DNA of 64,000 nucleotides. Source: an uncultured Pseudomonadota bacterium (GTDB lineage Bacteria; UBA10199; JADFYH01). The notes beneath the pieces were generated by a model that saw nothing but the letters and a program-made list of their open reading frames with translations, did not search any database and was not told where the DNA came from. Shown here piece by piece: positions 1-64,000 of the stretch. The position numbers and the translations under genes are program-made. Numbering within the stretch: position 1 is the first letter of the stretch; every line of letters starts with the position of its first letter. The stretch is from the NCBI GenBank assembly GCA_964384365.1, contig CAYLKF010000001.1, positions 124,163 to 188,162 on the forward strand. Reading direction: 5' to 3'.

Positions 1-8
1 TTGCTTTC

Positions 9-935
9 ATGAGCCTAAGCCCGTTGAATTACTTCTCAAAAGAATTTCAGTTTTTATTTATCTTTGTTTTGGCCGTGAATTTTTTGCATCGTCACCTTAC
101 ATTTCCGCTCGTCTACGGAGACCGAGAACAATTCGAAGAAAAACCTAAAGCGTACACCTTGCTCCCCTTATTTTTCTTGGTGCTTACGCTCATTGCCCTT
201 TATTTCGAAAAGGAGTTTCACCTCTTTACCCTGCTTCTTTTTTTAAGTGTGAGTTGGACTATCTATCACACGATCATGCAGAAAATGGGAATTTTGAGAA
301 TCTATTCGAAGAAAGATGATTGTGGAAGCCCCATGCTCGATCGCGCGGTTTTGCTTTCTTGGTTTGCTTATCTCTTCTTACAACTGGCAGCCCTACCAAC
401 TGTGCGAGAAAAAGTAATTGCTCTGAGCTCTGCTGGAAAAGTAGCCAATCATCTCTTGAGTCTTTTTTTTCCTTATCTGCAAACTGTGGCTTTTCTTGTG
501 TTGGGCTTAAGCCTTCTCTTTACGATTTTGTATCTTCGCCAAGAATTGAAGAGCCCCACTTTTCACTGGCCGAAAAATATCTTTCTCTTTTCAGTACTCT
601 TGCTTTACGCCACTTTCGCCTACGATTTTTTGGTGGGCTACCTGCTCTTTGCCTTTTCTCATGCCATCGAATATTTGGCCTTTGCGAATGTTTATACACG
701 CAAAAAATATCTCAATTCCCCTCGGCCGAGCTGGCTTGCAAAACGAGTAAAAACCCAATTATTTTCAATGGTTACATTTAGCACTTTTCTGCTCATTCTC
801 TTTTTCTTTTGGAAAAATAACTCAATAAAAACCTTGAATGCCTACATCGTTGGGAGTAGCTTCCTCCATTTCTTGTATGACGGTTGGATCTGGAAAATTC
901 GGAATCCAAAGATTTTAAAACCATTAATTTCGTAA
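9..935 (+). CDS. Polytopic membrane protein of unknown function (may extend upstream of the window)
   Basis: 308-aa ORF with multiple hydrophobic segments and no recognisable catalytic motif. The upstream frame is open to position 3. Confidence 0.4.
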   Translation: MSLSPLNYFSKEFQFLFIFVLAVNFLHRHLTFPLVYGDREQFEEKPKAYTLLPLFFLVLTLIALYFEKEFHLFTLLLFLSVSWTIYHTIMQKMGILRIYSKKDDCGSPMLDRAVLLSWFAYLFLQLAALPTVREKVIALSSAGKVANHLLSLFFPYLQTVAFLVLGLSLLFTILYLRQELKSPTFHWPKNIFLFSVLLLYATFAYDFLVGYLLFAFSHAIEYLAFANVYTRKKYLNSPRPSWLAKRVKTQLFSMVTFSTFLLILFFFWKNNSIKTLNAYIVGSSFLHFLYDGWIWKIRNPKILKPLIS

Positions 936-968
936 ACAATAAACTCGTCTGGGATTTATTAAATAGAG

Positions 969-1102
969 TAATGGGTCAGCCTTTTTGATTAAGCGGAAAA
1001 GCGACGAATCCATCGATTGTAAAAATAGCACCTTTTCGAAACTACTTTAAAACATTTCCTTGCGGCGCGTTTTTACGCAAAAGAAAAAATGCTGACCCAT
1101 TA
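969..1102 (+). repeat. 134-bp intergenic element with 12-bp terminal inverted repeats (copy A of a family of 3 or more)
   Basis: Starts TAATGGGTCAGC and ends GCTGACCCATTA, which are perfect reverse complements. The internal core ...CATTTCCTT(G/A)CGG(C/T)GCGTTTTT(A/T)CGC...AAAAAATGC is shared with the elements at 22041 and 31815. It lies 20 nt upstream of the AKR start. Confidence 0.6.
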
Positions 1103-1122
1103 CAAATACGATAGGTAAATTT

Positions 1123-2076
1123 ATGGACTTCACCATGCAATATCGCCCTTTAGGAAAATGCGGAACCAAAGTCAGCGCTCTCGGACTCGGCGCCTGGACC
1201 ACCTTTGGCGGCAGCGTTAAAGATGAAAAAACAATTCGAGAAATCGTGATTGCTGCTTTTGAAGCGGGCATTAATTTTTTTGATTTGGCCGATGTCTATG
1301 CAAACGGTGAAGCCGAACGGAGCATGGGGAAAATCCTTCAAGAATTTCCGCGCAACCGTTTAGTGATTTCGAGTAAAGTTTTCTTTCCGATGAGTAAAGA
1401 TATTAACGATAAAGGTCTTTCACGAAAACACATCTTTGAATCGATTGAAAAGAGTTTGAAACGTTTAAATACCGATTATCTCGATTTGTATTTTTGCCAT
1501 CGTTTTGATGAAGAAACCCCGCTCGAAGAAACGGTAAGGGCCTTCGATGATTTGGTGCATCAAGGTAAAATCTTATATTGGGGCAGCAGTGAATGGCGCG
1601 GTTCTCAACTCAAAATGGCTCACGAGCTCTGCGAACGGAAAAATTTCTACAAACCTCAAGTCGAACAACCACAATACAATCTTTTAGAACGCAAAAAATT
1701 CGAAAAAGAAGTTTCTCCTACCGCCCGCGAATTGGGTATGGGGCTCGTTTGTTGGAGCCCTTTGGCTTCGGGCTTACTTTCTGGAAAATACGATGAAGAA
1801 ATTCCTGCAGGAAGTCGATTGGCCAATATTCACTGGCTGAAAGACTATCTTTACAGCCCCGAAAATCTCGAGAAAGTGCGCCAACTCAAACCGTTGGCCA
1901 ATGAGCTCAATTGTAGTCGAGCCCAACTTGCTTTGGCCTGGATCTTGGCGCAACCCGGCGTTTCGAGTGTCATTACTGGAGCAACCAAGCTCTCTCAACT
2001 CGAAGAAAACCTGGGTGCCTTCAAAATTGAACTCACTGAAAAAATTTCTCAACAGTTAGGCGAGATCTTCAAATGA
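1123..2076 (+). CDS. Aldo/keto reductase (Kv-beta / Tas / YajO-like)
   Basis: MQYRPLGKCGTKVSALGLGAWTTFGG...INFFDLADVYANGEAE is the typical AKR N-terminus. The true start may be the second ATG at 1135. Confidence 0.85.
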   Translation: MDFTMQYRPLGKCGTKVSALGLGAWTTFGGSVKDEKTIREIVIAAFEAGINFFDLADVYANGEAERSMGKILQEFPRNRLVISSKVFFPMSKDINDKGLSRKHIFESIEKSLKRLNTDYLDLYFCHRFDEETPLEETVRAFDDLVHQGKILYWGSSEWRGSQLKMAHELCERKNFYKPQVEQPQYNLLERKKFEKEVSPTARELGMGLVCWSPLASGLLSGKYDEEIPAGSRLANIHWLKDYLYSPENLEKVRQLKPLANELNCSRAQLALAWILAQPGVSSVITGATKLSQLEENLGAFKIELTEKISQQLGEIFK

Positions 2077-3122
2077 GCTTCTCCTGGAACCAGCTTCCTA
2101 AACCAATTTTCGGCTTGGCCCCCATGGATGGGGTAACCGATGCCGTGTTTCGAAGCATTGTCTACCGTTCGGGAGCACCCGATGTTCTTTTCACCGAATT
2201 TGTAAGTGTTGAAGGCTTATCACGCAAAATCCCTGCGCTACTTCGCGATCTTCAATATCAACCCGAAGAACGACCCATGATTGCGCAAATCTATGGGTAT
2301 GAACCCGAAGCTTTTAAACAATCGATAAAAATCGTTGCCGATCTCGGCTTTGATGGGGTCGATATCAACATGGGCTGCCCGGCTAAAAGTGTGGTTCATA
2401 GCGGAGGGGGGGCCGCCTTAATTCGTACTTGTCCTCATGCGAAAACGATTATTTACACCTGCGCTTCTGCACTCGACGAGTATTATGAACAAACCGGTAA
2501 ACGCCTTCCGCTTTCTGTTAAAACCCGACTCGGTTACGACAAAATCGTGGTGAAAGACTGGATCCGCGAGCTTTTAGATACCGAAAAACTTTCCAATATC
2601 TCTCTTCACGGCCGAACTTTAAAACAAGCTTACACCGGAAATGCCGATTGGGATGCCATTGCCCAGGCAGCTGAGCTCACTCGCGGCACAAATGTGACGC
2701 TACTGGGAAATGGCGATTTAAATTCGTTAGAAGACGCCGCGCACAAAATTCGCATTTCAGGGGTTGATGGCGCCCTGCTCGGACGTGCGAGTTTCGGCAA
2801 CCCTTGGCTCTTTCGCGAAAAAGAAAACTATCGAATTCAAACTTCCCCCTCACTCCCCCCCTCTTCCCTCGAGGGAGAAAGTGGCCGAAGGACGGATGAG
2901 GGGGTAATTTCCATTCAAGATCGAATTTCTACCCTCATCGAACACGCTCGACTGCTCTGGAAAAGCAAAGAACCCAGGCATTTTATTCAAATTCGCAAAC
3001 ATGCAGGTTGGTATCTCAAAGGATTTCCCGGAGCTGCCGAACTTCGTAATTCATTGGTGCGCGTTTCGTCGTTGGATGAACTGGAAGCAATCTTAATAAA
3101 CCATCTTCAAAAAGCCGCCTAA
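2073..3122 (+). CDS. dus: tRNA-dihydrouridine synthase (Dus family)
   Basis: GLAPMDGVTDAVFR and DINMGCP motifs of the FMN-dependent Dus family. Its ATGA overlap with the upstream AKR stop suggests coupling. It contains a low-complexity insert (PSLPPSSLEGESGRRTDEG). Confidence 0.85.
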   Translation: MSFSWNQLPKPIFGLAPMDGVTDAVFRSIVYRSGAPDVLFTEFVSVEGLSRKIPALLRDLQYQPEERPMIAQIYGYEPEAFKQSIKIVADLGFDGVDINMGCPAKSVVHSGGGAALIRTCPHAKTIIYTCASALDEYYEQTGKRLPLSVKTRLGYDKIVVKDWIRELLDTEKLSNISLHGRTLKQAYTGNADWDAIAQAAELTRGTNVTLLGNGDLNSLEDAAHKIRISGVDGALLGRASFGNPWLFREKENYRIQTSPSLPPSSLEGESGRRTDEGVISIQDRISTLIEHARLLWKSKEPRHFIQIRKHAGWYLKGFPGAAELRNSLVRVSSLDELEAILINHLQKAA

Positions 3123-3141
3123 AACCTCTCAATAAAAAAAG

Positions 3142-4173
3142 TTGTCGCCACACAAAAACTCAGGCACTCTTTCTCGTATGCTTCGGCCCGAAGAAATTAA
3201 TTTCTCACGTTATCAAAAACAAGTTGGGGGATTTTACGAAAGTTTTTTTCAGCGTGCCAACCACCCCACTCGCCCACTTGCCTTCTGGATTCGCTACACG
3301 ATTTTCAGCCCCAAGAATCATCCCGAACAAGCCATTGGTGAATCTTGGGCCGTGTTCTTCAATGGAGAAACCAAACATCACACAGCTTTAAAAAAAGAAT
3401 TACCTTTCTCAAACTGCACCTTCAGCACCTCACATTTTTTTGTAAAAATTGGTGAGGCCGAGTTAAGCCCCTCTAAACTTCATGGGAGTTTAGAGAATGA
3501 TTTAGAAAGTTTATCTTGGGATTTATCTTTCGAAGGAAAAGGCCCCCCTCTATTTTTATTTCAAGACCGTTATTACGAGGGAAACTTTCCTGCAGGCAAA
3601 GTACTAACAGGTTTACCCTTGGCAAAATATAATGGAGCCCTCCGAGTCAATGGAGAAAAAATTGAAATTCAAAACTGGGTGGGGAGCCAAAATCATAATT
3701 GGGGTTCTAAGCATAACGACTTTTACGTCTGGGCTCAAACCTCGGGTTTCGAACAAGCACCCGATACTTTTTTAGAGGCATCAAGCGCCCGGTTTCAGTA
3801 TGGCCCTTTTTGGACTCCTCCTTTTACCCTGGCAGTTTTGCGACATCGAGGAAAAGAGTTTCGCCTAAATTCCCTTCGAAATGCTTTATTCTCGAAAACT
3901 TCTTTCCATAATTTCACCTGGGACTTTCACACCCAAAACGCTGAAGTGGACATCCAGGGAAAAGTCTGGGCACCTCGCGAATCTTTTGTAGGGCTGAACT
4001 ATTATAATCCACCGGGTGGAAGTAAATACTGTTTAAATTCGAAACTTGCGGGTTGTGAACTGATTCTCAAACATAAAAAACAAAACAAAACCGAACGGCT
4101 CCTCAATACCCAGAGTACTGCTTTTGAAATTTTAACTCAGGCGCAAGATCACGGAATCAAGATTTCAGCTTAA
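3142..4173 (+). CDS. Hypothetical protein (start uncertain; an alternative ATG lies near 3178)
   Basis: 343-aa ORF between dus and a membrane-protein gene. No recognised motif. Confidence 0.4.
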   Translation: MSPHKNSGTLSRMLRPEEINFSRYQKQVGGFYESFFQRANHPTRPLAFWIRYTIFSPKNHPEQAIGESWAVFFNGETKHHTALKKELPFSNCTFSTSHFFVKIGEAELSPSKLHGSLENDLESLSWDLSFEGKGPPLFLFQDRYYEGNFPAGKVLTGLPLAKYNGALRVNGEKIEIQNWVGSQNHNWGSKHNDFYVWAQTSGFEQAPDTFLEASSARFQYGPFWTPPFTLAVLRHRGKEFRLNSLRNALFSKTSFHNFTWDFHTQNAEVDIQGKVWAPRESFVGLNYYNPPGGSKYCLNSKLAGCELILKHKKQNKTERLLNTQSTAFEILTQAQDHGIKISA

Positions 4174-4182
4174 AGGAGCATT

Positions 4183-4269
4183 ATGCCTTCTCTTCTTTTA
4201 TTTCTACTTGCCAGCTATGTTGTTTTTTTCTTTCTCATCTTGAAAATTATTCCGGAGGATCGCTCATGA
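4183..4269 (+). CDS. Candidate 28-aa hydrophobic micro-protein (MPSLLLFLLASYVVFFFLILKIIPEDRS)
   Basis: A strong SD (AAGGAG) sits 4 nt upstream of its ATG. Its TGA overlaps the ATG of the next gene (ATGA), suggesting translational coupling. It contains one predicted TM helix. Confidence 0.35.
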   Translation: MPSLLLFLLASYVVFFFLILKIIPEDRS

Positions 4270-4859
4270 TCGTCGGACATTACGCAACGGCGCTGATTCC
4301 GCGTCGCCTTCAACCCGAAGCACCTTTTTGGCTTCTACTCTTGGCTTCAAACTTAAGCGATTTTCTTTGGATCTTGCTTGGACTCCTCGGATTAGAAGCA
4401 CCTCGACCCTCTTCTCTTTGGCTGGCCACTTTCCAAAATATTGCAGTGGAGATGCCTTATAGCCACGATGGGCTCCCCACGCTCTTGCTTGCCATTGCAT
4501 TCACCGTGCTCGTTTTGATTCTTTTTCGAAATTTAAAAACGGCCTTATGGTGCGGCGTTTTGGTCATCGTTCATCTACTTTGCGATTTACTCTCAGGGTA
4601 TCCGCATCATCTTGCAGGAAACGAAACCGCAAAGATTGGACTCGGCCTATACAATACCGCACCTCATCTTGCACTTTTTCTCGAGGCTTTAGTGGGTGGG
4701 CTCTGTGTGGCCTGGTATCTTTACGATCGCAAAAAAGCAGGGTTAAACACTTCTCGAAAAACACAAACCCTACTCTATTTGGTTTTTGTAGGAGGAGCTT
4801 TAATCTGGCTTCCAACAGCCACCCTTCCCCTTGGAAAAGTGCTAGGGGTTTCACCATGA
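4266..4859 (+). CDS. Integral membrane protein, possibly a membrane-bound metal-dependent hydrolase (YdjM/DUF457-like)
   Basis: 197 aa with 5–6 hydrophobic helices and conserved His/Asp residues (SHDGLP, GYPHH). The family assignment is tentative. Confidence 0.4.
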   Translation: MIVGHYATALIPRRLQPEAPFWLLLLASNLSDFLWILLGLLGLEAPRPSSLWLATFQNIAVEMPYSHDGLPTLLLAIAFTVLVLILFRNLKTALWCGVLVIVHLLCDLLSGYPHHLAGNETAKIGLGLYNTAPHLALFLEALVGGLCVAWYLYDRKKAGLNTSRKTQTLLYLVFVGGALIWLPTATLPLGKVLGVSP

Positions 4860-5488
4860 CTCTTCCGCTCATTCTTGCTTCGACTTCACCTCGGCGATTT
4901 GAAATTCTAAAATTATTAAAAATCCCGTTTGAAGTTGCATCTCCCCTCTATGAAGAAGAAAACTTAGAAGAGTTGAGCCCCTATGAAGAAGCACGACGCT
5001 TTGCCCTCGAAAAAGCAAAATCGATCGCCGCGCAATACCCGAAACATCTTATTTTAGGGAGCGATACCTTGATTGAATTTCGAGGTCAGAAAATTGGCAA
5101 ACCCAAAGATGCAAACGACGCCGAAAAAATCTTAGAAACACTTCAAGGGCAAAGCCACGATATCTTAACCAGCACAGTAATCTGGAATTCAAACGAGGCT
5201 TCTTTTAAAACCCAGGTCGATATTGTGAATGTGAAAATGAAGAAGGCCTCTCTTCAAGAAATCAAAGCGTATGTAAAAACAGGGGAGCCTCTCGACAAAG
5301 CGGGCGCTTACGGGCTTCAAGGGAGTGGACGAGCATTCATCGAAAGCCTGAATGGCGATTATTTAGCAGCGGTGGGGCTTTCTCTTCGAAGCACCGCAAA
5401 ACTTTTGCAAGATTACAACGTGCCGATTTCGGTAGATGTAGAAAAAATTTACCGAGAAAAAGATTTTATGAATTGGAAGAGTTATTAG
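4856..5488 (+). CDS. maf: Maf-like nucleoside-triphosphate pyrophosphatase
   Basis: MTLPLILASTSPRRFEILKLLKIPFEV...LILGSDTL has the Maf signature (ASxSPRR, GSDT). The ATG at 4856 overlaps the upstream stop. Confidence 0.85.
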   Translation: MTLPLILASTSPRRFEILKLLKIPFEVASPLYEEENLEELSPYEEARRFALEKAKSIAAQYPKHLILGSDTLIEFRGQKIGKPKDANDAEKILETLQGQSHDILTSTVIWNSNEASFKTQVDIVNVKMKKASLQEIKAYVKTGEPLDKAGAYGLQGSGRAFIESLNGDYLAAVGLSLRSTAKLLQDYNVPISVDVEKIYREKDFMNWKSY

Positions 5489-5518
5489 GACTGCTCTTGT
5501 TAGTAAATTATACAGCCT

Positions 5519-5592
5519 ATGTCATTCCCCGGTTTAACCGGGGAATCTAAATATGCCCAATAAGATCCTCCGATCAAGCCGGAGGATGACAG
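5519..5592. repeat. Double-hairpin REP-like element (copy 1), likely a bidirectional terminator between maf and the SDR gene
   Basis: ATTCCCCGG-tttaa-CCGGGGAAT and ATCCTCCG-atcaagc-CGGAGGAT are two perfect inverted repeats. A near-identical element lies in inverted orientation at 59607–59682. Confidence 0.55.
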
Positions 5593-5604
5593 AGAAAATA
5601 AACT

Positions 5605-6360
5605 CTAAAATGTGAACAGTCCCATTCCGCCATCAACCTCAATCACCTGTCCCGTAATATAGGCTGCCTGCTCCGAACACAGAAAAGTCACCACACTCGC
5701 AAGCTCGCTGGTTTCTCCTAAACGACGCACTGCGGTTTTCTTTTCCATGCGATCGAGCATATCTTGGCGAATGAAACCCGCTGTTTCCGATTTAATCACA
5801 CCCGGTGCGATAATATTGGAGGTAATGCCAAAGCGTCCGCCTTCTAAAGCCAAGGTTTTTCCAAAACCAATCATCGAGGCTTTGGTGGCGGCGTAGCTCG
5901 CCTGCCCTGCTCCGCCCCGAGTTCCCGCAATCGAGGCCATTGAAATCACGCGCCCCCATTTCTTTTCGAGCATTCCTGTCCAGACGGCCCGAGTCACATT
6001 GGCTGTTCCGATTAAGTTTACTTCAACATCGCGGTTAAAACGCTCCGCTTCAAGCTGCGCAAACATCCCCACCGTGGTGAGAATGGAGGCATTATTAATC
6101 AAAATTTGAACAGTTCCCAATTCTTGGGTGATTTTCTCAACTACTTCTCTGACTTGAGCCTCTTTACTAATATCGCATTCAAGCCCAAGAGCCTTCACCC
6201 CTTCTTTTTGGATGAGTGCAACCGTTTCTTCGCAGCTCTGAATATCAATCACCGCAATATTCACGCCTTCTTTTGCAAGAGCCAAAGCATCGGCCCGGCC
6301 CAAACCTTTTCCGGCAGCACCGGTCACTAAAGCAACTTTTCCTTTGAGTCCAAAATCCAT
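5605..6360 (-). CDS. SDR-family oxidoreductase (FabG-like 3-oxoacyl reductase)
   Basis: N-terminal TGAAGKGLG Rossmann motif and a YxxxK region (SYAATK). 251 aa. Confidence 0.85.
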   Translation of the reverse strand: MDFGLKGKVALVTGAAGKGLGRADALALAKEGVNIAVIDIQSCEETVALIQKEGVKALGLECDISKEAQVREVVEKITQELGTVQILINNASILTTVGMFAQLEAERFNRDVEVNLIGTANVTRAVWTGMLEKKWGRVISMASIAGTRGGAGQASYAATKASMIGFGKTLALEGGRFGITSNIIAPGVIKSETAGFIRQDMLDRMEKKTAVRRLGETSELASVVTFLCSEQAAYITGQVIEVDGGMGLFTF

Positions 6361-6369
6361 AAACTCTCC

Positions 6370-6900
6370 TTAAAAAATAGCCCTCAGATGAGGAGTTAAC
6401 GCAAGCAAACGGGGGTGAAGATATTCAAACACAAAACCAAACGCAAACCAAAGCGGCGCAAAATCCCAACGAATATAGCCACAAAATGAATAACGCGAAT
6501 AAGCGTAATTCCAGGGGCAACGTCCGATGATTTTTTCAAGAATCCATCCGCCTACGAATTCTGCAAACCAAATCAAAAGCACATAAACAATACCCCGAAC
6601 AAACCAAGGCAACGAAACCATTGCCAGATGAATAGGCTCTAGAAAAACCATTCCTCCATAAATCGGAAACATCCACAAAAAAGTATAACCTACCGCACGG
6701 GAATCACGGCCAGCCACAGCCCAAACTGGTTTTTCAGAAGTAGGAAGAGAAGCAAGACGAGTGTTCCAAGAACAAAGAAATTGAGGATTAATCAAATCGG
6801 CAATGGCGGTGAAAAGAATTTCGGTTAACCAACCGATGCAGGCATAGAGTGGAAAACGAATCCAGGGATCGGAGTTTAAAAAATCGTCGAGCATGGCCAA
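6370..6900 (-). CDS. Small polytopic membrane protein (possibly the DUF1113 / putative ABC-transporter type IV family)
   Basis: 176 aa and hydrophobic. The RCPWNYAYS motif is reminiscent of the CPWxY motif of that family. Tentative. Confidence 0.4.
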   Translation of the reverse strand: MAMLDDFLNSDPWIRFPLYACIGWLTEILFTAIADLINPQFLCSWNTRLASLPTSEKPVWAVAGRDSRAVGYTFLWMFPIYGGMVFLEPIHLAMVSLPWFVRGIVYVLLIWFAEFVGGWILEKIIGRCPWNYAYSRYSFCGYIRWDFAPLWFAFGFVFEYLHPRLLALTPHLRAIF

Positions 6901-6922
6901 AAGAGTTATATAAAAAATTCTT

Positions 6923-8236
6923 TTAATGCCACATAAAACTTAAAGCTTCGGAATTATCTTCTTCGTCAAACCAAGCTTCGAACAAATCAACCGCGTCGTC
7001 TTCTTCGGGGTAATTATCGGTGCTCAAGGCTTGCTCTTTGCCGGCTACCCGGTCAGCGCGTTTGAGTTTTGGAGCTTTGCGCTCTTTTGTTTTTTCACGA
7101 CGACGCGCCATCAAGGCACTGAGTTCTGCCAGTAAGGCAGCATTCAAAGCATTTTGAGGTAAGAGATTGGTTTGAATTAAAAGCAAACCGAGCATGGGCC
7201 AAAACTGTGGAAAGGTTTGAACGAAACGGGTTCCAAACAAACTATCTAAAAGATGCCCCACGCCTTGCAAAAGCCCCTGCACCCCTGAAGAATTGACATT
7301 CTGAACAAAACCCAAAAGAGACAAATTCCCATTTTGAAAATAATTCTTAAACCCTGCAAATAAGTTTTCTTGTTCTGCAGGAGGAAGAGCAAAAAATCGG
7401 CTTAAGCTTTCTGTAATTCCCGCAAAAAATTGAGGCTGAGAACTTGCGCCTGCCAAGCCAGAAGCTTTCGAAGCGATCGCTTCTTGAGAAAAGGGCAAGG
7501 TGCGGATCGTTTGAAAAAAAGCTCGAAAAAGATTTTCGGGATTATCAGAGATTCCATTGAGCCGAGCCGCTTCCGAACGATTCACTAAGACGAGAGGACG
7601 AGAATCGTTGAGCGATAAGCCCAATAACTTTGCATTTCCAAGCAGCGAAGCATCAGCCGCTGAAGAACTCAATCCAGCATTCGTATTGGAATGCGAGCTA
7701 TACACAATGCCCGCTGATTTTGCCTGCGCATAAGGTGCCGGATTCGACTTGGCTAACAAATAAGCCACCGAAGGATTCACACTACTTCGAATAAATTGGC
7801 CCTCGGTATGTTGAACACCATTGGAAAACTCCGCCAAGTGACTTTCGCCTGCTCGCCATAACCGTGTAAAATTCGAGTTTGAAAAAGAAGAAGAATGTAG
7901 GTTCTCACGCGCTGAAGAGGCACTCGCTTCATGAGACGGCAGCGATGAAAGGTTTCTTACAACGGGAAGATTAGCCAATTCGGGGTTTTCAGAACCTTGA
8001 ACAACAGCCGGAGTCCGAGCTTGATCAGAACGGGGATTGGAAGTGACATAACCATCCGCGCCTATGCGAACTTCGCTCACCCCATCAGCCGCTCTTCCGG
8101 CAACGCCCTCACCTGGCACTGCACTCATCTCTTCGTTAGCAACACCTCGAACAGACTCACCACGCATACCGGCGACTGTTTGGTAACAACGAGTAAATGC
8201 CAAGAAATCATTTTTTTTCCTTGGAAAATTTTTCAT
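6923..8236 (-). CDS. Hypothetical low-complexity (S/A/N/G-rich) protein
   Basis: 437-aa ORF with no signal peptide. It has a long compositionally biased region and an acidic C-terminus (EEDDAVDLFEAWFDEEDNSE). Confidence 0.4.
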   Translation of the reverse strand: MKNFPRKKNDFLAFTRCYQTVAGMRGESVRGVANEEMSAVPGEGVAGRAADGVSEVRIGADGYVTSNPRSDQARTPAVVQGSENPELANLPVVRNLSSLPSHEASASSARENLHSSSFSNSNFTRLWRAGESHLAEFSNGVQHTEGQFIRSSVNPSVAYLLAKSNPAPYAQAKSAGIVYSSHSNTNAGLSSSAADASLLGNAKLLGLSLNDSRPLVLVNRSEAARLNGISDNPENLFRAFFQTIRTLPFSQEAIASKASGLAGASSQPQFFAGITESLSRFFALPPAEQENLFAGFKNYFQNGNLSLLGFVQNVNSSGVQGLLQGVGHLLDSLFGTRFVQTFPQFWPMLGLLLIQTNLLPQNALNAALLAELSALMARRREKTKERKAPKLKRADRVAGKEQALSTDNYPEEDDAVDLFEAWFDEEDNSEALSFMWH

Positions 8237-8254
8237 CGAACACTCGATTTTTCG

Positions 8255-8857
8255 TTAATTACGAGCAGTAATCTCGCTTCGAAGATACGTCGTAATAGGA
8301 AAGCGACATTCACTCAATACAGTGTCGAGCCCCTTCAAATCTTGGCTACTAAAAGCTAAATGAACCGAATTAGAACTACGAGGGGCATTAAACATCCGAA
8401 GCCCCCACACTGTTGGAACTGCCCTTGCACTTGCGGGTGGAGGAGTAATCCCGCTGAGGTATTCTAAAAAACCGTAGACCACAAAGAAATTATCTACATC
8501 TAGTGAAGTATCAATGGCAAAGGGTGTCCCATCATTAAAAAGAACACTTGCGTGCGGTAAAGCAGCAACGAGACTTTGAAAAGCTGCGTCCCTCGTCAAC
8601 TCATTTGGACGACTTCTATTTGCAGTCACTTTTCCGACAACCGCCCTATACTGCGCAAGATCCGCTGTTAGACTCGGAAATCCCATGGGGCGGAGTCTGC
8701 CTGTAAAGTCTTCACAAGACTCACCAGAATGCCTCAAAAAATTATCTCTCGGAAGAGGTGGCGGTGGCCGATCTACCGGACGAGGCATGGGAGGAGGAGA
8801 ACGAAAAAAATCGCATCCGATTGCACCCGCTGCGATTAACAAAAGAAGAGGCCACAT
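8255..8857 (-). CDS. Putative lipoprotein with a proline-rich N-terminal linker
   Basis: Signal peptide plus lipobox (LLLIAAGAIGC) followed by PPPMPRPVDRPPPPLP. It lies immediately upstream of the 437-aa ORF in the same orientation. Confidence 0.4.
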   Translation of the reverse strand: MWPLLLLIAAGAIGCDFFRSPPPMPRPVDRPPPPLPRDNFLRHSGESCEDFTGRLRPMGFPSLTADLAQYRAVVGKVTANRSRPNELTRDAAFQSLVAALPHASVLFNDGTPFAIDTSLDVDNFFVVYGFLEYLSGITPPPASARAVPTVWGLRMFNAPRSSNSVHLAFSSQDLKGLDTVLSECRFPITTYLRSEITARN

Positions 8858-9001
8858 ATGGACTTTACCCTTTTAAAATACAGATACAGATTAAATTGAT
8901 TCTGTCCAGAATTATCGTTTTTTACCCGAATAAGTTGCTAAAAAAACACACAGCTCAACAAATCAATTTAAAAACAAAAAATAACAAATAAATTCAAGTA
9001 G

Positions 9002-9541
9002 TTATAGGCTATCTTTTTCTCGCTTCTGGATTCGCTCAAAGGCTTGTAAAGTATCGGTACTTTTTAAAAGTTCCTCGACGAAGTTTTTATCCTGAAAAAC
9101 CCGTGAAATTCGGGCCAGGAGTTGAAGATGACTGCGAAACTCTTCTTGAGGAGAATAAAACAAGAAAAGAACTTTTACCCTCACCTTTTCATCTAAATCT
9201 TCATAGCCTTCTGGCATCAAAGCCAACACGGCTTTAATTCTCTCTAAACCTGCAATCCGCGCATGCGGGATGGCTAAGCCATTTTCCAAAACCGTTCGTC
9301 CTTCATGCTCTCGATCCCACAAGGCCCTTTGTAATTTTTCTAACTGCGGCATGAGATGATCTTGTTCGGCTAATCGATAAATCAAATCATTGAAAACGGC
9401 TTCTTTTTGGAGGGGCCCCGACACAATAAAGATGTGACTTGGGTTTAAGTATTCGCTCAATAATAAAGAAGAGTCTAAAGAACCATTTGAATGAGGTGGA
9501 TGATCTGAGATCATGAATACTCCTAAAATGTCCGATAACAA
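9002..9541 (-). CDS. ptsN: PTS EIIA(Ntr)-type protein (PtsN-like)
   Basis: LENGLAIPHARIAGLE contains the conserved phosphorylatable His of mannitol/fructose-type EIIA domains. About 180 aa. Confidence 0.7.
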   Translation of the reverse strand: MLSDILGVFMISDHPPHSNGSLDSSLLLSEYLNPSHIFIVSGPLQKEAVFNDLIYRLAEQDHLMPQLEKLQRALWDREHEGRTVLENGLAIPHARIAGLERIKAVLALMPEGYEDLDEKVRVKVLFLFYSPQEEFRSHLQLLARISRVFQDKNFVEELLKSTDTLQAFERIQKREKDSL

Positions 9542-9757
9542 TCTTGGCTGGCCATAATTTTTTACCTCACAAACTCCACCCTTGACACATCGTGTCGTAT
9601 ACTTTTTCTATCTATATTTCAAGTACATTGAGCTATTTTTCTCTTATTTTTTAAAGTTATTCTCCCTAAAAAATTTACCCTTTTATAAAAAACACTTTCC
9701 CGTAAGCCCCCGTTTTGTTTTAAAATATTAGTTCAAACTCTTTTTTAGCACCGAGGC

Positions 9758-11245
9758 TTGAAACAAATGAAATGGAACAAAACTAAAATTTACTTTGTGC
9801 TTTTTGGGCTTGTTGGCCTACTGATTTTCTCCGAATACCATAATAAAGGCGTAAGTAGCGTTCCCCCTCCTCCCCGTCATTCAAATCAGACGCTTTTCAT
9901 TGCCTTAGACGGAGTTCCCTACTCAATGATGGAAAAGCTTCATAAAGAAGGAGGCCTTTCCTCGTTTAACTCCCCCACTCGATTAATTGCGACTTTTCCT
10001 TCAACCACTACCACGGGATTCACAGGCTTATTTAAATCGATTGGTGCCCAAAAATCGCCAGGTTACGATGCCAAATTTTTCTCTTATCTTCAAAACCACG
10101 TGAAAGGAAACTTACTTGAAGCTTACGATTATGAGGCAGCCGATTATAACCGTTTCTTTTTTTACAATAGGAATACGGGCCTCCAACAAGTTGTCATGTA
10201 TACGGCCCCTTCATTTGCCCTAAAAAGTGATCTCAAAGAAATACAACCCTATCTTTGGGAACATCCCGAACAAGAAGCTTTATTCTTTTATGTGGGTGCA
10301 ACCGATGGCACGGGGCATCTTGATGGGCCAGAAGATACCGAGAATTTAGTCCGCTATACTTTAAAAGAAATCGCGGCACTCCGAGAAAACTATCGTCAAG
10401 CCTTTGATCAAGATCTTCAAATCGTTTTGTTCTCTGATCATGGTTTTTATTGGGACAAACTCAAAAAAATCGATATTTCAGAGGTTGAAGAGCGTTTAAG
10501 CAACATGGGGCTCAAGCTCTCCGAAGATTTAAAATATGACAATCATGTGGTGGCAATCACTTGGGGAAATATTAGCGGCGGCGATTTTTACACTTTTGAA
10601 AAACAGATTCCGCAGGTTGCCTCGATGTTGATCGATATCGAAGGGGTTGATCTTGTTAATTACAAAATTGGCGACAAGATTTTTGTAAGTGCTAACCGAA
10701 ATGGAATCTTTACTTTAGCAGAAGTAGTTTACAGCCCCGATGGCAAAAATTTTTCTTACCGCGCTTTAGCAGGTGACCCTCTAGGCTATCTACCGCTTCA
10801 AGAAGAATTAAAAAAAGAAGGAAAGCTCAACCAAGAAGGATTTGCTTCTGAAAAAGATTGGTTTGCCAAAAGTAATGCCCACCAGTATCCCGATGCGCTT
10901 TATCGATTGTGGGATGCCTACTATGGATTAGTGCAAAATCCTGCAACCCTCTTAATTTCTACTCATGAAAATTATGAATTTGGAGATGAGCTCACCCGCT
11001 TTGGTGCTTCTTTACGCGGTGGCATGCACGGAACTCATGGAGCGCTTGCTATTCATTCATCGAGTTCTTTTTTAGCAACCACCAATTCTTCCGTTTCGCT
11101 TCCACCAGTGCTTCGCTACGACCAAGCCTTGGTTCCTTTTGAAAAACCCATTCTCAATACTTTACGCCGGAATGAAGAAGAACATAAATATCGGCAAATT
11201 GCCCTACCCACCGACTTTCCTACCCCTGCCGACGGCGGGTATTGA
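9758..11245 (+). CDS. Membrane-anchored alkaline-phosphatase-superfamily protein (phosphodiesterase / nucleotide pyrophosphatase-like)
   Basis: N-terminal TM segment. ALDGVPYS...FPSTTTTGFTGL resembles the metal-ligand and catalytic-Thr region of type I phosphodiesterase/NPP enzymes. Confidence 0.5.
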   Translation: MKQMKWNKTKIYFVLFGLVGLLIFSEYHNKGVSSVPPPPRHSNQTLFIALDGVPYSMMEKLHKEGGLSSFNSPTRLIATFPSTTTTGFTGLFKSIGAQKSPGYDAKFFSYLQNHVKGNLLEAYDYEAADYNRFFFYNRNTGLQQVVMYTAPSFALKSDLKEIQPYLWEHPEQEALFFYVGATDGTGHLDGPEDTENLVRYTLKEIAALRENYRQAFDQDLQIVLFSDHGFYWDKLKKIDISEVEERLSNMGLKLSEDLKYDNHVVAITWGNISGGDFYTFEKQIPQVASMLIDIEGVDLVNYKIGDKIFVSANRNGIFTLAEVVYSPDGKNFSYRALAGDPLGYLPLQEELKKEGKLNQEGFASEKDWFAKSNAHQYPDALYRLWDAYYGLVQNPATLLISTHENYEFGDELTRFGASLRGGMHGTHGALAIHSSSSFLATTNSSVSLPPVLRYDQALVPFEKPILNTLRRNEEEHKYRQIALPTDFPTPADGGY

Positions 11246-11353
11246 CGCTCAAAAAAACTCCAAGCGCAAGGCGCAACCAGAGCACATTTGAAATGTATGT
11301 GAAGATCGACGACAAGACACCAACGCCGCAATTAGGCTTTTTCAGGGTCAATT

Positions 11354-12726
<1,373 letters not shown>

Positions 12727-14316
12727 TCATAAAGAAACTTGTTTCACCGATAGGATATTGGGAAGCTTAGAAAGCAAAGCTAAAACTTCTGTAGAGCAAT
12801 CCTGATCTACATTGTAGAGGGCCATCGCTTCGGCTTTATCTTTCACCAAACCCAGCTGCATACGCGCAATATTCACCTTATTTTGGCCCAAGAGAGTTCC
12901 AATACTTCCCACAACGCCCGGTTTATCTTGGTTGTGAACTACCAAAATATGCCCTTCGGGAACTGCTTCAAGATAGAAATCATCTAAGCGAACAATACGA
13001 GCATTGTTGGCACCAAAAATAGTTCCTGAAATAGAGCGAGACTGCTTAGGACTTTTCACCGTAATTTCAATCAAGTTTTTGAAATCTTTTCCTTCACTCA
13101 GTTTCGATTCGGTAATTTTGATTCCTCTCTCTTTTGCAATAAAGGGAGCATTTACATAATTTACACTGACATCTTCGAGAATAGGTTCGAGTATCCCTTT
13201 TAAAATAGAAACCGTGAGAGGAGCAACAGGCAACGAGGAAAGCTCACCGGAATACTCTATTAAAATTTCTTGAGGAGAAGAGTCTGCGAGCTGACCTTGC
13301 ACTTTGCCAAGCTTTTCAGCAAGAGAAAGATAAGGCGCTAAAACCCGCATATGTTCTGCACTCACCGACGGGAAGTTCACTGCGTTTTTCACCACGCCTT
13401 TTACGAAGTATTCCACCATCTGCTCGGCCACTTCAATCGCCACATTTTCTTGGGCTTCGTCAGTAGAGGCACCCAGATGCGGTGTGCAAACGACTTGATC
13501 GAGTTTCAAAAGCGGATGATCCGGATTAATTGGCTCTTGTTCAAAAACATCGAGCGCGGCTCCCGCCACAATCCCTTCTTGAATAGCAGAAACCAAAGCT
13601 TCTTCATTCACGATGCCGCCGCGGGCACAGTTAATCAAGTAAACCCCACGTTTCATTTTTCCGAAAGCAGCGCGGTCGATAAGATTGCGGGTTTTATCAT
13701 TTAAAGGAGTATGAATTGTGATGAAATCGGCTTTGCTTAAAAGAGTATCGAGCTCTAAAAGCTCAATCCCCATTTTATCGGCCGTTTCTGCGGAAAGAAA
13801 CGGATCATACACACTCACTTTCATTTTCAAGCCCAAGGCACGATCGGCAACAATCTTACCAATATTCCCCATTCCCACAACGCCCAATACTTTATTGTAG
13901 AGTTCTACTCCCACAAATTTCGTTTTTTCCCATTTACCCGCTTTCATGCTGGCGGTTGCTTGTGGAATTTTGCGGGCCATGGCGCACATCATCGAAACAG
14001 CGTGTTCTGCAGTGGTAACCACATTTCCGCCCGGAGTATTTTCAACGATAATTCCCCGTTTTGAAGCCGCCACTGTATCAACATTGTCGACTCCAATTCC
14101 TGCACGCCCAATGATTTTGAGTTTATCTGCTGCCGATAAAAGATCGGCAGTTACTTTGGTACCTGATCGAATCACCAAGCCATCATACTCTCCAATAATC
14201 TTTTTAAGCTCGTCGGGTTTTAGGCCTGATTTGGTTTCGACTTCTAATCCCGGAGCGCTTTTTAAAATTTTAAGTCCTGCATCCGAGAGTTTGTCTGAAA
14301 TTAAAATTTTTGGCAT
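12727..14316 (-). CDS. serA: D-3-phosphoglycerate dehydrogenase with C-terminal ACT domain
   Basis: 529 aa. It has a 2-hydroxyacid dehydrogenase NAD-binding GxGxxG (GVVGMGNIGK), catalytic-region motifs and an ACT-like C-terminus. Confidence 0.9.
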   Translation of the reverse strand: MPKILISDKLSDAGLKILKSAPGLEVETKSGLKPDELKKIIGEYDGLVIRSGTKVTADLLSAADKLKIIGRAGIGVDNVDTVAASKRGIIVENTPGGNVVTTAEHAVSMMCAMARKIPQATASMKAGKWEKTKFVGVELYNKVLGVVGMGNIGKIVADRALGLKMKVSVYDPFLSAETADKMGIELLELDTLLSKADFITIHTPLNDKTRNLIDRAAFGKMKRGVYLINCARGGIVNEEALVSAIQEGIVAGAALDVFEQEPINPDHPLLKLDQVVCTPHLGASTDEAQENVAIEVAEQMVEYFVKGVVKNAVNFPSVSAEHMRVLAPYLSLAEKLGKVQGQLADSSPQEILIEYSGELSSLPVAPLTVSILKGILEPILEDVSVNYVNAPFIAKERGIKITESKLSEGKDFKNLIEITVKSPKQSRSISGTIFGANNARIVRLDDFYLEAVPEGHILVVHNQDKPGVVGSIGTLLGQNKVNIARMQLGLVKDKAEAMALYNVDQDCSTEVLALLSKLPNILSVKQVSL

Positions 14317-14367
14317 ATAATTGATTCCCTTTTTGAATCCCCTCCTCTTAAGTTTAAAAGGAAGGTG

Positions 14368-14426
14368 GGAGGAGTTGTGTAACTTTTCACAACTCCTCCT
14401 AGCCCCCTCTTCATCTGAAGAGGGGG
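14368..14426 (-). terminator. Tandem stem-loops downstream of the aminotransferase gene (candidate intrinsic terminator)
   Basis: GGAGGAGTTGTG-taactttt-CACAACTCCTCC and CCCCCTCTT-catctg-AAGAGGGGG are perfect inverted repeats. A T-rich stretch follows on the minus strand. Confidence 0.5.
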
Positions 14427-14433
14427 AAAATAT

Positions 14434-15576
14434 TTACGAAGCTAATACTTTTAACGCCGCGCCCACGCCTTTTCCAAGCTCAAGTTTATAACCATTTTTC
14501 AACAGAGTAATTTCAATGGCAGAGAGCACACTCACCATATCCATGGGGTCATAATAACCCAAATGACCCACCCTGAAAATTTTGCCCTTCGCGGCATCTT
14601 GCCCACCGGCAATAGTCATATTGAATTGATCGCGCAAGCCCTTCACAATTTTACCGGCTTCCATGCCTTCGGGTGCCCAAACAGCGGTCACCGCATTTGA
14701 AGGCGATTCGGGCGCATAGAGTTTTAGCCCCATGGCTTTTAATCCTTCGCGGCAAGCATCTGCCAAGAGTTGGTGCTTTTTCCAGATTCCTTCATAACCC
14801 ATCGCGCGCATCGATTTTAAGACTTCATTCAATCCAATAATGAGCGACACCGCAGGTGTATAGGCCGTGGTATTCTCATCCATCGATTTCTTTTCTTTTT
14901 TGAAGTCAAAATAAAACTTGGGAATATCGGACTTCTCAATCAGGCTCCAGGCCTTTTGAGAGACCGAGGCAAAAGCCAAACCCGGCGGCAACATCAAGGC
15001 TTTTTGAGAACCCGAAACAACAATATCTAGGCCCCATTCATCCACTGGCAGATTCACGACACCCAAGGCCGTGATGGCATCGACAACCAGTGCTGTATTT
15101 GGATATTTCTTTACCAGATCTGCAATTGCTTTTACCGGATGCGCAACGCCTGTTGAGGTTTCAGAAGCCGTCATAAATACAGCCCGGTAATCGGCCGATT
15201 TCAATTTTTCTTCTACAACTTTGGGATCAACTGATTTTCCCCAATCGACCTTAATCACTTCATAAGCAAGCCCATAGGCTTTACAAATCTTCCACCAACG
15301 CTCTCCGAATTTTCCGCCATCAATTACGAGCGCTTTATCATTTTTGCTCATCAGATTGATGACAGAGCCTTCCATGGCTCCGGTGCCCGAAGCGGCAAGT
15401 AATAAAACATCCGACTTCGTTTGATAAAGCCATTTCAAGTTTTCTTTCACTTCGGCCACGATGGCTTCAAAACCCGCTGTGCGGTGGTGAATAATGGGCT
15501 CTGCCATCTTCACTAAAACTTTTTCAGGAACGGGTGTAGGGCCTGGGGCTAATAAACGATATTTATAGAGCGACAT
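14434..15576 (-). CDS. serC: Class-V aminotransferase, likely phosphoserine aminotransferase given its position next to serA
   Basis: 380 aa in the alanine-glyoxylate/serine-pyruvate aminotransferase fold, with a PLP-lysine region. A strong SD (TAAGGAG) precedes the ATG. It is adjacent to serA. Confidence 0.75.
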   Translation of the reverse strand: MSLYKYRLLAPGPTPVPEKVLVKMAEPIIHHRTAGFEAIVAEVKENLKWLYQTKSDVLLLAASGTGAMEGSVINLMSKNDKALVIDGGKFGERWWKICKAYGLAYEVIKVDWGKSVDPKVVEEKLKSADYRAVFMTASETSTGVAHPVKAIADLVKKYPNTALVVDAITALGVVNLPVDEWGLDIVVSGSQKALMLPPGLAFASVSQKAWSLIEKSDIPKFYFDFKKEKKSMDENTTAYTPAVSLIIGLNEVLKSMRAMGYEGIWKKHQLLADACREGLKAMGLKLYAPESPSNAVTAVWAPEGMEAGKIVKGLRDQFNMTIAGGQDAAKGKIFRVGHLGYYDPMDMVSVLSAIEITLLKNGYKLELGKGVGAALKVLAS

Positions 15577-15607
15577 TTTTTCTCCTTATTTCTGTAATAA
15601 TTTTCTT

Positions 15608-15648
15608 AATCTCAATCGCAACGCATTCAACTTAATAAATCCTTCTGC
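15608..15648. repeat. 41-bp direct repeat duplicating the last 14 codons of argG in its 3' flank
   Basis: AATCTCAATCGCAACGCATTCAACTTAATAAATCCTTCTGC occurs at 15608–15648 and at 15751–15791. The second copy is inside argG. A GC-rich hairpin-forming ~100-bp spacer lies between them. Confidence 0.6.
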
Positions 15649-15725
15649 GGCTTTCACAAGGGGCTCGCGTCGCCCCCTCCATCGGCAAAGCCGTTGGAGC
15701 CTCCCCCTCTCGCAGCCTGTGGCTG

Positions 15726-16928
15726 CTAGTTCTTTTGTAAAAGTTTGCGCAATCTCAATCGCAACGCATTCAACTTAATAAATCCTTCTGCATCTGCTTG
15801 GTTATAAACGGTGTCTTTTTCGAAGGTGGCAAAGGCTTCTGAAAAAAGAGAATGGGGAGATTTACGTCCTACCACCATACAATTCCCTTTATAAAGTTTA
15901 AGCCTTGCGGTGCCTGAAACTTTTTGTTGCGCATCATCGATCAAATTTTGCAGAAGCTCCCGTTCCGGCGCATACCAAAATCCGTTATAAACGAGTGTGG
16001 CATATTGGGGGATTAAACTATCGCGAATTTTCAAAACTTCTCGATCGAGGGTTAACGATTCGATCGCTCGGTGCGCCGCATGAAGCACTGTGCAGCCTGG
16101 AGTTTCATACACACCGCGACTTTTCATCCCGACAAAACGATTTTCCACCATATCGACTCTGCCAATTCCGTTGGCTCCAGCAATTTCGTTGAGTTTTTCA
16201 ATTAAAGCCGCCGGGCTTAATTTTTTTCCATCAAGGGCAACCGGATTTCCTTTTTCATATTCCACTTCAATATAAGTAGGCTTATCAGGTGCTTTTTCAG
16301 GAGAAACCGAAAGAACAAACATGCTTTCGGGGGGTTCTGCCCAAGGATCTTCTAAAATTCCCCCTTCAAAACTGATATGCATTAAATTTCGATCAGAGCT
16401 GTAAGGCTTCTCTTTGGTAACCGGCACCGGAATCCCATGTTTTTCAGCATAAGCAATCAAATCGGAGCGCGATTTAAATTCCCATTCGCGCCAAGGCGCA
16501 ATAATTTTCACATCGGGCTTCATTGCAAAGGCGGTTAATTCAAAACGAACCTGATCATTACCTTTACCCGTGGCACCATGAGCAATCGCATCGGCCTTTT
16601 CTTTGGCCAAGACTTCCATTTGTTTTTTGGCAATTAAAGGGCGCGCAATGGATGTGCCTAAAAGATAAATCCCCTCGTAAATCGCATTGGCACGCAACAT
16701 CGGAAAAATAAAATCGCGGGCAAATTCTTCTTTTAAATCTTCAACGTAACACTTGCTCGCTCCTGTTTTGAGCGCCTTCTCTTTCACCGGAGCCACTTCT
16801 TCGCCTTGGCCAAGATCGGCCACAAAGGCAATCACTTCACATTGATATTTTTCTTTGAGCCATTGAATAATAACGGAGGTATCGAGTCCGCCCGAGTAAG
16901 CAAGCACTACTTTTTGAATTGGAGGCAT
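15726..16928 (-). CDS. argG: Argininosuccinate synthase
   Basis: [11 protein letters not shown]-loop motif and a full-length 400-aa ArgG architecture. Confidence 0.9.
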
Positions 16929-17030
16929 AAGGTATGAAGTTGTAAGGCATAGGCAGCAAGTGGTAAGGAAATATTAAACGATTAACTCCTTAACACTCAT
17001 CACTTAACACTTACGACTTGAAAATCGCCC
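16929..17030. repeat. Heptamer inverted arrays (…TAAGG… then …CTTAACA…) abutting the argG start codon
   Basis: cataaggtatgaagttgtaaggcat...ggtaagg is followed by ctccttaacactcatcacttaacacttacgactt. Same architecture as the repeats at 12644 and 38232. Confidence 0.5.
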
Positions 17031-17124
17031 GCGCTTGGTAGCATGGGCAATAAAGCTCGTCAAGAAGAGGAAAGATGAAAAAAGATATTGGAAAAAAATC
17101 CTTTTTTCTAGTTAAGATAGGCAA

Positions 17125-18369
17125 ATGCTAGGCTCTCAAAACCCCATTAAAATTAGCCGTTGGCCGAGTGAAACCCCGCTCACCTGGATTACCGGAATTT
17201 TCGCCGCTTTTTTCTGGTTTGTCCTCTTAGTGAGTCTTTTCGGAATTCTTTATGCCCTCTTACTAGGATTAATCTTCTTTTTTGCGCACGTTGGCTTTAT
17301 CTACCATGTCCGTGGAAATGGAGTTAGGCTTTCTGCCGAACAATTTCCTGAACTTTATAAAAGTGTTGAGGGGCTCTCTCAACGCATGGGTTTTCAGCAA
17401 ACTCCCGAAGCTTATTTGATTCAAGAAGGTGGCATCTTAAATGCCTTAGCCACCCGTTTTTTTAAGGCCGATCTCATCGTGCTTTTTTCAGAACTGATTG
17501 ATGCCTGTGGAGACGATCAGGCTGCCCGCGATATGATTATTGCCCACGAGCTAGGGCACTTAAAAGAAGGACATTTGCGCTGGCATTGGTTCTTTCTTCC
17601 AGGCTACTTTATCCCTTTTCTGGGTAGCGCCCTCTCCCGTGCCCGCGAATACACTTGCGATCGTTATGGCTTGGCAGGCGCGGGAAACACTGAGGGCGCT
17701 TTAAAAGGTTTGGCAATTCTTGCGGCCGGAGCCAAACAAGGACCCCGAATCAACCTCAAAGCTTTTGCCGAACAAGCCCATGTGTTAAATACGGGCTGGA
17801 TGACATTGGGAGAATGGTTTGCCACCCACCCCCCTCTTTCAAAACGAGTCATTGCCCTCTCTCCGGAGCTCAAACCGAAAGAAGATTACACTCAACGCGG
17901 TGTACTCCGTGCTTTTGGGATTATCGGTTTAGTGTATGGAATACCGGTAGCAATCGGCCTATTGATTATTTTGGGGGTTGGCATTTTTCAACTTTCTTCT
18001 CCCAAAAAGTCTCACGATCTGAAGGAGAAAGAAAAACAAGAAGAAAACCTCGATCCGTTCCGAGATCAAGCACGGGCGGATGTAAAAAGTTTGGCTACTG
18101 TGGCTGAAAAATTTTGGAAATCGACAGGTTCTGCCCCCAACAGTTTAGAAGAACTTGAAAAGCTCTGGAAAAAAGAGCATCCAGACAAAACGCTGCCGAT
18201 TGATCCTTATACAAAAGGAAATTACGTTTACAAATTGATCATCGAAGATGGAAAACAAGACTTCGAAATTTCAACACCTGGCCCTGACGGCGAAATCGAG
18301 ACGGAAGACGATGTATATTTTCTTCATTCTTTAAATGAAGAGCGATTAGAAAAGAAGAAAGAGCAATAA
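17125..18369 (+). CDS. M48-family (HtpX-like) zinc metalloprotease fused to a C-terminal GspG-like pseudopilin globular domain
   Basis: N-terminal TM helices, HELGHLKEGH (HExxH) and the THPPLSKR motif typical of HtpX. The C-terminal ~110 aa (ARADVKSLATVAEKFW...LPIDPYTKGNYVYKLI...STPGPDGEIETEDDVY) match the conserved C-terminus of T2SS major pseudopilin GspG (DPWGxxYxY...GPDG...DD). Confidence 0.7.
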   Translation: MLGSQNPIKISRWPSETPLTWITGIFAAFFWFVLLVSLFGILYALLLGLIFFFAHVGFIYHVRGNGVRLSAEQFPELYKSVEGLSQRMGFQQTPEAYLIQEGGILNALATRFFKADLIVLFSELIDACGDDQAARDMIIAHELGHLKEGHLRWHWFFLPGYFIPFLGSALSRAREYTCDRYGLAGAGNTEGALKGLAILAAGAKQGPRINLKAFAEQAHVLNTGWMTLGEWFATHPPLSKRVIALSPELKPKEDYTQRGVLRAFGIIGLVYGIPVAIGLLIILGVGIFQLSSPKKSHDLKEKEKQEENLDPFRDQARADVKSLATVAEKFWKSTGSAPNSLEELEKLWKKEHPDKTLPIDPYTKGNYVYKLIIEDGKQDFEISTPGPDGEIETEDDVYFLHSLNEERLEKKKEQ

Positions 18370-18437
18370 GTAAGGCCGTAAATCCTCTTCATCATCGTCA
18401 CGAGCGATTGTACTGCAAGGCGAGGCGGTGGGTCCCG

Positions 18438-18655
18438 TTTTCCACAGCGTACAGAGACGTACGCAAGGAAAAATGGGGGAACCGCAACACCGCAGGACGA
18501 TTGCATAGTAGGCTAAGAAAAAAAGTCTAATGACCATATGTTACAGTACATGTCTATTCACAGCTTTTAAACAGTTGTGGATAGATTTAGATTTTACAAA
18601 TGTTTTCAATAGGTTAGTTAAAATTTAAGATTTTATCCACAGAGGCTTTCCACAA
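18438..18655. promoter_or_regulatory. Cluster of DnaA-box-like 9-mers upstream of the kinase–deaminase operon
   Basis: TTTTCCACA (18438–18446), CTATCCACA on the minus strand (18576–18584), a perfect TTATCCACA (18633–18641) and TTTCCACAA (18647–18655), all in an AT-rich leader. Confidence 0.4.
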
Positions 18656-18665
18656 GAGGGTATAT

Positions 18666-19658
18666 ATGATTATCGGACTCACTGGCAAAAATGCATCGGG
18701 TAAAGGAGAGGTCGCCACCTTTTTTAAAGAAGGAGGGTTTCAATATTATTCCCTCTCAGATGTGTTGCGAGAAGAACTCAGTTCGCAAAAAAAACCGATT
18801 ACTCGTGAAAATTTACTCGAAATCGGAACAGAACTTCGCAAAAAATTTGGCCCGGGAGTTTTGGCTTCGAAGATTTTAGCCAAGCTTGATGTCGATCAAA
18901 ATTATGTGATCGATTCTTTTCGAAACCCCAGTGAAGTTGAAGCCTTTCGGAGTCAGAAAAATTTTCATTTAATTCATGTGACAGCTCTCCCTGAAACACG
19001 TTTTGAAAGAATCAAAACACGAAAACGAGAAAGTGATCCAACCACTCTCGAAGAATTTATCAAACTGGAAGCCCGAGAAGCCAACAGCACCGATCCAAAC
19101 GCTCAACAACTGGATGCCACGGGAAAACTACGCGATGTGGAAATTGAAAATAACTCCACTTTAGAAGATCTTCATAAAAACTTAAAAGAGATCATCCGCA
19201 AACTTTCTTCGGCCCAAACCCGCCCCAGCTGGGACGAATACTTCATGAATATCGCAAAAGTTGTTGCGCTTCGCTCGAATTGTTTAAAACGGAAAGTAGC
19301 GGCCGTTATCGTCAAAGATCGCCGAATTATCTCGACAGGCTATAACGGAACGCCGCGTGGTGTAAAGAATTGCAACGAAGGCGGTTGCCCACGTTGCAAC
19401 AGTTTCGCAAAATCGGGCTCTGGCCTAGAAGATTGTTACTGCTCTCATGCAGAGGAAAATTCGATTACCCAAGCGGCCTATCATGGCGTGAATATTAAAG
19501 AGGGAAGCATTTACACCACTTTTTCGCCCTGTTTACTCTGCACGAAGATGATTATTAATTCAGGCATACAAGAAGTGGTTTATTCCCAAGCCTATCCGTT
19601 AGGCGATGCAGCACTCAAAATTTTGAAAGATGCAGGAGTTCAGCTCCGCAAACTTTAA
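18666..19658 (+). CDS. Bifunctional protein: N-terminal P-loop nucleoside/nucleotide kinase-like domain fused to dCMP deaminase
   Basis: Walker A GLTGKNASGKG at residues 4–14, resembling dephospho-CoA kinase/dNMP kinase. The C-terminal half has the HAEENS...PCLLC zinc-binding CDA motifs and matches ComEB/dCMP deaminase. Confidence 0.75.
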   Translation: MIIGLTGKNASGKGEVATFFKEGGFQYYSLSDVLREELSSQKKPITRENLLEIGTELRKKFGPGVLASKILAKLDVDQNYVIDSFRNPSEVEAFRSQKNFHLIHVTALPETRFERIKTRKRESDPTTLEEFIKLEAREANSTDPNAQQLDATGKLRDVEIENNSTLEDLHKNLKEIIRKLSSAQTRPSWDEYFMNIAKVVALRSNCLKRKVAAVIVKDRRIISTGYNGTPRGVKNCNEGGCPRCNSFAKSGSGLEDCYCSHAEENSITQAAYHGVNIKEGSIYTTFSPCLLCTKMIINSGIQEVVYSQAYPLGDAALKILKDAGVQLRKL

Positions 19659-20665
19659 TGAATAAGTCTAAAATTTGTTTTTTTGAAGTTGAAGAATGGG
19701 AAAAAGAAAGCTTGAAAAAAGCTTTACCAAGAGAGTCTCTACTCCTTTGCCCAGATCCGCTCGAAGAGGGCACAGTTCAAGATTTTTTAAGTTGTGAAAT
19801 TCTCTCGAGCTTCGTTTTTTCTCCTCTCAATAAAAAGATTCTCAAACAGATGCCTCAGCTACGCATGATTGCTACTCGTTCGACGGGTTTTGATCACATC
19901 GATCTCGATTACTGTAAACAGCATCGAATTCACGTTGCGAATGTTCCCGTTTATGGAGAGCGCACCGTTGCCGAACACGCCTTTGCCCTAATCTTGGCTT
20001 TAAGCAAAAATCTGGTTTCTTCTATAGAGCACACACGCCAAGGCAATTTTTCTCTCCAGGGTCTTCGTGGAGAAGACTTGCAAAATAAAACTTTGGGGGT
20101 GATCGGAGTTGGAAACATTGGAAAACAAATCATTCAAATTGCCCAAGCCTTTCAAATGAAAATTCTCTGTCATGATCTTGTGCAAGACAAAACACTCGAA
20201 ACCCAATACTCTTGCCAATTTGTAGAACTAAATGAAGTGCTCAAAAATTCTGATATTCTCACACTCCATGTACCCGCTCACTCCAGCACTTATCATCTTA
20301 TTAATCGCTCACATCTCCCCCTCTTCAAGAAGGGCATGATTCTCATCAATACTTCGCGCGGGTCTGTGATTGAAACTCAATGTTTGCTAGAGGGCCTAAA
20401 TCAAAATATTTTTAAAGGACTCGGCCTAGATGTTTTAGAACACGAAGCGCTTTTTCGAAACAAAAATGAGCGCGACCTTCCTCTGAACTCAGAAGAACTA
20501 AGCATTTGGAACGCAAACAAGCTCTTGTTGAATGATCCTCGAGTCTTGATTACTCCCCACAACGCTTTTAATACTCACCAAGCGCTCGAAAGAATTTTAC
20601 AAACCACCTTAGAAAACATAAAAGCTTTTCAAAAAGGAACACTCTTAAATTCAGTGATTGAATGA
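19658..20665 (+). CDS. D-isomer-specific 2-hydroxyacid dehydrogenase
   Basis: GVIGVGNIGKQ NAD-binding motif and catalytic R/E/H region. Its ATG overlaps the upstream stop (TAATG). Confidence 0.8.
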   Translation: MNKSKICFFEVEEWEKESLKKALPRESLLLCPDPLEEGTVQDFLSCEILSSFVFSPLNKKILKQMPQLRMIATRSTGFDHIDLDYCKQHRIHVANVPVYGERTVAEHAFALILALSKNLVSSIEHTRQGNFSLQGLRGEDLQNKTLGVIGVGNIGKQIIQIAQAFQMKILCHDLVQDKTLETQYSCQFVELNEVLKNSDILTLHVPAHSSTYHLINRSHLPLFKKGMILINTSRGSVIETQCLLEGLNQNIFKGLGLDVLEHEALFRNKNERDLPLNSEELSIWNANKLLLNDPRVLITPHNAFNTHQALERILQTTLENIKAFQKGTLLNSVIE

Positions 20666-22041
20666 ATAACAACACCACAATTCACATTGGAGAATCCGGC
20701 TGGCGTGCCATCATTTCAGATGGGTTTACCTGGCCTAAACTTGCTGCGATTGGGCTTGCGCTGGCGCGCTCTCGAACTCCTCAAAAAATAGTGATCGGAT
20801 ACGATAATCGCTTTCTCTCGCCCCTATTCGCCTCGAATCTTGCCGAGATTTTCGAAAATGAAAATTGGAAAGTCGATCTTGTGCGAGAAGTTTTTCCCAC
20901 ACCGGGAATTGCGAAATTAGTGCGAGAAAAAAAATACACTTACGGGCTTGTGATCACAGCCAGTCATAATCCTTACTACTATAACGGGCTTAAAATTTTT
21001 ACCTCCCCGGGCATTTTAACTTCGAAGGCTTTCAATGCCCAGATTTCTGAACAAGCCCAGGGTTTGCTCAAGCAAGATCTGCCCGCATTCAAACCAGAGC
21101 TCCCGAAAAAAACAAAGTTTGATTGGCAGAGAGAATATCTCAAACATCTTTTAGACCATATCGACACTTCGATTATTCGGCGTTCCAAACTTAGAGTCGC
21201 CTGGGATTGCTTTGGAGGAAGCACCTCCAAAATTTCTCCGGCTTTCTTCAAAAAACTTCAGCTCAAAAATTTTGCGGTTCCTTTTACTGAAAATCCGAAT
21301 TTTCAACATCGACGCCTCGAACCAGATTCCGAATCTACTCAAACACTCCGAAAACTTGTGCAAAAAGAAAAAGCGCATGTGGGCTTAGCCACAGATCTCG
21401 ATGGAGATCGTTTTGCCATTCTCGACGAAAAAGGAAATTTTGTTCTACCCAATCTCATAGGCCCTCTGTTCATCAATCACCTTTTAGGCACTCGCCAAGA
21501 AAAAGGCACCCTCTACCAAACGGTGAGCTGCTCAAATTTAAGCCGTCAAATTGCGGAACAATACGGAGCAAAACTCATCGAAGTGCCAGTAGGATTTCAA
21601 AAAATGGGTACGGCGATGGCCGAAGATCCTCAAGCCCTGCTTGGTTTTGAAGAAACGGGCGGAGTGGCCTATGCCCCTTATTTGTTTTTCAAAGATGGTT
21701 TAATGGCCCATGCCTTTATTTTAGAAATTTTGGCCACTCAGAAAAAACCTCTTTCTCAACTGATTCGAGAATTGCTCAAACGTTTTGGCCCTATTTTTTA
21801 TAAACGCCTCGATTTAAAAACTTCTCACGCTGATCAATGGAATGATCCTGAACTCTGGGAAAAGCTCTCCGGAGAAAAAATAACTCAGATTTCAGAACTC
21901 GATGGAAAAAAATTCTATCTTCAATCGGGCTGGGTGTTGGTGCGCCAATCGAAAACTGAAAATTTAATCCGTCTTTATTTTGAATTCAGCCAAGAAAAAA
22001 TGATCAAAAAAATATTCAATCAAGTGAAAAAAATAATATAA
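20662..22041 (+). CDS. Phosphoglucomutase/phosphomannomutase-family enzyme (possible phosphopentomutase role)
   Basis: The TASHNP active-site phosphoserine motif and a DGDRF metal-binding loop are present. Its ATGA overlaps the upstream gene. Confidence 0.8.
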   Translation: MNNNTTIHIGESGWRAIISDGFTWPKLAAIGLALARSRTPQKIVIGYDNRFLSPLFASNLAEIFENENWKVDLVREVFPTPGIAKLVREKKYTYGLVITASHNPYYYNGLKIFTSPGILTSKAFNAQISEQAQGLLKQDLPAFKPELPKKTKFDWQREYLKHLLDHIDTSIIRRSKLRVAWDCFGGSTSKISPAFFKKLQLKNFAVPFTENPNFQHRRLEPDSESTQTLRKLVQKEKAHVGLATDLDGDRFAILDEKGNFVLPNLIGPLFINHLLGTRQEKGTLYQTVSCSNLSRQIAEQYGAKLIEVPVGFQKMGTAMAEDPQALLGFEETGGVAYAPYLFFKDGLMAHAFILEILATQKKPLSQLIRELLKRFGPIFYKRLDLKTSHADQWNDPELWEKLSGEKITQISELDGKKFYLQSGWVLVRQSKTENLIRLYFEFSQEKMIKKIFNQVKKII

Positions 22042-22169
22042 AGGGCAGCGTTTCTGAAATGAGAGAAAAAGTACCGAATTCTCGAAGATTGAATTTAAAG
22101 AATTCTCTATTTTTCTAAAAACATTTCCTTACGGTGCGTTTTTTCGTGAATGAAAGAAATGCTGCCCTT
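22041..22169 (+). repeat. Copy B of the ~134-bp TIR element, with compensatory changes in its terminal stem
   Basis: Termini AAGGGCAGC ... GCTGCCCTT are again perfect reverse complements. The core CATTTCCTTACGGTGCGTTTTTTCG is conserved. It lies 21 nt upstream of the phosphorylase ATG. Confidence 0.55.
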
Positions 22170-22190
22170 TACAAAATAATTTTTTAAGTC

Positions 22191-23681
22191 ATGCCCACAC
22201 TAAAACTAAAAAAAATTGGGATCGATACCTATAAAGAAAATGTCGTCTACATGCCTCGCTATTGTGAGATTTGTCGCAGCCAAGGTTTTCAAGCTCTCTC
22301 TAAAATTAAAGTGCACTGGAAAAATAAAAGCTTACTAGCCACCCTCAACATGACCGAAAATGGGCTTCTAGGCTCCGGAGAAATCGGGTTATCTCATATT
22401 GCTTTTGAGAGGCTTGGAGCTCCCGAAGGAGCTGAAATCTCGATTTCTCATCCTAATCCTTTGCAATCGACCGATTATATCCGTGAAAAATTAGACGGGA
22501 AAATTTTTAATAAAGCTGAACTCCGAGAAATCATCCACGATATTCTTTCTTTCCGCTACTCAAACATCGAGCTCACTGCCTTTGTAACGGCCTGCACCAT
22601 GGAACGCTTAACCGAAGCTGAAATCCTTTCTTTAACAGAAGCTATGGTAGAGACTGGAGAAACAATCGATTGGGAACAACCCTTGGTACTCGACAAACAT
22701 TGCATCGGTGGAATTCCCGGAAACCGCACCACGATGATTGTCGTCCCCATTATAGCCGCTCATGGCCTCCCCATTCCAAAAACTTCTTCGCGGGCCATCA
22801 CCTCTCCTGCCGGCACAGCCGATACAATGGAATCACTCTGTAATGTTTCGCTCAGCTTAAACGAAATGAAAGAGATGGTCGCTCGTGAACACGCTTGCAT
22901 CGCTTGGGGTGGGGCTCTTGCCTTGGCGCCAGTCGACGATATTCTCATTTCGGTGGAGCGCGCGCTCAATATCGATTCTGAGGGTCAGATGGTGGCCTCG
23001 ATTCTTTCAAAGAAAAAAGCAGCAGGCTCTACACACGTACTCCTCGATATTCCGATAGGCCCTACAGCCAAGGTAAAATCGCTCCATTATGCAAGGCGCC
23101 TCAAATTACTCTTCGAAAAAATAGGCAGAAAAATTGGGCTCAAGATCAAAGTTGTTTTCACTCAAGGCATAGAGCCCATCGGAAACGGCATTGGGCCAAG
23201 CTTAGAGGCAGAAGACGTGTTGAAAGTTTTGAATTTAGATCCAAGTGCCCCGGAAGATTTGCAAAAAAAATCTCTCTTGCTCGCTGGAGAACTTTTTGAG
23301 CTCTCCGGAAAAGTGAAAAAAGGGAAAGGCTTGCCACTGGCCAAAGATTTGCTTTTTTCTCGCGAAGCTCTACACAAATTCAACGCCATCTTGAAAAGTC
23401 AGGGAAATACAAAAACACTTACACGCGCAGCTCATACCCATGATTTTCCAAGCCCTCAAACAGGAAAAGTCACTCGCATTCACAATCTCAAGATCGCTAA
23501 AGTGGCAAAACTGGCAGGCGCTCCTCAAGATCATCGTGCGGGCGTTTTGCTTCATCACAAAACAGGAAGCCTGATAAAAAAAGGGGAAGCTCTCTTCACT
23601 ATTTACGCCGAAACTTCAGAAGAACTACACTTTGCCAGCCAATACGCCTATGAAAACCCCGATCTCTACCTCATCCGCTAA
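22191..23681 (+). CDS. Thymidine/AMP phosphorylase-like protein (archaeal-type 'putative thymidine phosphorylase', glycosyltransferase family 3)
   Basis: About 500 aa. The HCIGGIPGNRTT...SSRAITSPAGTADTME motif matches the pyrimidine-nucleoside phosphorylase phosphate/nucleoside-binding region. The N-terminal extension is typical of AMP-phosphorylase homologues. Confidence 0.7.
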   Translation: MPTLKLKKIGIDTYKENVVYMPRYCEICRSQGFQALSKIKVHWKNKSLLATLNMTENGLLGSGEIGLSHIAFERLGAPEGAEISISHPNPLQSTDYIREKLDGKIFNKAELREIIHDILSFRYSNIELTAFVTACTMERLTEAEILSLTEAMVETGETIDWEQPLVLDKHCIGGIPGNRTTMIVVPIIAAHGLPIPKTSSRAITSPAGTADTMESLCNVSLSLNEMKEMVAREHACIAWGGALALAPVDDILISVERALNIDSEGQMVASILSKKKAAGSTHVLLDIPIGPTAKVKSLHYARRLKLLFEKIGRKIGLKIKVVFTQGIEPIGNGIGPSLEAEDVLKVLNLDPSAPEDLQKKSLLLAGELFELSGKVKKGKGLPLAKDLLFSREALHKFNAILKSQGNTKTLTRAAHTHDFPSPQTGKVTRIHNLKIAKVAKLAGAPQDHRAGVLLHHKTGSLIKKGEALFTIYAETSEELHFASQYAYENPDLYLIR

Positions 23682-24858
23682 ACCTTTATTCCGATTACCT
23701 AAAAATGTTTACCTTTTAGGTTTTTTTAGTTTTTTCAACGATCTCACCAGCGATATGATTGGCCCTCTACTTCCTGTTTTTTTGGCAAGCATGGGCTATG
23801 GTGCTGAATTTCTAGGTTTGATGGAAGGAGTTGCCAACGCTCTTTCAAACATCACCAAATTACTCGCCGGCTGGAAGGCCGATCAACTCGGCAGAAGTAA
23901 AAACATCACTATTTTTGGTTATGCCCTCTGTGCTTTTATTCGCCCTCTTTTCGCAATTGCGCATCCGTTCTTCACTTTTACCGCTCGAGTTGTCGATCGT
24001 CTCGGTAAGGGCATTCGCACGGCTCCACGCGATCATCTTTTAACCGCGCACCTCGATCGAAAGTATTGGGGACGAGCTTTTGGGCTTCAACGCACCATGG
24101 ATCATGCGGGATCCTTCTTAGCTCCGTTACTAGCCACTTTGCTGCTCACTATTTTTTCTCTCAAGTTAAGCCATCTTTTTTTAATTGCCAGTATCCCTTC
24201 AATCTTGGCGGTCTTGTTTTTATCGAAACGCCTTACCGAAGCCCCGGCTCCTCTTGAGAAAAAATTTGAAAAGCTCTCCTGGAAAACATTACCCAGGCCT
24301 CTCAAGTATTATGTGGGGGTCATTTTCTTAGCTGCCCTTTCTACCCCCTCTGAACTTTTTCTCATTCTTAAGCTTCAAGAAACAGGGCTTCACATTTCAT
24401 ACACGCCGCTGGTTTGGCTCACCTTTACCGCTTTTGCTATGCTTGCGGCCTTCGCCGGGGGCTATCTGGCAGATCGTTGGAAAGTCACTTCAACTATCGC
24501 GCTCGGCTGGAGCTTGTTTGCGCTGTGCTATCTAGGGTTTGCGTTTAGTTATTCTCTCATGGGTTGTTGGATTCTCGTCGCAATCTTTGGTTTTCAAAAT
24601 GGTTTGGTCGAGGCGGGAGAACGGAGCTTGCCTGCCACCATTGTTTCAAGCCATAAACGTGCCACGGCTTTGGGTTGGTATTACTTTGCTTATGGATTGG
24701 GAGGGCTCCCGGCTTCGCTTCTTTTCGGAATTTTATGGAAGATGTATGGTTCTCAGGTGAGCTTTATTGTGTATGCGTTTCTCACGCTTTTGAGTGTTGG
24801 CCTAATTCTAAAGCTTCCCATAACAAACGCCTCAGAAAAAAAGCCGGAGCCAAACTAG
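23650..24858 (+). CDS. MFS transporter
   Basis: 12 predicted TM segments and MFS loop motifs (GKLSD-like DRLGKG). The start is uncertain; the ORF-track start is 23632. Confidence 0.7.
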   Translation: MKTPISTSSAKPLFRLPKNVYLLGFFSFFNDLTSDMIGPLLPVFLASMGYGAEFLGLMEGVANALSNITKLLAGWKADQLGRSKNITIFGYALCAFIRPLFAIAHPFFTFTARVVDRLGKGIRTAPRDHLLTAHLDRKYWGRAFGLQRTMDHAGSFLAPLLATLLLTIFSLKLSHLFLIASIPSILAVLFLSKRLTEAPAPLEKKFEKLSWKTLPRPLKYYVGVIFLAALSTPSELFLILKLQETGLHISYTPLVWLTFTAFAMLAAFAGGYLADRWKVTSTIALGWSLFALCYLGFAFSYSLMGCWILVAIFGFQNGLVEAGERSLPATIVSSHKRATALGWYYFAYGLGGLPASLLFGILWKMYGSQVSFIVYAFLTLLSVGLILKLPITNASEKKPEPN

Positions 24859-25747
24859 AAGACTTCAATGCTCGATCGGTTTTGAGAAGATTTCGATAAA
24901 CCGAGAGCAAGGTTTTCCAGCTCATCGCTCGCGCAGCATCGAAATATTGATCCACCGCAAAAGGGGGAACTTTTAAAACAGATGCAGCCTGGCCCCCACT
25001 TATTCCACGGCGTTGCAAGACTTTGGCCTTCAATACCAAACGAAAATGCCGAGTTAAAAATCCTAAAAGTTGGAGCGGCACTTCACCATTGGCGATTTTT
25101 TGCTGTAAGAGAGAAAAAACCTCTTCACCCTTTCTTCGATCTAGAGCACGACTCAAATCAAAAATGCTTTTTTCGGAACTTTGGGTCAAAAGCACCAAGA
25201 TTGCTTCTTCGGTAATTTCAGTTTTTTCTCCGAGCGAAAGACTCAGTAAAGTCATTTGATTATGAAGCGCCTCCAGAGAATCACCCACCAGCTCCACCAC
25301 GAGGCGAGCACAAGAAGAAGAAATCTTTTTACCTTCTTCTTTGGCAAAAACAACCACACGCTCGATTAACTCTCGATTTTTCAAAGGCACACAAGAAAAA
25401 CTCTCTGAGAAACCCGCTCCTAATTTACCCAATTCTCGAAACAAGTCTTTTTTTGAAGTAGTCACAATCAAACTACACAATTCATTCTTTTCTTGAGTTT
25501 GAATAATTTTAGTCCATTCCGTTTTTTTGATTTTCTCAGGATTCTCCACACGAATCAGCCGAAACGGAGTAAAAAAGGATCGCAGGCCTAAATCGGTAAT
25601 CAAATCTTCAGAAGATTTTTCAGCGGCATTAAAAACACTCTCCTCAAAATTTGGATGAGCAGCCTTTGCTTGCTGGCGAATTTTTTCTAAGGCTTGCAAA
25701 GCCAGGTAAGATTCATCGTTGAGAATGAGATAAAGAGGAGAAAGCAT
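24782..25747 (-). CDS. holA: DNA polymerase III delta subunit
   Basis: About 320 aa, alpha-helical, with the N-terminal YLILNDESYL pattern of the delta subunit. Its 3' end overlaps the MFS gene 3' end by 77 nt. Confidence 0.55.
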   Translation of the reverse strand: MLSPLYLILNDESYLALQALEKIRQQAKAAHPNFEESVFNAAEKSSEDLITDLGLRSFFTPFRLIRVENPEKIKKTEWTKIIQTQEKNELCSLIVTTSKKDLFRELGKLGAGFSESFSCVPLKNRELIERVVVFAKEEGKKISSSCARLVVELVGDSLEALHNQMTLLSLSLGEKTEITEEAILVLLTQSSEKSIFDLSRALDRRKGEEVFSLLQQKIANGEVPLQLLGFLTRHFRLVLKAKVLQRRGISGGQAASVLKVPPFAVDQYFDAARAMSWKTLLSVYRNLLKTDRALKSSSLAPAFFLRRLLWEALELGQHSKA

Positions 25748-25857
25748 AGAAGTTTATTGAAATTACTCCCCCTTTGTAAAAGGGGGATACAGGGGGATTT
25801 TATAATAAAAAGTTCCTTAATAATAAAGGTACCTTTCTATGAAAAAATCCCTCCTAA

Positions 25858-25878
25858 CCTCCCTTTTTCAAAGGGAGG
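25858..25878 (-). terminator. Stem-loop immediately downstream of leuS
   Basis: CCTCCCTTT-ttc-AAAGGGAGG is a perfect inverted repeat lying 10 nt past the leuS stop. A second hairpin, CCCCCTTT-gt-AAAGGGGG, lies at 25768–25786. Confidence 0.5.
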
Positions 25879-25888
25879 AAATTATTTT

Positions 25889-28366
25889 TTACTTCACCAC
25901 TAAATTCAAGATTTTGCCGGGAACATGAATTACTTTTACAAGCTGTTTATTTTCGAGTTGAGCACTCACCCGCGAATCGGCAAAGGCTAAGCGCTTCAAC
26001 TCTTCTTCGGAGGTGCCAAGGGCCACTTCAAGATTAGCCCTCACCTTTCCATTCACTTGCACCACAATTCGCTGGGTATCGCTCAGCAAAGCTTGGGTAT
26101 CATATTGAGGCCAAGCCTGCTCCGATGCCCTCCCCTCTTTTTTCAGAGCCCCCCATACTTCTTCGGCAAAATGAGGGGTAAAGGGAGAGAGCATAATCAC
26201 CAGCTGAGAAATCAAGCCAGCCACTTCATTTCCTTCTGGAGTGCTTTGAGCAGAAGCTTTTGATTTTGAAAAGAAATCTTGCAGAGCATTGACCAATTCC
26301 ATAATCGCTGCAATCGCCGTATTAAATTGAAAGCGATCAAGATCATCCCCTACTTTTTTTAAAGTTTGATGGAATTTACGCTGCAAATTTTTCAAGTCTT
26401 CGGGAGCCGCATTGAAGCAAAACTTCTTTTCGATCCAAGGCTGAATCAAATTCCAGAGTCGATTTAAAAAACGGTAAGAACCCTCAACCCCTTGATCGTT
26501 CCAATCGAGATCTTTCTCCGGAGGAGCGGCAAAGAGCGAAAAAAGACGAGCGGTATCGGCCCCATACTTCTCAATAAGATAGTTGGGGTCAACGACATTC
26601 CCCTTCGATTTACTCATCTTCGCGCCATCTTTAATGACCATTCCTTGAGTGAGTAAATGCGCAAAAGGCTCTGAAATTTTTACATAAGATAAATCGCGCA
26701 AGACCTTGGTATAAAAGCGAGAATAAAGAAGATGTAAAACGGCGTGCTCGATACCACCAATGTATTGATCCACTCCATCCGGACTCATCCAATAATCGAC
26801 GGCTTTCGAATCAAAGGGCCCTTTGTCAAAATGAGGGGAACAATAGCGCAAAAAATACCAGGAAGATTCCATGAAGGTATCCATGGTATCGGTTTCGCGC
26901 TTTGCGGCTCCATGGCAAGTCGGGCAAGTCACATTCACAAAATCGGAGATCTTCGCCAAAGGAGACCCGCCCTCTCCGGTAAAAGGAACATCCAACGGCA
27001 AAGCCACGGGCAAATCTTTTTCGGGTACAGGCACCGTGCCACACTTCTCACAGTAAATAATGGGAATCGGGCTACCCCAATAACGTTGCCGCGAAATACC
27101 CCAGTCTCTGAGTTTGTAAGTAACTTTCGCAGACCCAACTTTTTTCTCTTCTAAAAATTTGACGATGGCCGTTTTGGCATCTTCGCTGGCGAGTCCATCA
27201 AATTGAGCACTGTGAACCATGATGCCAGGATCGACGTAGGCTTTGGAGGGCGTAGCGAGCGGCGCCCCTACGGGTTGGATGACCTCTTTGATAGGAATCT
27301 GATATTTTTTTGCGAAATCGAAATCGCGTTGATCGTGTGCCGGAACTGCCATCACGGCGCCAGTTCCGTATTCCATCAAAACAAAATTTGCCGCATAAAC
27401 TGGAATTTTTTCGCCGGTGAGAGGATGCTCGGCATAAAATCCTAAGAAGAGCCCTTCTTTTTCGTAATCTTCTGAGAGGCGTTTCTCGCGTTCAATCTTT
27501 TTGTTTCGCTCACGCAATGCTTGCAGGGCCTGGCGGATTTTTTCATCTTGAACGAGCTGATCGACGAGCGGATGATTGAGAGCGAGAGAGAGAAAAGTTA
27601 CGCCATACAAAGTATCGGGGCGTGTGGTAAAAACTTCAATGACCTCTTTTGAATTTTCGATGGAGAAACGAATGGTGGCTCCTATGCTTTTTCCAATCCA
27701 CTCGCGCTGCATCACTAAAACCTTTTCGGGCCAGCCTTTGAGCTTAAACGTATCTTGCAAGAGCTCTTCGGCATAGGCCGTAATTTTAAAAAACCATTGT
27801 TCTAAAGGTTTTTGAATGACTTTGCTCTCACAACGCCAGCAAGCTCCCTGCTCTACTTGTTCATTGGCCAAAACCGTTTGGCATTTTTCGCACCAGTTAA
27901 CGGTAGAATGTTTGCGATAAGCTAAGCCCTTTTTAAACATCTCGGTAAAAATCTTTTGTTCCCAACGATAATACTCCGGATCGCAGGTAGCCACTTCGCG
28001 GTTCCAATCATAAGAAAAACCCATTTTTTTGAGCTGCTCGCGCATCGAGGCAATATTCGATTTTGTCCAGGCAGCCGGATGGGTTTTGTTTTGAATCGCC
28101 GCATTTTCAGCGGGCATTCCGAAGGCATCCCATCCCATCGGATGCAACACATTAAAACCCCGCATGCGCTTAAAACGTGCCACCACATCGCCAATCGTGT
28201 AATTGCGCACATGCCCCATATGAATACGACCCGAAGGGTAAGGAAACATCTCCAAAAGATAATATTTGGGCTTTGAAGGGGCTTCTTCGGCCTTAAAACT
28301 TTGATGTTCTTGCCAATAGTTTTGCCACTTGGGCTCAATGGTTTTGGGGTTGTAGAGTTCTGTCAT
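25889..28366 (-). CDS. leuS: Leucyl-tRNA synthetase
   Basis: [11 protein letters not shown] (HIGH motif), KMSKS and a full 825-aa class Ia architecture. Confidence 0.95.
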
Positions 28367-28505
28367 GTTCGACTTTTACACTAGAGTTTTTTAAGATGTC
28401 TAGAAGTTAGTCAAAAACATGACAAAGGGAAAAAAGATGATCAAGATCTCTTATGCCCAGGGTATGAAAAAACAAAAACCATCCCAAATTTAGATGGCTT
28501 TTAAA

Positions 28506-29363
28506 TTATTCCGAAGGTCTGCTATTCGGCAATTTCCATTCTTCCTCATGAAGCGTCCAGCCTCCACGCATTGCGACACTGTGAGGCTGATCGCTTTCAG
28601 TTTCATAAAATAGCTGCCAGCCCAATGGAAAATCAGAATAATCTGAATATTTTTCATTATTAGAAGGTCTATTTGCCCAAGCTTGCAGCAAAAGCTCCCT
28701 AGGATTCTCTATCTCAAAACCAAGATTTTCTCTGTACCGACAACGGAGCCCGGAGTACACGCTATAAAGTTGTGCCATCCCATATCCAATACTCTGTCCT
28801 TCTTCTCTACTCCAATCAAATCTCAGAGGATCACGCGCTGCTACTTGCAATCGTCCTTGAAGCACTGCAAATCCTTCTCGGACTATAGTTCGCATTAGAT
28901 CGTAACGACGATCAACTATCGACCTGTCATGTCTCGTCTCAGACTCAATCACAAGACCCGTCGCTTGAAGATCATATTCGGTAGGTAAAAGTCGTATTAA
29001 ATCGAGAATATCTAAAGCATTCAATGATTGAGGGTTAGAACGAAGTCTAGCGATTCCCTCTTCAACGGAATGAAAGCACCTTCCGTAATAACGCATAAGG
29101 GCTATTTGCAACCGATCATTCAACATTCGTCCGGCAGGGAAACTATTGATGATTTGCCGTGCCCGTTCAGCCAATCCTGGAACACCATCAGGAGGCAATA
29201 AACCAGAATCAAAGGGTAAATCACCGCTAGCAACTCGCTCTATAATTCCTATATCCCTTTGTAGAGAAGCAAAGTTTGTAAAAGAAAAACGCCCGCCCCT
29301 ATAAATGTTTATCCCAGTGCTCTGCCAAATATCTTGGACAAGTTGATCTCGTGCATTAACCAT
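28506..29363 (-). CDS. Orphan Arg-rich hypothetical protein
   Basis: 285-aa ORF with no recognised motif. Its upstream leader contains a G8 tract (29575–29582) and a 44-codon ORF in another frame. Confidence 0.4.
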   Translation of the reverse strand: MVNARDQLVQDIWQSTGINIYRGGRFSFTNFASLQRDIGIIERVASGDLPFDSGLLPPDGVPGLAERARQIINSFPAGRMLNDRLQIALMRYYGRCFHSVEEGIARLRSNPQSLNALDILDLIRLLPTEYDLQATGLVIESETRHDRSIVDRRYDLMRTIVREGFAVLQGRLQVAARDPLRFDWSREEGQSIGYGMAQLYSVYSGLRCRYRENLGFEIENPRELLLQAWANRPSNNEKYSDYSDFPLGWQLFYETESDQPHSVAMRGGWTLHEEEWKLPNSRPSE

Positions 29364-29776
29364 CTGGCCATTAACACGACTAGTCTCTCTTACCCCATCT
29401 GGACATAAAAATTGAACCTCGTCTCCGGCATCCAGAAGCCCTCGCCTCGCCCCTCCCCTGGCCGATCTACAATACTATATTCTCTTCCCCCCACATTGAT
29501 TCGGCGGAATTGATTGCTACTCATAAAGATCTCCTAAACAAATAAAGTTCTGCCCCACTGTCTTTATTATCGGCGGGGGGGGTGAGGTTGCTTATTTTTT
29601 TTGAGGAAGTTGGGACTTAAAGATTAAAAATGAAAAGAAGTGAATGGTTTTGTATAAATTGAGAAGATTTTGACACAATGCATTAGCAGGACTCAAGCAC
29701 TGACACAAAATCACCCTGGATACAGGATACAAAATTCATCTTGCCCATTTTTACTTTATTCCCCTATTATAAAGCA

Positions 29777-30031
29777 ATGGTGCAACTGAATCTTAAACTC
29801 TCGATACCTGAATCCCTAGCAAAGGAAGCAAAAACAGTTGGGCTTTTAAAACCTAAAAGCATCATTAAACTGCTGCGTTCTGAACTCAAATCCAGAAGAA
29901 AAACGAATTTTTTTAAAACTCTTGAAAAACTTTCGTCTCTCAAAATCCCTGCCCTTTCTCCCCAGGAAATTGAAGAAGAAATTCAAAAAGTTCGTGAAGA
30001 AAAAAAACGATATTCCAAAAAGTGTTCTTGA
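29777..30031 (+). CDS. Putative antitoxin for the downstream PIN toxin
   Basis: Small basic/acidic protein (MVQLNLKLSIPESLAKEAK...) immediately upstream of and overlapping a PIN-domain gene. Start chosen at M13 of the track ORF. Confidence 0.45.
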   Translation: MVQLNLKLSIPESLAKEAKTVGLLKPKSIIKLLRSELKSRRKTNFFKTLEKLSSLKIPALSPQEIEEEIQKVREEKKRYSKKCS

Positions 30032-30431
30032 TACCAACATCCTCATTTCCTCTTTCTTCTGGAAAGGCGATCCACGGCGGATTCTTTCGTTCGCTTATAA
30101 AAATAAACTCCAAATTTTTACCAGCCCTGTTCTTTTGTTAGAACTTGAAGAAGTCTTAAACCGACCCAAATTTATTTCATTTTTACAGAATGCACACGTA
30201 ACCCCTCACAACTTAATCATGGATTACGCACAACTGGCGACAGTTGTCACACCCGAGCACATCCCTTCTGTCGTGACACAGGATCCTGATGATAATGAAG
30301 TAGTTGCCTGCGCTCTTGCTTCAAAAGCGGACTTGATCATTTCAGGAGATTCCGATCTGTTAAGTCTCCGAAAGTATGAAAATATACCGATACTTTCTCC
30401 AAAAGAATTCATACGGTGGTTCAAATCATAG
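29994..30431 (+). CDS. PIN-domain toxin (TIGR00305-like PIN family)
   Basis: VLDTNILISSFF...DPDDNEVVACALASKADLIISGDSDLL shows the conserved acidic residues of PIN nucleases. The likely start is GTG 29994 or TTG 29970, overlapping the antitoxin gene. Confidence 0.75.
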   Translation: MKKKNDIPKSVLDTNILISSFFWKGDPRRILSFAYKNKLQIFTSPVLLLELEEVLNRPKFISFLQNAHVTPHNLIMDYAQLATVVTPEHIPSVVTQDPDDNEVVACALASKADLIISGDSDLLSLRKYENIPILSPKEFIRWFKS

Positions 30432-30437
30432 ACTTGC

Positions 30438-30634
30438 TTAATCGATAGAACGACGGATTCTCGCAAACTCATCCATCACTTTATGTGCATCCGCTTGGGT
30501 TTTACGATAGTAATTCTTCAACTTTCGAAGTGCTATTTTCCTTCTGAGATTTTTATTAAAATCGGTAATGATTTGACAGATAGACTTCCATGCAGAGTAA
30601 TTTTGTTCTCCCATTAATTTATTTTTTCTTAACA
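30438..30634 (-). CDS. Small hypothetical basic protein (about 60 aa)
   Basis: Open frame continuing past the end of the DUF4442 gene (MLRKNKLMGEQNYSAWKSICQ...). No homology is recognisable. Confidence 0.25.
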
Positions 30635-31071
30635 TAGACAGTCCTCTGAATCGAAGCATGAACCACATTTTGAGAATCCACAAAATCAATGGGATAAACG
30701 CGAAGAGTGGAGGGTTTTGTTTCGAGTTCTTTTTTGATTTCCTCAACTTCTTGCTGACCCAATTGAATGGTCGCATATAAAGTGGAAGTTCCCGGTTTTT
30801 TATACGAAATACTCCCTTCTTTATCCCACACAATATAACCCCGCCCTAAAAGCTTGATCAGCATCACGACGTGGATTCCATCGACTGCTGAAAATAGGCA
30901 GCCTCCAAAAATTGTTTTTACATAATTTCGGGTTTTCCAATTTAAAGGAAGTTTCAATCGCACTTCGTGGAGATCGTCCGAAAAATAAGTAAAACGCGCG
31001 CCCGTGCGACGAAAAACAGGAAAAAAATTAAAAGCCCAGCGTTGGAGTTTTGTCTTAAATGATTCAGGCAT
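30619..31071 (-). CDS. DUF4442-like hotdog-fold protein
   Basis: The FFPVFRRTGARFTYFSDDLHEVRLKLPLNWKTRNYVKTIFGG pattern resembles the YiiD C-terminal/DUF4442 thioesterase-like family. Confidence 0.5.
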   Translation of the reverse strand: MPESFKTKLQRWAFNFFPVFRRTGARFTYFSDDLHEVRLKLPLNWKTRNYVKTIFGGCLFSAVDGIHVVMLIKLLGRGYIVWDKEGSISYKKPGTSTLYATIQLGQQEVEEIKKELETKPSTLRVYPIDFVDSQNVVHASIQRTVYVKKK

Positions 31072-31318
31072 GGTGGATTAATCAGCTATGCAAATAAAAA
31101 GCGTGTAGATGGGGGCACCGTTCCAAACTACACGCCTTAGGACTACATCTTTTTGTTTAAGCTCACCACCGCAGAACCCAAGGACAGAGGCTTTGGGGTT
31201 TCTCCCCTGTCCTTTAAAGTCTGCAGCACTCACTCCACCCCGAAACTAATTTTTTTATGAATGGGAACCATTCTGGCCTACAAAGGACAAGCTGAAGTGT
31301 CAACAAATTTTTGTACAA

Positions 31319-31768
31319 TTATTTGGGTGGGCTTTTATTCTCCACGCGAATCCACAAATCTTCTCCCTCCCTCTCAACTGGAAAAACTCGAGCTTTGAGC
31401 GCCCTTCCCACATGGCCGCATTTTCCAATTTTTACACAACGGCCATCTCGAATATCGAAACGCCAATTATGGGAATTACACATCACCACATAGGGAGAAA
31501 TTAATTTACTTTTAGAAAGCGGGTAATCGGCATGCGGACAAGCGTCTTTAATCGCATAAAATTCATCGCCCGTTCGAAAAAGGGCAATCGTAAAACGATC
31601 AAGAAAAAAAGTACGAGCACGGCCAGGCTCAAGCTCTGAAACCTTGCCACCATAAATACGGCCGTTGAGGATCGGCGCCCGTTTGGCCTTGGGAATATAA
31701 TCCACGCCAAAAGCTCCATGGCCAAGTAAAATGTCTTCTTGCGGATCTTTTTTTTTCTTTTCTACCAT
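31319..31768 (-). CDS. Rieske [2Fe-2S] domain protein (NirD-like)
   Basis: CPHADYPLS and CNSHNWRF (CxH...CxxH) cluster ligands. Confidence 0.75.
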   Translation of the reverse strand: MVEKKKKDPQEDILLGHGAFGVDYIPKAKRAPILNGRIYGGKVSELEPGRARTFFLDRFTIALFRTGDEFYAIKDACPHADYPLSKSKLISPYVVMCNSHNWRFDIRDGRCVKIGKCGHVGRALKARVFPVEREGEDLWIRVENKSPPK

Positions 31769-31814
31769 ACTTGACTCTCGAAACCAGACGATTTATGGGG
31801 TCTAAAAGGATACG

Positions 31815-31948
31815 TAATGGGTCAGCGTTTTTGATTGAGCGAAAAAGCACCGAATCTATCGATTATAAAAGTAATATCTTTTCGAAATTACTTCAAAAAT
31901 TTTCCTTACGGTGCGTTTTTTCGCGAAAGAAAAAATGCTGACCCATTA
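31815..31948 (+). repeat. Copy C of the 134-bp TIR element; it contains the spurious upstream ATG of the bolA ORF
   Basis: TAATGGGTCAGC ... GCTGACCCATTA termini are identical to copy A. The core is about 85% identical to copies A and B. Confidence 0.6.
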
Positions 31949-31961
31949 TGCGAATAATAAC

Positions 31962-32213
31962 ATGCCAGTAAACCCAAGTGAAATTCAACAATTGATTGAA
32001 AAGGCCCTACCCGGTGCCCAAGTGAAAATCGAAGATTTAGTGGGCGATGGCGATCATTTGCAAGCCACCGTCGTTGCCTCTCAATTTGAAGGGAAAACCC
32101 TTTTACAGCAGCACCAGCTGGTTTATGCCGCTTTACGCGAAACCTTAAAAGAACGATTACATGCTTTAGCTTTAAAAACTTACAGTCCATCGGACTCCGC
32201 GCGCCAGACATAA
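31962..32213 (+). CDS. bolA: BolA-family protein
   Basis: The VKIEDLVGDGDHLQATVVASQFEGKTLLQQHQLVY motif fits BolA. The start is moved to the ATG after the repeat element. Confidence 0.75.
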   Translation: MPVNPSEIQQLIEKALPGAQVKIEDLVGDGDHLQATVVASQFEGKTLLQQHQLVYAALRETLKERLHALALKTYSPSDSARQT

Positions 32214-32288
32214 AGTCTGGCGCTTGACCAAAGGGAGAGAGTTCCTCTTCTCCCCTTTGGAAACCCCATCGGTATAAGGAGAAAATAC

Positions 32289-32600
32289 ATGAATGATATT
32301 CAAAATAAAATTAGTGACGTGATTAAAAACAATAAAGTGGTAATTTTCATGAAAGGAAATCCCGATTCTCCAATGTGTGGTTTCTCCGCTCAGGCCATTC
32401 AAGCTTTAAGAGCAGCAGGCGCTAATCCAGTAGGGATCGATGTTTTAGCCGATCCGAATGTTCGCCAAGGAATCAAAGATTTCACTCAATGGCCCACCAT
32501 CCCTCAAATTTTCATTAATGGGGAATTCGTAGGGGGCTGCGATATCATCACTGAAATGGCTCAACGCGGTGAGCTGAAAAAGCTCATCGAAGCTGCCTAA
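32289..32600 (+). CDS. grxD: Monothiol glutaredoxin Grx4/GrxD
   Basis: CGFS active site (PMCGFSAQA) and a 103-aa Grx fold. It forms the classic BolA–Grx pair. Confidence 0.9.
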   Translation: MNDIQNKISDVIKNNKVVIFMKGNPDSPMCGFSAQAIQALRAAGANPVGIDVLADPNVRQGIKDFTQWPTIPQIFINGEFVGGCDIITEMAQRGELKKLIEAA

Positions 32601-32602
32601 AC

Positions 32603-33247
32603 CTAGCGAATCACCTGCTCGAAGAGTTTTAAAATTTGCTCGCGCCTTTCCAAAATTGCTTCTTCGCTTAAAGGATTTTTCTGAAAAATGTCGCCCATCG
32701 TGTGCGCATGCGAAAAGTAGAACGAAATCGCCCCCATAAAGCTGATAATCAGATGCCCGGGTTTTAAATCTAAACTTAAAACCCCCGTTTTCTGAGCTTG
32801 GAGCACCAAATTTTCCATCTGAAAATAGAGAGGCCCTCGAATATCTTTCCATAAACTTCGCGACATCTTTCCGCCTTCCAAGCCATCCCAAACCAGCAAG
32901 CGAAGAAAAAGCTGGTGACTCGCCATGAAATCATGAAAAATTTGAATTGCCTCGAGCAATAAAGCCCTCTCTTCAAAACGGCCCCCTCTTTTTTCGGCCG
33001 CCTCACTTAAAGCCTTTCCAAACCAAGCACCCAGCTCTTGCCATCCTTCAAAATGGACGGCTTTGTAGAGATCTCGCTTATTCCCAAAATAATGGTAGAT
33101 CATCCGTTTATTGACCTTAGCCTTCTTTAAAATCTCTTCCAAGGTAGTGCCGTGGAAACCCGCTTTAGCAAAGCACTGGGTGGCATAACTTAAGATATTT
33201 GCACGGGTTTTTTCAGGATCCCGCTTCATTTCTTTCTTTTTAGGCAA
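32603..33247 (-). CDS. TetR-family transcriptional regulator
   Basis: N-terminal HTH (ILSYATQCFAKAGFHGTTLEEILKKAKVNKRMIYHYFGNKRDLY). Confidence 0.85.
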   Translation of the reverse strand: MPKKKEMKRDPEKTRANILSYATQCFAKAGFHGTTLEEILKKAKVNKRMIYHYFGNKRDLYKAVHFEGWQELGAWFGKALSEAAEKRGGRFEERALLLEAIQIFHDFMASHQLFLRLLVWDGLEGGKMSRSLWKDIRGPLYFQMENLVLQAQKTGVLSLDLKPGHLIISFMGAISFYFSHAHTMGDIFQKNPLSEEAILERREQILKLFEQVIR

Positions 33248-33264
33248 TGGTTCCCCCTATAAAA

Positions 33265-33335
33265 AGTAACCAAATAGTTACTTATTTATTGACTTTTATT
33301 TCTAAAACTCTATATTAGTAACCATATGGTTACTA
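33265..33335. promoter_or_regulatory. Two palindromic operators plus a sigma70-like promoter in the tetR / hydroxylase divergent region
   Basis: AGTAAC-caaata-GTTACT (33265–33282) and TAGTAACC-atat-GGTTACTA (33316–33335, overlapping the hydroxylase ATG). TTGACT-16 nt-TATATT (33289–33316) lies between them. Confidence 0.6.
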
Positions 33336-33934
33336 ATACTATTCAAAACCCCAACCCAGCACAAGAAAAACCCTTTTTTCTTTTACGACGCGTCGCGCAC
33401 CCACTCACTCCAACTTTTATATTTGGAATTCTTGCATTCGGGATCACCTTCATTTCTTTACACTTTCACCCTCGTTCTCTCTTATCGACTCTTGCCCTTT
33501 TAAGCTTGGGAGTAATTTTCTGGACTCCCACCGAATATGTTTTACACCGTTTTGTTTTTCATCTGACTCAAGTAAAAGAGCCTTGGAAAACGATGGCCTC
33601 TGGCCTTCATATGGCACATCACCGAAATGTTCAAACTCAAGATTTAATCATCGCTCCTCCGGGAGTAGCTGTGATCTTCTCGACTCTTATTTATCTTTTT
33701 TCACTTCTCTTTACCCAAAGCTTTGCAATCTCTGCCCTTTTAATTAGCGGACTTTTTATCGGTTACATTTTCTATGAATGGGCCCATTTCTCCGCGCACC
33801 GCTATCATCCCAAAAATAAGATTGCCGCCTATTTAAAACAGTATCATCTGATGCACCATTTCAAATATCCGAATCGAGTTTTTGGAGTAACCAATCCTTT
33901 TTGGGATTGGATCTTTGGAACTTATTCCAAGTAA
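33326..33934 (+). CDS. Fatty-acid hydroxylase / sterol-desaturase superfamily membrane enzyme
   Basis: Histidine boxes HRFVFH, HMAHHRN and HLMHHFKYP in a 4-TM protein. Confidence 0.75.
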   Translation: MVTNTIQNPNPAQEKPFFLLRRVAHPLTPTFIFGILAFGITFISLHFHPRSLLSTLALLSLGVIFWTPTEYVLHRFVFHLTQVKEPWKTMASGLHMAHHRNVQTQDLIIAPPGVAVIFSTLIYLFSLLFTQSFAISALLISGLFIGYIFYEWAHFSAHRYHPKNKIAAYLKQYHLMHHFKYPNRVFGVTNPFWDWIFGTYSK

Positions 33935-34214
33935 GATTAGCTTTTTCTAAAAAAAACCGTCCGAAATCAAGACTCAAGATCGAACGCTCTGTTCGAAAAT
34001 CGAACTCTTTCTATCTGCTCGCGCAGGTTTTCTGAAGCTCTTCCTCCCATTTTTTGATTAATTGTAACCCCGTGGCTTGCCACGGAGACACCTTATACAA
34101 TGGGGTTTTCAAAGGGGTCCGCCTGAGGCGGACGCCCTTTGGTTAAGCACGGGGTTTCATACCCCGTGTGCGAAGTCCGATTCATTGGCACAGTTACTGC
34201 ATTGTATTCTTTTC
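33935..34214. repeat. Highly structured intergenic region with at least 3 perfect hairpins, including the REP-like core GTCCGCCTGAGGCGGAC
   Basis: CCGTGG-cttg-CCACGG, GTCCGCC-tgag-GCGGAC and CACGGGGT-ttcat-ACCCCGTG. The core TCCGCCTGAGGCGGA recurs at 37145–37159. Confidence 0.5.
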
Positions 34215-34931
34215 ATGAATACACAAAACATTCCTAAAAAAAACTTAAGAGAAATTTCCACCCCTCTTCCATTCAAGGCTAAGGCTTTGGAAAAACCCTC
34301 CTGCTTGCCAGATCAAACGAAGTACGAACCCAGATTACATCGGCTTGAAAAAAGAAAAGAGCCTTCTGAGCTTTCTCTGGAGCATCTTTCTCAAGCTCCT
34401 GAAAATCAGTCACTCTGGCAAAGATCGGGAAACTTTCTAAAAGGTGCCTTAATCGAAGGCCCTACTGAAATGATTTCAGGATTCATCCACCTCACCCCCG
34501 CACATCATCTTATTGAGCACGCTCAAAAAGAATGGAAAGAACCTGGCTATCACCAGAAACTTTTTCAAACTCAAGAAGGAAGACAAAGCCTTTTTAGAGA
34601 GCAAATTCTAAGCACACCCGGCGTGGAGCCTTTAATAGGGCTCACTCATGTGGTGCTACATCCTGTAGCGACAGCAAAAGAAGTGAAAGAACATTACAAA
34701 CAAGAATGGAAAACTGATGAAGGTAAAGGAAAAATTACTTTTGAACTGGCAAGCACTTTACTTCCTCTTCTCAAGGTTTCAAAAGTTGGGGATTTTTTAA
34801 AAATAAGCACTCTGGGAAAAACTTCTTTAAAAACCGCGAATAAAAATATTCTCAAAAACGTTGGAACCGAGGCTTTAAAGGGCCTGACAAACTTGGGCGA
34901 AAAAGAGTTCAAAACGGATCCTGATCACTAA
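34215..34931 (+). CDS. Hypothetical protein
   Basis: About 238 aa, starting at the ATG after the hairpin cluster. The ORF-track N-terminal extension merely translates the hairpins. Confidence 0.35.
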   Translation: MNTQNIPKKNLREISTPLPFKAKALEKPSCLPDQTKYEPRLHRLEKRKEPSELSLEHLSQAPENQSLWQRSGNFLKGALIEGPTEMISGFIHLTPAHHLIEHAQKEWKEPGYHQKLFQTQEGRQSLFREQILSTPGVEPLIGLTHVVLHPVATAKEVKEHYKQEWKTDEGKGKITFELASTLLPLLKVSKVGDFLKISTLGKTSLKTANKNILKNVGTEALKGLTNLGEKEFKTDPDH

Positions 34932-35077
34932 GCAAAATCGGGGTCCAATCGAAAAACCACCTCAAAAAAAAACGAAGATAAAGATTAATTTTAAGGGCTC
35001 AATTCGCCAATCTCTAAAGATAAAGCACTGAAATTTTTCCTAGCTAATCATGCTGAGCTTTTCTATAGGAAGAAGCG

Positions 35078-36250
35078 ATGCATAAAAAGTCGTTACTTAT
35101 TATTTTTCTGGTGGTTTTCATCGATTTGTTGGGTTTTGGAATTGTAATTCCAATTTTACCCTACTACGCCAAATCTTTTGGGGCTTCTGCTACCACTCTC
35201 GGATTACTCATGATGAGTTATTCCCTGATGCAGTTTTTATTTTCTCCTTTTTGGGGAAAGCTTTCCGATAAACTGGGCCGACGCCCTATTCTTTTAACCA
35301 GCATCGCTGGAATTGGCATTTCTCTTCTAGTTTTAGGACTCGCCAGCTCTCTTACTTGGCTTTTCATCGGCAGAATTTTGGCGGGTTTCTTTGGAGCAAA
35401 TATCGCCGTTGCCTCGGCTTATATTGCCGACATCACGGGCCCTGAAGATCGTGCAAAAGGAATGGGAATGATTGGGGCAAGTTTCGGATTAGGCTTTCTC
35501 TTTGGGCCTGCCATTGGAGGAATTCTATCTCAATGGGGTTACGGAACCGCACCTCTTTTCGCATCAATCCTTTCGGCCCTTAATTTCTGCTTCGCTTTTT
35601 TCTTTCTTCGAGAAACCCCGCTTTCTGAAGAACTGCGCCGCAGCCACCGCCATCACCTTCAGCGAGATCGGGTAAAGAAAACGCTGCAAAACCCTCGCAC
35701 CGGTTTGCCAATCCTTTTGTTTTTTGGGGTCACTCTAGGTTTTGCTCAGATGGAAGCGACTTTTGCCTTCTTTCTTCTTTCACGATTCAATCTCGATGCA
35801 AAACACGCAGGCTGGATCTTAGCGCTGATGGCGCTCGTGATGGTTTTCATCCAAGGCGGTGCCATTGGTCGTCTCGTGCGTAAATATGGCGAAGGTAAAT
35901 TAATATTAGTGGGCACTGGATTAATGAGTTTTGCGCTCTTGGCAGCAAGCTTCAGCCCCGTCTTGAAAATATTCGTCGCGTTTTTACTCGTTCAGGCTTT
36001 AGGTTTTTCGATTACTAACCCCTCCCTTTCAAGCTTGGTGTCGCGAGCCACTCATGCAGAAGATCAAGGTTCAACTCTGGGAGTTTATCAATCGGCAGGC
36101 AGTTTAGCGCGCATCTTGGGACCGATTTTGGCGGGCCTACTTTTTGACCACTTTGGCCCTCCAATGCCTTTTCAGAGTGCCGCTCTTTTATTTGGGGGAA
36201 TTTGCGTGATTGCTTGGGTTCAGCAGAAAAAATTAAAAGCCGTTTTATAA
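35078..36250 (+). CDS. MFS transporter (TetA-like drug:H+ antiporter family)
   Basis: 12 TM segments. GKLSDKLGRRPILL and GRILAGFFGAN are motif A and motif C-like sequences. Confidence 0.8.
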   Translation: MHKKSLLIIFLVVFIDLLGFGIVIPILPYYAKSFGASATTLGLLMMSYSLMQFLFSPFWGKLSDKLGRRPILLTSIAGIGISLLVLGLASSLTWLFIGRILAGFFGANIAVASAYIADITGPEDRAKGMGMIGASFGLGFLFGPAIGGILSQWGYGTAPLFASILSALNFCFAFFFLRETPLSEELRRSHRHHLQRDRVKKTLQNPRTGLPILLFFGVTLGFAQMEATFAFFLLSRFNLDAKHAGWILALMALVMVFIQGGAIGRLVRKYGEGKLILVGTGLMSFALLAASFSPVLKIFVAFLLVQALGFSITNPSLSSLVSRATHAEDQGSTLGVYQSAGSLARILGPILAGLLFDHFGPPMPFQSAALLFGGICVIAWVQQKKLKAVL

Positions 36251-36259
36251 GTAAGAAAC

Positions 36260-37117
36260 CTATAAAATCAAATCAAGCAACATGGCGGAAAAAAGCAAAA
36301 TCAAATAAAGAATTGAATAAGCAAAAAAGGGCCAACAAAAACGATTGTTGTGCCGAGAATAAATCCGGTAGGCCCCTGCAATAAATAAAATACTTAATAC
36401 TCCAGCGCTCACTCCGTAAAGCGTTCCAAAGGCCCCCAGAAAATACGGCAGCAAACTTAAGGGGAGCAGTGTTAAAGAATAATAGAAAATCTGCTTACGC
36501 GTTTCTTCTTCTCCCTTCGCAATCGGCAACATGGGCAAGCCCACTTTTGCGTAATCGTCTTTGCACACTAAGGCTAAGGCCCAGAAATGAGGAGGAGTCC
36601 AGAAAAAGATGATCAAAAATAAAAGGAAGGGAATCCAAAAAAGATGAGTGGAAAGTGCAGCGCCCGCAATAAGAGGCCCCATCGCACCTGCGATTCCGCC
36701 AATCACAATGTTGTAAGGAGTACGAGGTTTCAGCCAAAGCGTGTAATAAAAGCTATAAAATAAAATTGTTCCCACACCAAAAAGCGCTGCAAGCCAACCT
36801 CCCCAACGATACAAAAAGAAATTTCCTAAAATTCCAATCACGATACTAAAAATTAACGCTTGCCGAGGGCTAATCAAACCCAGGGGCAAAGGGCGTTTGC
36901 TCGCCGTGCGTTTCATCTGAATATCGCGGTCACGTTCAAAATATTGATTGAGCGCATTCGCAGCCCCACCCACCAAAAAAATAGCGAAGACCAAGATCCA
37001 AAGGCGGAACGGATCTTGACGCATGGAAAGATCCATCAGCAAAACGATGAGGCCCGTAAAAGCAAACAAAATGCTGATTCGCGGCTTGGTTAAATTAAAA
37101 TAGGCAAGTGGATTCAT
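36260..37117 (-). CDS. ctaB: Protoheme IX farnesyltransferase (heme O synthase)
   Basis: UbiA-family motifs (NQYFERDRD, TASKRPLP). Start chosen at the MNPLAYF ATG. Confidence 0.85.
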   Translation of the reverse strand: MNPLAYFNLTKPRISILFAFTGLIVLLMDLSMRQDPFRLWILVFAIFLVGGAANALNQYFERDRDIQMKRTASKRPLPLGLISPRQALIFSIVIGILGNFFLYRWGGWLAALFGVGTILFYSFYYTLWLKPRTPYNIVIGGIAGAMGPLIAGAALSTHLFWIPFLLFLIIFFWTPPHFWALALVCKDDYAKVGLPMLPIAKGEEETRKQIFYYSLTLLPLSLLPYFLGAFGTLYGVSAGVLSILFIAGAYRIYSRHNNRFCWPFFAYSILYLILLFSAMLLDLIL

Positions 37118-37205
37118 GGTTTCCGACTCCGTCTCTAGTTTTCGTCCGCCTGAGGCGGATACCCGGATTCGGTCGCAACCATTTGTCGCGGCCATACGGA
37201 TTTAG

Positions 37206-38231
37206 TCATGAGCGGAACTCTGCATAGCAAGCCCGAGAAGCTGTGGCAAGATGGGTTTTTAGAAGGGTTAAGAAACACAGGAGCAAGAGAGCAGCTACCC
37301 CATTATGGGCAACGGCTACGGGCAGAGGGAGACCAAAAAAGACATTTGAAAAACCCAAAAAAACCTGCACAGAAACTAAAATCACCAAGGCCCCAGCCAA
37401 AACCCGAAATGTTTTCTCGCGAAAGGCTAAATAAAGTCCTAAAGAAAAAGAATAGAAAAATACAATCATCGCTCCCAAACGGTGCATCCAATGTAAGGTC
37501 ACGCGAGCAGGATTATGAAGCACACCCCATTCATAATTTTTTCCAAACTCGTGCCAAACACCGTAAGCCGATTTGAAATCGAGGGGCGGAATCCAGTGTC
37601 CTTGGCATTGCGGAAAGTCCGGACAAGCTAAAGCCGCATAATTGGCACTCACCCACCCTCCTAAAGTAATTTGGATAATCAAGAGTACAAGACCCACTTT
37701 GATGAGAATAATAGAGAGGGAAAAATTACAAGAGCCTAACTCAGGAGAAGATAGACTTGTAGTCAGTAAAACTTCGCGGGTTTGCAAAAAATGCCAGGCC
37801 AATAAACTTAAGGTTGTAAATCCCCCTAGTAAATGCGCCATCACCACAAAAGGATGAAGCTTTAGGGTAACTGTCCATTTACCCAGTAGCCCTTGAAAAA
37901 TAACCCAGAGCACTAAAAACCAAGGCAGTAAAAATCGCTTTCCTTTGGTATTTCGAAAACGAAGCGAGCAAAACGCAATGAGCAAAACTAAAATACCCAA
38001 AAAACTCGCTGCATAGCGGTGGAGCATCTCTTTCCAGGCTTTATGCATTTCAATATTGGCAACAGCAGAAGATAAATCAATTTGTGAAACCACTAACTTG
38101 CCGTAACACCCCGGCCAATCCGGACACCCTAAACCCGCATTCGATAAACGAACGTACGCTCCTAAGAGGATTAAGCACCAGGTAAAACAGGTCGTAAATA
38201 AAACAAGGTGGGAGTAGTTTTTGATTTTCAA
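37206..38231 (-). CDS. ctaA: Heme A synthase (COX15/CtaA)
   Basis: Cys pairs in the first loop (GLGCPDWPGCYG) and conserved His-containing helices. 341 aa. Confidence 0.85.
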   Translation of the reverse strand: MKIKNYSHLVLFTTCFTWCLILLGAYVRLSNAGLGCPDWPGCYGKLVVSQIDLSSAVANIEMHKAWKEMLHRYAASFLGILVLLIAFCSLRFRNTKGKRFLLPWFLVLWVIFQGLLGKWTVTLKLHPFVVMAHLLGGFTTLSLLAWHFLQTREVLLTTSLSSPELGSCNFSLSIILIKVGLVLLIIQITLGGWVSANYAALACPDFPQCQGHWIPPLDFKSAYGVWHEFGKNYEWGVLHNPARVTLHWMHRLGAMIVFFYSFSLGLYLAFREKTFRVLAGALVILVSVQVFLGFSNVFFGLPLPVAVAHNGVAALLLLCFLTLLKTHLATASRACYAEFRS

Positions 38232-38302
38232 GGTTCAAGGTTTAAGGTTTGAGGCTTAAAGACAAAGGATTCCCCTTACACCTTAAAACTCATACCTTAT
38301 TC
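38232..38302. repeat. Heptamer inverted arrays (AAGGTTN x4 then CCTTANN x4) between coxIV and the ctaA start
   Basis: aaggttcaaggtttaaggtttgaggctt ... ccttacaccttaaaactcataccttatt. Confidence 0.5.
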
Positions 38303-39091
38303 CTACTTCTTGGAATCTTGTGCCATGCGATCGATCGTGAACGAAATCGGAAGTTCTACACTCACTTCTGCAGGCGCTTTGGAGGCACTTCCTTCTTGCA
38401 CACCAATGGCAGCCAAGGTGGCAGGAGTATCTGCAGGTGGCGTAGGGCCTAAACTTTCAACGTAATGTGTGAGTGCCCATCGATCATCAAGCGATAAGGT
38501 TGAAAAGGAGGCCATCGGGCTTCCTGAAATTCCATTGGTGATTGTTTTGAAAACTTGAGCAGGAGCACGCCCATTTTTCCAACCTTCAGCCGAAGTAAAG
38601 TTACGGGGATGTGGATTCAAAGCAGAAGCGGCAGGACCATCGCCACGCCCCTCTGCACCATGACAAGAAACGCAATTGGTTTGATATAAAGCTTTGCCTT
38701 TGGCAATCAACTCAGGTGTAGAGACTCTCAACTGATTGATCTTCGCAGACTGATTGCCCTCCGGCTCTTGAATAGGAGTAACAACTGCAGGAGCATAAGT
38801 CGGGCGCGCCAACTCATCACTTAAAGTCAACCCAATAAAAATCGCAAAAAAGACAAAAGCAGAGACGAACACAACTTGATTGAATCGATTATCATACTTC
38901 AGATGCATGAAATACAAACAAACCAAACTTGCTTTAATAGTGGCCACCAGCATGGCCACGAATATATTCCAATCTCCGAAATCATAATAAGAGACCGTGA
39001 CAGTAACAACGGTCAAAACCAACAAAGTAAGCCACACGCCAACATAGGCTTTTGTGTGGTGTGCAGAATCTTCGTGATGGGATGTACTCAT
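38303..39091 (-). CDS. Cytochrome c oxidase subunit IV-like membrane domain fused to a mono-heme c-type cytochrome
   Basis: The N-terminal two-TM region with HH..KAY..VW resembles bacterial CoxIV/QoxD. The C-terminal CVSCHG heme-c site and a Met-containing distal region are present. Confidence 0.6.
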   Translation of the reverse strand: MSTSHHEDSAHHTKAYVGVWLTLLVLTVVTVTVSYYDFGDWNIFVAMLVATIKASLVCLYFMHLKYDNRFNQVVFVSAFVFFAIFIGLTLSDELARPTYAPAVVTPIQEPEGNQSAKINQLRVSTPELIAKGKALYQTNCVSCHGAEGRGDGPAASALNPHPRNFTSAEGWKNGRAPAQVFKTITNGISGSPMASFSTLSLDDRWALTHYVESLGPTPPADTPATLAAIGVQEGSASKAPAEVSVELPISFTIDRMAQDSKK

Positions 39092-39148
39092 ATTTTTTCC
39101 TAAAAAAATAACAATCGATTCTTAAGACTATAAAGTCAGTTTTATTTG

Positions 39149-39802
39149 TTATCCAATCAGATACAAAAGCGGAAATAGATAGATCCAGATCAAATCGACC
39201 AAATGCCAGTAAATTCCCGCGACCTCGACCGTTGTATAATACTCACTTCCATAAACCCCTTTACGCGACTGCATCCAAACCCACGCAATCAAACCCATTC
39301 CCACCAAGACGTGAATGCCATGGAGGCCCGTCATCATAAAATAAAGAGAGAAAAACAAAGGGGCCTTTGGATCTTTAATACCTTCAAAGTGATAAAGCCC
39401 TGCAGGCAACATTCCTTCGTGAAATTTATGAGAGTATTCGAAATACTTAATTACCATGAAGGTCGCCGCGCAAAGCAGAGTAAAAATCAAAAGCAAATTA
39501 GCAGTTTTAGTTTTATTTTCGCGCGTCTTTTGCACCGCCATGGCCATTGAAAAACTCGAGCAAATCAGAACCACTGTATTGATCGAGCCCATCACGCGAT
39601 TTAATTCACGACTCGCTTCATGAAATGCATGCGGGTAAAGGGCATGGTAAACAATGTAGGCTACAAAAAGCCCACCAAAGAGAAGAATTTCAGTCACCAA
39701 AAAAAGCCAAACACCGGTCTTGGAAGACTCAAAGGCCTGCTCGGCAGACTCAAAATGGTGAGGCACAACGTGATTACCTTGAATAACAATTGGTTCAGAC
39801 AT
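39149..39802 (-). CDS. coxC: Cytochrome c oxidase subunit III
   Basis: Conserved COX3 helices (FLVTEILLFGGLF...HGIHVLVG). Confidence 0.85.
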   Translation of the reverse strand: MSEPIVIQGNHVVPHHFESAEQAFESSKTGVWLFLVTEILLFGGLFVAYIVYHALYPHAFHEASRELNRVMGSINTVVLICSSFSMAMAVQKTRENKTKTANLLLIFTLLCAATFMVIKYFEYSHKFHEGMLPAGLYHFEGIKDPKAPLFFSLYFMMTGLHGIHVLVGMGLIAWVWMQSRKGVYGSEYYTTVEVAGIYWHLVDLIWIYLFPLLYLIG

Positions 39803-39839
39803 AATTTTTTCCTCTTACTTTGATCAACAACCCTTCCTC

Positions 39840-41453
<1,614 letters not shown>

Positions 41454-41465
41454 AGAGCTCCTTAA

Positions 41466-42476
41466 TTAATTGCTTAAACTCTTCACGTAGGCGACTAAAG
41501 CATTTACTTCATCATCCGATAAAGTCCCCTTGAAAGTAGGCATTAAAGGTTGAAAACCTTTCACCACTTTCACGTTTGGATCCATAATCGATTCGCGAAC
41601 ATAATTTTCATCGGCAACAACTTTCTTGCCATCACTCAACTCGACTTCATGGCCAAAAATACCTTTTACACTGGGGCCCACCAAAGTTTGACCCGTCACT
41701 GTATGGCAAGCGGTGCAGCCTTTTGTTTCAAAAAGTTTTTTGCCTCGATCGGCAGGACTTTCAGTTGCAGCGGGAGCCGCACCTTTAGCATCTGTTTTTG
41801 CAGCAACTGCCGCGGGTTCAGACGGGGTAATTCCTAACATCTTTTCCCATTCCCATTTCTTCTGCCACTTCTCATACTCCTCGGGCTCTACAACTTTGAT
41901 TTTAGCAAGCATTCCCGAATGAGAAGTGCCACAATACTCCGCGCAAAATACTTGAAATTCTCCGAGTTGATTGGCTTGAAACCAAAGCATCGTATAAGTG
42001 CCGGGCACCAGATCTTGCTTCACTCGAAAATCTGGGATGAAAAAACTATGAAGCACATCAGTAGCAGTCATAATAAGCTTAACGGGCTTGTTGTTTGGAA
42101 CAACCAACTCATTTAACATTTTGCGCCCATTGGTATATTCAAACTCCCAACTCCATTGACGCCCGAGCACATTAATTTCTAGTGCATTGGCTGGTACTTT
42201 ACGCATCTTTTGATAATCGACCCACCCCCAGGCAAAAATAAACATGACAAGGAAAAAAAGCCCTACCATCACAGCGCCCTCAAGAAGAGGATGCCCCTCG
42301 ATATAAGGAGTTGTATCTGGATCACTTTTACGACGATGGTAATTTTTTAAAAAGTAAACGATCGCAGCAATGACGGCGATAAAGCTAATCAGAGAAGCCG
42401 TTAAGATAAAATTAAACAACTGATCGACATCTTTTGCCAATGTTGAAGCTTGGGGTAAGGTAAATAATGCCAACAT
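41466..42476 (-). CDS. coxB: Cytochrome c oxidase subunit II with a C-terminal cytochrome c domain (caa3-type)
   Basis: CuA site HSFFIPDF...CAEYCGTSHSGM plus C-terminal CTACH. Confidence 0.9.
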   Translation of the reverse strand: MLALFTLPQASTLAKDVDQLFNFILTASLISFIAVIAAIVYFLKNYHRRKSDPDTTPYIEGHPLLEGAVMVGLFFLVMFIFAWGWVDYQKMRKVPANALEINVLGRQWSWEFEYTNGRKMLNELVVPNNKPVKLIMTATDVLHSFFIPDFRVKQDLVPGTYTMLWFQANQLGEFQVFCAEYCGTSHSGMLAKIKVVEPEEYEKWQKKWEWEKMLGITPSEPAAVAAKTDAKGAAPAATESPADRGKKLFETKGCTACHTVTGQTLVGPSVKGIFGHEVELSDGKKVVADENYVRESIMDPNVKVVKGFQPLMPTFKGTLSDDEVNALVAYVKSLSN

Positions 42477-42520
42477 TTAAGATTTCCTCATGCGATCTCA
42501 GTCTTAACCAAAACCACCGA

Positions 42521-43345
42521 TTAAGAACGAAATCTTTTTTTATTTTTGATCAAAGATACACTCAAAAAAATCACTAAACCAAAAATCGTTACTGCTCCTG
42601 CAACCTTCATTAAATTAACGGCAAGTAAGGCATATTTTCTGCCCTTTGGATCGTAGTGATAACAAAACATCAACAAACGATCGACAACCGTTCCAATCTT
42701 TCCTTGCGAGGCCTCCAAGAGAGCCAACTTTAAATCTCGGAGTGAAAAGCTAATTCCATATAAAACGCGTGAAAGTTTTCCTTCGGGGGTTAAAATAAAA
42801 ATCCCCGCAGCATGGGCATACTGTTTTTCTTCAGCATCGTAACGATAATTAAACCCGAGTGTCGAAGCCACTTTGCGAACATCGGCCTCTGATCCGGTTA
42901 GAAAATGCCACCCCTTTTCGGCCGAAGGACGCGTATAAATTTCTAAAATATTCTTTTTCTTTGCCGCAGCAAGCTCTGGCCCTTCTTTTGGATCAATACT
43001 CAGAGTCACCACATCGAATTGTTCTCCCACACTCCAAGGAAAAGTTTTGAGAGAATCTAAAAACCCTTTCAACAACAAACCACAAAGATTGGGGCATTCA
43101 TAATAAACCAGGGTGACAATCACAGGCCGCTTTCCATCGAAAAATGCCTTCAACTCTTTCTTCTCTCCTTTTTCATCTAAAAAAGGAGTGTTGAGATCGA
43201 GCGTTGCCCCCAATTTTTCGTCGATTCCAATTCCTTGCAATTCATAAGGAACGGGCTCTGCCGCATTTAAAAAGAATGCTTTACACTGTAAAAGAGCAAA
43301 AACTGCAAAAATCAAAATCCAATATTTCTTTTTTTGAACAAACAC
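42521..43345 (-). CDS. SCO1/SenC copper chaperone
   Basis: Thioredoxin-like fold with a CPNLC (CxxxC) motif. Confidence 0.8.
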   Translation of the reverse strand: MFVQKKKYWILIFAVFALLQCKAFFLNAAEPVPYELQGIGIDEKLGATLDLNTPFLDEKGEKKELKAFFDGKRPVIVTLVYYECPNLCGLLLKGFLDSLKTFPWSVGEQFDVVTLSIDPKEGPELAAAKKKNILEIYTRPSAEKGWHFLTGSEADVRKVASTLGFNYRYDAEEKQYAHAAGIFILTPEGKLSRVLYGISFSLRDLKLALLEASQGKIGTVVDRLLMFCYHYDPKGRKYALLAVNLMKVAGAVTIFGLVIFLSVSLIKNKKRFRS

Positions 43346-43381
43346 AAAACCAATCCTGCAAAGCGCTTTGCCCCCACCTGC

Positions 43382-44566
43382 TTATTGGTGGTGATTTAAA
43401 GCACTTTCCAATTGCGGATCTCGAATGGCAACCGCCGAAACTTTGCTTAAGGTATTTCCAACACTCCACAGAAATAATCCGGCAAAGCCAATAAACAAAC
43501 CGATTTCCATCCATCCAAAAACGGGTGCTTTGAAAAAATTAGGATAAACCAGCCAATAAATATCAAGCCATTGGGCCGCTAAATACCAAAGTGCCATCAC
43601 AATCAAGATACTTTCTTTGCGCTTCGGAGGTCGGGCAATCAACACAAAGAACGGAATTACAAATTTAAACAAGACCACTGCATACGAAACAGGTTTCCAG
43701 GGCCCCGAGCGCATCAGGTAAAATACTGTTTCTTCAGGAAGGTTGGCATACCAAATCAGAATCAACTGCGAAAAAGCGATATAGCCCCAGAAAACCAGAA
43801 ATGCGAACATCAACTTCCCGAGATCGTGATAGTGATTCTCATTCACAAAGCCGGCCAAATACCCCTTTCGCTTTAAGAAAACAGTCCAAAGCGTGAGCAT
43901 GGCCAACCCACTGTAAAAAAGACCCGCCCAGCAATAAATTCCAAAAATGGTTGAAAACCAGTGAGGCAAAAGCGACATGATGAGATCAATACTGGCGAAG
44001 GTAAACAACCAACCAAAAAGCAAAAGAAAAGGAGCCGCAATCTTTGCATTCAATCGAGTGAGATTGACATCGCCCGACTGATCTTGACGCACCGAGTTTT
44101 TATAAATCCATCCTCCCAAAATAAGGATGGCAGCATAGAGAGCAATGTGACGCACAACGAAAAAAGGCGTATTTAAATACCCCATTTTTTGAACAAGGTT
44201 GGGATCAGCCTTCATTGCCTCGGGATGAGTCCACTCATATAAATGATGAAGTCCAAAGAGCAAAACAATAAACAAGGGAATTAAATACGGAATAAAACCA
44301 AAGAAAACTTCCGATACCCGGCGCACCGTCACACTCCAATACGCACCCGAAAGATATTGAAGGGCCGAAAAGAAAATTCCTGCAAACCCTAAACACATCC
44401 AAAAAAAGTATTGGACCAAAAAATTCACCCAAGCGCGCTGAACATCAACCTTGAGAGAAATAGCGAAAGTGAGCACCCCGATCCCCATCATCAAAAACCA
44501 CAAAGTTTTTTGAGAAGAAGACCACGCAAAGGGTTTTGGCGGAGATGGAATATGAGACTGCATCAT
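43382..44566 (-). CDS. actF: Alternative Complex III subunit ActF (NrfD-like membrane subunit)
   Basis: 394-aa polytopic protein of the NrfD/PsrC type following ActE. Assigned by operon position. Confidence 0.6.
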   Translation of the reverse strand: MMQSHIPSPPKPFAWSSSQKTLWFLMMGIGVLTFAISLKVDVQRAWVNFLVQYFFWMCLGFAGIFFSALQYLSGAYWSVTVRRVSEVFFGFIPYLIPLFIVLLFGLHHLYEWTHPEAMKADPNLVQKMGYLNTPFFVVRHIALYAAILILGGWIYKNSVRQDQSGDVNLTRLNAKIAAPFLLLFGWLFTFASIDLIMSLLPHWFSTIFGIYCWAGLFYSGLAMLTLWTVFLKRKGYLAGFVNENHYHDLGKLMFAFLVFWGYIAFSQLILIWYANLPEETVFYLMRSGPWKPVSYAVVLFKFVIPFFVLIARPPKRKESILIVMALWYLAAQWLDIYWLVYPNFFKAPVFGWMEIGLFIGFAGLFLWSVGNTLSKVSAVAIRDPQLESALNHHQ

Positions 44567-45162
44567 GGAAGTTCTCCCTCCTTGAGGGCCTTTTTCAAAG
44601 CCTCTACGTCTTGCGGATTAGGCTTTGCAGCACGTTGTAAAACTCGAACATAATCAACAATCGCCCAACGATCGGCCGGACGAATTTGAGTGGCATAAGA
44701 GGGCATTAAATTTTGTCCTCGCGTGATCACATGGTAAATTCTTCCGTCGGACCAATCGCGAACTTTATCGGAAAGTAAAGAAGGAGGTCGCGGGAATTTA
44801 GGAACAATATAACCATCGCCTTTTCCGCGCTCGCCATGACAAACAATGCAATAAATATTGAACAGCTGCTGACCATGCAAAAGATTGGCTTTGGTCATCA
44901 CTACGGGATTTTTTAATTCTACCCCAGCCAAATCCCCCTGATCTTGGGCATAAGGATAAGGATCATAATCTCGAGGCAGGGTTCCTTCAACCGGAAGCCT
45001 GGGCGGCTCTCGGTAAGCCTTCACTGCAGGAGTATCTACCATGTTGGGCATGTATTCCCAGGGGGGCTTAGACTTCGTACTCGAGCACGCGGCTAAGCAA
45101 AACAAAGGAATAAGAACCAGATATCTTTGAAATGCTCTAAAAATGTTTAATTTCTTTTGCAT
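44563..45162 (-). CDS. actE: ACIII mono-heme cytochrome c lipoprotein ActE
   Basis: Lipobox (LFCLAAC) and CIVCHG heme-binding site. Confidence 0.65.
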   Translation of the reverse strand: MQKKLNIFRAFQRYLVLIPLFCLAACSSTKSKPPWEYMPNMVDTPAVKAYREPPRLPVEGTLPRDYDPYPYAQDQGDLAGVELKNPVVMTKANLLHGQQLFNIYCIVCHGERGKGDGYIVPKFPRPPSLLSDKVRDWSDGRIYHVITRGQNLMPSYATQIRPADRWAIVDYVRVLQRAAKPNPQDVEALKKALKEGELP

Positions 45163-45664
45163 GACATTCCTTGAATATTTTCGAAAGCTCAACTTCATCA
45201 AAACGAGGATCTTTTTTCTCGATAAACAAACCAAATAAATCATCAGTTAATCTTAAATCTAAAGCGGGTTTCTTACGATTTGGAAGACGACAATTGAATA
45301 AAAGCAAAAGCACTGTAGAAATTCCGCCAATCAAAATCGTGAGTTCAAAAGTAATTGGAACAAAGGCAGGCACCGATATATAAGGTTTTCCGGCAATATT
45401 AAGGGGCCAATCCACTGCCATGGTCCAACTTTGAAAACCAAAACCGAGGGCCATACCGGTAAGCCCCATGGCTAAAGTACCCCATGGAATCCACGAGCGT
45501 TTAAGACCTAAGGCCTCGATCACTTCGTGCACTGGAAAAGGTGTAAAGGCCTCAAGTTTTGTAATTTGCAGAGAACGTGTTTTTTTAATCGCCGCAACTA
45601 ACTCTTCGGGGCTTTCAAAGAGAGCCAAAGTTCCTGCATCGGGTTTTTCGTTCATGAGTTCCAT
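45137..45664 (-). CDS. actD: ACIII subunit ActD
   Basis: Small protein with one TM helix, positioned between ActC and ActE. Confidence 0.55.
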   Translation of the reverse strand: MELMNEKPDAGTLALFESPEELVAAIKKTRSLQITKLEAFTPFPVHEVIEALGLKRSWIPWGTLAMGLTGMALGFGFQSWTMAVDWPLNIAGKPYISVPAFVPITFELTILIGGISTVLLLLFNCRLPNRKKPALDLRLTDDLFGLFIEKKDPRFDEVELSKIFKECHAKEIKHF

Positions 45665-45686
45665 AGAAATTTCCTATTTAAAAAAC

Positions 45687-47069
45687 TTAATGCCCAGATT
45701 CTTTTCCTAAAGCTCTTTTTGGGCTTTTCATGATCGACTTCACTTCAAACATAGCAACTGTGGGTAATACCCGACAGAAGATGAGGAAGAGCATGAAGAA
45801 GAAACCAAAGCTACCAACCAACATGGCCACTTCGTAAATCGTCATGCGATAGTAACCCCAACTCGAAGGAAGAAAATCACGGTGTAACGAAGTTACGATA
45901 ATCACAAATCGCTCAAACCACATTCCAACGTTGATTAAGAGCGAAGCCACAAACATAACCTTGAGATTATTTCGCCACTTCTTCACCCAAAAAATTTGAG
46001 GGGTAATCACGTTGCAGGTCATCATGGTCCAGTAAGCCCAGGCATAAGGACCAAAAGCGCGGTTCATGAAAATGAATTTTTCATACAAGTTGCCGCTATA
46101 CCAGGCGATGAAAAACTCCATGATGTAGGCATAACCTACCATCATCGCCGTCAGCAGCATGACTTTGTTCATGTTTTCTAAATGCTTTAGCGTAATATAT
46201 TCTTTTAAGCCAAAAACTTCGCGAGCAATCACGAGCAGTGTAACCACCATTGCAAAACCTGAAAAAATCGCGCCCGCAACGAAATAGGGGGGGAAAATCG
46301 TGGTGTGCCACCCCGGCAAGATTGAAACAGCGAAATCGAAACTGACGATGGTATGCACCGAAAGCACAAGAGGAGTACTCAAGCCCGCCAAGATCAAGCA
46401 AACAATTTCATAGTGGTTCCAATTGCGCGCGGACCCTCTCCAACCAAAAGAAAGAATGGTATAAATGATCTTGCGGATCTTGTTTTTTGCGCGATCTCGA
46501 ACCGAGGCGATATCGGGAATCAAACCGATATACCAAAACAAAAGAGAGATCGTGAAATAGGTAGATACCGCAAAAACGTCCCAGACCAAGGGCGACTTAA
46601 AATTCACCCACAACTGGCGTTGGTTGGGATAGGGAAATAACCAGAAAAAAGCATACCAAGGGCGGCCTGTATGAATGAGCGGAAAAATACCAGCGGTCAT
46701 CACTGCGAAAATGGTCATGGCTTCTGCCGCGCGGTTAATCGAGGTTCTCCATTTTTGGCGGAATAAAAGCAAAATCGCCGAGATGAGGGTTCCGGCGTGA
46801 CCAATACCAATCCAAAAAACGAAAGTGGTAATATCAACCGCCCAACCCACCGGGCTATTCAAGCCCCAAGTTCCAATTCCTGTGGCAATGGTCTTACCCA
46901 CCATGACGGCCCCGAAAGAAAACAATGCCAAGGCACAGAGAAAAGTACCCCACCAAAGTTTAGTTGGAAAACTCTCTAGGGGTTTACAAACATCTTGGTT
47001 TACATCCGCATACGTTTTATTCGGATCAACCAAAGGCTGTGTAGAAAATGGGCTTAAAGCAGTTTCCAT
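45687..47069 (-). CDS. actC: ACIII quinol-oxidising NrfD/PsrC-like membrane subunit ActC
   Basis: 460-aa, 10-TM polysulfide-reductase-type subunit. Confidence 0.8.
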
Positions 47070-47073
47070 TTCT

Positions 47074-50000
47074 TTATCCTTCTACCGATTGGTTTCTAAT
47101 TTTCTTCAAATAGGTGATTTGAGATTTCACATTCAATTCTTCAAGCACCGTGTAAGCGCGCTTATTCTCGCGCAAATGACTCAACTCACTCTCATGATTA
47201 TTCGAATCTCCAAACGTAATCGCATCGGTCGGGCAAGTTTGCTGACAAGCCGTCTTAATTTCGTTGGCCGCCACTCTTCGATTTTCAGCTTTTGCCTTAT
47301 CTTTGGCACCGCGAATCCGCTGAATACAAAGCGTGCACTTTTCCATCACCCCGCGACTTCGGGTGGTGACATCGGGGTTCAAAACTAAATTGACGGGATC
47401 AACATACTGCCTGGAATATTCAAAAAAGTTGAAGCGCCTTACCTTATAAGGACAGTTGTTTGCACAATACCGCGTCCCCACACAGCGGTTGTAGATCATT
47501 TGATTTAAGCCTTCATCATCGTGAACAGTCGCAATCACCGGACAAACGGTTTCGCAAGGGGCATTTTCACAATGTTGGCAAAGCATCGGCTGATTCGACA
47601 CATCAGGATTCTCAAGATTTCCAGAATAGTAGCGATCAATACGAATCCAATGCATTTCCCGGCCATTAATCACCTGTTGTTTACCCACTACCGGAATATT
47701 ATTTTCGGCCTGACATCCAATCACGCAGGCATTGCAGCCCGTGCAAGAATTCAAATCAATGGCCATACCCCAACGATAAGTTTTATATTCATAAACCGGC
47801 CACATGGTGGGGAGTTGTTCAGAACCTTCTGCACCGTGATGAGCTTCTGCTTTTTTCTCGCCCTCACCTTTTACAAACTGCGCAAAAGTTGCCTCTCGAA
47901 CAATATCGCGGCCTTCTAAAGTATTGTGCCCTTGGGTAATGGCAATTTTCGATTTTTTGCCGGTTTTACCGAGGCTCACAGCCCCCGCACTCCAGGTTAA
48001 GGTTTTTCCTGCTTCTTGACCCGAGTTGTAACTTTCTGTTTTTTGGAAAGGAAAAACGTTGACTCCCAACTCATTCCCCACACGACCCGCCTTACGACGC
48101 CCGTATCCCACAGCGATCATCACTGTTTTGGGAGAGAGTTTAAGCTGCACATGAACAGGGGCCTCGAAAGAAAACCCTTCGCCCTTCACCGCCACCACAT
48201 CATCTTGCTCTAAACTTAATTTTTTAGCGAGCTCCGGCGAGATCGAAAGATAGTTCTCCCAAGTCGCTTTTGAAACCGGATCAGGCAACTCTTGCAACCA
48301 AGCATTATTCGCTGAGCGGCCATCGGCTTGGGCCAAAGAAGGATAAAAACTTAAGAAAATTTCACCTTTTTCTTCGGAAACACCCTGAAGCAAATCTTTT
48401 AAGGCAGAAGTACGTGCAGAACGCGCAGAAGAAGTGGATTCTCGTCTCGACTTCGAGCCATCCACCACACCTTCTTGAAGAGCTTTTTCCCAAAAAGCAT
48501 TAAATGATTTACCATTTCCGTAACTGGGCGACACTCTCTGTTGCCAATAGGTTTTTAAGTAATCGTACCAACCCTTGCTCTCTATTCCGGCCCATTGAAT
48601 TAAAGAATCTTGCATCGAACGCGTTTGATAAAGCGGGGCAATGGTAGGCTGAACTAAGCTAAAAACTCCTTCTACCGGAGAAGCATCATTCCAAGATTCT
48701 AAAGAATGAGAAACCGGGCAAACATAATGAGAAGCTTGTGCCGTCTCATCGAGCCGATCGGAGAAACTGATCACCAATGGCACCTTCTTTAAAGCTTCTG
48801 CAAAACCTAGAGAACTGGGCAGATTATAAAGAGGATTACTCTCTGAAATCAGAAGAGCTCCTACTTTTCCGGCCTTCATAGAATCAATCAAGCCCAGCAA
48901 AGCGAGAAAAGAGCTCTTACCTGGATTAAACGGCGTTGCGTAATCGACGGTAACTCCATCGTTTTCTAACGCCGAATTTAAAATACTCACGGCTACCTGC
49001 AAAGCGACTGCATGCTTTGCCCTGAGGGCACCTCCAACAACGAGACCTTTTCCACGTTTTTCCCACAATTCTTTTGCAAGGCGTTGCAGAACTTCGGCCT
49101 TCACACCCGTTTGAGCCGCCACTTTTTCAACTGAATAATTTTCTAAAGCTTCTCTTAAACTTCCATCGCCACTGTAACGAGAATTTCTATTTTTTAAGAT
49201 AATTTCATTGGCAAGAGCCAAGGCAATACTCAACTCATCGCCGGGTTTTACCTGAACATATTCATCGGCATTTTGCCCGGTCATGGAGAGCGTTGATTCA
49301 ACAGCCACAAACCGCGACATTTTCCCGGTGTCTACTTTTCGAAGTTCAGAAAAATCTTTGGCAAATTCAACAGGAGAAAGCCAAGTACCCAAGAAATCTG
49401 CCCCGAACGATAAAATATATTGGGCCCGATCAAAACGATAATGAGGCGTTAAATTCTCGCCATAAACCAACTCTTGGGCAATTCCAATTTCCTCGGGAAC
49501 TAAAGGATCAAACGAAACATGAGCGCCCTCCGGAAAATTTTTCAAAAAATCTTGAATAAGGGCCAAAGTACTAGGGCTATTAATCGCTGCGCTGAGCAGG
49601 GTCACACTCTGACCACTCTGCTTGATTTCCAAAAGCTTAGTGCGAATCTTTTCATCAATTTCTTGCCATTTTTTTCCGTTCACAGCTCCCGATTGAACCA
49701 AGCCTGGCCCCTTCAAACGATCGGGATCATACAAACCCAAGACCGAAGCCTGACCTCGGGCACATAAACTTCCGCGATTTAAAGGATGTAAATCATTCCC
49801 CTCGAGCTTGATTGGGCGGCCTTCGCGTGTTTTTGCCAAAACACCGCAGGCCATCGAACACTCTCCACAAGTAGTCGCATACCAATCGGCCACTCCAGGC
49901 ACCACTTCTTCGGGACGATTCACGTAAGGAATGATTTTCTCAACCGGACGACGATAACAGCCCGCTGTAGCAAAAAGAAGACCCGCACCCATCACCTTTA

Positions 50001-50139
50001 GAAAAGAGCGGCGGTCCATTTCGGTAATGCTGTGTTCTTGAGGAGCTTGCAAAAACTCTTTACTCTTTTGTTCTTGAAACTCCGGAGTGTTGTAATACTC
50101 TTCTAAACTTCCCCAATGGCTTGGATGATTTTCATTCAT
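47074..50139 (-). CDS. actB: ACIII subunit ActB (molybdopterin-oxidoreductase-like domain fused to a 4Fe-4S ferredoxin domain)
   Basis: Tat signal ([11 protein letters not shown]), a CxxCxxxC N-terminal cluster and multiple CxxCxxCxxxCP ferredoxin motifs in the C-terminal third. 1021 aa. Confidence 0.9.
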
Positions 50140-50193
50140 AATTTTACTCTTCCCCTCTCCCTACCCTATCTCTCCTGGGGGTGAGGGGGATTT

Positions 50194-50712
50194 TTAATGA
50201 TGACAAGTGTAACAACTCGTTGGAGCTCCTTTTTGACGATGACAATCCAGACAGAAGCCCATGTTCAACGGTTTCATTTGAGTGATTTTACTCATGTCTT
50301 TCACATCGCCATGACAAGATTCGCAGGCAATTCCCTTGGCAATATGCGGGCGATGATTAAAGTATACAAAGTCGGGTTGATCGTGAACTTTGATCCATTC
50401 GAGCGCTTGGCCCTTTTGATACAGGTCGCGGAGTTTTTGAATATAAGGACTATCGGTCTTTACCACCGAATGGCAGTTCATACACACATTCATACTCGGC
50501 ACCGAGGCATGCGCACCTTTATCGGCATTCACATGGCAATAAAGACAAGGAATGCGATTATCTCCGGCATGAATTTTATGACTGAAGGGAATGGGTTGGT
50601 CGGGAGAGTAGCCTACGCCGTTTCCGAGGTTCCACCAGAAATTCAATACAAATCCTACTGCTCCTAAAACCACAACCACAGTAATCGCTAAAATAATCTT
50701 TTTGGAATCCAA
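50194..50712 (-). CDS. actA: ACIII penta-heme cytochrome c ActA
   Basis: Five CxxCH motifs (CLYCH, CMNCH, CESCH, CLDCH, CYTCH) after an N-terminal TM anchor. Confidence 0.85.
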   Translation of the reverse strand: MDSKKIILAITVVVVLGAVGFVLNFWWNLGNGVGYSPDQPIPFSHKIHAGDNRIPCLYCHVNADKGAHASVPSMNVCMNCHSVVKTDSPYIQKLRDLYQKGQALEWIKVHDQPDFVYFNHRPHIAKGIACESCHGDVKDMSKITQMKPLNMGFCLDCHRQKGAPTSCYTCHH

Positions 50713-50965
50713 AGGAGTCGCCCCTTTTCAAGTGATAGAAAGTCTCGTAAAACGGCGCCTATTTAACGTGTGTGATTCGTTCTGTCTAGAATAAAATGAA
50801 TAATCATTCACAAGTTTTGAAAATTATTTTTTTTCCCTCTCCTTCTAAAAATCGGGGGCTTGTGTTTGTACATTCTTAGGTAAATTTTCCATTTTACAAA
50901 TGGGAAGAAAACATTCTATGCCCTCCCCGCCAATTGACTACCAATAATATTTGCAAAGGATTCTT

Positions 50966-51835
50966 ATGAATAAAAAATCTTCTATTCTCTCTTCTATTCT
51001 CTTTTTTGTGTTTCTTGGAGCCTTCCTCTTAAGCCCTACCAAGATATATAGTGGAGGTTCTTTCGCAGAACCCATTCTTAGTTTTCATGAGAGGGCGGGA
51101 TACCCGTGGGGAGCCGAAAAAATTGCTTATTGTCAAGACAGCACGGTGTGGGCGCTCAATTACGAGTATGAAGGTCGTAAATCCTTATGGGTGAATCACG
51201 CGGGAGGAATCGACGAGGGATGGAGATACATTACTGATGTTTCTACCGATATTGGCCAGATTACTTGCATGCAAGGGTTTCTCTTACTCTGGGCCCCTGC
51301 AAGCGGGACTCTTTATTATACCACTGAAGGCCTTCCTTTGATTCCAATCAGCGGTATTTTCCTACCTGAAGACCTTTTTAAAGATATCAGTGCCGGCGTG
51401 GTTGAAACCAGTTCGGGGCCGCGTTATATTCTCTACACGCTGAGCCAAGAAGGATATTTATATCGTCAAGATTTCCTGATTTACCCTCGTCCAGCACCCG
51501 TTGTGCTCAATCATACGCCGAGTGCGATGTCTATCAGTGCAAATGGAGCAGAGATCACAAAAATTGATACCGATGGCTATGCTTATGTCATGAAAAATTG
51601 GATGACCGATCGACGCTGGTACAGTCTTTCTGGACAACCTGGATATTTGCGCCGCGGTTTTTCTAACTATTTAGATATTAAGGCAGGCCCAAACCCAGAT
51701 TACGATCCCTCCTGCACTATTTCTATTTTAGTCTGCCCTCCCACCACTCTTTATTATGGGTTAAAAGACGACCAAACCCTCTGGCGTGGAGAAGTAGGAT
51801 TTTCTTTTCCCATTTCCCCTCCTCCACCGCTCTGA
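50966..51835 (+). CDS. Secreted hypothetical protein
   Basis: Signal peptide (SILSSILFFVFLGAFLL). No recognised domain. The C-terminus is proline-rich (PISPPPPL). Confidence 0.4.
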   Translation: MNKKSSILSSILFFVFLGAFLLSPTKIYSGGSFAEPILSFHERAGYPWGAEKIAYCQDSTVWALNYEYEGRKSLWVNHAGGIDEGWRYITDVSTDIGQITCMQGFLLLWAPASGTLYYTTEGLPLIPISGIFLPEDLFKDISAGVVETSSGPRYILYTLSQEGYLYRQDFLIYPRPAPVVLNHTPSAMSISANGAEITKIDTDGYAYVMKNWMTDRRWYSLSGQPGYLRRGFSNYLDIKAGPNPDYDPSCTISILVCPPTTLYYGLKDDQTLWRGEVGFSFPISPPPPL

Positions 51836-51846
51836 ATAAAAAGAAT

Positions 51847-52443
51847 TTAATTTTTAATTTTTGAGAAGAACTGAAAAAAATAATTCACACCGGAGCCCCA
51901 GCTCACCACTAAGGCCATGATTATGACCACCCAGCCGATTGGGCGTGTGGAGGCTCCAATAAAGACTGGCGGAAGCAAAAAGCAAGTAAGTGCAACATTG
52001 AGCAAGGCCGTTTTCTTTTTTCCCCAAATATCGGCGGGGAGTATCACTCCTTCTCCGGCTGCAATCCCCCGAAGTGCAGTTACACTAAATTCTCGGGCCA
52101 AAAATAAAATGACAATCCAGGCAGGAAGCTCATGCAAGGGAATCAACATAATCATTACGGCCATGTGCAAAAGTTTATCGGCGATCGGATCTAAAAATTT
52201 TCCAAATACCCCGCTAGAGAGCCCCATTTTTCGCGCGGCATAGCCATCGAATAAATCAGAAATTCCTGCCAAAACAAAAAAGAAGGCGGCAAAATACCCA
52301 AGGGCAACACTGAATTCTCCCGAGCCTAAAGGCCCTTGAAAGGCCATTAAGAGCACGATCACGGGAATAAAGATCACGCGCGCAAAACTGATGTAATTGG
52401 GCACATTTAAATAGACGTTTCTCTTTGGGAGGGGAAATTTCAT
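51847..52443 (-). CDS. pgsA: CDP-alcohol phosphatidyltransferase (PgsA-like)
   Basis: D(x)2DG(x)2AR...G(x)3D(x)3D motif (DLFDGYAARK...GKFLDPIADK). Confidence 0.8.
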   Translation of the reverse strand: MKFPLPKRNVYLNVPNYISFARVIFIPVIVLLMAFQGPLGSGEFSVALGYFAAFFFVLAGISDLFDGYAARKMGLSSGVFGKFLDPIADKLLHMAVMIMLIPLHELPAWIVILFLAREFSVTALRGIAAGEGVILPADIWGKKKTALLNVALTCFLLPPVFIGASTRPIGWVVIIMALVVSWGSGVNYFFQFFSKIKN

Positions 52444-52566
52444 GATACTTAATCCTAGAAAGAGTCTAAGGAAAAGTCGAGAATTTACTTAAGATTGGTA
52501 ATGAACAGCCTCAAAATTCTTTAAAAAAGTTGCTTCTTTTCAAAGTCCCTGGCTAAAACCCTTTTT

Positions 52567-54204
52567 ATGGACATTCAAACTGATTTTCTCGTCTTGGGCA
52601 GTGGTATTGCCGGCCTCACCTACGCGCTGGAAGTGGCTGATACAGGTTCCGTCACTTTGGTCACTAAAAAAGAATGCGCAGAATCAAATACAAACTATGC
52701 CCAAGGCGGCATTGCGAGCGTTTGGAATACTTCAGAAGATAGCTTTGGCGCCCATATTCAAGATACTCTCACCGCAGGCGCTGGCCTTTGTCATGAAGAT
52801 ATTGTGAAGATCGTGGTCGAAGAAGGCCCTGCCCGAGTGCGGAGGCTCATTGAACTTGGGGTGAATTTCTCAAAGCAAGAGAAGCCTGCCCTGAGCAATC
52901 CTGAGCGAGCGAAGCGAGTGGAAGGAGAGTCGAAGGGGGGGTACGACCTCGGCCAAGAGGGGGGCCACTCGGCCCGGCGTGTTTTACACTCGGGAGACAT
53001 CACCGGCCGCGAAATCGAAAGAGCATTGCTCGAAAAAATTAAACAACACCCCAACATTCAAATTCTCGAACACCACATCGTGGTTGATTTGATCAACACC
53101 CAAAAATTGGGTTTTTCTCCCAATCAAATCTTGGGAGCCTATGTTCTAAACCGTCTGAGTGGAGAAGTGAAAACGATCCGTTGTAAAATTTGTGCGCTCG
53201 CTACCGGCGGAGCAGGAAAAGTGTATCTTTATACCAGTAATCCCGATATCGCCACCGGCGATGGAATTGCCATGGCTTGGCGGGCTGGCGCATCGGTTGC
53301 TAATCTTGAATTTGTTCAATTTCATCCGACTTGTTTATTTCATCCGCAAGCGAAATCTTTTCTGATCTCCGAGGCCCTCCGTGGTGAAGGCGCCAAACTG
53401 AAACTTCAAAGTGGTGAAGAGTTTATGCACCGTTATCATCCCAAAAAAGAACTCGCACCGCGCGATATTGTGGCCCGTGCGATTGATGCCGAACTCAAAA
53501 GTCGGGGCGATGAATTTGTTTGCTTAGACATCAGCCACAAACCTGCTGATTTTATTTTGAAACGTTTCCCGAATATTTATGAGCGATGCCTTCAATACGG
53601 GTTTGATATTACTCAAAAACCCATTCCGGTGGTGCCTGCAGCGCATTATTTTTGTGGCGGGGTTTGCACCAATGAACAGGGGCAAACTGCCATCGATAAT
53701 CTCTATGCCTGCGGAGAAGTTGCTTTTACCGGTTTACACGGCGCCAATCGATTAGCCTCCAACTCACTTTTAGAGGCGGTAGTTTTTGCAAAAAGGGCTG
53801 CTGAAGATTCTAAGAAAAAAATTCAAAACATCTCCTCTTCTTCTTTCACAATACCGGCATGGAACCCTGGGAACGCAACCGATTCCGATGAACAGGTTGT
53901 GATTACTCAAAACTGGGATGAAATCCGGCGCACGATGTGGAATTATGTGGGGATTGTTCGCACCACAAAACGTTTAGAACGCGCGCAAAAGCGTATTCAG
54001 TTTTTGCAAGATGAAATCCGAGATTATTATTGGAATTTTAAGGTAACCGCCGATTTGGTAGAACTTCGAAACTTAGCGCTGGTTGCAGAACTCGTTATCC
54101 GCTGCGCCCTTCAACGTCGCGAGAGCCGCGGTCTTCATTACACCCTCGATTATCCAAATCTTGAAAAAGAAATTCACGACACAGTGCTTCATGCCTCACG
54201 CTAA
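52567..54204 (+). CDS. nadB: L-aspartate oxidase
   Basis: FAD-binding [22 protein letters not shown] and RxxEARG ([10 protein letters not shown]) motifs. Confidence 0.9.
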
Positions 54205-54753
54205 AAGTTCTGTTTTCGTGAACAACGAAAGAAAAGAATAACCCATTGATCGAATTTTATCTGCCCCACCGTCTTCACGATCCACAATCGAAGCAATCAA
54301 ACTCACGCTATATCCCGCTTTCTCCACCTTTTCAGCCGCCAGGAGAATGGAGCCGCCACTGGTTACCACATCTTCAACCAACGCAACCTGCATTCCAGGC
54401 TTTAGATTCTTAATTCCTTCGATCCAAGCACCGGTGCCATGCGACTTTGGATTTTTTCTTACAATAAAAGCAGGAATTGGAAACCCGCGCTGAGCACTCA
54501 CAAGACTAATTGCCGTTACGATCGGATCGGCACCTAACGTAGGCCCACCCACCGCCTGAATTCTTTTTCCCGAAGAACACAAGAGTTGAAACATCAGCTC
54601 TCCGACGAGTTTTGCCCCTTCGGGGTGAAGCGTGGTTTGCTTTCCATCGAAATAAAAATCTGATTTTTTCCCCGAGGCTAAAGTGATGTCTCTTTTTTCA
54701 TAAGAGAGTTGCAGAAGAAGATTTTTTAAATTCTGTTTTGAAATAGGAATCAT
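54196..54753 (-). CDS. pyrE: Orotate phosphoribosyltransferase
   Basis: PRPP-binding loop ([13 protein letters not shown]). 185 aa. Its 3' end overlaps the nadB 3' end by 9 nt. Confidence 0.85.
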
Positions 54754-54767
54754 AAAATTTACAAAAT

Positions 54768-55616
54768 TTAGTTACTCACTACCTTCCACGTGGCATCAGG
54801 GTTATAAGATTTGATTTGCGAAACAATGAGAGAGGTATCTTGCCCCAGATTTTTTTGCAAGACCTGGCCTTCTTGATCAACCAAAAAAGTCATCACACCC
54901 GAATCATTCCATTTTGCGGGGTAAGCAATCAAGGCAAACCCTTTTTTGGCCTTTAAGATATGATAGTAATAACCATGATAAAGCACTGTGGTGGGATCTT
55001 CTTGGGAGGCTTTGTAACCCTCTGCCTTGGCCTGCAAAACGCGGGGGCCAATCGGGCTTGAATCTTGAGGATTGTCTGAAACCCAATACAAACCATTTTT
55101 CTTACCCGGATCACTTAAAAATTGTTTTGCATAGGCACCCGAATTTTTCTGAGCATATTCTTTTTGCGCCCGCACATAATCGCGCGCACTCGCAATGGCA
55201 TCCAACTCGTTGGCACCCACTCGCCGATTTAAAATTTCTTCTCGCCCAACCTTAATATCAAAACTCCATCGCTTCTCTTTTTTCACCAACGGAATTGGAA
55301 ACGACCACGAATCATTTCCTACATATAAAATTTGGTGGGTAGCATCGGCAGCAACCCATTTCTTTTTCTCAGAAAGCCGCTTTAAAAACCTTTCTTTGGC
55401 TTGTTGATCTTGAATTTTATCTCCTGAATTCCACAAATCTGAATTTTCAGCTCCAAAAAGAGCCGAAAGAGAAGCCGAAACATCGGCACTGGTCAGCGCT
55501 GATTTCAAAGCCTGAAGGGCTTGAGCAGGGCTTGAAAAGTTTTGCTCGGCCCAGACGGGCATGGAAATAATTAAACAGAAAACCAAGATTAACTTTTTAA
55601 AAATTTTGCCGACCAT
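54768..55616 (-). CDS. DUF2950-family secreted protein
   Basis: Signal peptide, then the HGYYYHIL...GGFALIAYPAKWNDSGVMTF pattern characteristic of DUF2950. Confidence 0.6.
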   Translation of the reverse strand: MVGKIFKKLILVFCLIISMPVWAEQNFSSPAQALQALKSALTSADVSASLSALFGAENSDLWNSGDKIQDQQAKERFLKRLSEKKKWVAADATHQILYVGNDSWSFPIPLVKKEKRWSFDIKVGREEILNRRVGANELDAIASARDYVRAQKEYAQKNSGAYAKQFLSDPGKKNGLYWVSDNPQDSSPIGPRVLQAKAEGYKASQEDPTTVLYHGYYYHILKAKKGFALIAYPAKWNDSGVMTFLVDQEGQVLQKNLGQDTSLIVSQIKSYNPDATWKVVSN

Positions 55617-55776
55617 ATTATCTCCTTCACTTTTCAAACGAGGCTTTTAGATTTCTGAAGCGAACACAAACAAGCCGAACATCAATAAGTAAACTCTTCC
55701 GGCCTTTCAATAATAGCTACCAAACATTTTCCTTACGGCGGATTTTGTGGGCGCTGAAGAAATACTAAAAGCCTTG

Positions 55777-56904
55777 TTATCTTCTCCCCCCACCATGAAA
55801 CCCTCCGAAACCTCCGCCGCCAAACCCTCCACGCCCTCCTCCTCCAAAACCACCAAAACCACCCCCTCCACGGCTATCGAACCCCCGCATACTATCTCTC
55901 ATTCCATCATCGCCGCCTCTGGCATCGAAGGCCGAGCGATCCCCACCAAAATTGGAACGATCTCCCCCACCTCGCAGATCATTCCCCCCATCTCCACGAT
56001 CTATCCCCTGATTTTTTTGATTTAAATTTTTCATCTGATTTTCAAAATTATTCAGATTGGCTTTTTGTGCGTCAGCAGCACTTCCTTTTGAAAAAGCAGA
56101 ATCTGCTTTAGACGAAGCCCCTAAAGAATCTCGCGATGTATCATGACTCCAGGCATTATCGGGGTGATTATTCTTCCAATTATTCGCATCATTTTTGGCA
56201 TCTTGAGTCGCATTCGGATGATTATTTTCCCAGTTCTTCACATTATTCGCATTCCAATTATTCCAATTATAATTATTTACGACCACGCCACCGTACCCAC
56301 CCCAGCCCCAAGCGAATCCCATCGTCATCCAAGCGCCCATCGCAAAACCAAGCCCATAAGTGACTGCAGGTGCAGGAGCAGTATAGATTACGGTTGGATC
56401 ATAAGTTGGCACATAAATCACTTGAGGATTGGTCGAGGTAATTTGAATGGCAGAATCGCTTTGGGTCACCGTTTGTTGGGCGTTTGAATTAAGATTGCCT
56501 TGTTTTTTAGCCTGCTGACGCAAGGTTTGAACCGCTTGCAAAACATCGCCCTGTTGATTCATCACGGCTTGCCCGAGTTGTTGAGTCCAATCGAGTTTAT
56601 CGTTCATCATTTTCAAGACAGAAGGATAATGCGCAACCGCTTTCACGCTGGGATCCCAACTCTGAGAATCAATCTTCGAAATATCTTTATCTTTTTTCAC
56701 CACGCGCGCAGCCTGCACAATCTCTAAAGGATAAGTCGAAGCCGGAAGAATCTGAGCCAGCAAAGGATCGGGGTAAAGCGCAATCGGCGCAACGAGCTTT
56801 TGAAGTTGACTGGAAGAAAGTTTAGAGTTGGAGCTTGAATTTTGAGCGAAACCGGGAGGTATGAGTAGTAAAGAGATGAGTAAAAACGTGAGTTTCTTGA
56901 GCAT
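55777..56904 (-). CDS. DUF3300-family secreted protein with a Gly-rich C-terminus
   Basis: LVAPIALYPDPLLAQILPASTYPLEIV is the conserved DUF3300 N-terminal motif. It ends in GGFGGFGGGGRGG repeats. Confidence 0.6.
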   Translation of the reverse strand: MLKKLTFLLISLLLIPPGFAQNSSSNSKLSSSQLQKLVAPIALYPDPLLAQILPASTYPLEIVQAARVVKKDKDISKIDSQSWDPSVKAVAHYPSVLKMMNDKLDWTQQLGQAVMNQQGDVLQAVQTLRQQAKKQGNLNSNAQQTVTQSDSAIQITSTNPQVIYVPTYDPTVIYTAPAPAVTYGLGFAMGAWMTMGFAWGWGGYGGVVVNNYNWNNWNANNVKNWENNHPNATQDAKNDANNWKNNHPDNAWSHDTSRDSLGASSKADSAFSKGSAADAQKANLNNFENQMKNLNQKNQGIDRGDGGNDLRGGGDRSNFGGDRSAFDARGGDDGMRDSMRGFDSRGGGGFGGFGGGGRGGFGGGGFGGFHGGGRR

Positions 56905-56957
56905 GACCCCTCCCTAAAATTAAGATTAAGGGACATTATGCCCACTTTTAAAAAGAA

Positions 56958-57773
56958 CTACAAGGTTTTCGATTCGTCTTTCTTAACCCAACCTCGCCTT
57001 CCATCCGAAAGCACGATCTTCACATAATCTCCCTGAGATTCCTCTAAGGTAAAAAGACTTCCTTCATGAAGCTCAAAGAGTTTAATCGATTGATCGGTGG
57101 GTTCCGAAAAAACAGAAGCCGTTGAAACAATCACCACAGCCGTTTTTTGGAAATATTGGGTATAAACTTGAATGAGGGCAGTAGGAAAGAAAACAAGATT
57201 GATTCCAAACAAAAGAACAAGAGCCAAATTCACCACGAATTTTTTCTTGAATAAGCGGAAAATTAAAAGTCCAAAAAAGAGGGTATAAAAGAAAAGCGAA
57301 ACAATCAAAAGCTCTGAGAGCGTGAGAAGATCTACCCAGAAAAAAAGCGTATGATAAATTTTAGAAGAGAGAGGGTGAATTTCTTGATCGGCCCTTTTAC
57401 TTTTTACATAACGACTATTCGCTAACAAATCGCGATCTCTCGGATTCAGCTTCAAAGCCTTTTGGTAATAATAAACTGCCATTCCGACTTGGCCCATCCG
57501 GTAATACGTATTTCCCAAATTATAATAGAGATCGGCCGAAGGCTGTGTTTCAAGCTCCGAATAGAGTTGGATCGCCTTCGGAAAATCCTGGTTATAATAA
57601 GCCTGCGAAGCTTCTTTCATCAGCTCTTCCGAGCTTGCCGCAAAACTCACCATCGAATAGGAGAGCAAGAAAATCACCGCTATTATTTTAAGAAAAATAG
57701 TAACTGGTCTGCGAGTTCTGAAAGGAGCGAAAAGTATGGAAGAATTCTCAGACCCGTTATGAAAATTTTTCAT
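56958..57773 (-). CDS. BatE/BatC-like TPR–TM–SH3 protein
   Basis: TPR repeats (YYNLGNTYYRMGQ...YYQKALKLNP), a TM helix and a C-terminal SH3b-like segment. Confidence 0.55.
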   Translation of the reverse strand: MKNFHNGSENSSILFAPFRTRRPVTIFLKIIAVIFLLSYSMVSFAASSEELMKEASQAYYNQDFPKAIQLYSELETQPSADLYYNLGNTYYRMGQVGMAVYYYQKALKLNPRDRDLLANSRYVKSKRADQEIHPLSSKIYHTLFFWVDLLTLSELLIVSLFFYTLFFGLLIFRLFKKKFVVNLALVLLFGINLVFFPTALIQVYTQYFQKTAVVIVSTASVFSEPTDQSIKLFELHEGSLFTLEESQGDYVKIVLSDGRRGWVKKDESKTL

Positions 57774-59594
57774 CTAAAATTCCTTTTCCAAGGATTTTAA
57801 AAGATTCACTGCCTTCTTACGCGCCTCATTTTGCCAACCTTGCTCGGAGGGAGCTTGCCCATAAATCCAAACATCTAAATTCTGCAAAAACTCCACAAAC
57901 TCTTTAGTCACCGGAGTTTGTTTTTGATTTTCTTTGAAAGTTTTTTCAATTTCACGGGGTGTTAAAGCCGTGCCCACGACCCCCCACTTGCTTCCTAAAT
58001 ATTCTTTGAGGAAATAACTCATCTGCGAGGCAAAGTTTTGAGGATTAGAATCGGAGAGTTGTTTTAAATTTTGGACCGCCACCCCAAGAGCCCTTCGGTT
58101 TCGAAGCTGATCTTGATTTTGCTCTACCCACTCTTGCCGCCGCCGCACCAGCCACACCCCTAAATAAAGCAGAGGTGGAAAAACAAAGAGAATTAAAATC
58201 CAGGGTGAAAAACCAGAACGCGCAGAACCCAGAATAAACTCGGGGTGAATGCTTGCGATATCTTCTCCCAAAGAATTGACTGGGGCATTTTGCGGGGTAC
58301 CCGCCTGAATTTTATTTAGCTTTTCTGAATTAGTACCCGGAACCACGCTAATTTCATAACCAGGGCTCGTTAACTGCGCATAACTTTGTTTTTTCGGATC
58401 AAAATAAGAAAGCGTTGCTGAAGGAATTTGATATTTTCCAGGGGCCTCGGGAACAATGGCCCACTTAAAACTTTTACTCCCAAATACACCATTTGGACTC
58501 TTCTTCAGATCTACCGAAGGCTTATCTTCGTAAATTTTAAGATTAGGAATTTGTAGATTCAGCGGGAAAACTGCATCTTTAAAATTGCCAGAACCCACCA
58601 CATTAAACGTTAAGGTGGCCGAATCGCCAACGGTCAGTTGAGCAGAGCTTAGATTGGCTTCTAAATCAAACTGCCCCACCAAACCTTTAAAATCAGCTGG
58701 AGCATTCTCGGGTAGTTCTTTGACTTCCACTTGAAGCGGAGAAGTTTTGAAAACACGCGGACGAAAATCGCCGCCCCGAAACGTAAAGAAGGGGTCGCTA
58801 AATCCCGGAATTTGAGTGGGTTCCTCCACTTGAGCCTGAACCGTGCTCTGCCCAATATTTAAAGTGCCGGCACGCAGTGGAAAAAGGGCCACACGATGCT
58901 CACTCACCACATAACGTTTTCCATCTAATTCTTTGTAATATTTGTTTTCTTTTTGAACTTCTTCACTCAAGAAATCATGAAAATCGGGCAAATCGAGCTT
59001 GGCATCTCCCATATTTCGACTGGTGTAGAGCCGAAAAATATAAATGGTTTGCTCTCCTTTATAAGGAGAGGGGTTACTCAGTTCTGCGGTAATGAAAACA
59101 TCTTTATATTGACCCGAAGGGCTCGGATTGGCGCCGCCATTTGAAGCGGGTGGATTCCAACCCGGTGTTGAAGGTGGGGCAGAAGGAGCATTTCCTTCAC
59201 TATTCACCACTTTCACTTGGATGGGGCCGGCCTTATACTCTACCCCCTCAATAAAAACCGAGATCGGACCAATTTGAAAATCACCAGGCTGCTTGGGGCC
59301 TAAAACATAAACAAATTCTTTCGACGACATCAATCGCCCGTTGATCATCTGCACATTCGAAGAAGAACCGCGCGACAAAACATCAAAATTTCCGCGGTTT
59401 GGAATCTGAGGCTCCGTGAGCAGAGAGGCCCCCTTCACCCGAACCGTCAACACAACTTGATCGTCGAGTGAAACAGTGGGTTTATCCACAAAAGCTTCAA
59501 TGGCTACCCCTTGAGCCCAAAGAGCAGCTGGAGAGAAAAAAAGAAAAAGGAAAATAAAATAAAAAATTTTCTTCATTCTTAGAATAAGTTTCAT
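57774..59594 (-). CDS. batD: BatD-like (oxygen-tolerance) protein
   Basis: About 600 aa with an N-terminal signal peptide and a C-terminal TM. Assigned by position in the Bat operon. Its start is trimmed to exclude the translated repeat element. Confidence 0.6.
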   Translation of the reverse strand: MKLILRMKKIFYFIFLFLFFSPAALWAQGVAIEAFVDKPTVSLDDQVVLTVRVKGASLLTEPQIPNRGNFDVLSRGSSSNVQMINGRLMSSKEFVYVLGPKQPGDFQIGPISVFIEGVEYKAGPIQVKVVNSEGNAPSAPPSTPGWNPPASNGGANPSPSGQYKDVFITAELSNPSPYKGEQTIYIFRLYTSRNMGDAKLDLPDFHDFLSEEVQKENKYYKELDGKRYVVSEHRVALFPLRAGTLNIGQSTVQAQVEEPTQIPGFSDPFFTFRGGDFRPRVFKTSPLQVEVKELPENAPADFKGLVGQFDLEANLSSAQLTVGDSATLTFNVVGSGNFKDAVFPLNLQIPNLKIYEDKPSVDLKKSPNGVFGSKSFKWAIVPEAPGKYQIPSATLSYFDPKKQSYAQLTSPGYEISVVPGTNSEKLNKIQAGTPQNAPVNSLGEDIASIHPEFILGSARSGFSPWILILFVFPPLLYLGVWLVRRRQEWVEQNQDQLRNRRALGVAVQNLKQLSDSNPQNFASQMSYFLKEYLGSKWGVVGTALTPREIEKTFKENQKQTPVTKEFVEFLQNLDVWIYGQAPSEQGWQNEARKKAVNLLKSLEKEF

Positions 59595-59606
59595 TGATAA
59601 TTTTGC

Positions 59607-59682
59607 TGTCATCCCACGACTTGATCGGGGGATCCAGTACAAAGAATATTTAGATTCCCCGGTTAAACCGTGGAATGACATT
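59607..59682. repeat. Double-hairpin REP-like element (copy 2, inverted relative to copy 1 at 5519)
   Basis: Its reverse complement is ATGTCATTCCACGGTTTAACCGGGGAATCTAAATAT...GATCCCCCGATCAAGTCGTGGGATGACAG. This is over 85% identical to 5519–5592. Confidence 0.55.
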
Positions 59683-59694
59683 CATTAAAGTTTT

Positions 59695-61797
59695 TCACCA
59701 ATCTTTCTCCACGCGTTTCGTTTTCCCTAATTTCTGGATCACTTGTCCTTTTAAAATAGTAGACGCATCTTCTTGCACCGAATCTAAGAGAGCCTTCGCT
59801 TCTTCGGGTTTCATGGTTTGGCCAGAATTTCCGGGATTCTGATTTGGGTTTTGGTTTTGGGGCGTTGAAGAATCTTTTCCTTCGAGCTTGCCTTCGGGCT
59901 TTTGAGAATTTTGCTCGTTTTGCTGAGGATTCGCATTCGAAGGATTTTTTTGAGAGTCTTGTTTTTGATCGTCTCCCTGCCCTTGGCTTGAGTTTTGATT
60001 CTGATTTTGGTTTTGATTTTGTTTTTGCTCAGAATCCTGTTTTTGATCTTGGGAGTTCTGCTTATTTTGCGGATCTTGTTGCGAATTGGAATTCTCTTGG
60101 TTTTGATTTTGAGAGTTTTGATTATTTTGCTCCGGATTTTGAGAATCTTTTTGCGAGCTTTCCCCTGAGTTTTGCTGCGAATTTTGAGAATTCTGATTTT
60201 GCTGAGGGTTTTGGTTTTGCTCGCCGGAGGAGGACTGATCACCCGATTGATCAGAGTTTTGATCTCCTGAATTTTGTTTTTTATTCTCACCTTGAGAATT
60301 TTGGGGCGCAGTACTCTGCTGTTTCTTTTTTTCTTCGAGCTTCTTTTTCACAAACTCCAGGTTGAGTTGAGCTTCTTGATCTTTGGAATCTACCTTCAAA
60401 GCTTGCTCGTAAGCCGCAATCGATTTTTCCCACTCCCCTGCTTTATAAAAACTATTTCCTAAATTGTAGAGAGCTCTTTCTTTCAATAAAGGATCTTTCG
60501 ATTGACTTGCTTTTGCATAACTCTCAGCCGCTTTTAAATAATCGCCCCCTTTATAGTAAGAGTTTCCGAGATTATAGGCCGAATTTAAATCTTTTGGATC
60601 ATCTACCAAGCTCTTCGAAAAATAATTTTGAGCCTCGCCATAATTATTTTTTTGGTAAGCCCGCTTGCCTTGGTATTTTTCAAACCAACTCAAAACACCC
60701 GCTTGAGCTGGCCAAGCAAAAAACAAACCATTCAAAATGAATAAAAATAGAATGAAAGATTTTAAAACAGCCGTCGGTTTTCTTGAAAAAAGTCTGCCTT
60801 CTGAATCTCTTTTTCTTTCTCCCACAAAAAATTCCGCCAACAAAAATAAGAGGGCAAAACCGAGAGGCCACTGAAATCGCGTTTCATACACTCTTTTTTT
60901 ACCCGACTTAATTTCACTCCCGGTTAAGGCCCCTTTTAGGCCTTTGGCGTAGAGCTCTGTGAGATCAGCATCGCTTGTAACGGAACGCACATATTCTCCG
61001 CCCGTTGCCAAAGCAAGATTGGCGAGTGCTTTTTCGTTGAGTTTCGAAACCACAACATTGCCTGCTTCATCTCGCTTAAAACCACCTTGCCCTTTGGGAA
61101 GCGGAATTGGAGCACCTTCGGGAGTTCCTACCCCTAAAATATAGAGGGGAATATTTTTCTCTTTCAGTTCTTTCAAAACCGACTGAAGTTCAGGGCCATG
61201 ATCTTCGCCATCGGTGAATAAAAGAATCGCCTTCGAATTTTTAGAATCTTTAAAGCTTTTCAAGGCAATCTGAAGAGCTCCGGTAAAATCGGTACCCTGC
61301 ACCGGAATCAAATCGGTATTTAAACTTTCAAGGAATTGATCAACCGCTTGATAATCTAAGGTGAGCGGACAAAGAAGAATCGCTTTTCCGGCAAAGGCAA
61401 CCAAACCAATTCGATCTCCCTTGGCCATTTGCAACAAATCATAAATCTTGCGCTTCACCCGCTCCAAACGATTGGGTTTAATATCTTCGGCCAACATTGA
61501 ATTGGAAACATCAACCGCGATAATCAAATCGCTTCCTTTGCGGACCACTTCTTCAAAATGATAGCCCCATTTCGGCTCTGCGAGTGCCACCACAAAAAAT
61601 AGAAAAGCCAAAAGCCACAAGGCTTGCCGAACCAAACGTCTCACAAAACTGTAATCCGGAATTAATTTTGATAAAAATTTTTCTTCACAAAATTTTTTGA
61701 GCAAGCGCTTTTGCCGCCAATTACTCCAAATAAAAAAGCCCCCCCAAATAGGCAGCAGTAAGAGCAGCAAAAATAAATAAGAGTTTCCCCAACGCAT
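59695..61797 (-). CDS. batB: BatB-like vWA + TPR protein with a ~200-aa Q/N/S-rich low-complexity tail
   Basis: Two N-terminal TM segments, a vWA MIDAS region (DVSNSM) and TPR repeats. A long (Q/N/S/D)n region follows (…NQNQNQNQNSSQ…). Confidence 0.7.
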   Translation of the reverse strand: MRWGNSYLFLLLLLLPIWGGFFIWSNWRQKRLLKKFCEEKFLSKLIPDYSFVRRLVRQALWLLAFLFFVVALAEPKWGYHFEEVVRKGSDLIIAVDVSNSMLAEDIKPNRLERVKRKIYDLLQMAKGDRIGLVAFAGKAILLCPLTLDYQAVDQFLESLNTDLIPVQGTDFTGALQIALKSFKDSKNSKAILLFTDGEDHGPELQSVLKELKEKNIPLYILGVGTPEGAPIPLPKGQGGFKRDEAGNVVVSKLNEKALANLALATGGEYVRSVTSDADLTELYAKGLKGALTGSEIKSGKKRVYETRFQWPLGFALLFLLAEFFVGERKRDSEGRLFSRKPTAVLKSFILFLFILNGLFFAWPAQAGVLSWFEKYQGKRAYQKNNYGEAQNYFSKSLVDDPKDLNSAYNLGNSYYKGGDYLKAAESYAKASQSKDPLLKERALYNLGNSFYKAGEWEKSIAAYEQALKVDSKDQEAQLNLEFVKKKLEEKKKQQSTAPQNSQGENKKQNSGDQNSDQSGDQSSSGEQNQNPQQNQNSQNSQQNSGESSQKDSQNPEQNNQNSQNQNQENSNSQQDPQNKQNSQDQKQDSEQKQNQNQNQNQNSSQGQGDDQKQDSQKNPSNANPQQNEQNSQKPEGKLEGKDSSTPQNQNPNQNPGNSGQTMKPEEAKALLDSVQEDASTILKGQVIQKLGKTKRVEKDW

Positions 61798-61843
61798 GAG
61801 TAGTTACCGGTTACAAATTACTAGTTGTTAATAAGCCCCTATT

Positions 61844-62836
61844 TTAAATCAGTCTTCTCACCACAAATTCTCTCAACAATAATTCCAAGAAAAGCAAAGC
61901 AAGAGCTGGCCACAAGAAATAAGGATACAATTGATGATATTCTTGAAAATTTTTAACCTTAGCTTCGCTTTTCTCAAGCTTATCAATGGTTGCATAAATC
62001 TTTTTCAAGCCTTCGGTATCGGTCGCGCGGAAATATTGTCCACCCGTTTGCTGGGCAATTTTCTGCAAGGTTTCTTCATCAATATCGAGCTGCACCATAA
62101 TATGACGCATTCCAAATAAAGTTTGTTCTGGAAAAGGAACAGGCCCTCGCGAACCCACCCCAATCGTGTAAACTTTAATTCCATAAGTCGCCGCCAGCTC
62201 GGCCGCTTTTTCGGGAGTAATGCTACCCGCATTACTTCGACCATCGGTAAGCAAAATAATAATCTTCGATTTGGTAGGGAGATCTTTGAGTCGTTTTACC
62301 GAAAGTGCCAAACCATCTCCGATGGCCGTTGCATCTCCGGCAGCCCCGATTTCGACCTGATCTAGAAAAGAAAGCAATACGTCATAATCTAAAGTGAGGG
62401 GTACTTGGGTGTAGGCCATTTCTCCAAAAATCACCATGCCAATGCGATCGCTCTGACGATTTTTGATAAAGTCGGCCACCACCTGTTTCACAGCGGTGAG
62501 ACGATCTACCTCACGCCCCCCGATTTTAAAATCGAGAGCCTGCATACTTCCCGAGGTATCAATCGTGAGTAAAATATCAACGCCTTCACTCGATACCTCG
62601 GTGCGCAAATCAGCTCGCTCCGGTTTTGCCAAAGCGAAAATCAAGAGACTAAAAGCAAGAACGCGAACCAAAAAAGGAAACCAAAAAACGGCAGGAGTAG
62701 CAGCGTGAGCTAAATCACCTGGCAAACTTAAAGAAGAATACTCCACTTTCACTCGCCGCCGTTTTTTTTCGTAAATAAAAAAAACAGGCACCAAGACGAG
62801 CAAAAGAAGAAATAGAGGATGTTCAAAACGAAACAT
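61844..62836 (-). CDS. batA: BatA-like vWA-domain membrane protein
   Basis: MIDAS motif DTSGSM with flanking TM segments. Confidence 0.75.
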   Translation of the reverse strand: MFRFEHPLFLLLLVLVPVFFIYEKKRRRVKVEYSSLSLPGDLAHAATPAVFWFPFLVRVLAFSLLIFALAKPERADLRTEVSSEGVDILLTIDTSGSMQALDFKIGGREVDRLTAVKQVVADFIKNRQSDRIGMVIFGEMAYTQVPLTLDYDVLLSFLDQVEIGAAGDATAIGDGLALSVKRLKDLPTKSKIIILLTDGRSNAGSITPEKAAELAATYGIKVYTIGVGSRGPVPFPEQTLFGMRHIMVQLDIDEETLQKIAQQTGGQYFRATDTEGLKKIYATIDKLEKSEAKVKNFQEYHQLYPYFLWPALALLFLELLLREFVVRRLI

Positions 62837-62851
62837 AAATAGAGTTTCTTT

Positions 62852-63391
62852 TTAAATCGTGCTGCGAGGCTCGGTTTTCAAAAGCTCTCGAGTCTCTAGC
62901 TTTAAACGCTGCAATTCTTGCCCACTGGGCACAAAACGCGCAAACTTAATCAAGTCGATGGTTTGTAAAAGTTGAATGATTTGCCCTGTTTTCTCCGGCG
63001 CAAAAGAGCCACTGGTTTTGAGTAAAATCATCAATTCTTCGGTTGTGGCATCAATTGCATCGAGCGCAAAACCTTCGTGCAAAAATTCGCGCACAATTTC
63101 ACTTAAGCGAAAGAAATATTTTCGGGTTTGCCCTTTCTCTAACAAGCCTAAACGATCGAGATTCTCTAAAGCTTGGAGAGCGCGTTCATTACAACCCAAG
63201 GTTTTAGGCACAATCGGTATCTCTTTGGGTTTCGAACGGGGAGTTTTCAAAAGTTTCCAAACGAGCAGTGCGAGCAAAAGTAGAAAAAGGAATGCCGCGA
63301 TCCAAAGCGGAAGGCTCGATACATTCTGGAGCGATTTAATATCCAGAATATCGGTCATTTGCTCTAAAGATGGAAGAGATTCAGCAGCCAT
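62852..63391 (-). CDS. DUF4381-like membrane protein of Bat/MoxR operons
   Basis: Single TM helix plus an alpha-helical C-terminal region. Positioned between the DUF58 and BatA genes. Confidence 0.5.
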   Translation of the reverse strand: MAAESLPSLEQMTDILDIKSLQNVSSLPLWIAAFLFLLLLALLVWKLLKTPRSKPKEIPIVPKTLGCNERALQALENLDRLGLLEKGQTRKYFFRLSEIVREFLHEGFALDAIDATTEELMILLKTSGSFAPEKTGQIIQLLQTIDLIKFARFVPSGQELQRLKLETRELLKTEPRSTI

Positions 63392-63450
63392 TTATTCACT
63401 TCAGACGAGCCCAAAACGCCTAGCCGTTAGGTAGCTTTAGGCTCGTCTTC

Positions 63451-64000
63451 TCATCGTTTCTTTTCTCGTTCTCTAAAAAGGCGAAGTAAGGCATTCACAT
63501 AATCTTGATCTGCCGAAATCGGGCACGCATCAATGCCTAAGAGTTGAAAGCGATTAAATAAGGCATTCAATCTTTCGCCCTGCTGGGGCTTAAAATTTTT
63601 CTGAAACAAATAAGAGCTCGTATTCACCCAGGCCTGCTTGCCACTTTCCAAATCCGAAAGCAGCATCCACCCCAAAGGAGGAATTTGTTTTTCACGGGGA
63701 TCAATCAAAACCAAAGAAATCAAATCGTGACGGCGCGAAGCAATGCCCAGCGCTTTTTCAAAATCAGGGGCAATAAAATCAGAAATTAAAAAACAAACCG
63801 CTTTGCGAGGAAGCACTCGCGATAGAAATTCGAGCGCATTGGCAAGATTACTTCCCTTTCCTTTGGGTTTAAAGGTTAAGACCTCACGAATCACCTGCCA
63901 AACGTGTCCTGCCCCTTTTTTAGGAGGAATATATTTTTCCACTTCATCGGTAAAAGTAATAAACCCTACTTTATCGTTACTTTTAATCGCTGCATAAGCC
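63451..64000 (-). CDS. DUF58-family protein (C-terminal part; the gene continues beyond the window end)
   Basis: The reading frame stays open to position 64000. It is the vWA-like DUF58 C-terminus typical of MoxR–DUF58–Bat operons. Confidence 0.6.
   Translation of the reverse strand, partial: AYAAIKSNDKVGFITFTDEVEKYIPPKKGAGHVWQVIREVLTFKPKGKGSNLANALEFLSRVLPRKAVCFLISDFIAPDFEKALGIASRRHDLISLVLIDPREKQIPPLGWMLLSDLESGKQAWVNTSSYLFQKNFKPQQGERLNALFNRFQLLGIDACPISADQDYVNALLRLFREREKKR

Follow-up and report, generated by a model that had tools for sequence, protein, structure and literature searches.

Abundant hairpin repeats shape bacterial genomes. REPINs are doublets of REP sequences that form hairpins and are mobilized by RAYT tyrosine transposases (Bertels and Rainey 2011, PMC3116915); in these hairpins a change on one side is often compensated on the other, and selection has been argued to act on the replicating element and not on a function for the cell (PMC3116915). 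The bcr1 repeats of the Bacillus cereus group, which are ~155 bp long, also show base-pair compensatory changes that keep the predicted structure (PMC3184786). Correia/nemis elements of Neisseria, ERIC sequences of enterobacteria, and RUP elements of pneumococcus are imperfect palindromes of 100–160 bp that sit at gene boundaries and have TA at both ends; they are TA-duplicating MITEs that form long hairpins when transcribed, and their ends can supply stop codons and signals. Their terminal inverted repeat (TIR) sequences are well conserved, which is not so in the family described here. Rickettsia palindromic elements (RPEs) sit in coding regions in frame, adding residues to proteins, and elements of the IS66 family make an 8-bp target duplication (ISfinder descriptions). 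Compensatory change in hairpin repeats is therefore already known from REPINs and bcr1; the sequence family reported here is new.

The window, by which we mean the whole 64-kb stretch of DNA analyzed, contains a previously undescribed family of ~135-base mobile hairpin repeats, and copy B, located downstream of a phosphoglucomutase-family gene, is a member of it. Using nhmmer, we identified five insertion loci in the window and one orthologue in a relative, L090, whose proteins are ~89–95% identical to those of the window genome. The copies are 135–151 nt long, and one locus holds an interior-deleted remnant:

Positions 968–1103, plus strand: copy A, GTAATGGG...CCCATTAC, 136 nt, intergenic.
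Positions 22038–22172, plus strand: copy B, the whole element, ATAAAGGG...CCCTTTAC, 135 nt, nhmmer E = 5e-34.
Positions 31814–31949, plus strand: copy C, GTAATGGG...CCCATTAT, 136 nt, fold z = -8.1.
Positions 55635–55780, plus strand: copy D, divergent, fold z = -6.6, E = 6e-23 with a five-copy profile.
Positions 57700–57760, plus strand: copy Ew, the interior-deleted remnant, GTAACTGGTCTGCGAGTTCT...AGAATTCTCAGACCCGTTAT, with ~90 nt missing and both arms kept.
L090 positions 7879–8029: E90, the full-length orthologue of Ew, nhmmer E = 2e-11.

Copies A, B, and C are all on the plus strand and all intergenic. The ATG of an aldo-keto reductase gene (1123) lies 19 nt downstream of copy A, and copy C is flanked by a Rieske-type gene (31319..31768, minus strand) and a bolA-like gene (31962..32213). 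Copy B lies between the phosphoglucomutase-family gene (20662..22041), the stop codon of which is the TAA of the copy itself (22039–22041), and a thymidine-phosphorylase-family gene (22191..23681). Copy D, which is 60–66% identical to the other copies, was first flagged by a repeat finder and nhmmer as a weak match at ~55650–55765 and has the same architecture once folded. It occupies the spacer between a DUF3300 gene, whose stop codon is the TTA of the copy (55777–55779), and a DUF2950 gene (ATG at 55616, minus strand). Copy Ew lies inside the 5' end of a TPR gene (56958..57773, minus strand), where it preserves the reading frame and introduces no stop codon; insertion E is placed after TPR codon 5 and lengthens the n-region of the signal peptide. 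L090 (89%) and a second relative, L091 (77%), were found by a DUF2950 protein search and are the closest relatives among those found. No reading frame is conserved across the copies, and a search with a concatenated six-frame pseudo-protein query for spurious small ORFs annotated over further copies gave no match. The source genome, from an uncultured bacterium, has a G+C content of ~43%.

On either strand, each copy forms a single long hairpin with imperfect pairing (z -4.5 to -8.1 over all copies; -4.6 to -8.1 for the plus-strand RNA folds), and DNA fold parameters gave results similar to those of RNA folding; the RNA fold of copy B has an energy of -43.6 kcal/mol (z = -6.0). The arms are ~32–44 nt long, including a terminal helix of 17–21 bp. 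In copy B, the parts needed for the comparison are as follows:

Positions 22039–22055, plus strand: left arm of the terminal helix, TAAAGGGCAGCGTTTCT, with 17 of 17 positions paired with 22155–22171, one of them as G.T.
Positions 22155–22171, plus strand: right arm of the terminal helix, AGAAATGCTGCCCTTTA, the partner of the left arm at 22039–22055.
Positions 22125–22134, plus strand: asymmetric core, TTCCTTACGG, invariant in B, C, D, and E90.

Read from the outside inward, the hairpin starts with the ends RTAA...TTAY and the terminal helix, followed by a symmetric purine loop of GA opposite GA (GAA opposite GAA in copy B), a 2-bp helix, a second GA/GA loop, and a GCG-A5/T5-CGC helix; then come a 2-nt bulge, a 6-bp helix that ends in CCG/CGG, and an apical region of ~57 nt. 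The core TTCCTTACGG is the most conserved part of the family and lies off-center beside the right arm, and copy A carries it with one change (TTCCTTGCGG). The CGG of the core and an equally conserved CCG of the left arm (ACG in A) close the innermost long-range helix. The apical region is unlike between B and A/C, save for the stretch adjoining the right arm. A small ORF or Shine-Dalgarno sequence in the reverse complement of the core (TAAGGAAATG) was considered and rejected, as its ATG is not conserved.

The first-pass annotation had reported that copies A and C end in one pair of complementary sequences and copy B in another, with both halves changed together around a retained core, and the sequences confirm this. 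The ends are TAATGGGTCAGC...GCTGACCCATTA in A and C and TAAAGGGCAGC...GCTGCCCTTTA in copy B, the latter having been given earlier as AAGGGCAGC...GCTGCCCTT. The arms of B remain complementary in a helix that, at 17 bp (22039–22055 with 22155–22171), is longer than first noted and consists of 16 Watson-Crick pairs and one G.T. Three pairs of the terminal helix differ between B and A/C, namely a change of T:A to A:T, a paired 1-bp deletion, and a change of T:A to C:G. The last of these, in which GTTTTTG is replaced by GTTTCTG on the left and AAAAAAT by AAAGAAAT on the right, had been missed earlier, and a fourth paired change is found in the 2-bp inner helix (TT/AA to AT/AT). A comparison of B with C shows three helix columns with changes in both arms and no column with a change in just one; were the arms to vary independently, the probability of this pattern would be ~1/816 x 1/9, or ~1e-4 by our own estimate. 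As for the core, the 25-nt sequence CATTTCCTTACGGTGCGTTTTTTCG occurs three times with three or fewer mismatches compared with zero occurrences expected.

We extended the comparison to six sequences (A, B, C, D, Ew, and E90), which represent ~4 lineages and are too few for R-scape-type statistics. Paired with themselves, the six copies match at 17/18, 18/18, 17/17, 17/19, 17/19, and 20/22 positions, whereas left and right arms taken from different subfamilies match at no more than 12–16 of 18–24 positions. In the terminal-helix alignment, which was made by hand, fitted to the helix, and checked against the sequences, 94.6% of the cells are paired compared with 84.1 +/- 2.1% in shuffles (0 of 500 as high), 7 of the 25 helix columns are changed on both sides compared with 3.7 in shuffles (4 of 500), and the covariation score is 0.256 compared with 0.095 in shuffles (reached by 0 of 500). 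When the partner was slid by 1–3 columns as a control, only 41–55% of the cells were paired and 0–1 covarying pairs were left. One helix column contains T:A, A:T, and C:G, and another G:C, C:G, and T:A. Indels, too, have a counterpart on the opposite arm at five positions, among them T/A, TTTT/AAAA, and three further pairs; the TTTT opposite AAAA is part of the terminal helix of copy D (AACGAGGCTTTTAGATTTCT with AGAAAT-A-CTAAAAGCCTTGTT). Because the alignment was fitted to the helix, we added an alignment-free test based on arm-arm duplex energies, and it agrees: for each copy its own pair of arms is the best, with A and C interchangeable. The duplex of copy B has an energy of -28.2 kcal/mol compared with -14 to -18 kcal/mol with other arms, and that of copy D -20.0 kcal/mol compared with -4 to -7.5 kcal/mol. 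The positions that are invariant in the terminal helix are TAA, GG, C, and the T:A pairs at its inner end. The inner helices behave alike (A:T vs G:C and G:C vs T:A), and their changes were left out of the counts because the alignment of copy D is ambiguous there. The annotation had also raised the possibility that most copies might have non-complementary ends, in which case B would simply be a separate subfamily with independent TIRs; the ends are complementary in six of six copies, and that alternative accounts poorly for the data. The observation is stronger than first noted.

Copies B, D, and E are insertions, and the orthologous sites in relatives are empty. At the B site the phosphoglucomutase and phosphorylase genes are separated by 149 nt in the window, whereas in relatives with 65–70% protein identity the same gene pair is 3 nt apart (L085) or overlaps by 4 nt (L088). 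Copy B is bordered by a perfect direct repeat:

Positions 22030–22037, plus strand: direct repeat on the left flank, AAAATAAT, 8/8 match, which with its partner is a candidate for an 8-bp target-site duplication.
Positions 22173–22180, plus strand: right copy of the flanking direct repeat, AAAATAAT, 8/8 match.

An 8/8 flank match has a background frequency of 0.0006 over the whole window and of 0.013 where the context is AT-rich. When copy B and one repeat are taken out, a stop codon is restored at a distance of 3 nt from the ATG of the following gene, as in L085. The 8-bp flanks match at 8/8 positions in B, 6/8 in Ew, 5/8 in E90, 4/8 in A, 4/8 in C, and 3/8 in D; an 8-bp duplication is unambiguous for B only, and a 2-bp duplication of TA would account just as well for A, B, C, and Ew. 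At the D site, four relatives, including the 89% relative, have spacers of 42, 83, 37, and 43 nt and no element. The idea that the 42-nt spacer of L090 is a remnant of D, which came from a shared 8-nt word, was dropped as nhmmer gave it no support. The E site is filled in the window and in L090; in L091, L094, and L096 it is empty, and the two genes are directly adjacent or overlap. The terminal tetranucleotides of the element vary: both are GTAA in copy A, one is GTAA and one ATAA in each of C, B, and Ew, and ATAA is combined with CTCA in E90 and with CAAA in D. An IS608-like TTAC target was rejected, as the flanks have no conserved tetranucleotide. Overall, the copies have the features of MITEs in that they are short and non-coding, carry terminal inverted repeats, and are dispersed and present or absent between relatives.

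Once inserted, the element decays. The parts shared by Ew and E90 are 79% identical compared with 62–72% at third codon positions of neighboring genes, and Ew is without the core and the inner helices. In the 19-bp helices of these two orthologues we find two complementary double changes, two single changes to a wobble pair, and four single changes that break a pair. Because at least two complementary doubles would arise by chance with p ~0.06 (own estimate) and pair-breaking changes are present, maintenance of pairing after insertion is weak or absent.

Further copies were sought in contig collections from which the source genome is absent. Scans with the core pattern returned 77 genome, 2 metagenome, and 3 viral contig loci, none with more than one match; the three scanned loci that were inspected are chance matches, and nhmmer detected no full copy in the genome, metagenome, and viral loci. 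No match to the element was obtained in BLAST searches of plasmids and phages, and ~120 kb of sequence from relatives with 57–77% protein identity (L084, L087, L088, and L091–L098) contained no copy by nhmmer or a fuzzy core search. Among the ORFs of the 64-kb window we found no transposase or RAYT. Rfam gave no match at gathering thresholds over the whole window, and relaxed Rfam searches with copies C and B returned only plant miRNA-precursor models at 13–26 bits against thresholds of 70–195. A promoter and terminator scan of positions 21500–22700 returned no site; the helix before the T-run encloses ~57 nt, whereas an intrinsic terminator has a short GC-rich stem with a loop of 3–8 nt.

Set against the described systems, the family resembles REPINs in being non-coding, ~100 nt in size, extragenic, high-copy, and a single long hairpin in single-stranded DNA or RNA, and in that the whole unit is a long hairpin with compensatory changes. 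The ends of REPINs (16-mers overlapping the REPs), however, are invariant and the spacer covaries, whereas here the terminal helix covaries and an asymmetric interior motif is invariant; with its variable ends and conserved interior motif, the family lacks the arrangement by which REPINs are defined. It also differs from REPINs in having no REP-like GC-rich palindrome and no RAYT in the 64 kb searched. The probable target duplication sets it apart from IS200/IS605-like mechanisms, which are not known to make one. As in bcr1, the distribution varies between relatives, flanking direct repeats are present, and structural stability is lost in some copies (PMC3184786); bcr1, compared by description only, is cruciform-like with two stem-loops, makes a 5-bp duplication, and belongs to a different host phylum. 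Correia/nemis, ERIC, and RUP elements share the size, the imperfect palindrome, the position at gene boundaries, and the TA ends but are unrelated in sequence (no Rfam, plasmid, or phage match), and the 8-bp repeat of B suggests a different duplication. The TA ends also recall IS630-type MITEs. The GTAA found at some termini is reminiscent of the IS66 family (PMC12888890), as is the possible 8-bp duplication, but only the first four bases match, and unlike in IS66 there is no TnpA, TnpB, or TnpC gene in the window; we regard this resemblance as a lead. Copy E is like an RPE in that it lies in a coding region, is in frame without stops, and adds residues, but only one of the five loci is intragenic, and no sequence relationship to RPEs is expected.

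The mismatches in the terminal helix are not symmetric between strands: among 11 non-Watson-Crick cells five are G.T and none is A.C, an excess that represents ~6 independent events. Transitions should yield G.T and A.C equally unless one particular strand must fold. The presence of G.T and the consistent absence of A.C therefore suggest that the pairing of one particular strand matters, which would seem to favor an intermediate that is single-stranded, or a structure formed by one strand, over recognition of TIRs in duplex DNA. All five loci have the same chromosomal orientation (p = 0.06 only); A, B, and C run along local transcription and D and E against it. Both D and E lie in minus-strand operons, where the folding (plus) strand is the non-mRNA strand. 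Across the whole window the GC skew is negative, and the minus strand carries most of the genes, from which it follows that the folding strand would be lagging-strand sequence, the opposite of what an IS608-like mechanism predicts.

The reading that we favor, and to which we give about an even chance, is that of a non-autonomous mobile hairpin element, MITE- or REPIN-like, whose propagating lineages must keep intrastrand pairing. Such an element would enter AT-rich DNA where genes meet, probably duplicating 8 bp of the target. Its lineages, which appear to be B with E as its nearest relative, A/C as the second, and D as the third, would then diverge, and only variants with arms that still fold back would keep propagating, so that the terminal helix would covary, paired indels included, and the core motif would be fixed. 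Most likely, variants are screened for pairing as the element propagates, by analogy with what has been proposed for REPINs. Because the insertion is absent from relatives, stands in either orientation to genes, and has lost its interior in one case, selection on propagation of the element is likelier than a function as host RNA. The sequences themselves show several copies, the hairpin, its covariation, empty orthologous sites, and decay once inserted; we infer a mobilizing enzyme, a single-stranded stage, and selection, as opposed to templated repair, as the keeper of pairing.

Recognition of each end separately by a protein would create no dependence of one end on the other, and several pairs per column together with matched indels therefore indicate either that complementarity of the arms is kept or that one arm is copied from the other. 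Copying is the essence of a neutral concerted evolution in which template switching or repair of an extruded hairpin carries changes and indels from arm to arm, and we consider template switching a serious alternative to filtering during propagation, if on balance a somewhat unlikely one. It is documented to fix stem pairing and to produce, in a single event, "compensatory" changes that span several bases or are indels (PMC8794818; see also PMC13100816), it easily accounts for indels matched between the arms, for example TTTT/AAAA and the 1-bp loss on both arms of B, and the near-neutral rate of Ew/E90 agrees with it. The earlier claim of selection on structure thus stands in part, in that arm complementarity and not primary sequence is what is kept, but templated correction of an arm gives the same pattern in the absence of selection. 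Frequent arm copying should, however, have erased the GA/GA loops, the bulge of 2 nt, and the column that holds a mismatch or G.T in A, B, and C, all of which persist in place, and the persistence of the GA/GA loops across subfamilies that differ at seven helix columns argues against wholesale homogenization of the arms. Moreover, the outer loop went from 2x2 to 3x3 by an A added on both arms, a change that is symmetric and not complementary, and G.T without A.C in the helix is not predicted by copying alone. It is distinctly unlikely that the helix is kept by selection on a structured RNA of the host, whether an mRNA-stabilizing hairpin, an RNase target, a terminator, or an insulator. The strong RNA folds, an A-run/stem/T-run arrangement that resembles a bidirectional terminator, the location of all copies at gene boundaries, and the fact that related repeats (Correia/nemis and bcr1) are transcribed and affect expression (PMC3184786) would suit such a role, yet no Rfam family matches, the terminator scan of positions 21500–22700 is empty, and copies are missing at the orthologous sites of relatives. 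Nor does the role agree with the mixed orientation to transcription, with the G.T pairs of D and E lying on the non-mRNA strand, with the translation of E, or with the loss of the core and inner helices from Ew.

An ordinary MITE with several TIR subfamilies, each derived from and mobilized by a different related DDE transposase (IS66-like, with GTAA ends and an 8-bp duplication, or IS630-like, with a TA duplication), would have matching ends because both must bind the same protein, and here the RTAA...TTAY ends, the GTAA with which IS66-family inverted repeats start (PMC12888890), the 8/8 flanking repeat of copy B, and the invariant skeleton of TAA, GG, C, and inner-end T:A pairs in the helix are all in keeping. 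We hold this explanation to be improbable to the same degree as the host RNA: at least four terminal variants occur within 64 kb of one genome and the interior core is the most conserved part, the opposite of what transposase-bound TIRs predict; separate recognition of the ends predicts neither three Watson-Crick pairs per column nor matched indels; and no transposase is present in the DNA examined, that is, the 64-kb window. That copy B is an unrelated palindrome or that its changes coincide by chance is scarcely credible, as we found no point in favor of it, the pattern between B and C has a probability of ~1e-4, D and E behave in the same way, and the duplex-energy and covariation controls refute it. 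More speculatively, the shared orientation, the G.T without A.C, the freely covarying ends, and the conserved symmetric purine loops could be read as signs of a new type of non-autonomous element that is moved or maintained as a strand-specific hairpin of single-stranded DNA and recognized by its shape and TTCCTTACGG instead of its terminal sequence. This is an unlikely reading, a little less so than the two just given for host RNA and separate transposases, and under it the partner enzyme might belong neither to the classical DDE transposases nor to the RAYTs.

Covariation in this family is unusually clean, with up to three Watson-Crick pairs per column, matched indels, and an invariant off-center motif. 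Its copies occupy operon junctions, B and D donate the stop codon of the upstream gene, and E is translated within a signal peptide; for annotation, the copies explain oversized intergenic spacers and the lengthened N-terminus of the TPR protein. The full genome probably holds a few hundred copies, and a genome-wide set of them could separate selection on intrastrand pairing from template-switch repair and help to identify the mobilizing enzyme.

In the window, the ~135-bp mobile hairpin repeat is inserted 10-19 nt from a start codon at all five of its loci, and it has the same chromosomal orientation at each of them (5/5). The stretches at these insertion loci are as follows:

window 1104-1122
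window 22173-22190
window 31950-31961
window 55617-55634
window 57761-57770

This closeness to start codons and the shared orientation may be no more than a consequence of the genome's gene junctions, which are AT-rich and very short; alternatively, they may reflect a real target preference.

The site of the divergent copy D, between the DUF3300 and DUF2950 genes, is empty in L090, the locus of an 89% relative, where the spacer is 42 nt long (L090 9959-10000). This spacer contains a small hairpin, CGAAGTATTTCG, and has the 8-nt word AGTATTTC in common with the reverse complement of the right arm of D. These features are too slight for the spacer to be called a remnant of D.

The window contains several other repeats and long hairpins:

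12647-12725, heptamer arrays TATAAGG x5 and CCTTAAA x4.4, in the spacer of the adenylosuccinate synthetase and phosphoglycerate dehydrogenase genes
38227-38257, inverted relative of the heptamer arrays, AAGGTTYAAGGTTT, upstream of a cytochrome oxidase assembly gene
15590-15648 and 15733-15791, 59-nt direct repeat, 90% identity, 143 nt apart
25770-25875 and 14341-14426, two long local hairpins, arms of 43 and 42 nt, ~76% complementary
5520-5554 (+) and 59646-59680 (-), small repeat TGTCATTCC[C/A]CGGTTTAACCGGGGAATCTAAATAT, two copies

The 59-nt direct repeat lies partly in the argininosuccinate synthase gene, at its 3' end, and partly in the downstream spacer. The two long hairpins lie in spacers separating minus-strand genes and have no sequence relationship to the mobile hairpin family.

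One member of that family lies within the 5' end of a TPR gene, in frame and without stops, both in the window (57700-57760) and in the relative (L090 7879-8029). This insert lengthens the signal-peptide n-region of the TPR protein by ~20 residues in the window and ~50 residues in L090 and, being read in frame within a gene, resembles the Rickettsia palindromic elements.

The small repeat contains a 9-bp perfect palindrome, and GATCCNCCGATCAAG is common to both copies ~25 nt beyond the repeat. One copy is located in the spacer 3' of a Maf-like gene, and the other forms the opening codons of the BatD ORF, which encodes 635 aa in the window versus 619 aa in L090. The repeat at the BatD start may be another palindromic insert that is translated in frame.

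Follow-up and report, generated by a model that had tools for sequence, protein, structure and literature searches.

An arginine-rich, lysine-poor orphan gene in a replaceable chromosomal slot of an uncultured Pseudomonadota bacterium, probably broken in frame near its 5' end

Between leuS and a gene for a DUF4442 hotdog-fold protein, on the chromosome of an uncultured Pseudomonadota bacterium, a slot is found which holds a PIN toxin-antitoxin pair and a gene for an orphan protein of 285 aa. The reading frame of the orphan stays open above its first ATG, and a second, short ORF runs through G-rich DNA in another frame just upstream. This type of layout raises the question whether the gene is switched on and off by slippage in its G tracts, whether it is decaying, whether the frames were set apart by an assembly error, or whether nothing is broken at all. 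A preliminary description had seen in it the classic arrangement of phase-variable genes and had named a pseudogene or an assembly error as other possibilities. From the analysis of the surrounding stretch of 64 kb (in the following, the window), the orphan appears probably to be an ordinary accessory gene which was recently broken in frame.

The features of the locus are collected in Table 1. The short ORF in the other frame, which had been described before, is present; it will be called the leader here, and it reads from ATG 29524 to 29390 with the translation MSSNQFRRINVGGREYSIVDRPGEGRGEGFWMPETRFNFYVQMG. Upstream of its first ATG, the frame of the 285-aa ORF (the main frame) continues for 37 open codons, instead of the 34 counted originally, until a TAG closes it. 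An opening of 37 codons has a chance probability of about 0.2, and for the 322 open codons of the main frame together the chance probability is about 1e-6 per position. A shift of -1 leads from the leader frame into the main frame. The two frames overlap by 82 nt, and only a change of +1 nt (or -2 nt) inside this interval can fuse them; with one added nucleotide a single ORF of about 339 aa from ATG 29524 is obtained, as would be expected of a frameshifted pseudogene. The homopolymer runs inside the interval are G4 (29455-29458), G4 (29450-29453), G3 (29439-29441), T5 (29407-29411) and G4 (29393-29396), and there are no others. The ATG of the main ORF at 29363 follows 26 nt past the stop of the leader. 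A direct repeat of 15 nt sets Met43 of the leader and Met1 of the main ORF in the same sequence context; as a meaningful element it was dismissed, being one among 11 comparable chance-level repeats in 2.4 kb.

Table 1. Features of the orphan locus and its slot (window coordinates)
Feature	Position	Strand	Remarks
Segment of 2.2 kb which differs from the sister genome L081	28404-30612		homology breaks at window 28403 and 30613 (L081 11941 and 10459)
Terminator-like hairpin and T run	28473-28503	-	starts 3 nt past the stop codon of the orphan; 12-pair stem, tail TTTTTTCATA
ORF of 285 aa, body of the orphan gene	28506-29363	-	annotated ORF
Upstream extension of the 285-aa frame, 37 open codons	29364-29474	-	main frame; contains no ATG, GTG or TTG
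Leader ORF, 44 codons (MSSNQFRRINVGGREYSIVDRPGEGRGEG...), 0 Lys, 6 Arg	29390-29524	-	frame one base ahead of the main frame
Interval open in both frames	29393-29474	-	a single +1-nt change gives one ORF of about 339 aa
GGGGAGGGG	29450-29458	-	part of the G-rich stretch encoding PGEGRGEG
TAG closing the upstream extension	29475-29477	-	main frame
G6 tract	29487-29492	-	inside the leader ORF, upstream of the main-frame TAG
Shine-Dalgarno sequence AGGAG	29531-29535	-	6 nt before the leader ATG 29524
Candidate promoter, picked by hand	29566-29602	-	sequence reading; unreported by the consensus scan
C8 on the coding strand (G8 on the + strand)	29575-29582	-	longest G/C run in the window
Divergent toxin-antitoxin pair in the same segment	29777-30431	+	positions transferred to the window from gene calls on the Logan contig
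Antitoxin-like ORF, 84 aa	29777-30031	+	overlaps the PIN toxin
PIN toxin, 145 aa	29994-30431	+	

Judged by its sequence, the orphan is a discrete transcription unit, with a terminator-like hairpin directly after its stop codon. The candidate promoter consists of an A8 run (29595-29602), a -35-like TAAGCA (29589-29594), a spacer of 17 nt and a -10-like GATAAT (29566-29571); with 8 of 12 positions in agreement with the consensus, it lies under the threshold of the scan. Whereas the leader is preceded by AGGAG, no comparable Shine-Dalgarno sequence was found at ATG 29363. This is weak evidence, since about one third of the genes in the window are without a clear one. The same ATG is enclosed in a local hairpin of modest strength (about -11 to -13 kcal/mol), which is no more stable than those of shuffled sequence.

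Codon log-odds were computed with a model for which 42 long ORFs from the window served as the training set. The frame of the orphan ORF scored +0.049 per codon and the other five frames -0.21 to -0.75; genes of the window score 0.152 ± 0.049 per codon in frame, and their off-frames average -0.37. Since the in-frame score separates from those of the other frames, the orphan frame is taken to be coding, but it is atypical in its usage. Its GC3 is 0.32, compared to 0.42 for the window, and the Arg codon CGC, which is the commonest in the window, is not used at all.

No homologue of the orphan protein was detected among about 15 billion proteins. A word-indexed search of 5.8 billion clusters returned only the orphan itself, in a cluster of one member, and exhaustive phmmer against 1.84 billion representatives returned the orphan and one match to a fish Ig-repeat protein (P0002), which was rejected as spurious because its score was summed over repeats. 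That the 285-aa protein has no recognisable domain, as was first thought, was borne out by Pfam, NCBIfam, PHROGs, PADLOC and PDB sequences, none of which gave a match; tblastn against plasmids and phages was likewise negative, and peptide-pattern scans of GTDB genomes, JGI metagenomes and IMG/VR yielded no relative. The protein is soluble (GRAVY -0.50) and acidic (pI 5.4). A single-sequence AlphaFold2 model of the fused protein of 339 aa reached a pTM of 0.58, with pLDDT of 70-90 for most of residues 84-310, which are all-helical, and pLDDT below 50 for the N-terminal 83 residues; the orphan is thus modelled as what is probably a folded helical-bundle protein. Foldseek searches with this model against PDB and BFVD gave no neighbour, only generic helical repeats (best E 0.07, TM about 0.2).

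The window is that of an ordinary chromosome of an aerobic bacterium, with leuS, holA, purA, serA, argG and the genes for alternative complex III and a caa3 oxidase. A counterpart was found on contig Ga0172278_1663 of the JGI metagenome 3300013121 (sister genome L081), where the flanking genes have 85-90% DNA identity and the segment with the orphan is replaced by 1.5 kb containing a different orphan of 431 aa, P0010. A copy of P0010 with 71% identity adjoins the DUF4442 gene of a third organism (L091). Between the orphan and P0010 no sequence similarity was detected (E 0.32), and the sister genomes do not contain the orphan locus. Eighty loci anchored on LeuS were too distant for comparison (the best was 65% identical) and none of them held a relative of the orphan; a second scan of metagenomes, anchored on the DUF4442 gene, provided no further close relatives. 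The suspicion that the orphan is an accessory gene is supported by these data, as L081 and L091 have another gene in place of the segment of 2.2 kb: the orphan gene is strain-specific and sits in a replaceable slot. The locus illustrates cleanly how a strain-specific orphan can occupy such a chromosomal position.

How, then, did the two frames come about? The explanation which we favour, at about even chances, is that of a lineage-specific orphan gene of about 339 aa in which one ordinary indel, close to the 5' end, has broken the frame. The original frame would most likely have extended from ATG 29524, behind AGGAG, to the stop at 28506; a single-base offset somewhere in the interval open in both frames would now stop translation after 44 codons, so that the annotated ORF would represent the remaining 3' 84% of the gene, with the first 15% or so out of frame. 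Summed codon scores weakly favour a switch of frames at about 29437-29440 (between GEGRGEG and LLDAGDEV), just downstream of GGGGAGGGG, and a switch there is about 3.3 nats better than one at the stop codon of the leader. A junction such as ...GEGLLDAGDEVQF... is predicted for the fused frame. The composition of the leader points in the same direction, as its 44 residues include no Lys (P 0.045) and 6 Arg (P 0.012). This argument is weakened, however, because G-rich DNA makes any overlapping frame rich in Arg and Gly. We infer from these signals that the two ORFs were formerly one and that the break in frame is inactivating. The offset would be an ordinary indel in a stretch which is G-rich but not hypermutable, and what remains would be a pseudogene of recent origin, or else a gene whose expression is weak and depends on re-initiation at ATG 29363.

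The early suggestion of a decaying gene is plausible, to judge from the single frame offset near the 5' end, but the remaining 285 codons, a ribosome-binding site and a terminator are intact. The locus has much in common with young frameshifted pseudogenes in strain-specific islets: one offset of the indel type near the 5' end, an otherwise intact ORF with its expression signals, and a position in a swap-prone slot beside a toxin-antitoxin module. Unlike proven frameshifted pseudogenes, it is without an intact orthologue to document the ancestral state. As the orphan has no homologue, an intact longer version is not demonstrable, and the call of a pseudogene is for that reason drawn from intrinsic signals. 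It may also be observed that 285 codons free of lesions suit a functional arrangement of two ORFs equally well. For annotation, the protein of 285 aa now on record is probably a truncated remnant of the gene of about 339 aa, or else its downstream cistron.

Several other explanations have to be weighed against a broken gene, and the tracts concern two of them. The G6 run and GGGGAGGGG are present where they had been reported. The G8 run is real as well and its position was correct, although on the coding strand it reads C8 and lies 51-58 nt before the leader ATG, and its length is expected by chance: the window contains one G/C run of at least 8 versus 1.35 expected from a first-order Markov model, and 17 runs of at least 6 versus 21 expected. 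Phase-variable control could act through slippage in C8, which falls in the 17-nt spacer between TAAGCA and GATAAT and would alter promoter spacing, or through slippage in the short G runs, since one G added to any G3 or G4 run of the shared interval would fuse the frames. Poly-G/C tracts are known from contingency loci, for example from the porA and opc promoters of Neisseria and from coding regions of Campylobacter and Haemophilus, and the orphan resembles these in being an accessory gene, in carrying a homopolymer where the spacer of its promoter is presumed to be, and in having G runs early in the coding region as well as two overlapping frames. However, runs of G3 and G4 are not hypermutable in such loci, and the runs which could switch the orphan have just 3-4 G. 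The longer G6, for which a fusion of the frames by a slip of one base had been proposed, is cut off from the main frame by the TAG downstream of it, and a slip there leads to a stop in either direction; the interval where fusion can occur has only G3, G4 and T5 runs. No hypermutable tract is thus placed so that gain or loss of one unit would switch the ORF, and tracts are neither longer nor commoner in the window than chance predicts. Tandem Repeats Finder reported no arrays of repeats in the vicinity of the gene, nor were simple repeats enriched in the window as a whole, and the promoter in question, with its 8 of 12 positions, was picked by hand. Tract lengths are identical in the NCBI-derived window and in a de Bruijn contig of the Logan assembly of SRR8893623, which is unbroken through all tracts, although the same reads possibly underlie both. 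Phase variation of the coding region is therefore not supported, a switch of promoter spacing through C8 keeps a slight probability, control of this kind in any form appears very improbable, and the 285-aa protein should not be annotated as a phase-variable locus. A G-quadruplex is improbable by hand reading, because only three G runs lie within range. An error of sequencing or assembly could also have produced the frame offset, the organism itself having an unbroken gene; a G-rich stretch of low complexity surrounds the break, and the NCBI and Logan assemblies may have reads in common. This possibility, which had been raised at the outset, is unlikely, because the independently assembled Logan contig SRR8893623_15038 is 100% identical and gap-free over 7,606 bp (window 26534-34139), every tract included, and because all 15 genes shared with the sister genome (about 15 kb) align over their full length in a single frame. 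Longer G/C7 runs occur inside long open ORFs of the window, two of them in the Dus gene, which fits its Pfam model over the whole length; five other pairs of overlapping ORFs in the window are not split genes; and neither a fused version of the protein nor a copy of the 44-aa peptide is on record in the protein collections searched. An artefact is consequently a remote prospect.

The remaining alternatives take the sequence as it is. The main rival, though clearly the less probable reading, is a native layout of two cistrons, in which the leader of 44 aa is translated from its strong ribosome-binding site, the protein of 285 aa is made by re-initiation at ATG 29363, and nothing is broken. It is favoured by the intactness of the 285-codon ORF, the promoter region and the terminator, by the same sequence in two assemblies, and by the confident helical core, which lies wholly inside the 285-aa ORF, but it has to accommodate an ATG without a Shine-Dalgarno sequence at a distance of 26 nt, which is far for coupling, and within a hairpin, even if the latter is no stabler than shuffled sequence. 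The 37 open codons above this ATG and the Lys-free, Arg-rich composition which extends into the leader also fit better to a gene broken in two. Programmed -1 ribosomal frameshifting, with a regulated low yield of the full-length protein, could take place at U UUU U (29407-29411) or at G GGG UAA (29390-29396): the needed shift is indeed -1, tRNA-Phe on UUU or tRNA-Gly on GGG could re-pair perfectly one base back, and GGG is followed by a stop. Single-tRNA re-pairing by -1 at the codon before a stop is known from "shifty stops". The genes which are regulated in this way, such as dnaX and the IS3-family transposases, likewise have two overlapping frames related by -1 and an upstream ORF with a ribosome-binding site. 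Different from them, the orphan has neither a slippery heptamer nor a stimulatory hairpin or pseudoknot: by hand reading, no X XXY YYZ occurs in the zero frame of the overlap, where the two single-tRNA slip sites are all that is found, and no stimulatory RNA structure was detected 5-9 nt downstream (folding z-scores of -0.61, -1.07, +0.15 and +0.84 relative to shuffled sequence). The codon statistics, too, prefer a switch before the stop codon. A programmed shift is hardly to be expected here. The last and least probable of the explanations is that of a chance ORF, not a gene, in intergenic DNA which was recently acquired. The missing homologues and the atypical codons (low GC3, no CGC) would agree with it; so many open codons in one frame, a codon score clearly apart from those of the other five frames, the confident helical core of a single-sequence model and the bracketing of the unit by a ribosome-binding site and a terminator would not.

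Apart from its frames, the protein stands out by its extreme composition. It is Arg-rich, as had been stated, with 31 Arg in 285 residues (10.9%) compared to 4.4% in the pooled proteins of the window (P about 4e-6), and it is almost devoid of Lys, of which there are two (0.7%, compared to 6.8% in the pooled proteins; P about 5e-7), at residues 238 and 277. From the gene's own position-specific base frequencies 3.4% Lys would be predicted. As an explanation of this scarcity of Lys, which is shared by P0010 (see below), recent import from a donor of high GC fits poorly, because the GC3 of the orphan is below that of its host. The Lys-free stretch comprises 237 aa, or 83% of the ORF, and 291 aa in the fused model. 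Szulc et al. 2023 defined a lysine desert as an uninterrupted stretch free of Lys which spans at least 150 aa or at least 50% of the sequence (PMC10665810), and by this definition the orphan is one. Ubiquitin- or Pup-related families were not detected among the ORFs scanned, which were part of those in the 64-kb window. The catalytic A chains of AB toxins are lysine-poor as well. The orphan is similar to lysine-desert proteins and to these A chains in being soluble, in its Arg content far above Lys, and in its long Lys-free stretch; it differs from them in that no link to lysine-directed tagging, secretion signal or toxin domain was detected, and in its setting, since the host looks like a free-living aerobe (biosynthesis of amino acids and purines, alternative complex III, caa3 oxidase).

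The second orphan of the slot, P0010 of the sister genome, contains 4 Lys and 37 Arg in 431 residues, and the other 18 genes of L081 range from 2.8 to 12.7% Lys. In two sister genomes the slot is thus occupied by orphans which are unrelated and yet both almost free of lysine, compared to about 7% Lys in the proteomes otherwise. This shared bias, in a helical Arg-rich protein, is the one hint at a function of the orphan which the analysis provided. Perhaps both belong to a lysine-avoiding class of accessory genes which is swapped through the leuS/DUF4442 slot, and in which selection against Lys evades a lysine-directed modification; the orphan would then be effector- or toxin-like cargo and not junk. 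We regard this as a rather doubtful proposition. The modification escaped could be ubiquitin-like or Pup-like tagging, ubiquitination by a host after export, or acylation. Were the shared scarcity of Lys the outcome of selection, this would suggest that the uncultured lineage has a process directed at lysine which has so far escaped notice.

A few observations on the P0010 family may be added. A similarity between the N-terminus of the leader (INVGGRE) and P0010 (KIAGRE) was discarded, as the score with P0010 was equalled in 162 of 5000 shuffles, and P0011 and P0012 gave no signal. Motifs of P0010 (GHG...ACSNG) were read as a possible dyad of clan-CD proteases, but its model matched generic Rossmann-like folds only. 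P0012, a distant relative of P0010, has 21 Lys in 590 residues and comes from a locus with 57% GC; its Lys positions align with varied residues, so a conservative loss by K-to-R replacement in this family was rejected.

In the sister-genome locus L081 the variable slot between leuS and the DUF4442 gene is occupied by a different orphan, P0010, which is unrelated to the orphan of the window; relatives of it were found in a third organism (L091) and in L082. Lysine is nearly absent from P0010 too (4 Lys versus 37 Arg). A putative Cys/His protease dyad was read from two conserved motifs of the protein, IHTLAxxGHG and GQxxLxACSNGxGG; matches to the P0010 model were restricted to generic Rossmann-like folds.

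Location of P0010, its relatives and further features in the window and in L081
Feature	Sequence	Position	Strand	Remarks
P0010	L081	10474-11769	minus	431-aa orphan, same slot as window orphan
P0010 relative	L091	122-1369		
P0010 relative	L082	8001-9773		
15-nt direct repeat	window	29360-29374; 29395-29409	minus	TTwATGkCCAGATGG, 35 nt apart
Small hairpin	window	29712-29729	minus	followed by T-rich tail
LCM gene	L081	9049-10000		300 aa, between Rieske and DUF4442 genes
Site corresponding to LCM gene	window	31072-31091		LCM gene absent
Additional variable spot	window	34077-34949		284-aa ORF
Additional variable spot	L081	4439-6049		two orphans, 184 aa and 349 aa
MFS transporter ORF	window	23632-24858	plus	408 aa
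DNA homologous to MFS ORF	L081	15491-16587		79-aa antisense gene
Further orphan	window	8255-8857	minus	200 aa, 2 Lys, 17 Arg
Inverted heptad arrays	window	12632-12726	minus	(AGGTTTA)x4 and (CCTTATA)x5

In the 5' region of the window orphan, the direct repeat gives Met43 of the leader ORF and Met1 of the main ORF a common sequence context. This repeat is probably due to chance, since 11 similar repeat families, itself included, are present within 2.4 kb. The small hairpin lies in the stretch that separates the promoter region of the orphan from the start of the antitoxin, and may act either as a terminator or as the operator of the toxin-antitoxin pair.

Gene content differed between the window and L081 also at other sites, e.g., in the gene for leucine carboxyl methyltransferase (LCM). 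At the additional variable spot, the ORF of the window matched only residues 1-233 of the larger L081 protein, with 77% identity. The MFS gene may be disrupted in L081, since the antisense gene was the only one called in the homologous DNA.

The further orphan, Lys-poor and Arg-rich, had no Pfam matches and carries a lipoprotein-like signal, MWPLLLLIAAGAIGC. The heptad arrays are located between the serA stop codon on one side and the purA start, likely ATG 12632, on the other; when paired, they can form a long imperfect hairpin.

What the first reader, a model, noticed from the sequence alone, without database searches (positions are those of the whole stretch)
31815..31948. Family of ~134-bp intergenic elements with 12-bp terminal inverted repeats, each just 5' of a plus-strand gene start (copy C, upstream of bolA–grxD)
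Three full copies (969–1102, 22041–22169, 31815–31948) share a conserved ~110-bp core. Each is bounded by perfectly complementary termini (TAATGGGTCAGC / GCTGACCCATTA). All three lie in the same orientation, ending 14–22 nt before the ATG of a plus-strand gene (the AKR gene, the thymidine/AMP phosphorylase-like gene and bolA). This is unexpected for a randomly inserting MITE. It fits a structured 5'-leader RNA (a riboswitch- or attenuator-like element) or a promoter-carrying mobile cassette. Copy C also shows that the ORF-track bolA start is an artefact of the element's terminal ...CATTATG.
Basis: seen in the sequence. Interest (0 to 1): 0.8.

Follow-up and report, generated by a model that had tools for sequence, protein, structure and literature searches.

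The report
Small mobile palindromic repeat (MITE-like) family
The ~135-bp element upstream of bolA is one copy of a small, non-coding, hairpin-forming mobile repeat that has landed in several gene junctions of this uncultured bacterium. It is not a riboswitch-like leader, so it is an ordinary kind of thing, though a previously undescribed family.

Summary
The three copies are real (A 968-1103, B 22038-22172, C 31814-31949). Both lie between minus-strand genes, so they are antisense to their neighbours.

A closely related genome (LeuRS 91% identical) settles what the element is. It has a clean empty site at bolA, only the last ~45 nt of copy A, a full copy B, no D, and a full 151-nt E where the window keeps 61 nt. 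Copy B is flanked by a perfect 8-bp direct repeat (AAAATAAT).

The downstream genes are unrelated, no Rfam family matches, and no sigma-70 promoter or terminator consensus recurs in the copies. The long-hairpin covariation is real. However, it is expected for inverted-repeat ends, and the orthologous B pair does not preserve it.

Verdict: a new family of miniature inverted-repeat (MITE-like) elements in an uncultured deltaproteobacteria-like lineage. The leader-RNA reading is not supported.

Side effects worth noting:
- Copy C sits between the bolA Shine-Dalgarno sequence and its ATG.
- Copy B supplies the stop codon of the upstream gene.
- E lies in frame inside a signal-peptide coding region.
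- All five copies are on the same DNA strand (n=5, not significant).

The parts
31814..31949 (+). Copy C, the finding. A 136-bp palindromic element with 12-13-bp terminal inverted repeats (G)TAATGGGTCAGC / GCTGACCCATTA(T), inserted between the bolA Shine-Dalgarno sequence and the bolA ATG.
   Evidence: The orthologous site in the relative is empty: AAAAGGAT|GATAACATG, a 49-bp Rieske-bolA spacer against 193 bp here.
968..1103 (+). Copy A, 136 bp, with the same termini as C. It lies between a membrane-protein gene (ends 935) and the aldo/keto reductase gene (ATG 1123). Flanking repeats are AAATAGA / AAATACGA.
   Evidence: The relative keeps only the last ~45 nt of the element plus the spacer (59/60 identical). 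The left ~94 nt and 18 nt of flank are deleted.
22038..22172 (+). Copy B, 135 bp, a variant subfamily with termini (A)TAAAGGGCAGC / GCTGCCCTTTA(C). Its first bases supply the TAA stop of the phosphoglucomutase-like gene (22039-22041). It ends 18 nt before the thymidine-phosphorylase-like ATG (22191).
   Evidence: An orthologous full copy is present in the relative, 121/133 identical with no indels.
22030..22037 (.). Left copy of the 8-bp direct repeat AAAATAAT flanking copy B (putative target-site duplication).
   Evidence: The empirical chance of an 8/8 match at such spacing is 6e-5, or 1.1e-3 for AT-rich flanks.
22173..22180 (.). Right copy of the 8-bp direct repeat AAAATAAT flanking copy B.
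   Evidence: Removing the element and one repeat reconstructs ...AAA ATA ATT TTT TAA GTC ATG, a tight operon junction (read from the sequence).
55636..55780 (+). Copy D, ~145 bp and diverged (66-76% identical to the others). It has its own complementary termini (AGGCTTTTAG / CTAAAAGCCT) and the invariant core TTCCTTACGGCG. It lies between two minus-strand genes (DUF3300 stop at 55777, DUF2950 ATG at 55616), so it is antisense to them.
   Evidence: (95.8 bits, + strand only). The relative's spacer is 42 bp against 139 bp here, and the 79% relative also lacks it.
57700..57760 (+). Remnant E', 61 nt. These are the two arms of an element whose central 90 nt are deleted, in frame. It lies inside the annotated 5' coding region (signal-peptide N-region) of the TPR/BatE-like gene 56958-57773 (-).
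   Evidence: 19.4 bits. The relative has the full 151-nt element at the same place (L047 11874-12024; 88.6 bits). Its protein is 30 residues longer. The 79% relative has no insert.
31806..31810 (+). The bolA Shine-Dalgarno core (AAGGA). It is now 151 nt upstream of the ATG because copy C was inserted between them.
   Evidence: In the relative the same AAGGA lies 7 nt from the ATG. The RNA fold puts the whole element in one closed rod, which leaves the SD and AUG about 11 unpaired nt apart. The functional consequence is inferred.
31962..32213 (+). The bolA coding sequence with its true start (ATG 31962; 83 aa).
   Evidence: and the relative's 83-aa BolA (PF01722) starting at the equivalent ATG.

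Best explanation
The element is one copy of a family of non-autonomous, non-coding, AT-rich mobile repeats of about 135-150 bp (MITE-like). The two ~45-nt arms are imperfect inverted repeats, so either strand folds into one long rod.

I infer that a transposase encoded elsewhere in the genome moved the copies into AT-rich gene junctions, duplicating about 8 bp of target. After insertion the copies decay by substitution and by internal or terminal deletions, as expected for hairpin-prone DNA.

Their closeness to start codons follows from the very short spacers in this genome and an AT-rich target preference. It is not evidence of a leader function.

Any effects on neighbouring genes are secondary and differ by locus:
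- a stable hairpin in the co-transcribed mRNA;
- a new stop codon for the upstream gene (B, D);
- displacement of the ribosome-binding site (C);
- in-frame extra residues in a signal peptide (E).

Shown: the family, its structure, the presence/absence and deletion states in relatives, and the 8-bp flanking repeat at B. Inferred: the transposition mechanism, the source transposase and all expression effects.
For: 1. There are dispersed copies at five loci in about 73 kb of the source genome, 66-85% identical to each other. Their GC is 34-39% against 43.6% for the window.
2. The states at orthologous sites in a relative with 91-97% protein identity fit a mobile, decaying element:
   - C: clean empty site.
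   - A: 5'-truncated.
   - B: full.
   - D: absent.
   - E: full in the relative but with 90 nt deleted in the window.
   - A 79% relative lacks D and E.
3. Perfect 11-13-bp terminal inverted repeats are present. A perfect 8-bp flanking direct repeat at B has a chance of 6e-5 to 1e-3, and A has a 7/8 repeat.
4. Orientation relative to the flanking genes is not fixed: A, B and C are sense, D and E antisense (with gene).
5. The downstream genes are unrelated: aldo/keto reductase, thymidine-phosphorylase-like, BolA, DUF2950 and a TPR protein.
6. There is no Rfam family, only sub-threshold plant miRNA hairpins. No recurrent promoter or terminator consensus was found.
7. The orthologous B copies differ at 12 positions that do not preserve pairing: 31 Watson-Crick pairs fall to 29, and one pair changed on both sides to G-A.
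8. The same lineage carries other small palindromic insertions, so such elements are common here.
Against: - No transposase or full-length insertion sequence with matching ends was found in the 195 kb available.
- Flanking direct repeats are clear only at B and weaker at A. They are not evident at the one demonstrably polymorphic site, C.
- Terminal sequences differ between subfamilies while an internal block (TTCCTTACGGYG.GTTTT) is the most conserved part. This is unusual if the ends are the transposase binding sites.
- Copy B is 91% identical between species with no indels, and the retained end of A is 98% identical, while fourfold-degenerate sites are only 63% identical. Old copies are therefore not evolving freely. 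Aligned intergenic DNA as a whole is 88% identical, however.
- All five copies lie on the same DNA strand.
Confidence: 0.8

Rival explanations
1. The element is of mobile origin but has been retained by the host. Old copies (B, and the right end of A) would have been co-opted as structural parts of the mRNA or DNA. Possible roles are a stabilising or processing hairpin, a terminator or insulator between adjacent genes, or a protein-binding site. This is what is proposed for ERIC, Correia, REP or SPRITE elements.
For: - B is 121/133 identical with no indels between two genomes whose fourfold sites are 63% identical. The right end of A plus its spacer is 59/60 identical.
- The internal block TTCCTTACGG is invariant in all copies, and all four hits in the window are on the + strand.
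- A purine-rich internal loop (GAAATGA / GAATGAA) that is not complementary is conserved in B, the relative's B and E.
- Four of the five loci lie between co-directional, closely spaced genes, so they are probably co-transcribed.
Against: - Aligned intergenic DNA in general is 88% identical between these genomes, so B's 91% is not exceptional.
- The same element has been lost, truncated or internally deleted at four of five loci in one lineage or the other without loss of the neighbouring genes.
- Substitutions between the orthologous B copies do not keep the stems.
- There is no terminator or promoter consensus.
Confidence: 0.12
2. The element is a cis-regulatory leader RNA (riboswitch, attenuator or thermosensor) that controls the downstream plus-strand gene.
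For: - A, B and C are all sense to, and 13-21 nt upstream of, a start codon.
- The fold is stable.
- The stems covary across copies: 85% of cells are paired and 13 of 32 pairs changed on both sides, above the shuffled and slid controls.
Against: - The bolA site is empty and the AKR copy is truncated in a close relative, yet both genes are intact.
- D and E are antisense to their genes.
- The regulated genes would be functionally unrelated.
- The fold is a single rod with no multi-helix junction or pocket.
- Both strands fold about equally well.
- There is no Rfam match.
- An 8-bp flanking duplication is present at B.
Confidence: 0.03
3. The element is a REPIN-like or IS200/IS605-type palindromic element. 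It would be moved as single-stranded DNA by a Y1 (RAYT/TnpA) transposase, which would explain a strand bias tied to replication direction.
For: - All five copies have the same polarity on the window's + strand, whatever the gene orientation.
- The window has uniformly negative GC skew, so it lies in a single replichore.
- The whole element is a hairpin rather than just short TIRs.
- Termini begin GTAA/ATAA, which is close to the GTAG tag of REPs (PMC3733652 for the tag).
- Copies persist at orthologous sites.
Against: - Five of five on one strand has a two-sided p of 0.06.
- The perfect 8-bp flanking duplication at B is not expected for Y1 transposition (the expectation is my own knowledge of the IS200/IS605 family).
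- No Y1 transposase (PF01797) appears in any fetched locus.
- At about 135 bp with an asymmetric core, the element is larger than typical REP doublets.
Confidence: 0.05

Closest known systems
Bacterial MITEs with flanking direct repeats, e.g. Chunjie of Geobacter uraniireducens and QMITE2 of Coxiella burnetii (review PMC10969869)
   Same: - Length under 500 bp, non-coding and AT-rich, with terminal inverted repeats.
- Stable stem-loop transcript.
- Dispersed copies in intergenic or operon junctions.
- Full-length copies mixed with 5'-truncated and internally deleted ones.
- Direct repeats of 7-9 bp in some copies that fade with age.
- Insertion inside an operon without destroying it.
   Different: There is no sequence similarity to anything searched. 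No parent insertion sequence was identified. The terminal sequences vary between subfamilies while an internal block is the most conserved part.
ERIC / IRU elements of enterobacteria
   Same: An imperfect palindrome of about 127 bp over most of its length. ERIC elements lie in transcribed spacers, in either orientation relative to genes, with internal deletions or insertions. They are often conserved at orthologous sites, and their mobility mechanism is unknown.
   Different: There is no sequence match in 5,426 E. coli genomes. The host lineage is different. Here one clean insertion polymorphism and one 8-bp duplication are seen.
Rickettsia palindromic elements (RPEs)
   Same: Palindromic repeats of about 100-150 bp that can sit in frame inside protein-coding genes. 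Copy E adds 46 codons in the relative and 16 in the window to the N-terminal region of a TPR protein, compared with a relative without it, and the 90-nt internal deletion is in frame.
   Different: Only one of the five loci is intragenic, and an alternative downstream start cannot be excluded in the relative. There is no sequence relationship.
REP / REPIN elements mobilised by RAYT transposases (PMC3733652)
   Same: Hairpin-forming extragenic repeats with long persistence at orthologous sites and a possible strand polarity.
   Different: REPs are 20-40 bp with a GTAG or CGTC tag. Here the unit is about 135 bp, the tag is absent (the ends are GTAA, ATAA or CTCA), a flanking duplication is present at B, and no RAYT gene was seen.
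Riboswitches and other 5'-leader RNAs (Rfam)
   Same: The position just upstream of start codons at three loci, and a stable conserved fold.
   Different: The element is absent or truncated at orthologous loci, antisense at other loci, upstream of unrelated genes and folded as a single rod. It matches no Rfam family.

Membership tests
MITE (miniature inverted-repeat transposable element; features as listed in PMC10969869) | Small size (<500 bp) and no coding capacity | tested here: met
   Full copies are 135-151 bp. The only ORFs are mechanical ones that run through the element.
MITE | Terminal inverted repeats | tested here: met
   Perfect 11-13-bp termini at A, B and C. The arms are imperfectly complementary over about 45 nt, with 29-34 Watson-Crick pairs per copy.
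MITE | Multiple dispersed copies in the genome | tested here: met
   Five loci in about 73 kb of the source genome, and three in about 63 kb of the relative. The genome-wide copy number is unknown.
MITE | Insertion polymorphism (filled versus empty orthologous sites) | tested here: met
   Clean empty site at bolA in the relative. D is absent from two relatives. E is absent from the 79% relative.
MITE | Target-site duplication flanking the element | tested here: inconclusive
   B has a perfect 8/8 repeat AAAATAAT, with chance 6e-5 to 1e-3, and the relative's B has 7/8. A has 7/8 with one indel. C, D and E show no convincing repeat.
MITE | AT-rich element inserted in AT-rich sites | tested here: met
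   Element GC is 34-39% against 43.6% for the window. The flanks are A/T runs.
MITE | A cognate autonomous insertion sequence with the same ends that mobilises it in trans | not testable with these tools
   No transposase appears in the window or in any fetched locus. The rest of the source genome could not be read, and the collection scans found only chance hits.
Riboswitch / cis-regulatory leader RNA | Retained at orthologous loci, upstream of the same gene, in related genomes | tested here: not met
   Empty at bolA and truncated at AKR in the relative. Only B is retained.
Riboswitch / cis-regulatory leader RNA | Fixed sense orientation in the 5' UTR of the controlled genes, which share a pathway or ligand | tested here: not met
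   D and E are antisense to their flanking genes. The downstream genes are unrelated.
Riboswitch / cis-regulatory leader RNA | Match to a described RNA family | tested here: not met
   Nothing reaches gathering score. Only sub-threshold miRNA-precursor hairpins match, at 13-26 bits against cut-offs of 70-195.
Riboswitch / cis-regulatory leader RNA | Covariation that supports a strand-specific RNA structure | tested here: inconclusive
   Covariation is present (13 of 32 pairs), but it is equally expected for inverted-repeat DNA. Both strands fold similarly. G:T pairs number 11 on the + strand against 4 on the - strand, which is not significant. Pairing is not preserved between the orthologous B copies.
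REP / REPIN (RAYT-associated) | A 20-40-bp palindromic unit with a GTAG or CGTC tag at one end (PMC3733652) | tested here: not met
   The unit is about 135 bp and its ends are GTAA, ATAA, CTCA or AAAC.
REP / REPIN (RAYT-associated) | A RAYT (Y1 transposase) gene in the genome, flanked by the repeats | not testable with these tools
   None is present in the 195 kb available.
ERIC | Sequence homology to the enterobacterial ERIC consensus | tested here: not met
   A blastn search (word size 11) of copy C against all complete E. coli genomes found no match.

The most novel reading that the evidence does not exclude
The family may be more than selfish DNA. It could be a strand-locked palindromic element that the host tolerates or has co-opted.
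- All five copies carry the invariant asymmetric core (TTCCTTACGG followed by a T-run) on the same DNA strand of one replichore, regardless of gene direction.
- Old copies are conserved far above synonymous sites.
- The rod-like fold may let the element sit between a Shine-Dalgarno sequence and its start codon (bolA), or inside a signal-peptide coding region, without inactivating the gene.

If so, the element would be moved as single-stranded DNA, or selected for a replication- or transcription-oriented role. The bolA copy would then be a natural example of a ribosome-binding site bridged by a 140-nt hairpin.
Probability: 0.12. Interest if true: 0.55.

Novelty: new member of a known kind. Interest (0 to 1): 0.25.

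Why it matters
For annotation, the result removes a false lead (a putative new riboswitch class) and explains several wrong start or stop calls in this window. These are the bolA N-terminal extension, the stop codon of the phosphoglucomutase-like gene, and the long N-terminus of the TPR protein.

For biology, it adds a MITE-like family in a poorly known, uncultured lineage, with informative natural variants:
- a filled and an empty site at bolA;
- a copy that separates a ribosome-binding site from its start codon;
- an in-frame intragenic copy.

These variants could be used to test how long hairpin insertions are tolerated in compact operons. None of this changes what is known about the class.

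Tried and rejected
1. I scanned the public collections for the conserved core (TTTCCTTRCGGYGCGTTTT[T]). The hits were 9 in genome contigs, 36 in metagenome contigs and 5 in viral contigs. All are seed-length chance matches with no full element. The element core was therefore not found outside the window's genome and its 91% relative. The source genome seems not to be held in those collections, and look-up of its LeuRS was 'not on record'.
2. Rfam at gathering threshold gave nothing. At permissive E-values it gave only plant and insect miRNA-precursor hairpins far below their cut-offs. I rejected these as generic long-hairpin matches.
3. A blastn search of copy C against PLSDB plasmids and all complete E. 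coli genomes found no match.
4. Sigma-70 promoter and intrinsic-terminator scans of the A, B, C and D regions found nothing recurrent. The only promoter-like hits are two weak minus-strand matches that straddle the right end of C.
5. More distant relatives (LeuRS 72-73%) lack the PGM-TP and bolA synteny and carry no family member.
6. The covariance model also hit window 25776-25868 and L053 6292-6405. On inspection these are unrelated palindromic insertions, not family members.
7. A defined target-site duplication at C could not be established. The several registers I tried (TA, ATA, 8 bp) all need extra substitutions or indels.
8. Integron attC, sigma-54 or ECF promoter motifs and IHF sites were considered by eye and not found. 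These are my own readings, not tool tests.
9. I tried to extend the source genome beyond the window. Only 8.9 kb on the left was obtained, because the right-hand contig ends at the window edge.

Full report
**1. The observation**

The three stated copies exist. An nhmmer profile built from them recovers each at E 1e-34 to 1e-41, with nothing comparable elsewhere in the window. A and C are 85-86% identical, and B is 75-79% identical to them.

A and C are bounded by exactly TAATGGGTCAGC / GCTGACCCATTA. That 12-mer occurs nowhere else in the window. B is bounded by a different but also complementary pair, TAAAGGGCAGC / GCTGCCCTTTA.

The copies end 20, 21 and 13 nt before the ATGs of three genes (Pfam):
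- an aldo/keto reductase gene (1123);
- a thymidine-phosphorylase-like gene (22191);
- bolA (31962).

Each copy folds, on either strand, into one long rod (RNA z-scores -3.6 to -8.9). The complementarity is not limited to 12 bp. The two ~45-nt arms pair at 29-34 positions.

**2.

A profile and a covariance model built from an extended alignment find two more copies.
- D (55636-55780) is a fourth full but diverged copy (95.8 bits, E 5e-19, + strand only).
- E' (57700-57760) is a 61-nt remnant.

D lies between two minus-strand genes. The DUF3300 stop is at 55777 and the DUF2950 ATG is at 55616. E' lies in the first codons of a minus-strand TPR/BatE-like gene, directly after the BatD stop.

Relative to the downstream gene, A, B and C are therefore sense, while D and E are antisense. 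The invariant block TTCCTTRCGGYG occurs four times in the window, always inside these copies and always on the + strand.

**3. Provenance and relatives**

The window (GC 43.6%) comes from an uncultured bacterium whose proteins are labelled at best 'Deltaproteobacteria bacterium' by their sources.

A close relative is present in JGI metagenome 3300013121 on contigs Ga0172278_1663 and _1314. Its protein identities are LeuRS 91%, BatD 94% and AKR 97%. Other relatives used were:
- a 79% relative, GCA_964457215.1;
- 72-73% relatives.

Between the window and the close relative, identity by site class is:

| Site class | Identity |
|---|---|
| Fourfold-degenerate sites | 63% |
| Third codon positions | 69% |
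| Aligned intergenic DNA | 88% |

**4. What the orthologous sites show**

| Locus | Window | Close relative |
|---|---|---|
| C (bolA) | Full copy; spacer 193 bp | Empty; Rieske-bolA spacer 49 bp |
| A (AKR) | Full copy | Only the last ~45 nt kept, plus spacer (59/60 identical) |
| B (PGM/TP) | Full copy | Full copy, 121/133 identical, no indels |
| D | Full copy; spacer 139 bp | Absent; spacer 42 bp |
| E | 61-nt remnant | Full 151-nt element |

- At C, the relative reads ...GGGGTCTAAAAGGAT|GATAACATGCC.... The window has about 145 extra bases at exactly that point.
- At A, the relative has lost the left ~94 nt of the element and 18 nt of flank.
- At D, the 79% relative also lacks the element.
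- At E, the window's remnant lacks the central 90 nt, and the 79% relative has no insert.

One lineage or the other has thus gained, lost, truncated or internally deleted the element at four of five loci, while the neighbouring genes remain intact. This is the behaviour of a mobile, decaying repeat. It is not the behaviour of a cis-regulatory RNA.

**5. Ends and target duplication**

I defined the ends by the 13-bp inverted repeat. With those ends, B is flanked by a perfect 8-bp direct repeat, AAAATAAT (22030-22037 and 22173-22180). The relative's B has 7/8.

The empirical frequency of an 8/8 match at such spacing in this window is 6e-5. It is 1.1e-3 when both flanks are AT-rich.

Removing the element and one repeat reconstructs ...AAA ATA ATT TTT TAA GTC ATG. 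That is a tight operon junction in which the upstream gene stops 3 nt before the next ATG (read). The present TAA stop of the upstream gene is supplied by the element's first bases.

A has AAATAGA / AAATACGA. C, D and E give no convincing repeat. The target duplication is therefore supported but not general.

**6. Structure and covariation**

The six distinct sequences are A, C, B, the relative's B, the relative's E, and D. Across them the consensus rod has 32 pairs:
- 85% of cells are paired;
- 13 pairs show changes on both sides;
- the covariation score is 0.37, against 0.17 in shuffles and 0.10 or less for slid partners.

The palindromic symmetry is therefore maintained across subfamilies. 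This cannot separate an RNA stem from inverted-repeat DNA ends.
- Both strands fold about equally well.
- G:T-type pairs favour the + strand only 11 to 4.

Where evolution in place can be observed, between B and its ortholog, the 12 substitutions do not preserve pairing.
- Watson-Crick pairs fall from 31 to 29.
- One pair changed on both sides to G-A.
- A run of four adjacent changes disrupts a stem.

The covariation therefore most likely arose while the element was propagating, not through selection at the resident loci.

**7. Tests of the alternatives**

No Rfam family reaches threshold. The permissive search returns only miRNA-precursor hairpins far below their cut-offs. No sigma-70 promoter or intrinsic-terminator consensus recurs in the copies.

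No similar sequence exists in PLSDB plasmids or in complete E. coli genomes, so by sequence this is not ERIC. Scans of the genome, metagenome and viral collections with the core motif found only chance seed matches.

No transposase is present in the window or in the fetched loci. The mobilising enzyme is unknown.

**8. Most likely mechanism**

This is a non-autonomous MITE-like element, mobilised in trans, that inserts into AT-rich gene junctions with a duplication of about 8 bp. It then decays by deletion.

Its closeness to start codons follows from spacers that are only 0-50 bp long before insertion. In such spacers any intergenic insertion is near an ATG.

Local consequences, all inferred:
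- Copy C lies between the bolA Shine-Dalgarno core and the ATG. In the relative, AAGGA is 7 nt from the ATG.
- The predicted RNA closes the whole element into one rod. That leaves the SD and AUG about 11 unpaired nt apart, so translation may survive through hairpin bridging.
- Alternatively, translation may use the in-frame ATG at 31935 inside the element.
- B and D provide the stop codon of the upstream gene.
- E is read through in frame in the N-region of a signal peptide, much as Rickettsia palindromic elements are.

**9. Residual oddities**

These keep a small probability for something more interesting.
- All five copies share one DNA strand in a window of uniformly negative GC skew. With five copies the two-sided p is 0.06.
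- The most conserved part is an internal asymmetric block rather than the termini.
- A non-complementary purine-rich internal loop is conserved in several copies.
- Old copies are much more conserved than synonymous sites, though not more than intergenic DNA in general.

These points fit either retention by the host (as proposed for ERIC, REP and Correia) or single-strand mobilisation. A genome-wide census would decide between them.

**10. Comparison with known kinds and verdict**

By the features listed for prokaryotic MITEs in PMC10969869, the family meets every criterion that could be tested except a general target duplication. Those features are size under 500 bp, TIRs, direct repeats in younger copies, AT-richness, stable stem-loop transcripts, and truncated copies. 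The parent insertion sequence could not be tested.

The family resembles:
- ERIC in being palindromic over most of its length;
- RPEs in its one in-frame intragenic copy;
- Chunjie and QMITE2 in its operon insertions and its mix of full and truncated copies.

It is not a member of any of those families by sequence. It is a new member of a known kind and of modest interest.

Noticed in passing
window 25748-25888: A 141-bp insertion of a different small palindromic element lies exactly between the LeuRS stop and the holA start. It contains the hairpins CTCCCCCTTTGTAAAAGGGGGA and CCTCCCTTTTTCAAAGGGAGG. In the close relative the two genes abut with no spacer. A Logan contig of the same sample ends here, which suggests a multi-copy repeat.
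   Followed up: partly
window 5519-5554 and 59646-59681: A 36-nt hairpin repeat (ATGTCATTCCCCGGTTTAACCGGGGAATCTAAATAT) occurs twice, 97% identical, in inverted orientation. The first copy is in a spacer that does not align with the relative. The second supplies the ATG of the annotated BatD ORF, which is 635 aa here against 619 aa in the relative, so that start is probably an artefact of the repeat. A Logan contig also ends at the first copy.
   Followed up: partly
L053 6292-6405 (JGI Ga0172278_1505, a 72% LeuRS relative): A ~114-bp element with perfect 32-bp terminal inverted repeats (GGGCTCTGGGGGATTTTTTTTCAAAACTTTAA) is inserted between trpF and trpB. The sister genome (L051) has a 26-bp spacer there. 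This is a separate MITE family in the same broad lineage.
   Followed up: partly
window 31806-31964: Copy C separates the bolA Shine-Dalgarno core (AAGGA) from its ATG by about 150 nt. The predicted RNA rod would bring them to about 11 unpaired nt apart. An in-frame ATG at 31935 inside the element is an alternative start. Which one is used is unknown.
   Followed up: partly
window 56958-57773 (-) and L047 11861-12766: The TPR/BatE-like protein carries element-derived residues in frame after codon 5. These number 16 extra residues in the window and 46 in the relative, compared with the 79% relative. The 90-nt internal deletion of the element in the window kept the reading frame.
   Followed up: yes
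whole window versus L047, L048 and L055: Aligned intergenic DNA is 88% identical between the two genomes, whereas third codon positions are 69% and fourfold sites 63% identical. Short spacers are under much stronger constraint than synonymous sites, although several spacers do not align at all.
   Followed up: partly
window 12695-12725 and 38227-38257: Short runs of a heptamer (AAACCTT repeated three or four times) occur in two intergenic spacers in inverted orientation (89-93% complementary). Their nature is unknown.
   Followed up: no
window 14341-14426: A compound palindrome lies in the spacer between two minus-strand genes. It includes CACAACTCCTCC arms and a GGGGGAGAAG...CTTCTCCCCC-type hairpin. 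It may be a terminator or another small repeat.
   Followed up: no
window 28367-30618: About 2.2 kb does not align with the relative. It includes a small antitoxin-like ORF (29741-30031) overlapping a PIN-like ORF (29922-30431), and a 285-aa ORF with no Pfam match. The relative has a different 431-aa gene at this position. This is a variable islet next to LeuRS.
   Followed up: no
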